Source of the DNA: Paraspadella gotoi
Lineage: Eukaryota; Animalia; Chaetognatha
Direction of reading: 5' to 3'
Length of the DNA: 64,000 bases
Assembly: GCA_051294375.1 (NCBI GenBank)
Contig: CM119264.1
Coordinates: 9,112,764 to 9,176,763, forward strand
This document shows positions 1 to 64,000 of the stretch, piece by piece. Under the pieces are notes generated by a model. It was not told the origin of the DNA. It was given only the letters and a program-made list of their open reading frames with translations, and did no database searches. Each line of letters opens with the position of its first letter. The first letter of the stretch is position 1. Made by a program: the position numbers and the translations under genes.

Positions 1-1015
1 AACCAACCCTTAAGCAATAAGCAAACCCCTATCCCTAACTTATGACATAATAATTTTGAATTCAAGCGAGAATGGGGCACATTTGTAAAATATGGGCGTT
101 TAGTTGATGAAAAGAATTCTACCAAAAGCGGCGAAGCCTATAAATCGATTACGATCGTAAAAAAAAACAAAAAAACATCGGCAGCCAATGAAAACCGCAG
201 GAAAAAAAAACGTTGAAAAAGACAAAAAACTAAAAAAAAAGTTGCGGCGATCAACGGTGAATGAGCTGGAATATTCAACGCTGAAAGACGTAAAACCCTG
301 GAGATGAAAAAGGGTGGAGAAACTCGCACCGTCGCCCGTGCCGAGTGGGAGAGGAGAAGAGAGAGAGAGAGAGAGCAGAGAGACAGGAGAAGAGAGATGA
401 GAGAGAAAGAGAAGAGAGAGAGATTCTTTGGCTTCGAACCCACGCGTCTCGCAAGGAATTCAGATGATGTGGGGAGGAAAGGGATTGGCGAAGGCAGACG
501 ATGTGGGTGAGAGCAGGTGAAGGAGAAAATTATGAGGTTTATGTGAGAATGTACTGTTAATTATTAGGCATTTGGTAACAAGTTTTGGAGTAAGACGTCA
601 AAGATAAAAACAAAAATGGGAACGATTGAAAATTTTAAGACATTTGGAATTAGTAAAAAAAAAACAACTAAAATTATGCTTTGAGAGTAAAGCCTGAATT
701 TTTTTATTTTTCAGAAAAATTATAAACACAAAAATCTCAATTCTTTTATCGAAAATATTTTTTTTTTTTACGGTTTCGTTTTTGTGACATCGATTGAAAT
801 CAAAAAGAATTTGCAGCTGCGTCGGGAGATTCAAAGCGCGCAACTCCAAAATTCTTCTCTCCTTAAATGTTGACTCTTCGCTATTTTTATATATTATCCT
901 TTATATATTATCCTTTTATTTAACTCATCCCGCTAACGGATTTCTCTCTACCGACTCAAGTTTCCAATCATCCCCGCTGTCGGGCCGCAATCCAGAGTGA
1001 GTGAGTGAGAGAGAG

Positions 1016-1089
<74 letters not shown>

Positions 1090-1245
1090 AGAAGGGAGAG
1101 AAATATAAAATATGTTTATTTCATAACCTTTTTTTTTTCTCCCGGACGCATACGATAGGCGTCGACCTCGGCCGGTTCAAAACAACACAAACAAACAAAT
1201 GAAAAAGCGAACACAACGAGTTCGAATAAAACGACATCTGCGTCA

Positions 1246-1277
<32 letters not shown>

Positions 1278-1689
1278 AAAAAAGGGAAATAACGAGACCG
1301 AATCAGCGACAATGAACTGAAATCGAAAACGAGGAAGGAAGTTTAATCTCATACATAATAATAATAATAATAATAATAATAATANNNNNNNNNNTATTGG
1401 TTGTACCAATTTCATATATATAAGTAAAGATGCCATGAAAAACGTCTTAAGGCTAATTAAAAAAAACGCATATGAAAAAAAAACATATATCACGGTAATT
1501 ATTAAATTCAATAAAGATGACGTTAAAAATGACATGAACGAAAAGTGGGCTCGAATCTCACCGCTGCCACCAGGATGAGATTTTATTCTGAGAATAAAGG
1601 TGACGGTGAGTCTTGATCAATGCTGCTGAAACTAGAGCAAACTAAGTATATTTATAACTAAGGAAGAGGATCGGCGACGTGGGTAAAAT

Positions 1690-1824
1690 TTACAGTTCCA
1701 ATGATTCTGCAAGCGGATTGGTCGATTCCGGTTTCATGCTTGACCAATCAGGATTCGGCGATTCCATTTCCTGCGGAGATCGCGCGAGCCTCCGATCCGA
1801 TTTGATTCTCTTGGCTTGATACTC
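1690..1824 (-). CDS. Candidate terminal coding exon (EYQAKRIKSDRRLARSPQEMESPNPDWSSMKPESTNPLAESLEL*), possibly of the LIM gene
   Basis: tttttacattactatcaacgcag| acceptor; open in phase 0 to TAA; higher GC and complexity than flanks; no recognised domain. Confidence 0.25.
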   Translation of the reverse strand, partial: EYQAKRIKSDRRLARSPQEMESPNPDWSSMKPESTNPLAESLEL

Positions 1825-2761
1825 CTGCGTTGATAGTAATGTAAAAAAAAAATAAGAAGCGATAACAAAAACTCGAGAAAGAACGACAAATAGGATAAAA
1901 ACTTTTTGAGAAATCTATTCAAATACAATGACAGACAAAACAGTCGATTCAAGATCGAAACGATTGCCTTGGTTATTGACAAAGAATGCAGAAAAGTACG
2001 AAAAAGTAATAAAAGTATCGTAATACTATAATATATTAATATATTATTATTATATAATATACTATATATATATTAAGATGATGTATTTGCCGAAGATGAC
2101 CATGGAGTAAATGAAAATGATGATGTAGTCAATGACAATGAAAATGACGACGAGGATGACGACGACGAAGACGACGACGAAGACGACGACGGATTTAACG
2201 ATCACGACCAGAAGAAAAACACCCAGTCTCGTCCGGAATTTTTACAAAAGGAAATCATTCGGGTCGCCCTGGCAACCGACGCGCCTTCCTGGAAAATAAA
2301 CAAATGCCGCCAACGACGATGAGGACGACGACGAGGAGAACGACGATGAGGAGAACGACGACGAGGAGAACGACGATGGACAAAGAAGTTGGAAACCAAC
2401 GACGACGACGTGGACGACGACCGTGATAAAGACGACGACAGAAAGAAATCGGAAGGGAAAAAAAAGAACATGAAGACGAAGATTTAAAATGACTGACGAA
2501 AAAAAAAAAAAAAAAAAAAAAACACACTAAACAACGCGTCTCAATCCTAAATTATATTGTTATAAAATCTTATTGTATCATTTAATTTTTTTCGAAATCA
2601 AAACGAGTTAGGCCATCTGCCTTCAAAGCAATGCCCGATTTATACATATATAAGTCAATGACACTTGATTAGACGTTTCAATAACATCGATGTCAATATT
2701 CTTTTTTCGGCAACGAAGACAGCAGTCCATGATTATGGAAATATTAATCATGCAGATATAT

Positions 2762-2895
2762 CGACGACAAAGATGACTATGACGACGAAGATGACAATGA
2801 TGACGAGGAAGATGATAATGACGACGAACATGACAATGACGACAAAGTTGACAATGACGACGAAGATGACAATGACGACGAAGATGATGACGATT
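2762..2895. repeat. 18-bp GAC/GAT-derived tandem repeat, ~7 copies
   Basis: Unit approximately gacgacgaagatgacaat. Confidence 0.8.
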
Positions 2896-4086
2896 GACGA
2901 GGTCCATGATATCGACGCACTTAATTACGATTCCGAGCTTAAAAAATACATGGAGTCGTTCCTCTTTTTTTCATCTCTTTTCAAGTCAGGTCGCGCTCGG
3001 ACTTAAGCTTCCATTCCTTTCCTCCCTTTCTTTCCACGCCCTCTCCAAGAAGAAAAAAAAATTGGTCTGGCGCCAGTTCCCAACTTTTTTATTCTTAGAA
3101 ACAAAAAGAAAAGAGAGGGGAGAAACTAAAAAGAGGAAAAAAGGAGAGAAAAGTTTTTTTTTTTTTTTTTCCTCCTTTCAGCGTAGATATGCAAATTTAT
3201 TGGGGCGAGAATTCGATGGGAGATTCGAGCTCCGAATCGTATCGCGATTCGAAGATGGTCACGCCCACCTACGTCCTTTCTCGGCAGCCATCTTGGATAG
3301 TCAGGTCCGTTGAGTTACGTGCTTGCTTACTAGCTCGAATCCTCGCTTTATTTCTCGGTCTTGCTTGCTTTCCTTTCTTTATTTTCTATCTTGGATTCTT
3401 TCTTTGCTCTCTCGTGGTTAATGGGAAATTGCGGGAAAAAAAAACAGCGCGAGGGAAAATTGAAAAAAATTGGAGGCGGAGCTGGCGGCGGATATTTGCG
3501 GAAAGAGAGAAAACAAATTCTCGAGAGGAAAACAAAAGAAAATCTTTTTTCCCTTCGACGAATTAGCGTCGCTTTATTCCCGTGTGTAAATTGAAGACAA
3601 AAAAAAAGTTATGATTTTCCGTCGATAGCATTTCGGGTTGCGCTTTTCTCAGCAAACATCTGGAAGCGTTTTCCACTCGACCAAAGCATTTTTTTTATAG
3701 AAAAATAGAAAAGCTCGTCTACTACAAAAACATATAGTCCGTTAAACACGACAATCATGCTTTTCCTCAAATATGGGATTCGTTTTTAATTTACACGTGT
3801 TTGTCGAAGAAAACGTTCAAAGAAGTGGAAGAACTTATTGTCCGCCCTCGTTAAACTGCTTTGTGACTCCTCTTTGGTTCTTTTGCAAACCCTTAACATA
3901 GCCGAAACCTCTCAACATCCCAGGAAGCCAGAAGCCGTAATTCGACCAAAGGCTTCGTTCGCCCTTCTACCCTTTACCCCCACATCTCTTCTACGGAGAG
4001 AGGAAGAAAGAGAGAAACTGCCTCTTTTGAAAGTCAAGTTTATTTATGAAGGCCAAGAATTCGCATTGGAGGTCAAGATTTGCAGA

Positions 4087-4138
<52 letters not shown>

Positions 4139-5005
4139 GGGAGAGAGAGAGAGAGAGAGAGAGAGTATTGAATATCGCCAGAGAATTGGAGAGGCCTGTG
4201 GGGCGCTGACGCGGGTATAAGCACTTTGTCGGCTTCAAGATTTATTTTTCCATTTTTTATGCCGAGTTTATCCAAAGCGAATGTGAAACGGATAAAAAAA
4301 AACAGAAGGACAATTTGAGAATAAAGAAATGGAAATGGAGGGACAAGGAGGGTCGAGGAAATACAAGGAAACATATTCGTCTGGAAAAAGGTTTTCATTC
4401 GAATGGATTCAATGCACCGATTTTAACGGAGAGGAGTCAGTTGTTAAAAATTTAAAATGTTTGCTAAATACGCGTCAGAGATCATGACGACCCGAACTCA
4501 CTCTATCTCTCTCCCTCTCCCTCTCTCTCTCTCTCCCCCTCTCTCTCCCTCTTTCCGCCACCTCCTCACTTTTTCACGACGTCAGCTCTTGCTTTTCAAT
4601 TCTACATTCGTGCCGTTTTTGTAATATAATCAAACGCACTTTACAAATATCATTTACTACAGGTAACAGAAATAATTTAATCATAACTGATATCAAGTTC
4701 GCACTTTGTTTCGATAAAGTTTCTCTTTTAAGGATTGAGTCTTGGCTTCTTCTTCATATTGAGAGAAGCGGTTGATGGAAGAAAGAAGCCTCAACTCGAC
4801 CATCAATCAGTTGAGGCGGGGCGCGGTTTTCGTGTCAAACAACTTTTTTTTTTATAAACACTGCTTTATGCAAATCAACATTTTTTTTTATTTTTCTTTC
4901 GCTTTTTCCGCTTTCGCGGCTAATAGAGTTTCGCCACTTCATGCGGGGCGAGACCTGAGAAACTGCGTAACGTGATTAACGGAGAGAAGAGAAAGAAAGT
5001 AGGGA

Positions 5006-5049
<44 letters not shown>

Positions 5050-5451
5050 AAAAAAAATTATATATACAAATATATGTATTGAAATAAGAACAAAGAGCAA
5101 GATTTACATAGAAGTTTTTTAAAAAAATATTTTCAGTAAAGATAAGCCATCTAACCACACAATTTCTGATTAAATTCACACTCCAACTCTCGTATTTTTT
5201 TATAAATATAATGAAGCCGCTGGCGTGGTGACGTCATTTCACTTTTGGCGAATCGCGTCGAGAGAATTCCTTAATTCTTTATTCCTCTCCGTTTTTTGGG
5301 GGGGCAAAGGTGGGCAAAGGGGGGCAAAGGTGGGAGCAAGTGACGCAACGATGCCGTCGGGGGTTTTAACTTCCTCTTTTCTAAAACGAGCGAAAAAAAA
5401 AGTTAATTTGATTATCAGTCGCTTTCGCTGTCTCCCTCTCCTATTTCTCTC

Positions 5452-5526
<75 letters not shown>

Positions 5527-5834
5527 TCTCCTTCTCTCTCTCTCTAAAAAATGAGAAAACAAATAAACACACTCACTTTTTTAGTCGCCCTCACATCTTT
5601 TGGTCGACTCTTTTTCGGATTCCGACTCACATTGGTGTCATCTGATAAGTTAAAAAAAAATTAATTTTTAATATTGTCAAGGAGAAGGTTTTATCAAAAG
5701 GAAGTCGTCGTCGTCATCATCCACATTTTCGTCGTCGTCGTCGTCGTCGTTGACACGACAAGATTTTCTCAGAGTTTCGTCTTCCCCTCCTTCGATCATT
5801 ACCCGTATACTGACAGGAAACCACAACGACGACG

Positions 5835-5868
<34 letters not shown>

Positions 5869-6289
5869 CCGCCGTTAACTTCTATCGTCAAGTTTTCAAT
5901 ATCAATAAAAAAGCGGCAACAACAACAACAACAACGACTACGACGAAAGAGGGAACTTAATGACGATGAAGACTATGACGAATAGATGGCGTCAGTTCCA
6001 CCGTCGCTTTAATAAAAAAAAATAATTAAGAAAAAAAAGACTTTTAACGGAAATATAACGAACAAGATTTATATCGAAGGCGAAGCAGCGACGAAATTCG
6101 ACGTCTTACCCCATCAACAACATCGACAACAACAACAGCAGCAGGAACATCGACGACATAAAAATCACCATCGTCATCAGCATTTTCTCGGTTCTCATTT
6201 TCTCCTCCGCAGTCGTTATCATCGTCGTCGTTCCAAACACTAATTCCCCGCGCTTTATTGCAATAACTTCTCCATGTGATTTTTGCCCC

Positions 6290-6672
6290 TGGAGTCACCT
6301 CAGTCACTATCTTGGTCGCAGTCAGAGTCACAGTCACCATCTTGGTCAGTCACCTCGGTCACGATCTTGGTCGCAGTCAGAGTCACAGTCACCATCTTGG
6401 TCAGTCACCTCGGTCACGATCTTGGTCGCAGTCAGAGTCACAGTCACCATCTTGGTCAGTCACCTCGGTCACCATCTTGGTCGCAGTCAGAGTCACAGTC
6501 ACCATCTTGGTCAGTCACCTCAGTCAGGATCTTGGTCGCAGTCAGAGTCACCAGTCACCATCTTGGTCAGTCACCTCAGTCAGGATCTTGGTCGCAGTCA
6601 GAGTCACAGTTACCATCTTGGTCAGTCACCTCAGTCACGATCTTGGTCGCAGTCAGAGTCACAGTCACCATC
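6290..6672. repeat. 55-bp minisatellite, ~7 copies
   Basis: Unit caccatcttggtcagtcacctcggtcacgatcttggtcgcagtcagagtcacagt. Confidence 0.9.
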
Positions 6673-6842
6673 TTTCTCGCCCTCGAAGCCAAACGTCGTT
6701 GATCATCTCGACATCGGCAAAATTTATATTCGAAATCCACGCGTAAAATCATCGCTGACAGTGACAACGACTACGACAACAACAACGACAACAGAAATAG
6801 AAAAAACTTAACGGAAAAAGTATTCATTAATGTTCTATTTTA

Positions 6843-7121
6843 TGTTGGATCTGCTTATCAGCAGATTCCGACTCTATTATCCACTTTGTCGGTCCGTCTG
6901 TCCCACCCCTAAATTAATTATTTCTACCATAGTAACAGTTCAGTTTAATCCGTTGGAAGCAATTTACATGTACTGGCGCAGCCACTGGTTTGGTAGGGTA
7001 CAATCTGTTAAGATCAGCTAGCATCACAAATTGAAATAATTATCATATTTTATCATCTGACAAGCTGATTACCGCTTAATTATCTTCGGCAGATCCGACA
7101 TTGTTTGCTCAAACTTGTTTT
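6843..7121 (+). mobile_element. Non-autonomous Helentron/HINE (DINE-1-like) element, family B
   Basis: 5' subTIR tgttggatctgc with adjacent partial IR gcagattccgac, a gtcggtccgtctgtc microsatellite, 3' subTIR gcagatccgaca, hairpin gtttgctcaaac, then ttgtttt. Confidence 0.65.
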
Positions 7122-7571
7122 ATCATATTTTTCCATATTAAAATTTTTTAAACGAGTTGACAAACTGACAGTTTTGACATGTGCAATAGAATTCTCTTAA
7201 GGTAATTCGAGAACAAAAGGAGTGTCAAGGACGTATACGATTTATTTTCATTATATAACTTGTTTTCAGATTTTTTTTATTTATGCTTAATAAGTAAAAT
7301 CTCTTTGAACTTAATCTTAAATATACTTAAAATTAAATATTTGAATATAATTGTGAAACACGAATCATTTCAAGTCTTGTACAGTTAAAGACGTTTAATG
7401 TGACTAACCTGGCTCATCTAGATTTGGCTGCTTGAAAGTAGATTTTCTACCCACCTAGTTAAAGAAACCAATCAAATTGTAGTAATTTTTATCTCAGTTG
7501 AAGAGTTAATGACATGGTGAAATCGAATAAAAACTAATTAAAAATGATTTGATAAACTTTATTTCACTCAC

Positions 7572-18365
<10,794 letters not shown>

Positions 18366-19511
18366 TATTTTATAAAAACGTAAAAAAGGTTTTAGCTTAT
18401 TAAAAACGCAGTAAATTTCTGTTAATCTCAAAGAAAACTTTTTATTGCGGCTATTTAACCACTTTCTCGTATTCAAAAACTTTTCATTTGATAATTATAT
18501 ACAACCAATTGCTTGGTAGTTTCTGTGATAATAATGTGATATCTCTTTGATCGCTTAATAAATCCTCTAAAATTATAGTATCCGTATGAGTCGAAATGTT
18601 TTTGGGGGGAAAGAATTATAAAGATAATAGTATTTAGTGTATTGACTAATTTATTAGCTTTATAAACAGATGCGATTTTGGGAGAGCTTCATTTCTTGCC
18701 CCCTGATATTAAAAACGACAAAACTGTCAACCCCATTGCGAGAACATTAACACACACTCAGTCNNNNNNNNNNTCTCTCCGCTCCCTCGTAATGACGCCT
18801 TGGAACCAGTGAAGTAAAAGGGAAAGACAAGCAGCCAAACCTAAAATGAATTGACAGGGAAAAACAAGCGCCACAGTCCTAAAATGAAATTGAGAAGCGA
18901 GATTGCGTCAGAATGATCAGTCTTTGGTAGACAAATTTCATCATGTCTCAAAGTCATGACTTGAGATGTGATGATTAGGATAAAAAACCAAAATTGTCAA
19001 TCACGAATCACCAACGACAAAACCCTTAAACTGGGAAACGTATAATTTGTTCTGACATCCGGCCGGACCCCAAAAATGTTCAAGCGAATGAGAGAGACAA
19101 AGAGGCTCGGACCATAAGAGCCATGAGAATGGGAGACAAAAACGTCCGCGGCTTAAAAGCGCTCAACAGAAAAACGATCGGCCTCGAAAAAAAAAAAATT
19201 GTTATGACAGATTTATTAACAAAGCGACAACCATTCATATCCCGAAAACGGACGTTTTTACGGCGTTAGGGGAACCGAGTATAGGAATTTATTTTTGGGT
19301 GGAAGCATGCCACGGTCGTTTTATGCTTACTGGCCTCGTCATGCGGAACGTAGACCACGTATTACTTATCGTTCTTAATTTAAAGTTCCTAATTTTAAAC
19401 TGTCCCTAGACAACGATAACCGAACAAAGCGAATAAACAGATTGGATTTTAGGGTAAAGGGAAAATTGTGGCCGAGGGCGAATCCTAAATTCGTCTTCCG
19501 TATAGCTTGGA

Positions 19512-19726
19512 CAGCTCGTCCCATTGGCTTGGACAGCTAAGTACTCGTTCACCAACTGTGAGTTCCGGGTTCAGTCCCCTCACGGTCACGCTGGTTAAAG
19601 TGTGATGGTGTCGGCATAAACACGCCAGTGACATGGGGTGGTCACTGCAGGTCCAAAGCCCTTAGCGCCAGCTGTCGGGAGATGCCTCACACCCCAGGCA
19701 TCACACATGTCCCTCCGTTGCCATAG
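19512..19726 (+). mobile_element. tRNA-headed SINE-like element carrying a twister ribozyme, copy 1
   Basis: A-box-like tggcttggacagc, B-box gggttcagtccc, twister core, 3' hairpin gatgcct/aggcatc, end cgttgccatag; homologous to copies at 19762 and 41756. Confidence 0.7.
19590..19672 (+). ncRNA. Twister ribozyme, type-P5 permutation (predicted cleavage 19617^19618)
   Basis: P5 gctgg/ccagc; P2 GTGT/ACAC; L1 GA-TG-G...T^AA; GCC; P3 cagtgac/gtcactg; P4 agg/cct with L4 TC-CA-AAGC; T1 TG:CA. Confidence 0.85.
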
Positions 19727-19761
19727 CGGTTTATTCACACCTCCTCACATCCACCATCTTT

Positions 19762-19978
19762 AAGCTAATCCCATTGGCTCAACGTGGAACACACCATTCC
19801 AGGCGTTGTGTTCTATCCACAGTCCTAACGACTTCCCTCTGCGTTGGCAAAGCGAGACCGTCCTCGGGTAACCGCGCCAGTGAGAGGAGGCGTCACTGAG
19901 GGTCGGAAGCCCCGTAAAAGACAACAGTGAGATGCCACCTCCCAATGGGCATCACAGGCAACCCGGCTGTACCCATAG
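19762..19978 (+). mobile_element. tRNA-headed SINE-like twister element, copy 2 (head-to-tail with copy 1, 252-bp period)
   Basis: Head tcccattggctcaacgtgg, degenerate B box gtgttctatcc, twister core, hairpin gatgcc/ggcatc, end cccatag. Confidence 0.6.
19843..19925 (+). ncRNA. Twister ribozyme, type-P5 permutation (predicted cleavage 19869^19870)
   Basis: P5 gttg/caac; P2 GCG(A)/(C)CGC with one mismatch; L1 GA-CC-G...T^AA; P3 cagtga/tcactg; P4 ggg/ccc with L4 TC-GG-AAGC; T1 CC:GG. Confidence 0.75.
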
Positions 19979-20450
19979 AGTATTCGTTTATCGGTTTCTT
20001 TGTTAATTGGCTGGGTCCTTCAAATTGTTCGTCTTGTACTATAGTGGGTTGTAAGATTGAGATTAAAGGTTTTTTCGTTTCGCTATTTAGAGATTGCATT
20101 TGAAAAAAATATTTCGTGTAAAACTTATTACTGGTGTGGAGTTCATTCTTCACATATTTTATATGAAAACGTCAAGTGTAACTGTAACAGTAAAATTACA
20201 CTTTGTACGACAATTTTTCGTACATTTCTTTTTATTACTTATTTTTTTGGTAATTTGCACCCTATCATTTCCTCTACCCATTTTTCTTTCCTCCACCTAC
20301 TCCCCGAAGGCTCCTTCTTCACCTTCCTCTTCGATCTTCTTTTTCTTCTTCTCCTTTCCTCCTCCTTCTCCTCCTCCTCCTCTTCATTCTACTCCTCTTC
20401 ATTCTACTCCTCCTCCTCGTCCATCCTGCCAACGTTCCCTCATTCTTCGA

Positions 20451-20494
<44 letters not shown>

Positions 20495-21199
20495 CGGTTT
20501 CCTTTCCATTTCGTCATACACTGGATTTTCTCGCCGCCCGGATTCTCTCGCTCTCCATTTTTCCCTATTTTTATTCCTATTTCCTTCATTCATCCATTTT
20601 TCTCGATTATTTTTTTTTGTTCTGGATTCGTAGTTTTTCGTCCTTCGATTTTTTTTTCTCGGCGACTGTCAACCTCAGGTAGGAAGAACATATGTACCGC
20701 TTGAAAAAAAATGCCGTATGACCTTGAATTGTTTGTGTTCTAGATTAATTGGTTCGCCTTGGCAAATAAACCAGTTCTCGACTTGGAAGAAATTTAAAAC
20801 AAATTAAAAGAAAACCGAAAGGTTTTGTAATGCGTTACTAATTTTCGTTATTAATAAAAAATACTACTAAAAAATCTTAGGTGTTAATTAAATACTTTGT
20901 GATTATCGTCTAAGTGTTTAAATCCTTATGTTGTCCCTTTAATTTGCCGTTAGAGATGTACGCAAAAATTCCTCTTTATAAAAGAGCAGAGCTTCACGAG
21001 AAAAGGGCAGACCGCTATTGCTACTTAGCTTATTTAATTAACGAAAGGATTTTAAGTTAATTGAAAAATACGATTTTTATAATTTCGTTCTTAATACAAT
21101 AATACATTGTATAATTATATTACGTTACACAATGTATTATGCACATAAAAGTGGCACATTGTACAATCGCTTTCTGTCTTCGAAGCCAACGCATCACTT

Positions 21200-21490
21200 T
21201 GAGGCCAACGAGGCCAACGAGGCCAACGAGGTCAACTCAAGCTGGCCTCGATGTCGATTTGATATCGAGGTCGATTTGACCCTACGGTCAACAGGCCAAC
21301 AGGATCCCGAGGTCAACTTCATAGGCCTTTAGGTGAACGATTACAGCTCAAGGTCAACCCAGATAAAAGGTCAACTCAAATAGTCAGACTCATAGAGGTC
21401 AATCAAGGTTGACTTGGATTTGAGTTCAACTCGGTCTCGAGCTCAAGGTCAACCAAACCTCGACGTCAACCTCATCCGTCTGCAGGTTGA
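21200..21490 (+). repeat. Degenerate cluster of AGGYCAAC motifs
   Basis: gaggccaac x3 plus six exact AGGTCA (21229, 21310, 21351, 21368, 21396, 21446), all on the + strand. Confidence 0.7.
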
Positions 21491-22697
21491 GATCATTTGT
21501 CACGAAATTTCGAACTTGAGGATTTCCGTCATCAGTAAATGCTTTTGTCTAGTAATGACAGTTTCTTGAAAAAATGCGTCTCTGATTCGTTATGAATTTT
21601 TTTTTGATTATTATTCTTTAATAATCTTTATTTATTATCATTAAGAACACAATGTGTACAACATTATACGAAGAACGGAATGAAGAACAACTTAAACATT
21701 GCTTCTACTTTCTTTTATGACACGTCACAAAAATTTTAGAACAAATAAAGGAGTCGCTTAAATACTTCATCACTATAGATACATATATATATTATATATG
21801 GATATAAAGCTCAAAAGGTTTTATTTCCTCGCTTGAATCCCTCTTCGCCTTTGACTCTCGCCGCAAAAAGCTTGCTACGTCAGCAGAAACGACGATAGGA
21901 GAATTTGAATTGGAACTGAATGCGAAATACCTTTGCTTTTCAGAGCTCGCGACGGCGCCTTTGCTACCAGAATGACTCAATAATTTGAGGATTTTGCAAG
22001 CAGCCAAGCATCTAAGGAATTGCGCAATGCACTTACATCTTGGGAATACACCTAACATCTCAAGACAGCTCATTGAACCCCGGCCTTCCTTCCTCTTTTT
22101 CCTTCTCATCTTTTTCTCCGTTGCTTCCCTCCTTAATTGCTTCCTTCATTAATTCCTTCTTTCCTTTTTTTTTTCCATTTCTTCCCATTACATTCTTTCC
22201 TTCCTTCATTGCTTCGTTCTCTTCTCGATGTCTCATTTCTCAATTTCAGTGTTTTTTTTCTTTGGCGCCAAATGCATAGAAAATTAGGTATTACAAAAAT
22301 CGGGCTTGTGATGCCGCTTTTTTGGTGGGAGGGCGGGAAAAAATGTGACTCCGTCCCATTTCATAATTATAAAAAGCATTATCAAAAAGCGTTAAAAAAT
22401 GTTAAAATTTTGATTTAAAAATGTTAATTTTTGAAGCTCTTAAATATTTTATCGCTCAATAGTTATATAAAATCCGCCAGGGAACAATAAAACTAAAAGA
22501 CAGCGTCGACGGCTAATAGAAAGAGAGAATAATCGTTTCTAAAGTGAGCTTCCCCTGCCCCGGATCCCCTCTCCAATCTCCAAATGCCAGCGCGAAATCC
22601 GAACTGATCTACGCCACCGTTTTCCTAACCTGCCTCATTGCGACTCTCAGAATTAACTCGAATCCATTCTGAATGGAACCGCCTCCCATTCTCACTC

Positions 22698-22814
<117 letters not shown>

Positions 22815-23031
22815 GTTTCTGTTTGTTCGTCCCCCTGGCACGGAAGGTGGGTCGGCGTCGTGTCTGCCGGTCGCTTTGCTGTAACCCAGTTAAGACGACG
22901 ACAATACAGACGATAGAAGCGACACCGAACGACGACGACGACGAGGCGAGGAAAATGACGATGACGACGACGTCAAAGATGACGACAAAAAAGAAGATGA
23001 CGATGACGTCGATAATGACGATATGAATGAA

Positions 23032-23064
<33 letters not shown>

Positions 23065-24713
23065 TTAGATCCCGTGGCGTAATGAATTAAATCCAAGGGT
23101 TTCAAAAGGAAACGAGTAAAAGTCCAGCCCCCACCCCGCCTTTCGGTGGGAGGCGATAAATGATGGCATCCTCTGCAAAAACAAATAAACAAACAAACGA
23201 TCGGTGCCAAGACGCCAACGACGACAGCGACGACGACGAAGACGACGACGACAGTAGAGAGGACGACAGCGACGATGTTGACGTCTTTCCTGCGACGAAA
23301 ACGTTGGAAATGTCTCAATGCTCTCAACTCAATGACGCCGAAAGCAAAACGCCCTCGCACGGCGAACATGATATTGGGCGAAGATGATGGTCACGACCGC
23401 ACCTTGAGAAAACTTTATTATTTTGAATTTGTTCGTTAGTTTTTAGTGAGATTTGAAATCATCACATATTATTTGTATGTGGTTTGAGACTGATTATTCT
23501 CTTTGAATTCGTTTTTTTCTTTTCTTCTTTTCAGATCCCTTTTTGTTTTCATTTTGTAGATTTAAAGATCGTACTAAAATTCACAAAGCAGGGCAGTAAA
23601 CCGAGTGCGCGTCAAAACCTTGTTCTTTTGTCTGATCCCGCTTTTTAAATTTTATCCTCTATTCTTCGTAGAAGCAGACGAAAATTAACACTTCGACATT
23701 TTCCTTTGTTTTCCGTTGGTTTTTATCTTTTATCGTCAAACTTACTTGTCGCGAGCTTTCCGGTTATAAAAAAAAAAATTTCTAGGAAATTTAATTCAGA
23801 ACTTTGTTCAATAAGTTGAATTACTTTATCCACATTTTTTTTATCATAAATTTAATATAAAAATTCAATATTAAAAAAAAATATTTTTTAAGTTAAGCAA
23901 ATTTTCTCTATATATCTCAAAACGAATCTCAAAATATTAAAAATAAATATAAAATAAAATCTCTCTCTCTCCTAAGCCTGGAAAACAGGGCGCGGAATGG
24001 GCTGATGTTGTTTTATGACATTAATCTCGGTTGTTGCACCGAAAGAAACATTATTCTGAAATAATCGCGATTGCGAAGCGGAAAGCGAGAGATGGCCAAA
24101 TTAGATTCAGCGCTAATGCGTTTTTCCTTCTTCTCCCCCCCCATTAATGTAATGGCGCCGCTAAGTGTCATTGTTACGTTGATTGTTACAGACGGTTGGG
24201 CCGGAACAAAAAAAACGTGACACTTTGGAGTCGGCGGAAACCGGGCCGATTGAACGGGCGGGGAGAAAACTTGTTTAATTGCACTTCGAGGTTGTTCTGA
24301 ATATTTAAAATTGTCGCTTGTTTAAAATAAAAAAGAAAAAATAAATTAAAAAAGTTTCATTCCATTTTACAGATTGCTAAGAATTGCGCAAACAGAAAAT
24401 AATTTTAAAGAATAGCTCTAGTAAAAAAACATACCGCGCTAAATTTTATTTTATTACCCTTTTCTATTTTTCCTTATTTTTTTGTTCTCAATTAAATTCG
24501 TTATCATTTTCTCTCTTCCTAGTTTCCTTATCTTTTTTTTTCTTCTCTCCAGTATTACCTTTCTTTTTCTCATTCGGCCTCGCAGCGCTTCGCTTCTCTT
24601 CGTATTCATCTTCCGGTCTGAATGTTCCACCATGGCTTCTTTCAAAGAAAAAAAAAGCACGAGAGGAGAGAGGGGCGCGGAGAGATGAGAGAGACGAGAG
24701 AAGAGAATAGAGA

Positions 24714-24750
<37 letters not shown>

Positions 24751-25584
24751 CTTTTTACAAAAAACATCCTGAAAGACACGAGACGTTTGCCAAAAAAAAG
24801 CGTTTTTTGCTATCTTATAAAAAATCGATGAAAACGGAAAGACGGGCAGAAAAGAGAGAAAAAAGGAAAGAAAAAAGGAGAAAGAAAGGGGGAAAAAGGA
24901 GTAAGAAAGAGTAAGACAAAATATATAGAAAAACTTTTTTTTAAAAATGAAAAGAACCAAAAAAGTGTTTTTAAAACAAACAAGATTTTTTGAAGGCTTT
25001 CCCTTCGTATCCGATAATTTTTTTTTCAAATACAAGACACTATCGGTTTATCGGCATCACTCAACCGCAGTCAACGCAGTCAGCAGTCAATTTACAATCA
25101 GGATAAATCGGACAGACGGACAACCGAAAACCGGACAACAAAACAACCGATCTTGTTCCGAAGCTCAATAAAACAAATTGAAAGAGAGACAATCTTATTA
25201 AATGAGAAAAATACGGAGGGACCAACGACTCAGTAGGAGTGCCCTTTTCCGAAAAAAAAACCCCCAAAAACATGATGAACGAAACCATGAGAAATGATTC
25301 GGGCCTCGACACGAGCGCTTGTTATCGGGACGAGAGAAAGAAGCGGCTCAAAAAAATGGCGGGAGCCCAATTTCCCGCAGCTCCGTTATTTTTCTGTTTG
25401 TTTCATTTTTTTTTCTTCAACCCCTTTTTTTTTCTTTTCATTTCTGTCGTAATTCTTTCTCGTTTCCCTTTTTTTTTCCTTCCATTTTGCTTTTTTTCTT
25501 TTTATCTTTTTCTCGTCCTCCTCCCAAAACCGGGATTTGAATTTCAATCTCGGATTTCGACATAACTTTTCAACTCAAGGACTT

Positions 25585-25654
<70 letters not shown>

Positions 25655-27293
25655 GGCTGATTTCTTACTCTCGACTGGCACTAGCAGAGTTTTCGGTTGG
25701 ACGACGAAGATGACATAGCGTTAAGGAGAACAATGACGAAGACGGAAAGGGGAGGAAATACAATTTCGGAGACGATGTTTACAACAGGGAATTTGACGAG
25801 AGTATTTAACTTCGAAGAGAACGATTTGACGACTTACATGGAATTTAAGTCAGGAATAAAGGTCGATGGAAAAATGTTGCTTTTCCTTCCGACGACAGTT
25901 TGACTTACATTTCTGTGCAATATTGATTTCCCTTTTAATGAAAGCGCTGCGCGACAACAAGAAAAAGGAAGGAAAAATAAGATCATAAAAAACCTTTTTT
26001 TTCTACCGAACTCTCTGCTCCTATTCCTCCCAAAGTACTAAGCAGTATCCGCAATGACCGCAGATGGTAACTTAATTTGGCTACAATCGGAACAAAGACG
26101 GCGATTGATTGCCGATAAAATGGAATGGTAAGGTAATACATATTTCTGCAGAAGCAATCGAATATGTAAAACCTCATTGAATTCTGCACTTGTGAAACTT
26201 AATACATTTTCAACATATTTGTTCGTTGATTCTCGCTTTTCTTCTCTTTCCCCTCTTTTCTATCTTCTTCTTCCTCTTCTTCTCCTTGTCCTACTTTTTC
26301 CCCTCATTGTCCTCCTCATTGTCCTCCTCAACTTCCTTCTTCTCTTTCCCCTCTTTTCTATCTTCCTCTTCCTCTTCTTCTCCTTGTCCTACTTTTTCCC
26401 TTCATTGTCCTCCTCAACTTCCTTCTTCTCCTTCGTAGTAATTAAATCGAGACCAACTAGAAAAAAATTCCTCCTCTTCTTCGCATTAGCGCCTCGTTTC
26501 CTCTTTGCGCGCATTCGTTTCGCATTCGTTTCGCACGCGCAGGTTTCTTTACTTCCTTTCTTGCGGCAAAAACGATTACCCGCGTGCATTTGCGCTCATT
26601 TGCAGACTGTCGGGCTTTCCCGGCATTTGCGTCGTCGTCCTCGCCCTCATGCACTGCATGCACATTTTGTGCTTGAAGGTCATCGTGCGTTCAAGATTTT
26701 CGAGGTCGTCGCCATCGTCGTTGCGGTTTTCGTCGTCGCCATCGTCGTTGCGGTTTTCATCGTCGTTATCGTCTACAAATAAATCCGCTAACGACAGTAA
26801 CAGAGAATACAAAAAACAAAAAGAACCAAAAACAACAACTACGAATAAAATTAAAAAAAACAACATAAAACGAAAAACATTGACAGATTTACAACTTCTT
26901 CAAAAACAAAATACATATACTAGTTGATCAATCGAACTAAAATGAAAGGCGACTGAAAATTAAAGTAAACCGACAATAAAAATGAAAAAAACAAAACAGC
27001 GATCATCGAAACGACTTCAACGCAGCAGAGCAATAAAACAACAACGAAGAAAGAAACTCTGAACGACTGCGTGAGATGAGAAAGTCGTTCATTCCGACGA
27101 AAAGGTCAAAGGCATCTCGCCGCCCAAAGAAATCAACCGAAGAGAAAGAAAGAGAAACTGAGTCGAGTCGAAACTTCGCTCAACGCAAAGTACGAGTTTT
27201 AAACGAAATTTCCTGCTTTGGACGAATTGCTTGCTTTTTTTTTATTTTAAGAACCGTCATTTTTGTCTATTTAAAAAATATTTAAATATGAAT

Positions 27294-27919
27294 GTATACT
27301 AAGGCGTAGTGAAAGTTATATACGAAAATTCTAAAAAGTCAATTATGAACAACTACCATCAGTGAACATTAATTTGTAAAAAAAATTAATTTTATGTTTT
27401 TTAATTTTCGCAGTAGGCTATATTTTATATATAGTACTATCCTTATAAATCGAAAAATTTAAAATAGGCTTTTCTTAATTTGGATTGCAGATTTGAAATT
27501 TCTCGTCAAAAGTTGATAAAAGAAAATATAATCAATTTTTAAAAATTCTTTCATTATTGGGTTAAAAATTAAAAAACTAATTTAATATATAAAAGGTTAA
27601 TTTTCCAGCTTAAAATATAGCTTTTTCTAATTTTTTGACCCACTTAATGAAGGAATTTTTCAAAAAGAGTTATATTTCTTTTTATCAACTTTTTTATGAC
27701 GAATCCCAAATCTGCAAAAAATCTTAGAAAAAAACTGTTTTTAAATTTAACATTTATTGGCTTAGTACTAGTATAAATATGGCCTACTGCGTAAATTGAA
27801 AAATTTATTATAAATGTTTTTTATTACATAAATGTTCATAGTATAATGTTGTTCATTCATCACTTTTAGAATTTTAATTAAAGTTAAATTTAGAAATTTT
27901 ACTACGCCTTAATGTATAC
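27294..27919. mobile_element. Foldback/MITE-like element made of ~300-bp imperfect inverted arms
   Basis: taaggcgtagt/actacgcctta, aattctaaaaagt/acttttagaatt, cgcagtaggc/gcctactgcg, tgcagatttg/caaatctgca and gttgataaaa/ttttatcaac pair symmetrically about ~27600. Confidence 0.7.
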
Positions 27920-28065
27920 TTTTCGTTTTCGGCTCTAAATTTCCCACCTCCTTTGGTGACCATGAAGTGGGAATTATATGAACGTTGCAGCCTCGACGGT
28001 TGAGAGGAAGATAGAGATAGAGATGAAAAGAAAACTTGTTTTTCATCTCTTTCAAGTGCCTTCTC

Positions 28066-28121
<56 letters not shown>

Positions 28122-28887
28122 AATCAGAATGCAAATTGTTGTCGTTCTCCACAGCCAGTATTTTTTTTTTAAATTTAGCTTTTTTTTACAGATTCTTTCT
28201 TTTCTTTGAAAAGAAAAAAAAAGAAAAGTCGCATCTGCGAGTCGCTATTTTTTTACGAAAGAAAACGAGAATCCGCGCAAAGTCTATCTTCGACTTCGAT
28301 GTCGACTTTTTTAACGAGCTCTCTCTTTTCTCTCTCTTTTCTCTCTCCTATCTTTTTTCTGTCTTCTCTGTATTTTTTTTTCATCATTGCTATCATTTCT
28401 TCATCCCCTAGTTTTTCGTTCTTTTCTAAATTGCTCTCTTTTCTTTCTTCTCTTTTTTCTCTTTTTCCTCTCACTCTTTATTTTATCAATGCTGTTACTT
28501 TTTAATCATTTTTCTGTCTAATCCTTTGTCAATTCTCTTTTTTCTTTGTTCTCTCTCTTTTTTTTTATCTTTTTTTTTTATCTTTGCTCCCTTTTCTTCG
28601 TCCTATCTTTTTCTGGCTTCAAGAGGTTTCTCCATTTTGTTCCTTTCTTCTCTCTTGTCCCGTTTATTTATTTTACTTAACCATTAATATTCTTTTTATT
28701 TATCCTCTCTCCTTCCTACAACATTTCATCGTTGTTCTTATTTTTTGTATATATATATATGTGTATATATTTATTAATTTGAACAAATAGTATAATTGAA
28801 TAAATGTTTTCTTGTTTTTTGAATATTTCTTTAACTGTTTTCTTACTTTTCTTTGTATTTTTTGTTCTGTCATTGGAGTCTGATTCT

Positions 28888-28921
<34 letters not shown>

Positions 28922-29006
28922 TCTGTCTTCTGTCTTCCTATTCTTTTTTCTTGTTCTTCTCCATTTCCCTTTTTTCGTTTTTATGTGACACTTTTCGACT
29001 TTCCTA

Positions 29007-29096
<90 letters not shown>

Positions 29097-31294
29097 TCCT
29101 CTTTCACTCCTTCTCCCTTCCCCTCTTCCCATCCCGTCCCCCACGTATTCTGTCACAAACCGAAATGTTTCTTGAAGAGAAGGAAATTAAAGCGGAAGGC
29201 GAACCGGAGTCTTCGATGGACGCGGGAAATGTGAAACTTGTTTTTATGGGTGAGGATTCTGGCGGCGGGGCCTCTCACTTTCATCGCCTTTAAACTCTCC
29301 CCAGAATTCTTGGGGGGGGGGAATCGCATTGTGCATTCCCTCCTATTTGAATGTATGGATTTACTATAGATATTGATATATTTTCTAGAGTAAACGAAAG
29401 GAGGAAACACAACATTTGTCCCAATAATCTGGTAGACTTCCAAAGTGCGAACAAGTTTGAAAACGAACAATACTTTTCTCCCTGCCAAACTCATCGCAAC
29501 AATCTCCTTCGAAGGGGACGGACATGATAAGTAAAATAAGTAAATACAAAATAAACACAACTCACATTTTATTATAGTTAATGACCTCACAGGCCCACCC
29601 GCCACTCATGATATCTAAGTCATAAAAGGTTTTTTTTCTATGAATTGGGAGAAGCAAAATACATGAGCATCATCGTCATCGTCGTCGTCATCGTCGTTTT
29701 CGTCGTCCCGTGGGAATGCGGGTGCCAAACAAACGAAATTCGAGTTCTGAGCTTTGATCCGCGAACTGTCAACATGTTTCACGAACTTTCACGGCACCGT
29801 GACACGTCAGCGACTGAAAGCCTCACCAGTGAGGATTCACCGGAAACATGCCCAAACTTATGCTTCCAGAACAACGGGATCACTCATTTCAAATTATAAT
29901 TAGGCTAAAGCCAAGCTCGGAATTTTCGAAAGTGAGAAGCTCCTGACGATTCCGAAAATGTATTCACTTTACTTTTTTTTCAAGAGGCGTCATCGTTTTT
30001 TTGATTTTTTTTGTATCTATATAAAATAAAAGAAACTATTTGAAGAGTTGCAGCCCAAACGGTAAGGCGGTTTCTCATTAATTTGGCATGAATTACCTTT
30101 AGGTCACGAACGTCCCAATTCTATGAAAAGATACTTTCAAAAATTTGCCTTCCTTCATATAAAATTTGATTATTTTAATCAATTTTTGGGATTAATTCCT
30201 TTGAATTCGAAAAAACATTTTTTCCAAAACGCGCTCATAGAAATCTCCCACACCTTTCTTTCTTGCCCAAGATATTTTTTTTCTTCAAGAAGGAGTCCAA
30301 GCGGTTTGAGCTGCAACTCTTCGTTTTTAACTTCACTTCGTCAAAGAAAGTTAAATTCTGTACACTCATTAAATTCATATAAACATTTACATAACAGTAA
30401 AAAGTCAAATTGAAATAAATTCGATAAGTTTTTAAAACTCATAAAACTCATAAAAGTATAAAAACCCGTCTGGAAAATGTGTAGAGTAGTTTATTTTAGA
30501 CTTATTAGTGATACAACTCCAAGTATGGTACTTGTTCCCAAAGGAAGAATTTAAATATATAAGAAGTAGAAATTGAGCTTACAGTAAAGAATTCAGAGTT
30601 TAAGTTAAAAATTTAGTTGTTAAGAAATTTTAGCTTACATATAAAAAATTAATTTTTCTCTTGAAAATCTAAGTTTACCAATAAGAAATATTTTGTTTAA
30701 ATTTTGAACATTTTATGTAGATTTTTAAATGTTTTCGATATTATTTTTCAATAGAAAACGCTCTTACAAGATATGAGAAAATGATTAAGATACAGTAAAA
30801 TTAAGATCTAATCTACATTTTAGGTTGAGTGAGTCCCTGGCCTTAACGAAAGAAAAATTAGATAATGAACTATAAAGATTTAATTAAATATTTTTTTTTT
30901 TTAAATTATGCTCAACATCTTGGAGACGTTTGTGACTGGGCGTATGAGTGCACAACGAGATTGAAGAAATTAAAAAGTTTCTACTTGTGAGTTTACTTTT
31001 GGATTTATCTTTAAAAAAATTAAATCTGGTTTTTTTTTTCTCTCAAATTTTTTTAGGTATATGTACTATTTTCTTTAATAAAGGCTATAACAGCTGCTTA
31101 GATTACACGTCTTATGGCACTGGCACCGCTCTAACTGTTTCTCTCTCCAAGTCCCGCGCGCCCATTTTTCGAAACGTGCAACTCGAAGAATTTAACACTT
31201 GAGTATTTTATCAGCCGCCCCACCCTGTTGTNNNNNNNNNNNNNNNNNNNNNNNNNAGAGAGGAGATGCATGCATTAGAGAGTACTCTACATAT

Positions 31295-34163
31295 CTCATT
31301 CTTCCTTTCTTTCGTTTCCCCTCTTTTCTATCTTCCTCTTTTTCCTCTTGCTTCTCCTTGTCATGTTATGTAATCTTTTTGCCTTCATTGTCCTCCTCAA
31401 CATCCTTCTTTCTCTTCGTAGAATAAAACGTAGTAATTAAATCGAAGACCAACTAGAAAAAAAATTCTCTCTTCTTGCGCATTTGCGCCTCGTTTCCGTC
31501 ATTATCTTTGGCGGCGCAATATATCGTTTCGCATTCGTTCGCACGCCGCTAGGTTTCTTTTACTCTTTCTTGCGGCTTTGGGCGGGCAAAAAAACGATTA
31601 CCGACGTGCATTGCTCGCTCTCATTTGGCAAGACGTCGGCTTTCCCGGCCATTTGGCGTCGTCGTCCTCCCCAGAACGCGCTCATTGGTTTCGCACTTTT
31701 GCATAGCACATTTTGTGCTTAGTAAGATCAGCGTCATACGTGCGTTCCAGATTTCGACGAAAGGATCGTTAACCGCCATCCTGCGTTGCGGTTGTTCCGC
31801 TGTCGTCGCCATCGTCGTTGGCGGTTTTCATATCGTCGTTAATTCTGTCTACAAATAAATCCGTTGCCTATGGCACACATAGTAAACAGAAGATACAAAA
31901 CAAGAACCAAAAACACAACATAACGCGAATAAAAATTAAAAAAAACAACAATCAAAAACGAAAAACAAATTGACAGATATTACAACTTCTTACCACAAAA
32001 CCAAAATCATATACTGCCGAGTGCGCTTGATCTATAACCTTCGATCGATCTAAAATGGTGAATTCTGTTAATCGGAGGACAGACGGGGCGCGTGGTTTTG
32101 TATTTTTTCTAGCACTGTCTAGCGTCTGCGTTTATTAATGTAAGGGCTTTCGACGCCAATCTGTTTTTTTCCTTCGAGTTCTTCCTTGATAATGAAAATT
32201 AAGTAAAAGGGCCAGAGGCTTTATCCGAAGTCGTTTCACCGGAAAAAAACGCGTTGTTTGATGAATCTCTTCGGCAGAATAAACTTAACGCTGACCTGGA
32301 TGAAGGCTAATTTAAAAACCCTAAGCCTGAATAGACCGATCAAGATAATAATCCATTCTCAGTATGGAAAACCAGCCGCGATAATCCGAAAGTCTTCACA
32401 GGGCAGAGCAAAGAGCAATAAAACAACACGAAGGAAAGAAACCTCTCCTGAACTGACTTGCGTGAAGATGAGAGAGAAGATCGTTCATTGAAGCCGCTAT
32501 AATCCGAACGAAAAATGGATCAAGATAGCCCATCTTATATCGGTCGCTGCCCCAAAGAACAAGAAAATAAACCGAAGAGAAAGAAACAGCTTACGCTGAG
32601 AATACTGAAGTAGATAAGTCGAGAAACTTCCGCTCAAGCGCGCCAGACGCAAAGTACGCAGTGATAAGTGAGTTTAAGGAAAACGAAATGGTGCTTGACC
32701 GAGTTGGCTTTGGTGAAACGAATTTGCTTGTGCATTTTTCTTCTTTAATTTTATAGCGAGAACCGCGCTTCGACCGGAATGATTTCTTGGTGTTATTTAA
32801 AAATACTGTTAAATTGATGTATCTAGCTATGTAATAGTTATATCCGAAATTCTAAAAGTCAATTATGAACAACATACCTATCAGTGAAGCATTAATTTGT
32901 AAAAAAAATTAATTTTATGTTTTTTAAATTTTCGGCAGTAGGCTATATTTAATATATAAGTACTATCTTATAAACCCAAAATCCAAATATTTTAAATAAA
33001 GGGCCTTTATAGTCTCTCATTCTTTGAATAGCAGATTTGCGAATTCCTCGTGAACAAACTTTAGTTGATAAAAAGAAAACACATATAAATCGCATATGAT
33101 TGTTTAAAAATTCTTTCATTCACCATTTTGGGTTATAAAAAATTAAAAAAAATCTATATTTAATATAGCTAAAAAAGAGCTTATATGTATTAGATCGATA
33201 GCTTAAAAATATAGCCTTTGGTTTCTAATTTTTGGACCGGCACTTAGAATGAAGGAATTTGTTCCAAAAAGAGTTATATTTCTTTTTAAAACAACCTTTT
33301 TTATGACGAAGTCCAAATCTGCATAAAAAATCTTAAGAAAAAAGCTGTTTTGAAATTTTTAGCCACATTGTATTGTGATTGGTTTATAGGTACTTAGTCA
33401 CTAAATATGGCTACTGAGCGTAAGTTTTAGAAGATCGAAAAAATTATTTAATTACTAAATTTGGTGTAATAAGACAGTAATGTTCATAGTTAGTATAATG
33501 TGTTCTTTACGATTGATTGATTTCACTGTATTTAGAATTTTTTTTAAGTAAATTAGAGTTAAATTTAGTGAAAAATTTTAATTGATTATATCTAGAGCTT
33601 TAATGGGAAATACTTTTCGTTTTTCGGTCTCTAAATTTCTCCATTCCTTTGGTGACCATGATTTGAATGAAGTGGGAATTAAATATTGATTGAACCTGGA
33701 TGTGCAATGCCTTCGACGGTTTTGAGATGGAAATGATGGATAGTATGATAGAAGATGAAAGAAACGTTGTTTTTCTATCTGCTTTGCAAGTGCCGTTTTA
33801 TCTCTTTCTTTCAATCTCGTTTACTTTACTCATCTGACTCTCTCATGCCTCTCTCTCCGCTTAAGACCAGCGCTCTTCGCATTTTTCTCTCTAAGGCAAT
33901 CAGCCGCATCCCCTCCCAGAAAAGCGGACACGCAATTGCAAGGAACGACTCGTCTTGATGACGATTTGGCGGCAGACGACAATTAGACTGACTGTCGCCG
34001 AGCGATCCCAGGCGTCAGCGCCAGCCAGGGCGCCGAACGTCTCTCGTTTGCGCAGAGAAGCCCACCGCTCTACGGCATCCCAGAAGGTCTATCTCTCATA
34101 TCGTCGAGTCCTCATCTCTTCTTCGGTTGCCTACTTCCCCATCGTCATCTCCCGTAGTCTATC

Positions 34164-34200
<37 letters not shown>

Positions 34201-34977
34201 CTCTCAAAATCAGAATGCAAATTGTTGTCGTTCTCCACAGCCAGTATTTTTTTTTTTAAAATTTAGCTTTTTTTTACAGATTCTTTCTTTCTTTGAAAAG
34301 AAAAAAAAGAAAAGTCGCATTCTGCGAGTCGTATTTTTTTACGAAAGAAAAACGAGAATCCGCGCAAAAGTCTATCTTCGACTTCGATGTCCGACTTTTT
34401 TAACGAGCTCTCTCTTTTCTCTCTCCTATCTTTTTTCTGTCTTCTCTCTGTGATTTTTTTTTCATCATTGCTATCATTTCTTCATACCCTAGTTTTTTCG
34501 TTCTTTTCTAAATTGCTCGTCTTTTCTTTCTTCTCTTTTTTCTCTTTTTCCTCTCACTCTTTATTTTATCAATGCTGTTACTTTTTAATCATTTTTTGGT
34601 CTAATCCTTTGTCAATTCTCTTTTTCTTTGTTCTCTCTCTTTCTTTTTTTTAAATCTTTTTTTTTTATCTTTGCTCCCTTTTCTTCGTCCTAATCTTTTT
34701 GGCTTCAGAGGTTTCTCCATTTTGTTCTTTATTCTCTCTTGTCCCGTTTATTTATTTTACTTAACCATTAATATTCTTTTTATTTATCGCTCTCTCCTTC
34801 CTACAAACATTTCATCGTTGTTCTTATTTTTTGTATTATATATATGTGTTATATAATTTATTAATTTGAACAAATAGTATAATTGAATAAATGTTTTCTT
34901 GTTTTTTGAATATTTCTTTAACTGTTTTCTTAACTTTTCTTTGTCATTTTTTGTTTCTGTCATTGGAGTCTGATTCT

Positions 34978-35010
<33 letters not shown>

Positions 35011-37265
35011 TCTGTCTTCTGTCTTCCTTCTTTTTTCTTGTTTCTCCATTTCCCTTTTTTTTCGTTATTAATGTGACACTTTTGACTTTCCTACTCTCTC
35101 TCTCTCTCTTTCCTCTCTCTCATCTCTCTTTCATTTCTCTCTTCTTTCTCTGCTCTCTCTCTCTCTCTCATTCTCTCTTACAATTCCTCTTTCACTCCTT
35201 CTCCCTTCCTCTTCCCATCCCGTCCCCCACGTATTCTGTCACAAAACGAAATGTTTCTTGAAGAGAAAGGAAATTAAAGGCGGAAGGCGAACCGGAGTCT
35301 TCGATGGACGCGGGAAATGTGAAACTTGTTTTTATGGTGAGGATTCTGGCGGCGGGGCCTCTCACTGTTCATCGCCTTTAAACTCTCCCCAGAATTCTTG
35401 GGGGGGGGGAATGCGCATTGTGCATTCCCTCCTATTTGAATGTATGGATTTACTATAGATATTGATAATATTTTCTAGAGTAAACGAAAGGAGGAAAACA
35501 ACATTTGTCCCAATAATCTGGTAGACTTCCAAAGTGTCGAACAAGTTTTGAAAACGAACAATACTTTTCTCCCTGCCTAACTCATCGGCAAACAATCTCC
35601 TTCGAAGGGGACGGACATGAATAAGTAAAATAAGTAATACAAAATAACACATCACTTTTATTATAGTTAATAGACCTCACAGGCCCACCCGCCACTCATG
35701 AATATCTAAGTCATAAAAGGTTTTTTTTCTATGAATTGGGAGAAGCAAAATACATGAGCATCATCGTCATCGTCGTCGTCATCGTCGTTTTCGTCGTCCC
35801 GTGGGAATGCGGGTGCCAAACAAAGGAAATTCGAGTTCTAAGCTTTGATCCGCGAACTGTCCAACATGTTTCACCGAACTTTCACGGCACCGTGACACGT
35901 CAGACTGAAGCCTGACCAGTGAGGATTCACCGGAAACATCCCCAAACTTATCTTCCAGAAGCAACGGGATCACTCAATTCAAATTATATAATTAGGCTAA
36001 AGCCAAGCTCGGATTTCGAAAGGAGAAGCTCCTGACGATTCCGAAAATGTATTCACTTTACTATTTTTTTCAAAAGGCGTCATCGTTTTTTTGATTTTTT
36101 TTGTAGCTATTAAAATAAAAGAAACCTAATTTGAAGAGTTGCAGCCCAAACGGTAAGGCGGTTTCTCATTAAATTTGGCATGAATTACCTTTAGGTCACG
36201 AACGTCCAATTCTATGAAAGAAGTTACTTTCAAAAATTTGCCTTCCTTCATATAAAATTTGATTATTTTAATCAATTTTTGGGATTAATTCCTTGAATTC
36301 TTTGAAACGAAAAAACATTTTTTCCAAAACGCGCTCATAGAAATCTCCAACACCTTTCTTTCTTGCCCAAGATATTTTTTTTCTTCAAGAAGAGTCCAAG
36401 CGGTTTGAGCTGCAACTCTTTCGTTTTTAACTTCACTTCGTCAAGAAAGTTAAATTCTGTACTCATTAATTCAATAAACATTTACATAAAGTAAAAAGTC
36501 AAATTGAAATAAAGAGTTTTTTTCGATAGTTTAACTCATAAAACTCATAAAAAAAGTATAAAAAGAGTCTGGAAAATGTGTAGAGTAGTTTATTTTAGAC
36601 TTATTTAGTGATACAACTCCAAGTATTGTACTTGTTCCATCAAAGGAAGAATTAAAAAATTATAAGAAGTAGAAATTGAGCTTACAGTAAAGAAATCAAG
36701 TTTAAGTTAAAAATTTAGTTGTAAGAAATTTTAGCTTACATATAAAAAATTAATTTTTCTCTTGAAAATCTAAGTTTACCTAAGAAATATTTTGTTTAAA
36801 TTTTATGAACATTTTATGTAGATTTTTAAATGTTTTCGATTATTTTTCAATAGAAAACGCTCTTACAAGATATGAGAAAATGATTAAGATACAGTAAATT
36901 AAGATCTCTACAATTTTAGGTTGAGTGATCCCTGGCCTTAACGAAAGAAAAATTAGATAATGAACTATAAAGATTTAATTAAATATTTTTTTTTTAAATT
37001 ATGCTCAACTTTGGAGACGTTTGTGACTGGCGTATGCAACGAGTTGAAGAATTAAAAAGTTTCTACTTGTGAGTTTACTTTTGGATTTATCTTTAAAAAA
37101 AATTAAATCTGGTTTTTTTTCTCAAACTTTTTTTAGGTTATGTACTATTTTCTTTAATAAAGGCTAAACAGCTGCTTAGATTACACGTGCTATGCACGCA
37201 CCTCAACGTTCTCTCCAAGTCCGCGCGCCCATTTTTCGAACGTGCAACTCGAAGATTTATGAGTA
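31295..37265 (+). repeat. Indel-rich tandem duplicate of ~26330-31210 (probable assembly artefact)
   Basis: Colinear copy starting just after the 25-N gap at 31232-31256; differences are mostly single-base insertions. Confidence 0.85.
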
Positions 37266-37759
37266 TTTATCCCCTTTATCCCTCGAGAGATAAGAGAGAG
37301 AGAGCGAGATATAGCGACGATGAGATCGAGACGAGAGAGACGAGTGTAGATGGATGAGACGAGGAGGAGACAGAGGAGATTATGAGAGCACGCGAGATGA
37401 TGATCCATGAGAGAGAGACGGGATAACGAAAAATCGGTTTAAACGCAGTACGATAACTGCAAGGGAGCTAAGCTCTCTCTCGGTTAATTGCATCACCGAA
37501 TTCTGCAGCGTCGCGGAGCGCTCCCCCTTTTTCTTTCTCCCACACTGGACTGCCAATAACCAAAATAGAGACAAACGCGATCTTGATGTTCAACGGCCCC
37601 TCGAGCCATGTTTTTGCGGGTCGTTTTCGTTAAAAATTATAAATAACTTATAAATATAACTTTATAAGTTATAAGTTATAAGTTTTTTTTTCGTTTTCTA
37701 GTATTCGGTTCTCAAATAGATTGTGTTATTTTTTTTCATAACTTTGCTCGTTCTATTTT

Positions 37760-37825
37760 TAACGTACCGACCGACGAACCGACCGAAAAGTGACTTATCG
37801 AGTACTCGCGGAGCAACTAAAAATA
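37760..37825 (-). mobile_element. Truncated family-A HINE-like 5' end (duplicated at ~46580-46645)
   Basis: Reverse complement reads tagttgctccgcgagtactcgataagtcacttttcggtcggttcgtcggtcgg. Confidence 0.55.
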
Positions 37826-38654
37826 AATAATTATATTTTAAAAGCAGGTATATACGCGACTTGCCAAAACTATAGTTCATCCTTTCGAAATAGTTATCAC
37901 TTTTTTTTCCCTCTTCCATCGCCGGCTTGTTCCCCGATACATAAAATGCAAATTTATGCAAAAATGCGAAAAAAAAAAACGTCGCCTGTAAAAAAAAAAA
38001 AGTAGCTGGAAGTGACTTGGAGGAGGCAGTGGCCGCGACGAGAAACGAGGGATATAGACGCCCTCATTAACGACGATTCGATGCGAAGGGAAGCCAATGA
38101 AAAGGAGGAGCCTCTTGGGAGACGAGACAGAAGAGATGACGAGGATGGCGACTTGATGCGTCATGACGAGAACCTAGAAATGCCGCGTCGATTGGCACGA
38201 CGATGACGGGAAAATGCTGTGGATTGTAGTAAGTTATATGTCAATATTTACTTTACTTTTATTATATCTATTCCACTGTCCACTTATAACTGTTATTGTT
38301 CTGGCTGCAAAAAGTCTGTGATCATTAATGAATAATGATCATTAATGATTATTGCCAAATATACCTAAAAAAAATAATGAAACGTATACCGTGGATTTTT
38401 TTCTTCACAACGTTGGGGCGGATTAGTAGTATTTGAAACGAAGAAAACTATTTAAAAACTGGATGAATTAAAAAAGTTACGATGAAGTAAAGCTGACACT
38501 TTAAATGAAATACAAAAGACCCACGCTTCTAACCTGAGCTGTATGTATTGATATTTACATTTACATGTACATTAACTTATTTATAAGTACGCGAATCAAA
38601 ATACCGAATAACGTCGATCCCAAATCACAAGGTCGCCTCCGGACGGTTCCAAGA

Positions 38655-39142
38655 AAGAGGGGGCGGAGGGAGGGGGCAGGGGGGGGCCGAGAATTTATGA
38701 TCGATTTGAGGGTAGGATTTGAGGGATTTGAGGGCAAGGCATTTTGCAGGGATGGTTTTGAGGGAGGGGGCAGGGGGGGCCGAGATTTAGATTCGATTTG
38801 AGGGAGGATTTGAGGGATATTGAGGAGGATTGTGAGGAGGATTTAGAGGGGGGGGCGGCAGACTTACTCTGTGTTGCATGGGAGATTTGAGAGAGAGATT
38901 TGAGGGATTTGAGGAGGGATTTGAGGGAGGATTTGAGAGGGGGCAGGGGGGCCGAGATTTAGATTCGATTTGAGGGAGGATTTGAGGGATTTGAGGAGGA
39001 TTTGAGGGAGGATTTGAGGGAGGGGGCAGGGGGGGGGCCGAGATTTAGATTCGATTTGAGGGAGGATTTGAGGGATTTGAGGGAGGGATTTGAGGGAGGA
39101 TTTGAGGGAGGGGGGCGGGGGGGCCGAGATTTAGATTCGATT
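38655..39142 (+). repeat. G-rich satellite (gatttgagggag) with a higher-order unit gggggccgagatttagattcgatttgaggg
   Basis: Repeated gatttgaggg(ag) monomers punctuated by ggcaggggggggccgagatttagattc; a shorter version lies at ~47560-47715. Confidence 0.85.
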
Positions 39143-39171
39143 TGGTCCGAAATCCGACGACGATGACGACG

Positions 39172-39204
<33 letters not shown>

Positions 39205-39911
39205 CGTTTTCCACGCGGAATTGAAACAAGCTGCTACAGAGACGACCTCTTGAACTCGTGAGAGAGGAATCGTCGGAAAGAGAAAGGTGGGAATGTGCAA
39301 GGTGGTGGCGATGGTGGCGATAGTGGCGATGGTGTGTCGGTGGTGATGGTGAAAAGGAAAGGGAGGTGGGTGATCTGTCGTAAGGAAATAAAAAAAGAGA
39401 GAGGGTCAAAGAGAAAAATAACCATTCACCGAATAGGAGAGGTTTTAGTCTAAAGAGAAGTAAGAGAAGAAAGAAAAAAAAATATAGGAAAGCGGGAGAT
39501 ATAAGATGGAAAAGGAAAAGGTAAAGAGAGAAAAGGGAAAGGAAAAGAAACGTCCTGTAAAAACTGAAAATTTGGAAAAAGGGAGAGAAAAAGGGAAAAA
39601 AAATTATTGCAGGAGAGACCACGGAAAACGAGAGATGTACTAATACAAAAGAAATGGAAAATGAAAGGTTGATTTTTAGATAATGTATTAATGGAGAAAA
39701 AAACAAAAACAAACAAAAGAAATATGAAAAGAAAAAAGAAGTCAAAAGTATTTTAATACATAGTAAGAAAACGGTATTAAAGAGGAAAGCGAAATGGGGA
39801 ATTAAAACGTATATTCTTAAAAAAAACGGAAATATTTCTAGAAGAGTAGATTGGGAAAAAGTAGCCAAGGGCGGCGGTCGGAGAAAGAGATTAGTTTAGG
39901 AGCAGAGGGAC

Positions 39912-39990
<79 letters not shown>

Positions 39991-40065
39991 AGAGAAAGAA
40001 TGGTGAACTGGTAACCTCGACAAACGCCTCAGAACGAGGGAAAAACCGAGGGCGGAAAAAAATGA

Positions 40066-40146
<81 letters not shown>

Positions 40147-40310
40147 GAGAGAGAAAGAAAGACCTTCATTCCCCGGGTCGAAAATAGGGCGAAGGAAAAC
40201 CGCGTTTCCTCCGTCGCGCCAACATAAAACCAAAACGCGAAACAAACTCTTGCCGTAGTGTTTCGAGTAAAAAAAATCGCCTGGAAACAGAGAAAAAAAA
40301 AGGAGAATGA

Positions 40311-40411
<101 letters not shown>

Positions 40412-41300
40412 TAAAAATGAATGAGGCGAAACTCTGGGAAAAGCCTGTAAATCACGACGAACTACTCACGTGTTCTCTTCCTCTTCCCGTTTTCCCGCTT
40501 CGCTACTAAACACTTATTTTACTTTCATAGCGACGATATTTTTCTCGTGAATCATTTCGCTTTTACCGCAAAAAAATGTCTTTTCTTTAGAAACTGTTCA
40601 GTTGAGTCATTTAATAATTGTTTCTCTATTTTCATTTTCATTCACGAGATTGATTAGGAAGAGCCTCTCCCGGATATTTGAATTTTTTTTAAGTTTCGTT
40701 ATCCATTTATGTTTGAAAACTTTTCTAACTTTCTATCATCCGTGAGCCATTGACCTCCGTCAAGCTATCCCCACGCCCCCCGCTCCTCGCCTCCAGTCTC
40801 TGTCCAGACCGACGAGGCAAATTTTTTCTCTTTTTTTTTTCTCTTCTCGTCGTCAAATGAGAAAGAATGGCTTCTCTGGGACCAGAGCAACTCTTATGCA
40901 GCATCCGGTTTTGATTGAAAAAAGCGAACGAAAAATAAGGCTTCGAGTGATAAGCCCCTTATAGGATTGCCTTCGCTTTAATTGTCGAAGATGGCTAAAG
41001 GTGGGAAAAAATAACTGAGTGGAAATGGGGAAATGGTTTTTAGAAATATACATTGATAAAGGTTTAATGTTTTGCCAATACAACGATTTTTATCGTTAAT
41101 TGTACATGTTTCGACTCTCTTAGTTCGAGTCTTCATCAGCTTTGAAAAAATATTAGCAAAATTGCTCTTCACATTGAGTTAGAGAGAGAGAGAGATTGAG
41201 GGAGAGTTTCCAACAAAGGGCTGAGTAAAGGACAGTGTCTAGATGAGAGGACAGGTGAAGGTAAGGACAGAGAAGAAGTTAATTTTTAATGGTGAAAACT

Positions 41301-41342
<42 letters not shown>

Positions 41343-41755
41343 AATAATTACATTTGACTTCACTTAGCAACGAAAAGAGAGAAAAAAAATACAATGTCTA
41401 GAAATATACAATAATTTCGTTGAACTTTAAAGTTTAATAGACGTAAAAAACTTGATGAAATCCCTTCTAATATCCGACTTACTTTTTGGACTAAGCTAAT
41501 ATTTTTTTTCTGGCAAAAAAAAAACCAGGTATTCTCGTCGTCTTAGTTCACTAAGAAATCGTTACCTTTGAGGCGAAGTCGCGGGCGGGCGCCGGGGGCG
41601 GCGGGGGTCGGAGGGGCTGTGAAAGGTCAAGAGTCGAATGAGTGGGAAGATACTTGAAGGAAAAAAAACAACTTATTCGTGGGGAGGAGGCAGCGTCGAT
41701 ATACCGCATAGAATCACCATTTGCCACATCAGGAATGCGACACCTAAATGATATA

Positions 41756-41971
41756 TTATGGCAACGGGAGGATAGCCTGTGATACCCGGGGCGCGGGGTA
41801 TCTCACCAACTGGCGTAGGGGCTGCGGACCCTCAGTGACCGCCTCCTGTCACTGGCATGTTTATACCGGCACCGTCACATTTAAGCCAGAACCGGGATAC
41901 CCAGGGATTGAACCCGGGACGCACGGATGGAATGAGATGATTTAGCCTGCTCAGCCATTGAGACGAGGCTG
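41756..41971 (-). mobile_element. tRNA-headed SINE-like twister element, copy 3
   Basis: Minus strand: A box tggctgagcagg, B box gggttcaatccc, twister core, hairpin gataccc/gggtatc, end cgttgccata. Confidence 0.75.
41810..41889 (-). ncRNA. Twister ribozyme, type-P5 permutation (predicted cleavage between 41863 and 41862)
   Basis: P5 ctggc/gccag; P2 ATGT/ACAT; L1 GA-CG-G...T^AA; P3 cagtgac/gtcactg; P4 AGGG/CCCT with L4 TC-CG-CAGC; T1 CG:CG. Confidence 0.85.
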
Positions 41972-42567
41972 AGGACGGACAGCAGTGAGGCAGCTTTAAG
42001 TCTTGCTGCCACAATATAAGTATATAAGTAAAGATATTCCCTTATGCTTTTTTAAGGATTTTTATGTGTCCTTTGTTATTGATTGTGAAAAAACTGCCGT
42101 TAAATTATACGTATCTTTCCCAGAAAGAAATTATTAAGTTGTGAGAAATTTATTACGAGGAGAAAATAAATCTTTTAAGGGTCAAAGACAGAAATATAAA
42201 ATGAATGAAGACGAACAGAAATTCAACTATTGAATATATCTGTAACGGAAAGCCGATGCTAGAAATAAAATTGAAGAGCAAAAGAACCTTGGTTTCATTT
42301 TCGTCAAGAGACTTGGCGCACCTGATGTCAGATGCGGCAGGTGCTGAGAGCTATTTCTTTTCGGAAATAGTGAATTCTTATCTTAAGGGGCGAGTGAGTT
42401 GAAGCTGAATATTCACAGGTTCGATAGGGTTGATGTGGCCAGGAGTCAAGAGGGAATTGTGGGCGAATGGGTTCGAAATCAGGTTTCCCTCGGGGGTGTG
42501 GATTCTCAGTTCAACATGATTTTAATTTTGTCTCCCCTAGAAAACGAAAAATCGGTTTTCAATAGAT

Positions 42568-42615
<48 letters not shown>

Positions 42616-42651
42616 TTCTCTTTTCTGTGACTTTCCTTTCCATCTCAATTC

Positions 42652-42728
<77 letters not shown>

Positions 42729-44064
42729 GTCTCTCTCTCTTTATCTCTCTCATGCTGTGAGCTGTTTTTCTGTATTTTGTGTCTCTCCTTCTTCATTTTT
42801 TTCTACCTACCGGTACTACTATAATTTAAAGGTAATTGATGATTTTTTCTGACCCTTTCTTTTTATTTTTTTCACTTTTTTCAATAATAATATTTCTAAC
42901 ATTCATTCGTTGTTCCTGTCTTGGCTTGCCATATAAGTTTTAAAAAAAATTACCAAATCGAAGAGCCCTGTCGTTATCAAGGGTATAAAGATAAATAAAA
43001 GATAAATTAAAAGCAAATTGAACACATATAAAATAAAATTACGTTCAATGTATATATAATTATATTTTTTGCTTAAGGAAACATTTATTTTCTACCTCAT
43101 GTTAGTAATTTAAAAATTTAAAAATTTAAAAATACTTAAAATTACTCAGACGAAAAATGAAAAAAGGCTTTTTCACCCTTTTCTCTTTTAGTTGAGAAAC
43201 TCCTCGACTTGAGTCCTTACCTCAAAATAAGACGCGTTATCAGTTCAGCTGAACTTTGACCTCGTTTTCCTTTCCTTTCTTCTCTCCCGAGTTAGCGAGA
43301 GGTTTTGCTCTCCTTTTTTATTCATTTTTATTCGAGAATTTTTTTCCTATATTTGCTTTTTTGTTATGTTTTTATATATATATATATAAATATTTTAAAT
43401 TAACGTATTTTAAATTAAACATTTAGCAGGAATGATTTCTGTGCATAAAAAATTTAGTGCAGTTATAAAAAAACCCAAAAAAACCACCAACTCATTTAGA
43501 AGAAAATTAAGCTCAGGGAATATTGATTAAACGTCTTAATATTATAATCCTAAAGGCTAAACGGAGGAACCAAATAAAAAGAAGATTAGCTTTGACGCTG
43601 ACGACGACTACTACTCTGACGACGACGACGACATTATTTTTGTCACCGAGAAAGTACGGCCGATCGCGACGTCGAGACGATGCCTTCGCAACACAGAAGC
43701 CGGCAAAAGAGAAAAATGTATGCCTGTTGCCTATGTATGCTTCCACAGTGACTACGGCGGACCCCGATGGCGACGCCGCTTAGGCTTATTAATTTTAAAA
43801 GCAAACGTCGGCTTTCTTCATTTTCCTAATCACCATTCACGATCTTTAATTTTGCATCCGCCGAAAAAAAAAAACGACCAAAAACCACAAAGAACACAAA
43901 CCAACAAAACGACCGCGAGCTATTTTCACCTGATTCTCACTCTGTGTCGCGTTATGATTAACGATAACTCTTAGTGTGAACTGATTAACCATACTTACTC
44001 TTGAGAATTCAAAAGCCGGAAAAGAATGTAAATGATGTAAATATGTTTTTTTTTGTCGGATGGA

Positions 44065-44109
<45 letters not shown>

Positions 44110-44950
44110 TCGAGTTTGGACGATGACGATTCACGATCTTCGGCGACGTCGTCTTCTTTCTCTCGGGAAATCAAAAGAAACAGCGGGGGAACGAAAATGG
44201 GGAAAGGAAGGAAAAAAGCAGAGAGTTAAAAGAAGAATATAAAAAAGAAAAGAAAAAAATATGAAAGATAAGGAAAAAATAACAATAACTAAAGTAGAAA
44301 CGAATTTGGATGGTAAAGGAATCTGGCTGGAGAGACGGAGAGACGGAGAGACGGATAGAGAGAAAGAAACGAGGCTACAATTGGATCCAATTCGTCTGTG
44401 AGAAACGAAAGCCGATTTCTTGGTCTTTCGGTTGATCGGGTAGTCTTTCTAACTATTAATAACTATTGCGAAGTAGGGCGAAAAACTGTATTTATATACT
44501 GTGTCACGAAAAGTGAGAGGCGCGAACACTTGGAATACAACCGAGGTCGAGCTATCAATTCAGATTTAACAATAAAAGACGACGACTGCTGACTTCACTG
44601 CTACTAAATCCTTTTTGACCTTTTTTAAGACAAAAGAACACTCTACTTTACGATGATTGCGATGAATGTGAACCTTGGGGATGATTTAAAGATGGAAAGA
44701 TGATGGAAGAAATAAAAAAAAGATGAGTCTGAGATGATGTAGCAAAAGGAAAGAGAGATAGAGACGATTATGACAGTAAAATTTGAAAGGAGAGAGATGA
44801 TTAGCAGAGAAAAGAGACAGAGAAAAAATGGAAAGAGGAAGTGGAAAAACAGAAGGAGGAAGCAAAAGGAGAGGAAATGGAAAGGAGGAGAAAAGCGAAC
44901 GGAAAGATTTCTCGCTGCAGAAATAAAACCGTGATTCCGGTTAACGATGG

Positions 44951-45027
<77 letters not shown>

Positions 45028-45195
45028 TAGAGAGAGAAGCTTTTATGCGATTCCGAAAACCAAGGAGACCCGAACTCAGGTCGTGTAAATGAGGGAGTAA
45101 ATTATTTTTCCACAGGTAAAAAAAAGGGAAGAAAAAACGATTAAACGAAGCAAATGGTAGTTTTAGATGCAAATGTGAGCAGTTTTGATATCTCT

Positions 45196-45250
<55 letters not shown>

Positions 45251-46227
45251 CTCTGCTCTCTCTCGTCTCTCTCTCTCTCAATATTTCACTAAAACACCGG
45301 CGATACGCTATGTAAAATATTCTTATTTTGACGTTGTTCGGTTTTCTTGTGAACAATCCAATCCGTAGCGCAGAAAACAACTGACAATTTCGAGGAAAAC
45401 AAACGTAAAATTTTTCTTTCACTGGAAACGATTTTTCGTTGAAACATCTTCGGTTTGGATTCCATCGTTTATTTTCTCCGACTCTCGCGACCTCCTCCCC
45501 TTGCTCATCCACCTCCCCCACTCCCCCTTCCCTCCCCCCTTATCCCGACACCCTAAAAAAACGATTGGGTGAGCCAAAGAAGGTCCGCCGGAGTCTTTGT
45601 TGCCGAAGCGTTGGCCATCCGAGGATTGATCGATTCGGATATATTTCGATCTCTCCGGCCAAACAGAACCCGTCCCTCTATTTATTCTGCCTTTCATTAG
45701 CTTCTCGCCGCCTTCATCCCTTCGTTCGTCTTTTTTTTCCCCTTTTTCTTTTATTGTTTGTTTGGACTTTTGTTTGTTTGTTTATCTTTTTTATTTGCTT
45801 TTCGTTTAAAGCCTTCCACGCGCTCATTTTGGCTGGGAGCGATTGGAATTGATCTTTCGTTTGTATGATTTTTGTAATTTACTCATTTGAATTTGTATCT
45901 TTACCCAAAGATCCCTTCATTAACTCGACGATTATTATAAATTTATCATTAATCCCTTTTCTCTATATAGATATAACGTTCTTTCGAGGAAAACGAAAAA
46001 TCATTAATCCTCGATCCAAATTCTCATTTATCGTTGAAGAGAAGCGCGTTAGTTTTTAAATGAGTTTTTTTAGGCGGGAGATGAAAGATTTATTGCGCAG
46101 AGTAAGAACTTAGTGAATTCGTGTTTATGACATCGGGATAAAGAAAATAAGAGATGAGGGAAGCAAATATACTCTTTTGTCATTCCTCATTTGAAATCCG
46201 AGCAAGGCTTTTGGCATTTGGCACACA

Positions 46228-48517
46228 CCTAACGCAGTACGATACGCAAGGGATGCTAAGCTCTCTCTCGGTTAAATTTGCATCACCGAATTCTGCAGCG
46301 TCGCGAGCGCTGCCCCCTTTTTTTCTTTCTCCCACCACTGGACTGCCAATAACCAAAATTAGAGACAAACGCGATCTTTGATGTTTCAAAGCGGCGCCCT
46401 CGGGCGCATATGTTTTTGCGGGTCGTTTTTTCGTTTAAAAAATTATAAAATAACTTATAAATATAAACTTTATACAGTTATAAGTTAATAAGTTTTTTTT
46501 TCGTTTTTCTAGTATTCGGTTCTCAATAGAATTGGTGTTAATTTTTTTTTTTGCATTAACTTTGCTCGTTCTTATTTTTAACGTACCGTACCGCGAACCG
46601 ACCGAAAAGTGACTTATCCGAGTACTCCGCGAGGCAACTAAAATAAATAATTATATTTTAAAAGCAGGTATATACGCGACTTAACCAAACTATAGTTCAA
46701 TCCTTTCGAAATAGTTTATCACTTTTTTTTTCCCTCTTCCCATCGCCGGCTTGTTCCCGATACTTAAAAATGCAAATTTAATGCAAAAAATGCAAAAAAA
46801 AAAAAAAAGTCGCCTGTAAAAAAAAAAAAAAGTAGCTGGAAGTGACTTGGAGGAGGCAGTGGCCGCGACGAGAAACGAGGGGATATAGGACGCCCCTCAT
46901 TAACAACGATTCGATGCGAAGGGAAGCCAATGAAAAGGAGGAAGCCTCTTGGGAGAGCGAGAGCAGTAAGAGAATGACGAGGACTGGCGACTTGATGCGT
47001 CATGTGAACGAGAACCTAGAAATGCGCGTCGTTGGCACGACGATGACGGAAAATGCTTGTGGATTGTAGTATAGTTATATGTCAATATTTACTTTACTTT
47101 TTATTTATATCTATTCGCAATGTCCACTTATAAAACTGGTTATTGTTCTGGCTGCAAATAGTCTGATGAATCATTAATGAAAATAATGATATTAAATGAA
47201 TTATTGGGGCCAAAATATAACTAAAAAAAAATAATGAAACGTCAATACCGTGGATTTTTTTCTTCAACAACGTTGGGGCGGATTAGTAGTATTTAAACGA
47301 AAGAAAACTATTTAAAAACTGGATTGAAATTAAAAGAAGTTAGCGATGAAGTAAAGCTGACACTCTCTGACTTTTTAAATGAATATAACCAAAAAAGGGG
47401 ACCCATAAACGCTTCCTAACTGAGCTGTATGTAAATTGATATTTACATTGTACATTGTACACCTTAACTTTATTTTTATAAGTAGCGAATCTAAAATCCG
47501 AATGAACGTCGAATCGACAAAATCAACAAGGTCCCTCCGGACGGTTCCAAGAAAGAGGGGGGCGGTAGGGACGGGAGGCAGGGGGGCAGAGATTTAGATT
47601 CGATTTGAAGGGAGGATTTGAGGGAGGATTTGGAGGGATATATATGAGGAGGATATTGAAGGGAGGATTTGAGGATGGGGCAGGGGGGAGGGACGAAGAT
47701 TTAGATTCGATTTGGTTCCGAAATGAACCGACGAACAGATGACGACGAATTTTTTTTTATATTTTTTTTTTTCGTTTCCAACGCAGGAATTGAAACTAAG
47801 CTGCTACATGAGACGACTCCTCTTTGAACTCGTTGAAGAGGAATCGTCGTTGAAGAGAGAAAAGGTGGGGAATCGTGGCAAGGTGGGTGGCGATGGTGGC
47901 GATAGTGCGTTATCGCGTGGTGTCGGTGGTGATGGTGATAAAGGAAAGGGAGGTGGGTAATCTGTCCGTAAGGAAATAAAAAAGAGAGAGGGTCAAGAAG
48001 AAAAATAACCATTCATCCGAAAATACGGAAGAGTTTTTAGTCTAAAGAGAAGTAAGAGAAGAAAGAAAAAAAATATAGGAAAAAAGCGGGAGAATATAAG
48101 ATGGAAAAGGAAAAAGGTAAAGAGAGAAAAGGGAAGAGAAAAAGAAACGTCCTGTTAAAAACTGAAAAATTTGGGAAAGGGAGAGAAAAGGGAAAAAAAA
48201 ATTATTGGGCGAGGAGAGACCACGCGAAAACGGAGATGTACTAATACAAAAGAATGGAAATGACAGGTTGAATTTTAGATAATGTATTAATGGAGAAAAA
48301 ACAAACGAAACAAAAAAATATGAAATAAAAAAGAAGTCAAAAAGTATTTTAATACGTAGTAAGAAAGGTATTAAATGAGGAACAAGCGAAATGGGGAATT
48401 AAAACGTATATTCTTAAAAAACGAAAAATAATTTCCTAGCAAGACGCTCAGACTTGGGAAAGTGACCTAAGGGCCGGTCGGAGAAAGAGAATTAGTTTAG
48501 GGCAGAGGGACAGAAAG

Positions 48518-48558
<41 letters not shown>

Positions 48559-48935
48559 AGAGAGAGAAGAGAGAGAGAGAGAGAAAGAGAGATGAGAGAG
48601 AGAAAGAAACATGGTGAACTGGTAACCATCGACAAACTCGCTCAAGAACGAAGGGAAAACCGAAAGGGCCGGAAAAAATGAAGAGAGAGAGAAATAGAGA
48701 GAGAGAGAGAGATGAGAGAGAGGAGAATTAAGAAAGAGCCTTCTATTTCCCCGGGTCGAAAAATTAGGGCGAGGAAAACGCGTTTCCTCGTCGCGCAACA
48801 TAAACAAAAAAACCGCGAAACAAAACTCTTTGCCGTATTTGTTGTTTGCGAGTAAACAAAAATCGCTGGAACACAGAGAAAAAAGAAAAAGGAGATGAAG
48901 ACTAGAGAGAGAGAGAGAGATGAGAAAGAGAGAGA

Positions 48936-48982
<47 letters not shown>

Positions 48983-51384
48983 AGAGAGAGAGTCAAAAAT
49001 GAAATGAGGGAACTCTGGGAAAAGCCTGTAATCAACGACGAACTAAGCTCACTGTGTTCTCTTCTCTTCCGTTTCCCGCTTCGCATACTCTAAACACTTA
49101 TTTTTACTTTTCCCATAGTCGACGATATTTTTCTGCGTGAAATCATTTCGCTTTTACCTAGAAAAAAAATGTCTTTTTTCTTTAAAAACTGTTTCAGTTG
49201 AGTCATTTCAATAATTGTTTCTATATTTTCATTTTCCATTCACGAGATTTTGATTAGGAAGAGCCTCTTGCCCGGATTATTTTGAAATTTTTTTTAAGTT
49301 TTCGTTTCCATTTATGTTTGAAAACTTTTCTAACTTTCTCATAATCCGTGAGCCATTGACCTCGTCAAGCTATCCCACGCCCCCCGCTCTCGCCTCCAGT
49401 CTCTGTCCAGACCGACGAGGCAAATTTTTTTCTCTTTTTTTTTTCTCTTCTCGTCGTCAAATGAGAAAGAATGGCTTCTCTGGGAGCCGAGCTAACTCTT
49501 ATGGCAAGCATCGGTTTTGATTGAAAAAGCGAACGAAAAATAAGGCTTCGAGTGATAAGCCCCTTATAAAGGATTGCCTTCGCTTTTAATTGTCGAAGAT
49601 GGCTAAAGGTGGGAAAAAATAACTGAGTGGAAATGGGGAAATGGTTTTTAAGAAAATATACATTGATAAAGGTTTTATGTTTTGCCAATACAACGATTTT
49701 TATTCGTTTAATTGTACATGTTTCGACTCTCTTAGTTCGAGTCTTCAATCAGCTTTGAAAAATATTAGCAAAATTGCTTTCACATTGAGTTAGATGATAG
49801 AGAAGAGTGATTGAGGGAGAAGTTTTCTCAAACAAAGGGCTGAGTAAAGGACAGTGGTCTAGATGAGAGACAGGTGAGGGTAATTTGGACAGAAGGGAAG
49901 AAAGTTAATTTTTAATCGTGAAAACCTGGAAAGATAGAGAGAGAAGAGAAAGAGAGAGAGAGAAGTAGAGAGAGAGAGAGAAATATTTACATTTGAACTT
50001 CTTACTTAGCAAATTCGAAAAGAAGAGAAAAAAAATCAATGTCTAAGAAATATACAATAATTTCGTTGAACTTAAGTTAATAGTACGTAAAAACTTGATG
50101 AAATCCCTTCTAATAATCACGAACTTACTTTTTGGACTAAGCTAATATTTTTTTTCTGGCAAAAAAAAACCGAGGTATTCTCGTCGTCTTAGTTTCACTA
50201 AGAAATCGTTTACCCTTTGAGGGAAAGTCGCGGGCGGGCGCCGGGAGGCGGCGGGGTCGGAGGGGCTGTGAAAGGTCCAAGAGTCGAATGAGTGGGAAGC
50301 ATACTTGAAGAAAAAAAACCAACTTATTCGTGGGGAAGAGGCAAGCGGTCTTATATACCCGTCTCATAGAATTCACACCATTTGCCACCCACCTCTAGGA
50401 AATGCGACACCTAAATGATATATTATGGCAACGGGGATAGCCTGTGATCCCGGGGCGCGGGGTATCTCAACCAACTGGCGTAGGGCTGCGGACCCTCCAG
50501 TGGACCGCCTCCTGTCACTGGCATGTTTATACCGGTGCACCGTTCCACATTTTATTAAGAGCCAGAAACCCGGGATCCCAGGGATTGAACCCGGGACGCA
50601 CGATGGAATGAGATGATTTAGGCCTGCTCAGCCATTGAGACGAAGGCTGAGGAAAGGAGGAGCAGTGAAGGCAGCTTTAAGTCTTGGCTGCCACAAATAT
50701 AAGTTATATAAGTAAAGATAATTCCCTTATGATTTTTTAAGGATTTTTATGTGTCCTTTGTTATTGATTGTGAAAAAACCTGCCGTTTAAATTATACGTA
50801 TCTTTTCCCAGAAAGAAATTAATTAAGCTTTGTGAGAAAATTTATTAACGAGGAGAAATACGAATCTTTTAAGGGCAAAAGAGCAGAAATATAAAATGAA
50901 TAAGACGAACAAAATTCAACATGAATATATCTGTAAACGGAAAGCCGATTTTGCTATGAAACTCAAAATTGAAAGAGCAAAAGAACTTGTTTTTCAATTT
51001 CTGTCAAGAGATCTTGGCGCACTCTGAATGTCAGAAATGCGGCAGGTGCTGAGAGCTATTTTCTTTTTCCGGAAACTAGTGAATTCCTTATCTTAAGGGG
51101 CGGTGAGTTGAATGCCTGAAATATTCACAGGTTCGATGAGGAGAGTTGAATTGTGGCCCAGGAGTCAAGAGGGAATTGTGGGCGAATGGGTTCGAAATCA
51201 GGTTTCCCTCGGGGGTTGTGGATTCTCAGTTCAACAGATTTTTAATTTTGTCTCCCTAGAAAAACGAAAAAATCGGTTTTCAAATAGATTCTCTCTCTGC
51301 TCTCTTTCTCTCTCTCTCTCTCTCTCATCCTCGTCACTCTCGTCTCTTTCTTTCTGTGGAACTTCCTTTCATCTCAATTCCATC

Positions 51385-51437
<53 letters not shown>

Positions 51438-53770
51438 ATCTCTCATTATCTCTCTCTTTCTCTCTCTATGCTGTGAGCTGTTTTTCTAAATCTGTATTTT
51501 GTGTCTCCTCGCTTCTTCATTTTTTTTCTAACTACCGGTACTAACTATAATTTAAGGTCAATTGATGATTTTTTCTGACCCTTCCTTTTTATTTTTTTCA
51601 CATTTTTTCAATAATAATATTCTAAACTTCATTCGTTGTTCCTGTCTTGCTTGCCATATAAGTTTTAAAAAAATTACAAACGAAGAGCCCTGTCGTATTC
51701 AAGGGTATAAAGATAATAAAAGATAAATTAAAAGGCAAAATTGAACAGCAATAAAATAAATTACGTTCAATGTATATTAATTAATATTTTTTGCTTAAGG
51801 AAACCATTTATTTTCTACCTCAATGTTAGTAATTTAAAAATTTAAAAAATTTAAAATCTTAAAAATTACTCAGAGAAAAATGAAAAAAGGCTTTTTCACG
51901 GCCTTTTCTCTTTAGTTGAGAAACTCCTCGACTTGAGTCCTTACCATCAAAATAAGACGCGTTTATCAGTTCAGCTGAACTTTGACGTCGTTTTCCTTTC
52001 CTTTCTTCTCTCCGCGAGTTAGCGAGAGGTTTTGCTCTCCTTTTTTTATCATTTTTAATTCGAGAATTTTTTTCCTTATATTTGCTTTTTTTGTTATGTT
52101 TTTATATATATATATATAAATATTTTAAATTAACGTATTTTTAAATTAAACATTTAGCAGGAATGATTTCTGTGCATAAGAAAATTTAGTGCAGTTATAA
52201 AAAACCCAAAAAAACCAACCAACTCATTTAGAGAAAATTAAGCTGCAGGGAATATTGGAAATTAAAACGTTTAAATATTATAATCCTAAAGGCTAAAACG
52301 GAGGAACGGCAAATAAAAAGAAGATTAGCTTGACGCTGGACCGACGACTATACTACTCTGACGACGGACGACGACATTATTTTTGTCACGCGAGAAAGTA
52401 ACGAGCCGATCGCGACGCGAGACGAATTGCCCTTCGCAACACCAGAAGCCGGCAAAAGAGAAAAATGTTATGCCTGTTTGCCCTATGTATGCTTCCACAG
52501 TGACCTACGGCGGACACCCGATGGCGACCGCCGCTTAGGCTTATAATTTTTAAAAGCAAACGTCGGCTTTCTTCATTTTCCTAATCACCATTCACGATCT
52601 TTAAATTTTGCATCCGCCGAAAAAAAAACGACCAAAAACCACAAAGAACACAAACCAACAAAAAGCGACGCGCGAGCTATTTTTTCACCTGATTCTTCAC
52701 TCTGTGTCGCGTTTATGATTAACGATAACTCTTAGTGTGAAGCTGATTAACATACTTACTCTTGAGAATTCAAAAGCCGGAAAAGAATGTTAAATGATGT
52801 TAAATATGTTTTTTTTGTTTGTGGATGGAGACGAACGAAGCACGACGACGAACGACGACGACTCGAGTTTGGAAGCGATGACGATTGCACGCATCTTCGG
52901 CGACGGGTCGTCTTTCTTTCCTACTCGGGAAATCAAAAGAAACAGCGGGGGAAACGAAAATGGGGAAAGGAAGGAAAAAAGCAAAGAAGGAGTTTTTTTT
53001 TTTTTTTTTAAGAAAGAAGAATATAAAAACAGAAAAAAGAAAAAAATAATGAAAGATAAAGGAAAAATAACAATAACTAAAGTAGAAAGCGAAATTTGGA
53101 TGGTAAAGGAATCTGGCTGGAGAGAACGGAGAGACGGAGAGCGGATAGAGAGAAGAAACGAGGCTACATTTGGAATCAATTGTCTGTGAGAAACGAAAGC
53201 CGATTTCTTGTCTTTCGGTTGATCGGGTAGTCTTTTCTAACTATTAATAACTATTGCGAAGTAGGCGAAAAACTGTATTTTAATTATACTGGTGTCCACG
53301 AAAAGTGAGAGCGCGAAATCTTGGAATACAACCGAGGTCGAGCTATCAATTTCAGAATTTAACAGAATAAAAGACGACGACTTGCTGACTTCACTGGCTA
53401 CTGAATCCTTTTTGACCTTTTTTAAGACAAAAGAACACTCTTAACTTTAACGAATGATTGCGATTGATGTGAACCTTGGGGATGAATTTAAAGATGGATA
53501 AAGATGTGGAAAGAAATAAAAAAAAGTATGAGTCCTGAGATGAATGTAGCCAAAAAGGAAAGAAGAGATAGAGACGATTATGACAGTAAAATTTGAAAAG
53601 GAGTAGAGATGAATTAGCAATGAGAGAGACAGAGAAAAAATGGAAAAAGAGGAAGTGGAAAAAACAGAAGGAGGAAGCAAAAGGAGAGGAAATGGAAAGG
53701 AGGAGAAAAGCGAACGGAAAGATTTCTCGCTGCAGAAATAAAACCGGTGATTCGCGGTTAAGCGATGGGC

Positions 53771-53846
<76 letters not shown>

Positions 53847-54057
53847 TGAGAGAAAGCTTTTATGCGATTCCGAAAACCAAGGAGACCCGAACTCAAGGTC
53901 CGTGTAAATGAGGAGTAAATTATTTTCCAGCACGTAAAAAAAAGGGAAGAAACAAACGAATTAAACGAAGCAAATGGTAGTTTTAGATGCAAATGTGAGC
54001 AGTTTTTGTATCTCTCTCTCCTCTCTCTCTCCATCTCTCTCTCTCTCTCTCTCTATT

Positions 54058-54096
<39 letters not shown>

Positions 54097-55037
54097 CTCT
54101 CTCTCTCAAATATTTCACTAAAACACACGGCGATACGCTATGTAAAATTATTCTCTTATTTTGACGTTGTTCGGTTTTCTTGTGAACAATCCAATCCGTA
54201 GCGCAGAAAACCAACTGACATTTTCGAGGAAAAACAAACGTAAAATTTTTTCGCTTTGCACTGGAAACGATTTTTCGTTGAAACATCTTCGGTTTGGATT
54301 CCATCGTTTATTTTTCTCACGACTCTCGCGACCGTCCTCCCTTGCTCATCCACCTCCCCACACTTCCCCTTCCCCCCCCCTTAGCCCCGACACCCTAAAA
54401 AAAATCGATTGGGTGAGCCAAAAGAAGGTCCGCCGGAAGTCTTTGTTGCCTGAAGCGTTGGCCATCCGAGGATTGATCGATTCGGATATATTTCGATCTC
54501 TCCGGCCAAACAGAACCCGTACCCTCTTATTGTATTCTGCCTTCAATTAGATTCTCGCGCTTCCATCCCTTCGTTCGTCTTTTTTTTCCCCCTTTTTTCT
54601 TTTATTGTTTTGTTTGGACTTTTGTTGTTTGTTTTATCTTTTTTTATTTGCTTTTCGTTTAAAGCCTTCCAGGCGAACAGCGCCATTTTGGCTGGAGCGA
54701 ATTGGAATTGATCTTTCGTTTGTATGATTTTTGTAATTTACTGCATTTTTGAATTTTGTATCTTACCCAAAGATCCCTTCATTAACTCGACGACTAATTA
54801 AATTTTATCATAATCCCGTTTTCTCTATATAGATTAACGTCTTCGAGGAAAACGAAAAATCATTAATCCTCGATCGCAAATGTCTCATTTATCGTTGAAG
54901 AGAAGCGCGGTTAGTTTTTTTAAATGAGTTTTTTTTAGGCGGTGAGATGAAAGATTTATTGCGCAGAGTAAGAACTTAGTGAATTCGTGTTTATGACATC
55001 GGGATAAAAAAATAAGAGATGAGGGAAGCAAATATAC
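46228..55037 (+). repeat. Indel-rich tandem duplicate of ~37440-46172 (probable assembly artefact)
   Basis: Colinear from aacgcagtacgata to gaagcaaatatact; ends near the 25-N gap at 55213-55237. Confidence 0.85.
50424..50650 (-). mobile_element. Indel-corrupted duplicate of SINE/twister copy 3
   Basis: Same sequence and flanks as 41756-41971 with scattered single-base insertions; lies inside the 8.8-kb duplication. Confidence 0.6.
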
Positions 55038-55090
55038 TGTGAAAGAATTTACGGCTCTTGTGTCACCAATGAGAGAGAGAGAGAGAAGAG

Positions 55091-55156
<66 letters not shown>

Positions 55157-55266
55157 AGCGTAGAGGTTGCTTAAATGTCAGCACAAGAGCGGGGCGGAGA
55201 AAAAAAGAAAAGNNNNNNNNNNNNNNNNNNNNNNNNNGTGAAAGAATTTACGGCTCTTGTGTCACC

Positions 55267-55301
<35 letters not shown>

Positions 55302-57112
55302 ATAGAAGAGAGAGAGAGAGAGATGAGAGAGAGAGGAGAGACGAAGATGTATTCCGAATGCAAGCGTCGAGGAGGAGAGGAGGAGAGAGAGAGAGAGGCG
55401 GTTGAGAGAGATACGTTAAACATAAGTGAGTATTACGTGTTTTTTTGCTCTAAATCGATAATATAAAATATGCCTCTCGTCATAAAATTTTATAAAATAT
55501 GTTATTCTATCATAGCATATACACAATATCAATTAGCAACACTCTGGATTCCTCTCTCTCGTCAGTCTCATCATGACACATAAAAGTCTATCTACTCTCT
55601 CTTCTCTCCCATTCAACTTACGGTGTTACTACATTGACTCTCAGACACAATTACATAAAGTGGACTTCGCGTTAATACGGCCAATTGGGGGAGCCAAAAA
55701 TAAGGAATCTTTTCGTTAGGACCTTTTATCAAGGAGGTAAGAACAGTATTGCAAGCTTGCGATACTCGCATTTGAACCCGGCTTAGTGTTATTAGCACAT
55801 AATATACTCTTTTTGGTATGCTCTTAATCATGTACCATTCGTTTTTACACCGGTTTTTGTCTGTCTGTTTTACCTTGCTTATTACATTGGTACCATTTAC
55901 AAGCAAACGAACAATTTTGTTGGTATTATCCATATTTTAATTCAGAAACAGGGATGGAGAAGTCAGATCTCTTGTTTTCTGATCACCTCCTACTGCAGGA
56001 AAAAAATTTTGTGCTAATTGGGTAATTTTATCGTTACGTAATTTCTTTAACAGTATTTTGCAAAACAAACAGTGGTAAAGTATCATAAAGAATCACTAAG
56101 AATACTTTCTACGTAGAGCAGTGATAACGCGTTCTGCATGCGACCGATACACAGACAAATCTTTTTTCGGTTATACAAGGATTGTTTCAAGTTATATGTA
56201 TTAACGTTGACTAAATAGCGTCAAACAGTGCCGTATAACTTTTTGGTATTACTACCAAACTAGCTCCTATCCGACTAAATTTCCCTGAAGACTCTCCTCG
56301 GATCACAGATTCGCATAACTGTGTTTAACTCAGGTTTAAACTGGACTGTTCAATTATTAAATTGATAACTTATTTATCTCTCTATCTCCTTAAATATATT
56401 TTTCCCTCATTATCATTATCCCTTTAATTTTATATTATCAAGATCGAATAATAGCGTTTCATTTCCCATTTATAAAACTACCAAGAAGAAACTTCAATTA
56501 AGGAAGTATCCCTTGCATCTGAAAGGTCCGGATCCGTTTGTGGATTGCAACTCTGCGCTGGGCCCGACTTCTCGCGATCTCTTCTTCACATCGATGCGCA
56601 TTGAGTTACTTTTCGCAAGAACATCACGTCTTTATTCACTCCGTGACTAGACCAACGACGCCCAGCCCTATCTTTTTCGGCCAGTCTCTCATTTTCCTTC
56701 TAATAGAGCACATTAAAACCGATTATAATACATCCCTGAGCAGTAGTCAGTAATAAATTGTATTTCGCCGAATACGCTACTCAACGAACATTCCCGAGTT
56801 TCTAGGGCTACAGAGGGAAATATCGACCCGTAGAGTCTTACTGGTGGTGTTACGCGAGTAACCGAGCGAGCCTTACCGGCTTGGCCACTGCGCCCTTGCT
56901 CCACGCTTTTGAATTTTAAATTGTTATTTTTTTTCTTTGTGAGATACTTCATAATTAAAATAAAAAATCTAAAATAATAATAATTATGAATAATAAAAAC
57001 AACACAACGGAGAGGTGCCATGTTCGAATAAGAGAGGCTCTTCTAGACTAATAAGTATTATACTAGAATGACGAAGGGTATTAGAGACTTTGCCAAAGAA
57101 AGGAAAATATTA

Positions 57113-57188
57113 TGCTCCGAAAACCCGGATTGAACCAGGGACCTTTAGATCTCAGTCTATCGCTCTTCCAAAACTGAGCTATTTCGGC
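57113..57188 (-). tRNA. tRNA-Phe (GAA type) with indels; sequencing errors or pseudogene
   Basis: Reverse complement GCCGAAATAGCTCAGTTTTGGAAGAGCGATAGACTGAGATCTAAAGGTCCCTGGTTCAATCCGGGTTTTCGGAGCA closely matches the canonical animal tRNA-Phe; the anticodon loop is one A short. Confidence 0.8.
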
Positions 57189-58299
57189 TGATTACGGAAA
57201 CAATAGAATTGATTGAAAGATATAGATATATATCATCTCCTAAGTAATCCAATTTCAGTCTCAGTTTCATTACAGAAACGCTGATGCCTTTATGCTCTTT
57301 AAAAAAAGACAGGGATTGCAAAACGATTCCACAAAATCACCTGTAAAAAGACCAAACAAAACCATATCTTAAAATACCCTTGTCGAAAAATAATTAAAAA
57401 TCACAACCAAAAAATCTTCAAAACACGTTTTGTATGAATTACGTCATCGGTGTCAACAAATTATTGTTCCCCGGCAAAAAAGTCTTATCTGATTGTCGTC
57501 GAGATTCAATAGGATTCCATTCGGTTCCATTCGATTCCAGTCCGAACTGCGTCCTTACCCTGCAAGCCTTAATGTCCTTAATGCCCTACCATCGGCTTCT
57601 ATCCGTCGTAACCCTTAGGCTACTTATGGCCTGATCCCCCTTTTTTTTTTCGCCCCAACCACCCCTCCCCCATACCTCATTTTTCCTCTCCTCTCCCGTA
57701 CTTTTCCGTCGCGACCCAATCGTCACGAGACAGTAGAGTCCCAAAGTTCGATTCCCGGTTTCAAACTTGCGTTGACGAGTGGAAAAATTTCTCGAAAGTC
57801 GTTTGAAACGTGAAAATCACTTTTTCTGCAAATTCGCTTAGAATTCAGCCATTGGCCAGTGAATTAGGAAAGGCCGAACATTATTTAAATTAACTGCTTT
57901 CATGAATAATCTTTTCTCTCTCTCTCTCTCTCTCTCGTCTCTCTCTCTTTCTCTCATTCTCTCTCTCTCTCTCTCTCTCTCAGTCCCTACATACCTTCGC
58001 CTCGGTTCAAGCCTCGCTCCCCCCTTCTCCTTTTCTCCCTTCCTCTATCTCTATCCCCCTTCATTTCTCTTCACATCGACTCCCCACAGTCCAAAGTTCA
58101 AGTTTCCTCTTCCTTCTTATCACTCCTCCTATTAACCCTTCGGAGATACCGTTCCGCGGCCATCGATTTGTTTTCGAAGTCACAATCGGATAGGCGGTCG
58201 TTTGCTACGTCACAAGTAGAGGGAAGAGAACGGGCGCAAATCTTATTCAATATCACTTTGCTATGTAGTATAAGAGCCATGACCCAAAACAACTGCGAT

Positions 58300-61200
58300 C
58301 TCGAAATCTCACTCTCAGGATAATCTCGCGATTATGAGGACAGAACATCTACCATTCACATCGCGACTACACCACACAGAGATTAAAAGAAATCATTACA
58401 GAACCTCTGATACTTACGACGAAGAGAATCAGTGTCTTCGTGTGCAATACGGATCACAGCTAACCACAGATACGCACAACGTGAGCTCGGCCTTGCTAGC
58501 TTCTAGGCCTTTCGACGCGGCGTCCTTTGGCAGTTCCGTGCTGCGTTGCCGGTCTTCGAGGATTTCACGAGACGTCAATCGCTGTCTACAAGTCGGAGAA
58601 GGATCTCGACCGCGTCGTTCCTCTCCTTCGCTCAGGCGGAATGGCAGAGAGCTCTTGCAGTGTGGTGAGCATACGCAGCACCTTTTCTACCAGACCAAGA
58701 TTGCATTACCGCTAAACCAGAATCGGACGACCTCCTCCCGGAGGTCTGCACGCTGGAGGTGTACGAATCAGGCAATGCTGTGGTCGGGCAGGGATGAGGT
58801 CTCAACTGCGCTTCACTATATACTCGACAACAGCTGTTGTTCTCGTGTAGGGACATCTAGGTGGTTCGAATATTCGGTGGCCGTTTAGAGTGTACGCCAT
58901 CTCCAAATTTCTCGTAAGACTGTGACGCGAAGCTGAACTGCGACATGTTCTCGCAGATCTGTCCCTCACACAAAGCTACTGCAGTTCGGCGCTCTCCGCA
59001 TCCTCGGCCGCTGTCCCCGCTCGGCTCTTGCGGACCAGCACGGGGCAGTAGGCCTACGTCGTTACTCATCACATGTCTCGATCAGAGGTGTCGGCTGACG
59101 AGCTTCAAGGAGCTCTCTCATTCATACCTCCTTGGCGCAGGTATCTTACACTCCAGGAGGGTTCATGACGGCCCTAGACGGTCGCTCGGGCTAGGCGACA
59201 CAGTCGCTTCAATCTCTGCGGCATATCTCCGCGCGCGCACGATCCCACTTCACGAGGTTTTCCTCCACCTTCAGTCACTGAGCTTCAGGATCCTACAACT
59301 GTGCGGTCTCACCTCCAGCATACGTGATGCTTTGTCGCTGAGCTCTCCCGTGTCATGCGTCTGTCTCCCAAATTTTTTTCGCCTGGAAGGCGACGCTGAG
59401 GCGGAGGGGATAGACGCCTTGCGCACGCTGGTTTGCTTCTGTGAACCATTGGCCTCCGTCTCTAATTCCTGTACCTACCACTCTTCTGTGACGGTCGTAC
59501 TCGCTCGCTCGCACACTCCTCGCAACGGTGTGACGTGGCTGCAAGGAGGGCCATCTAATTTCTCTCTCCTCGTTGCAACTCACCCACAACGTTATTTCGC
59601 GTCCGGCTCATTTACCTGTAGTCGTGAGTCTACAGTATAGGCCCACACGCTCTTCTCTCTCTGAGATTCGTTCGCTCGGGATACGCAGAACTTAGTCTTT
59701 TCCCTCGTTACGTCTGTGCCTGTAAGGTAAGTCTCTCCATCGTCGTCAGAACTTTTTCCGTAGTCCGGACCCATATCGACCTCCGCAAGCTGAGAATACG
59801 CCCTTCAGGCCGTCTTCGTTTTCTCGCTGCATAGTTGTTTATTATATATTATAGGCTCAAGGTGTTTAGATTCGAGTCTCCTCCACACAGTCAATCTCTG
59901 TCTTGAACATCTCGAACGACTCCTTTCTCCGTCACGTCAGACGTGGCTGTGTGTAAGCGGCTCTCTACCCAGAAGATAGCACTCATTACGTCCTACGAAT
60001 ATGCTTGCAAGCTCTGTCGCGTACATTTCCTTCAAGTGCGTTCGCGATGATTGGTTTCAGTTCTGCAATGCTCTGCTCTGGAGGTGATGTTCTTACGTAT
60101 TCTCGTCACTATTTCTGTGCGAGAAGGGCCTCTCTGATACTAGTCACGATTCAAACTTCACAGAAGATATCGTCACATCTCTGGCTACTCTTTACCCCCT
60201 TGACGGTGAGCGCCAGAGTTGTAGATTGAGTATCCTTCTGCTCTTTTGGTGTTCCGGTAGCCTCATGCAGGGCGTATGTTTTGAAGAGAACGCCGTCCTC
60301 GTCATTGATCGGACTTTATCCCCTACGATGAATGCAAGGGGAACCTCCAGAGGTATATTCGACAATCCTACTGTACGAACTCTCGGCGCCATTTTCCTTT
60401 TTCGGCGCCTGAGGGTCTCGTACTCAGCGGTATCTCGCCTCGATACCTGTGGTGCTTCGGCATACTCTCAGGCAGATCAAAGCTCGAGAATCGAGTCAGG
60501 CGAATCGCTACTCTTTGCGGTCCGCGCGACAACGCGCGAGAGGCTATCCTCTTTCCACTCTTAGTCCGCGTCAGTACTCATCGATTTCTCCTTCCTTCAG
60601 TGGTCCTGCACATCGGACGTCTGCCTCGTCAGAACAGAAGCGCGCAGCCGGGCCTCGTGACATGTAAGAGGTAACACTCCGGGTCGCTTCCCGTCTCGAT
60701 TACGCTTGACTGCGCTTCTTTAGAATAATCTGCTCATTTGCCAGGTATTCTTAGGCGTGGCGGACCTTCGCACAGGCAATCATAGCGTCTTCCTCCTCTT
60801 GTGCTCTCTCGTGGAATTGGCCGACCCGCTCGACGCCTTTTCTCTACTGTGCGCCTCTCCGCGAGCTCCTTTACGTCATTTCTGCGCGCGAGCGTCTTCG
60901 GCTCACTTCTCAAGGAGTGGCTCCTCGATCACGGTCGGCACGTTGTAGCAGCGTCCGATGGTCCGTGCGCCGGCTATAATCTAGTCTCGCGCGGTCTCGA
61001 GACGAGGTCGTCTGCCGCCGGCGAAGCTGGATGACTTGTGGCGTAATCCTTCGACGGCGGGACGCATATGGGATTTCATGGCGCCGCACGCGAGCCTCTG
61101 CTATCCAGCTAATGCTAGCGTGCTTCAGGGAACGATCGTTGGCGGCAGAGCCCACGTGTGGTCTCCGGACACTCAGTGGCTATGACCACGGTGTACGGAC

Positions 61201-61450
61201 TCTCAGTGCTCGAGCCACCGGGTACTGGCAAGGCGAGGAGGCCGGCCTTCGACGCACTTGGGTCCGGGGCCTCACCCGAGTCTTGTCCGAAGCCCGGTCA
61301 ACGTCGATGGACCGAGGCCTTAGTGCCCTAGGATTATCTCTATTCTGTGTTTCACATCTATCGAATCCATATCTCATGTGTTCGTTTTTTCATAAACTCT
61401 GACTACGCGCGGAGTGCTACTCGCGCTAGCCACGACGAACAACAGAAGCG
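58300..61450 (-). other. GC-enriched, high-complexity island; possibly an error-disrupted coding region or TE
   Basis: Sharp composition shift and no microsatellites, but only short broken ORFs and no recognisable motif; strand is a guess from GAG/GAA richness on minus. Confidence 0.25.
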
Positions 61451-64000
61451 CATTTCGTGCCGCAGGCAGACCGAAAGGTCATCAGACCATATCGGGATCG
61501 ATTAGTATACATCGAAAGGCGAATTACAACTCTTGTGTGGCTACCTCTATCGTCGTATACTATTGTGTTGTACAAGAATCCTGACTATACGTTCTCTCCA
61601 ACCGAGAACCAGAAGAATCAACCTCATAAATATAGTGATGGGCGTTATTGTCAAAAATGCTATCGCGACGAGCAGTCGAGATCAAGTTAGTTTGAATAAG
61701 ATCCTCGAATATATAACAGTAATGTCGTATAGTTTTAAAAATGCGCGATAATTACTCAACTTATCGTTGATAGAAATCTTATATTGAAATGTAAAACTTA
61801 CCAATAGGGTGCCGGGGTTCAATTACGTTTAGTCTGTATAGAAGGCTCGTACTTTTATGGTAAGAATGCAAGGAGAATGTTATATTTCATATATCGATTA
61901 ACAAAGATTCGAAGGTTATCGTTCAATGACTTTTATCGTAGATGCTAGGATATCAACAAATATACAATTATTCCTGCTCAATAATGCATCACGGAAAATT
62001 ATGGTTTCAATTCCACGACTCCTATATAATAGAATGGTAATCTATTAAAAACTTGTGTTGTATGTATGTGGATTCTTGATCGCAAGCCATAACATGACTT
62101 TATATAGTAATTATGAGCATATAAATCAGACATCTCTCAAGAATGTGTTATTTATTGTATCTTTTTTGGTCAAATAATAACGGAATAATAGCTCATTAGA
62201 CAGATCGGATAAGCATGATTGAGAATGGATGAGATTAAATGAAGTTATAAATATGTATTTTCGATATATTTTTTTAATCAAGCATCTTTGAAGATCACAA
62301 AAGTGCTCTCGCAGGAAGAGGCAAAAGAATTATACTCTCTCTATGACAATTAGCATACTGTGTGGGGGGTGATATACAAACACCTTTCTTAACATTAAAC
62401 TTCTCTAGCCTTTCCTTCGTTGAACAGTTAAAAATACTCACCAATACAATTGCTCACTATCCTTGCTACTCATATTCTCACATCTACTCTTTGCTCCTAT
62501 TTCCTATCTTGGTTTATACCATTGCTCACATTTATACAAATTGATTCGTTGTAGTATGCGTGTAATACATGTTACTATAGACTCTGTACTACGCACAATC
62601 CGTGCCTCACTGAACGTATACGACGCTGGCCCGCCCTACCTATCGATGAATCTGTGATAGCCATTCGAAGCCGTGTTGAGACCTTCGGAGAACTATACCT
62701 ATATTGATATCACTGCTCCGTCCTGCTAACGTCCAGCTGACTTCGGACGAGAACCGCGATGAGATTCCAACAATGTTTCATGGTGTCAGCTCATTTATGC
62801 CGTCACTTGCTCTGTCATAGTCATTTCGTGATGCATTGTGATTTGTCTCGATATCTCTCTTTCTCGAAGGGGCTAGTGGTCAGTCAGTGTATATCAAGTT
62901 TTATTTTTATATCGTTAGCGTTCTCTCATATTCTAAAAATAATCTACTATACAGCACCAGGCTCTCGAGAGATGTCTGGACACATCTTTGGAATACTAAC
63001 AATTATTTTCTTTTGTTACCAGATAGCAAGCTGTTAATGACTAGTAGTCTAATAAGATGTTTAATTAAATTTATATTTCTCTCACTGGGTAGAATTAGTC
63101 TATTATCAAAATATCGGGACAAGTGAAATTTTGAGGACCAATGCAGCAAATGAAAAGATAAAGAATTTGGAAAAGAAAAATTATCGTATGGGTTTATATT
63201 GATTTTTCAATGAGATAATAATAGATAACTATTGTATCAATAATTCCTAGAGGCCATTCTAGTCGACTCAGTGATTACATTTAAGTCTCTCTCGACCAGG
63301 TGCTCTGCTTCGATTATCTATACTCACTTCGACCTGCACCTTACATTTTGTAATAGGACCTCCAATATCGTCCCTAATCATCCATCACTCAACCACAGTC
63401 AAATAACTCTCGACGATGCTCTCTATAGCATGTTACTCCTGTTGTCCTATCCACCATTCTCACGCTAATCGTGCATGGTAGCTTGCCCGTGGAATGATTA
63501 TGTCCTTGTCATTCTGGCGTTCTGTGTGATTCCGTCCTCCATCGCCTCCTTCTGCCTCAGTCGGCTCCGATCCGTCTCTTGACGAGCCGGACGACTTTTG
63601 GTACGCCGGCAGCTCACGCGAAGTCGCGAGTGCACGGACTGAATAACTGCTCTACATGACGCTCCGACGTCTAGTCCTTGTCACGATTCGGACAACACAA
63701 ATCGGAAAAAAATGGCTGATACAAAGGAGACTTGGCCGCTCATTAGTGGTACGGTTATGTGCGCAGGGTGTTCTAGTCGCGTCGAGGTGGTGGCTGATCG
63801 GATGGGAGGAAGGGAATTAAGAAACGAGCAGATACGACTAATCATTAGTAGATTGATTGAAAAATAACTTAAAATAATTTATGGATAGTTAAGTTATTAA
63901 GTTAGGTTATCAATTAGTATCGATTAATTATCAAGCAGACACTTCGTGGTTTATAAGATCACTCTCGCTAAGAAATTTGTACGTTATTATTATTATTGAA

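What the first reader, a model, noticed from the sequence alone, without database searches (positions are those of the whole stretch)
19512..19978. tRNA-headed SINE-like element carrying an embedded type-P5 twister self-cleaving ribozyme
Seen in sequence: three diverged copies (19512-19726 +, 19762-19978 +, 41756-41971 -) share one order. That order is A box / B box / P5 arm / P2' / GA-NN-G / tiny P1 hairpin / TAA / P2 / GCC / P3 hairpin / P4 with loop TC-NN-(A/C)AGC / P5' / hairpin / (gttg)ccata. Paired positions covary: P2 is GTGT:ACAC, GCGA:CCGC and ATGT:ACAT; pseudoknot T1 is TG:CA, CC:GG and CG:CG. Established: these are the conserved twister core elements (U^A cleavage, GCC, L4 UC..AAGC, T1/T2 pseudoknots), and twisters are known from non-LTR retroelements such as RTE. 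Inference: this is a Pol III-driven non-autonomous retroelement that keeps a structurally intact ribozyme. That is paradoxical, because cleavage ~105 nt into the transcript would cut the promoter-bearing head from the body.
Basis: partly seen in the sequence, partly recalled or inferred. Interest (0 to 1): 0.9.

Follow-up and report, generated by a model that had tools for sequence, protein, structure and literature searches.

The report
Twister ribozyme inside abundant SINE-like repeat
A very abundant ~250-base non-coding repeat in this animal-type genome has, as its best-conserved part, an RNA fold with the hallmarks of a twister self-cutting ribozyme, which is predicted to cut itself, likely only when two copies pair; I found no such combination in print.

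Summary
Every defining twister element is present in type-P5 (circularly permuted) order.

Support for the twister reading:
- A literature-based descriptor finds only these copies in the window, and 0 fully paired matches in 300 shuffles.
- 88.6% of pair cells are paired, against 32-44% in slid controls.
- 8 pairs changed on both sides, including 2 of the 3 T1 pseudoknot pairs.
- Family-majority letters from public runs repair 5 pairs that are broken in the window copies.
- The twister module is the best-conserved part between subfamilies.

Evidence against:
- No Rfam hit reaches significance (best 20.9 bits; gathering score 67.2).
- Free-energy folding gives no signal.
- Cleavage is untested.

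The elements are very high-copy dispersed repeats with sharp ends (19477-19725, ~19763-19977, 41757-42013). They are 35-42 nt longer at the 5' end than reported. The "tRNA head / Pol III" claim is weak: the B box is exact in one subfamily only, the A box is at chance level, and there is no tRNA model hit.

The "tiny P1 hairpin" is an 8-nt self-complementary stretch in all three subfamilies.

The closest precedent is the schistosome Sm-alpha SINE-like elements, which carry hammerheads. Verdict: new variant of a known kind.

The parts
19477..19725 (+). Copy c1, full element (249 nt)
   Evidence: The pile-up of contigs from 3 DNA runs and 1 possible RNA run starts at 19477. There are 47 loose ends there with an unconserved AT-rich flank. 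It stops at 19725, where the element ends ..GTTGCCATA.
19590..19672 (+). c1 twister-like core. P5a 19590-94; junction 19595-99; P2' 19600-03; GA 19604-05; T1a 19606-08; octamer 19609-16; U19617^A19618; P2 19620-23; GC (T2a) 19624-25; P3 19626-47; P4 19648-51/19660-63; L4 with T1b 19653-55 and T2b 19658-59; P5b 19668-72
   Evidence: The outer P4 pair is broken in this copy. The family-majority letter 19663 T>G restores it.
19681..19702 (+). c1 3' hairpin (GATGCC(T)/(A)GGCATC)
   Evidence: Present in the MFE fold. It covaries with the c3 hairpin (helix 9).
19763..19977 (+). Copy c2, element of a second subfamily. The 5' end is approximate; the 3' end at 19977 is sharp.
   Evidence: pile-up over 19763/19786-19977. 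Loose ends behind 19977 are unconserved.
19839..19927 (+). c2 twister-like core. P5a 19839-41 + 19844-48; P2' 19852-55; GA 19856-57; T1a 19858-60; octamer 19861-68; U19869^A19870; P2 19872-75; GC 19876-77; P3 19878-98; P4 19899-902/19911-14; T1b 19904-06; T2b 19909-10; P5b 19920-27
   Evidence: P2 has one A.C mismatch. The majority letters 19884 G>C, 19921 A>C and 19865 C>A restore a P3 pair, a P5 pair and the octamer's central pair.
19931..19953 (+). c2 3' hairpin (GATGCC../..GGGCATC)
   Evidence: The majority letter 19937 A>C adds a 7th pair. MAFFT misaligned this helix in A3, so undercounts it.
41757..42013 (-). Copy c3, full element (257 nt); a near-consensus member of a young, abundant subfamily
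   Evidence: pile-up 41757-42013 with loose ends at 41756/57 and 42013/14. 864 of 1589 X1 contigs are >=99% alike. Only 1 place varies at >=10%.
41810..41889 (-). c3 twister-like core. P5a 41889-85; P2' 41880-77; GA 41876-75; T1a 41874-72; octamer 41871-64; U41863^A41862; P2 41860-57; GC 41856-55; P3 41854-33; P4 41832-29/41820-17; T1b 41827-25; T2b 41822-21; P5b 41814-10
   Evidence: All helices are fully paired. The homodimer MFE reproduces 22 of 22 nested pairs.
41781..41802 (-). c3 3' hairpin (GATACCC/GGGTATC)
41904..41914 (-). B-box-like motif GGTTCAATCCC, with a foldable T-arm
   Evidence: Exact match to the recalled consensus GGTTCRANNCC. There are 4 hits in the window against 0.74 expected.
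50424..50695 (-). Copy c4, a duplicate of c3 inside a noisy duplicated block
   Evidence: It carries 1-nt indels in the core, and the descriptor fails on P2 and T1.

Best explanation
These are copies of a very high-copy, ~250-nt non-coding interspersed repeat whose best-conserved module has the sequence and pairing pattern of a circularly permuted (type-P5) twister ribozyme. It is predicted to self-cleave at a U^A site, and likely does so efficiently only when two element RNAs pair.

SHOWN.
- The repeat family, its sharp ends and its three subfamilies.
- The complete set of twister modules in permuted order: P5a - AAA - P2' - GA - T1a - octamer - U^AA - P2 - GC - P3 - P4/L4 - P5b.
- Compensatory changes in P2, T1, P4 and the 3' hairpin.
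- The self-complementarity of the octamer that stands where P1 should be.

INFERRED.
- The element is a retroposon (SINE-like), copied by the reverse transcriptase of an autonomous partner that recognises the 3' hairpin and the ..GTTGCCATA end.
- A lone transcript can form only a 2-bp P1 and would cleave poorly. It would therefore stay whole, head included, as a template.
- Two transcripts (or two tandem copies of one subfamily) would pair through the octamer into a domain-swapped dimer with two complete ribozymes, and would cut. Each cut would give a 5' piece ending in a 2',3'-cyclic phosphate and a 3' piece with a 5'-OH.
- The selective value of the fold for the element is inferred only from its conservation. 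Possibilities are processing of multimeric or read-through transcripts, or imitation of a partner's ribozyme-bearing end.
For: (1) Module-by-module match. I compared the copies with the twister definition in PMC5408937 (passages), with the layout of accepted S. mansoni twisters in Liu 2021 Table 1, and with the Rfam consensus line. Shared features are: UAA; a 4-bp P2; GC + C; P3; a 3-bp P4 extended by G-C; L4 GU-NNN-N-A-GC-C; an AAA junction; and GA + a 3-nt T1 strand.
(2) Descriptor. 3 fully paired matches in the window; 0 in 300 shuffles.
(3) Pair counts on A3. 88.6% of 105 cells are paired, against 31.7-43.6% with slid partners. 8 pairs changed on both sides, against 0-1 slid and 2/500 shuffles. 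T1 is paired in 9/9 cells with 2 compensatory pairs. P2 has 2 compensatory pairs.
(4) Of the 12 unpaired cells, 2 (19663, 19884) are repaired by the majority letter of thousands of paralogous contigs. Majority letters at 19921, 19937 and 19865 restore three further pairs that A3 does not register because c2 is misaligned there or because the pair is the octamer's centre.
(5) The twister module is the most conserved part between subfamilies. c1-c3: 81%, against 59% for the head and 67% for the tail. c1-c2: 64 / 50 / 54. c2-c3: 71 / 46 / 60.
(6) High-copy dispersed family with defined ends. 5791, 6307 and 2941 DNA contigs were laid on c1/c2, and 1589, 1788 and 707 on c3. Flanks are at single-copy depth.
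(7) Octamer. c1 and c3 form 4/4 self-pairs. c2 forms 3/4, or 4/4 with the ~99% majority letter. The background is 1.84% of window 8-mers. The central pair, which no hairpin can form, is C-G in c1/c3 and U-A in the c2 family.
(8) The c3 homodimer MFE holds 22/22 nested twister pairs, against 11/22 in the monomer MFE. For c1 the figures are 14/21 and 5/21.
(9) Precedent. PLE hammerheads have a palindromic short stem-III loop and cleave as dimers (PMC6765202 passage). Axolotl retrozyme hammerheads need dimers (PMC7229834 passages).
Against: - No significant Rfam hit. There is nothing at gathering threshold on the whole window. The best is 20.9 bits, E 0.081 on 601 nt, to the P1-type model, against a gathering score of 67.2.
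- Free-energy folding gives no signal. z-scores run from -1.6 to +0.4. The monomer twister structure lies 6.5-9 kcal/mol above the MFE.
- The homodimer energy gain is not unusual: 75/200, 182/200 and 23/200 shuffles do as well.
- c2 has an A.C mismatch in P2 and a mismatched outer P4 pair at family level.
- c3 has C where L4 has a conserved A.
- Only three independent sequences underlie the covariation. No further copies could be fetched.
- No pile of copies starting at the cleavage site was listed, but those lists were truncated.
- No RNA evidence, and cleavage is untested.
- A 2-bp P1 is known to suffice in env22, so a monomer may be active.
- The retroposon nature is inferred. No target-site duplications could be shown, and no partner element lies in the window: 0 RT/EN domains in 85 ORFs.
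Confidence: 0.5

Rival explanations
1. One reading: a monomeric, constitutively active type-P5 twister. P1 is a 2-bp hairpin with a tetraloop. Every transcript cuts itself in cis about 125-150 nt from its 5' end, separating the head from the body. Only the uncleaved fraction, or religated RNA, propagates.
For: All core elements are present. In the env22 crystal structures P1 has only two Watson-Crick pairs (PMC5408937 passage). Weak cleavage occurs even without P1 (Liu 2021 section 17). P5, P2 and T1 would hold the two halves together after the cut.
Against: Thousands of full-length copies carry the head upstream of the ribozyme. The copied RNA was therefore uncut. The central octamer pair covaries (C-G to U-A), although a hairpin cannot use it. 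The monomer MFE lacks P2 and P4.
Confidence: 0.22
2. A structural fossil or mimic. The module was taken from the ribozyme-bearing end of an autonomous partner, either an RTE-clade LINE 5' end or a Naiad-type Penelope-like element tail. It is kept because the partner's protein binds that fold. Cleavage itself plays no part in the element's life cycle.
For: RTE 5'-UTR pieces repeatedly become SINE bodies (Kojima 2018, PMC5786205, passages). Twisters sit at RTE 5' ends. Unchecked notes of this scan report P5-type twister-like folds in Naiad tails. The flanks are AT/TA-rich, and Naiads prefer (TA)n (Craig 2021 passage).
Against: The published RTE twisters are P1-type and sit at the very 5' end, not permuted. 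Exact 8-11-mers of this core were not found in the supplements of Kojima 2018 or Craig 2021; line breaks could hide some. The catalytic-site letters (U^A, GA, the invariant G:C of T1) are kept in all three subfamilies, which a mere binding site would not need.
Confidence: 0.18
3. Chance resemblance. The conserved body is a structured SINE domain of another function that happens to match a twister descriptor.
For: There is no significant covariance-model hit. There are only three independent sequences. Over a scan of very many windows, one or two chance descriptor matches are expected. This is my extrapolation from 2 sequence-only matches in 300 shuffles.
Against: Compensatory changes fall exactly on twister helices, and on a 3-bp pseudoknot that no nested fold requires. 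Majority letters repair broken pairs. Fixed letters and spacings match in three versions that are 19-36% diverged within this module.
Confidence: 0.1

Closest known systems
Sm-alpha / Sj-alpha SINE-like retroposons of schistosomes with an embedded hammerhead ribozyme. I saw these described in the review PMC6765202. The primary papers (Ferbeyre 1998, Laha 2000) I saw only as references.
   Same: A short non-coding, high-copy retroposon-like repeat with Pol III-type promoter motifs and a self-cleaving ribozyme inside the unit. Cleavage separates promoter from body. Tandem copies are invoked to solve this.
   Different: The ribozyme class is twister, not hammerhead. Copies here are mostly dispersed monomers with sharp ends. 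Promoter evidence is weak.
Twister ribozyme, type-P5 permutation (class of Roth et al. 2014, not held, recalled; defined in PMC5408937; Rfam twister clan CL00120)
   Same: All essential stems and both pseudoknots, the U^A site, the conserved L1/L2/L4 letters, and an open P5.
   Different: It scores far below Rfam's gathering threshold. P1 is an 8-nt palindrome without a loop. The T1 letters differ from the CCC:GGG consensus but are compensated. c3 has C for a conserved L4 A.
T-variant twisters at the 5' end of Perere-3, and 'truncated' twisters of the RTE superfamily (Liu 2021, PMC8501958; de la Pena 2020, PMC7761336)
   Same: A twister as an integral part of a non-LTR retroelement.
   Different: Those are P1-type and sit at the extreme 5' end. 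They cut the element free of upstream transcript, and the target-site duplication supplies the P1 strand. Here the ribozyme is internal, permuted, and in a non-coding element.
Dimer-dependent minimal hammerheads of Penelope-like elements and amphibian retrozymes (PMC6765202; PMC7229834)
   Same: A helix next to the cleavage site is replaced by a very short palindromic stretch, so the full fold needs two copies. The host is a retroelement.
   Different: A different ribozyme class. Those repeats are tandem and give circular RNAs. No sign of regular tandem arrays or circles was seen here.
SINEs whose bodies derive from LINE 5' parts (bipartite RTE/Vingi derivatives; Kojima 2018, PMC5786205)
   Same: The layout head + middle body + 3' tail. 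That paper raises the idea that a ribozyme in the body would truncate the SINE.
   Different: No sequence match to the domains shown there. Kojima argues that SINEs avoid the ribozyme, whereas this family keeps one.

Membership tests
Twister ribozyme class | U^A cleavage site in L1 (UAA), directly 5' of P2 | tested here: met
   TAA is present in 3 of 3 independent copies, directly before a 4-nt P2 strand.
Twister ribozyme class | P2 of exactly four Watson-Crick pairs, followed on the 3' strand by GA | tested here: met
   c1 4/4, c3 4/4, c2 3/4 (A.C). There are 2 compensatory pairs. GA is invariant.
Twister ribozyme class | Pseudoknot T1: three Watson-Crick pairs between L4 and the 3' strand of L1 | tested here: met
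   9 of 9 cells are paired. 2 of 3 pairs changed on both sides. The third is an invariant G:C.
Twister ribozyme class | Pseudoknot T2: the conserved GC of L2 with two bulged nucleotides (GC) of L4 | tested here: met
   GC/GC is invariant in 3 of 3 copies. It never varies, so it gives no covariation evidence.
Twister ribozyme class | P4 of three pairs, extended by an invariant G-C, with L4 reading GU-NNN-A-A-GC-C | tested here: met
   10 of 12 cells are paired. The c1 outer pair is restored by the majority letter. L4 matches, except that c3 has C at the first conserved A.
Twister ribozyme class | P1 stem next to the cleavage site | tested here: inconclusive
   Only 2 pairs are possible within one molecule. 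An 8-bp duplex is possible between two molecules.
Twister ribozyme class | Match to a curated covariance model at its gathering score (Rfam RF03160, or the other models of clan CL00120) | tested here: not met
   There are 0 hits at gathering threshold. Scores of 13.6-20.9 bits compare with a gathering score of 67.2. c3 got no twister hit in the 331-nt search. The P5-type model's own score was not shown, because only the best match of a clan is kept.
Twister ribozyme class | Site-specific, Mg2+-dependent self-cleavage | not testable with these tools
   This needs in vitro transcription and mapping of the cut.
tRNA-derived SINE (SINE2) | Head homologous to a tRNA, with A and B boxes placed about +10 and +50 from the 5' end | tested here: not met
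   No tRNA hit on any copy. The B box is exact in c3/c4 only. The A-like box needs 2 mismatches, which is chance level. In c3 it lies about 57 nt from the element's 5' end. The box consensus patterns are recalled, not taken from a call.
SINE / non-autonomous retroposon in general | Short, non-coding, high-copy, dispersed, with defined termini | tested here: met
   249-257 nt. Thousands of contigs are laid, with unconserved flanks on both sides. No ORF domain was found.
SINE / non-autonomous retroposon in general | Target-site duplications, and a 3' end shared with an autonomous LINE or PLE partner | tested here: inconclusive
   The flanks of c3 share only TATAT, which is low-complexity. No partner element lies in the window. 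No genome is held.
Metazoan non-LTR retrozymes | Tandem arrays of 170-400-bp units, each with a ribozyme, expressed as circular RNAs | tested here: not met
   Most copies have unique flanks on both sides. The one adjacent pair, c1-c2, belongs to two subfamilies whose octamers are not complementary to each other. Circular RNA could not be tested.
Naiad-type Penelope-like element tail (lead from earlier notes of this scan) | Sequence continuity with a Naiad ORF or consensus tail | tested here: not met
   There is no RT or GIY-YIG domain in the window. Exact 9-11-mers of the core are absent from non-coding parts of the Naiad consensus file of Craig 2021. What is shared is only the architecture: a P5-type fold, a palindromic P1, and TA-rich targets.

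The most novel reading that the evidence does not exclude
This family is the non-autonomous, SINE-like partner of twister-bearing Penelope-like (Naiad-type) elements. It is a 'twister retrozyme' lineage whose ribozyme is switched on only by RNA dimerisation through a subfamily-specific palindrome. Lone transcripts survive to be copied, while paired or tandem transcripts are processed. If so, twister joins hammerhead as a second ribozyme class that retroelements run in a dimer-gated mode, and Naiads would not lack a ribozyme after all.
Probability: 0.22. Interest if true: 0.85.

Novelty: new variant of a known kind. Interest (0 to 1): 0.68.

Why it matters
Twister is abundant in animal genomes, but only one biological role has been shown: 5' processing of an RTE-clade LINE in schistosomes.

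A short non-coding element that has kept an intact, permuted twister through the divergence of three subfamilies, at very high copy number, would give the ribozyme a second retroelement context. It would be the first for twister that parallels the Sm-alpha hammerhead SINEs.

The palindromic P1 makes a concrete, testable prediction of concentration- or tandem-dependent cleavage. That prediction would explain how a ribozyme can sit downstream of an element's own head without destroying it.

The finding also shows that Rfam's twister models miss this variant, so twister counts in invertebrate genomes are likely underestimates.

Tried and rejected
- Whole-genome search: no genome is held for this window.
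- More copies elsewhere: the core pattern gave 0 hits in metagenome, prokaryote-genome and viral contigs. My own covariance model R1, run with filters off, found only the 4 known copies in the window; the next best hit was E 0.36.
- Earlier notes by place and by sequence: nothing.
- RNA evidence: no listed holder is on record as RNA. X9 is only guessed to be RNA and is kept as contigs, which cannot show ends. Nothing can be said on expression.
- P5-type Rfam model: I trimmed the intervals so that the P1-type model could not use the downstream hairpin. The result was still only local P3-P4 hits to the P1-type model. One lower-scoring clan match was hidden.
- Thermodynamic support: none, for either monomer or dimer.
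- Type-P1 reading proposed by Infernal, with P1 = GGCA/UGCC formed with the 3' hairpin arm: rejected as the main fold. Its P2 and T1 partners are absent downstream (read).
- MITE (DNA transposon): c3 has a 9-bp terminal complementarity, but c1 has none. All motifs are strand-specific.
- Copy c4 as evidence of neutral decay: rejected. Its differences from c3 are mostly 1-nt, homopolymer-type indels, like the rest of the duplicated block.
- Homology to Kojima's RTE-5' SINE domains and to Naiad consensus sequences: not found by exact substrings. Sequences wrapped over line ends could be missed.
- My first B-box pattern was mis-recalled and found nothing. I corrected it.
- Roth et al. 2014 could not be read.
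Full report
WHAT IS THERE.

A profile built from them finds exactly one more copy in the window, at about 50424-50695 on the minus strand. A structure-aware model run without filters also finds these four and nothing else; the next hit has E 0.36.

The fourth copy lies in a duplicated block (40105-46173 against 48682-55038). The two halves of the block differ by 88 mismatches but 454 gap events. Of those, 397 are single bases and 281 extend a homopolymer. This looks like assembly noise. I treat c4 as a poor duplicate of c3, not as an independent or decayed copy.

The window is non-coding around the copies. Of the 85 stop-to-stop ORFs of 90 aa or more that passed a complexity filter, none holds a reverse transcriptase, endonuclease or transposase. 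The one solid domain is a LIM exon near 9.3 kb. No whole genome is held.

A HIGH-COPY FAMILY WITH SHARP ENDS.

I laid contigs of three DNA runs and one possible RNA run of the same (coded) organism on the loci at 80% likeness. This gave 5791, 6307, 2941 and 470 contigs on c1/c2, and 1589, 1788, 707 and 151 on c3. The unique flanks stay at single-copy depth: 12.3 in X1, against tens to hundreds of thousands of summed word depth over the repeats.

Loose ends mark the boundaries:
- c1 runs 19477-19725.
- c2 runs from about 19763 to 19977.
- c3 runs 41757-42013.

All three end in ..CCATA. Flanks are AT-rich and unconserved, with agreement 0.41-0.53.

c3 is a near-consensus copy of a young subfamily. 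864 of the 1589 X1 contigs are at least 99% alike, and one position alone varies at 10% or more.

IS IT A TWISTER?

I took the definition from the review PMC5408937 (passages):
- P1, P2 and P4 are essential; P3 and P5 are optional.
- The type is named after the open stem.
- P2 has four pairs, followed by a sheared A-G.
- P4 has three pairs, extended by an invariant G-C.
- T1 is three Watson-Crick pairs between L4 and L1.
- T2 joins the conserved GC of L2 to two bulged L4 nucleotides.
- The cleavage site is U^A.

Table 1 of Liu et al. 2021 lays out accepted twisters module by module. The copies match that layout one-to-one in permuted order: P5a, an A-rich junction, P2', GA, the three T1 nucleotides, an octamer, U^AA, P2, GC, P3 (7 bp), P4 with L4 GU-NNN-N-A-GC-C, and P5b. 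A separate hairpin and the 3' end follow.

A descriptor holding only the literature constants and the pairing rules matches the three good copies in the window. In 300 dinucleotide shuffles it gives no paired match and only two sequence-only matches in total.

Counting pairs on alignment A3, with both pseudoknots written in, gives the following:
- 88.6% of 105 cells are paired, against 31.7-43.6% when partners are slid by 1-3 columns.
- Eight pairs changed on both sides, against 0-1 in the slid controls and 2 of 500 shuffles.
- T1 is paired in 9 of 9 cells, with two compensatory pairs.
- P2 has two compensatory pairs, and P4 and P1 one each.
- P3 and T2 never vary.

Of the 12 unpaired cells:
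- Seven come from MAFFT shifting c2 in P5 and in the 3' hairpin.
- Two are repaired by the majority letter of the paralogues. 19663 T>G restores the outer P4 pair of c1, and 19884 G>C restores a P3 pair of c2.
- Three persist at family level: the c2 A.C mismatch in P2, the c2 outer P4 pair, and the c3 outer P5 pair.

Majority letters also restore a P5 pair (19921 A>C), a hairpin pair (19937 A>C) and the octamer's central pair (19865 C>A).

Between subfamilies the twister module is the best-conserved part:
- c1-c3: 81%, against 59% for the head and 67% for the tail.
- c1-c2: 64 / 50 / 54.
- c2-c3: 71 / 46 / 60.

EVIDENCE AGAINST.

Rfam finds no twister at gathering threshold. On short intervals the P1-type model gives 20.9 bits (c2), 16.3 bits (c1) and, after trimming, 15.4 and 13.6 bits on the P3-P4 part only. 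The gathering score is 67.2. c3 got no twister hit in its 331-nt search.

Covariance models cannot score pseudoknots, and the permuted model's own score was hidden by clan competition. I therefore weigh this as 'not recognised by Rfam' rather than 'not a twister'.

Free-energy folding is also silent. z-scores run from -1.6 to +0.4. The monomer MFE keeps P5, P3 and the 3' hairpin but not P2 or P4. The nested twister structure lies 6.5-9 kcal/mol above the MFE.

c2 keeps an A.C mismatch in P2, and c3 has C at a conserved L4 adenine.

Only three independent sequences exist here. The core pattern has no hit in metagenome, prokaryote or viral contigs.

THE HEAD.

The B-box consensus (recalled) matches exactly in c3 and c4 only, among 4 hits where 0.74 are expected. 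c1 has one mismatch and c2 has no match.

The A-box consensus (recalled) finds no copy at one mismatch or fewer. At two mismatches it is at chance level: 167 hits against 131 expected.

Infernal and ARAGORN find no tRNA in any copy.

In c3 the A-to-B spacing is 43 nt and a T-arm can be drawn. However, the A-like box lies about 57 nt from the element's 5' end, too far for a classical internal Pol III promoter to start at that end. A covarying 5'-terminal hairpin precedes it in c1 and c3. 'tRNA-headed, Pol III-driven' is therefore possible but not shown.

P1 IS A PALINDROME.

Unchecked notes of this scan on other genomes describe P5-type twister-like folds in the tails of Naiad-type Penelope-like elements, with P1 replaced by self-complementary stretches. 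I tested that idea here.

The octamer between T1a and the U^A site forms 4 of 4 self-pairs in c1 and in c3. In c2 it forms 3 of 4, or 4 of 4 with the letter carried by about 99% of the paralogue depth at 19865. Only 1.84% of window 8-mers do so.

The central pair joins two neighbouring nucleotides, so no hairpin can form it. It is C-G in c1/c3 and U-A in the c2 family.

The c3 homodimer MFE contains 22 of 22 nested twister pairs in domain-swapped form. The monomer MFE contains 11 of 22. For c1 the figures are 14 of 21 and 5 of 21.

The energy gain on dimerisation is not unusual: 75, 182 and 23 of 200 shuffles do as well. The support is therefore architectural, not energetic.

The precedent is exact in kind. 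Hammerheads of Penelope-like elements have a palindromic, very short stem-III loop and cleave as dimers (PMC6765202). Axolotl retrozyme hammerheads need dimers (PMC7229834).

HOW IT LIKELY WORKS.

Shown: the family, its ends, the fold's elements, their covariation, and the palindrome.

Inferred:
- The element is a non-autonomous retroposon copied through its 3' hairpin and end.
- A lone RNA has at most a 2-bp P1 and is a poor ribozyme, so it stays whole and new copies keep the head.
- Two RNAs of one subfamily, or two tandem copies, would pair through the octamer, complete two ribozymes and cut at U^A.

The same paradox is already described for the hammerhead-bearing Sm-alpha SINE-like elements of schistosomes (PMC6765202).

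Whether the fold was taken from a partner element is open. Candidates are an RTE 5' twister or a Naiad tail. I found no sequence match to Kojima's RTE-derived SINE domains, nor to the Naiad consensus file, by exact substrings. There is no partner in the window.

The AT/TA-rich flanks agree with the (TA)n preference reported for Naiads, but also with many other elements.

NOVELTY.

These full-text searches returned no paper on a twister in a SINE or SINE-like element, a dimer-dependent twister, or a twister in Naiads:
- 'twister ribozyme' + SINE.
- twister + self-cleaving + retrotransposon + SINE.
- twister ribozyme / RTE / non-autonomous.
- twister + Naiad + ribozyme, 0 papers.
- twister ribozyme / dimer / palindromic / retrozyme.

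Subscription papers, Roth et al. 2014 (not held) and bioRxiv supplements were not searched.

I file this as a new variant of a known kind: a twister in the role that hammerheads hold in Sm-alpha elements, with a PLE-hammerhead-like dimer device. My confidence is about 0.75 that it is a real, selected twister-class fold, about 0.45-0.5 that it is dimer-gated, and about 0.25 that the head is tRNA-derived.

Noticed in passing
window 19613-19616 / 19683-19686 / 19697-19700; 41867-41864 / 41799-41796 / 41786-41783 (minus strand): Three-way complementarity. The four nucleotides just 5' of the U^A site (GGCA in c1, GGTA in c3) equal the start of the 3' arm of the downstream hairpin, so they can pair with that hairpin's 5' arm. 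The C/T, G/A and C/T letters change together between c1 and c3. Infernal used this pairing as 'P1'. It could be an alternative long-range P1, or a switch.
   Followed up: partly
window 40105-46173 and 48682-55038: A ~6-kb block is present twice, 8.6 kb apart. Identity is 90.4%, but the differences are 454 gap events (397 of 1 nt, 281 extending a homopolymer) against 88 mismatches. This is probably a poorly polished or falsely duplicated stretch of the assembly.
   Followed up: partly
window 41757-41765 and 42005-42013 (minus strand): The 5' end of c3 (UGUGGCAGC) pairs with its 3' end (GUUGCCAUA) over 9 bp in the MFE fold. c1 has no such panhandle.
   Followed up: no
window 57116-57187 (-): A tRNA gene was found by Rfam (35.6 bits; gathering score 29) but not by ARAGORN.
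   Followed up: no
window 9231-9554 (-): An ORF piece carries a LIM domain (Pfam PF00412, E 2.5e-10), likely an exon of a host gene. An exact (GA)n microsatellite lies inside the same ORF frame region.
   Followed up: no
window 12538-12957: There are arrays of 18-bp repeats (up to 9.7 copies, 90% matches) inside a 250-aa open frame on the minus strand. Read on that strand, the units would give Gly-X-Y-like triplets. A collagen-like exon is my guess; it is unchecked.
   Followed up: no
window 19726-19762: c1 and c2 lie head-to-tail only 37 nt apart, yet they belong to different subfamilies, and their octamers are not complementary to each other. This could be insertion next to an existing copy, as Penelope-like elements do, or chance.
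   Followed up: partly
3' flanks of all three subfamilies (behind 19725, behind 19977, before 41757): The consensus of the paralogues' 3' flanks shows a run of 7-8 T (on the element strand) starting about 6-9 nt after ..CCATA, at low agreement (0.41-0.48). This could be a Pol III terminator carried along, a T-rich tail, or target preference.
   Followed up: no
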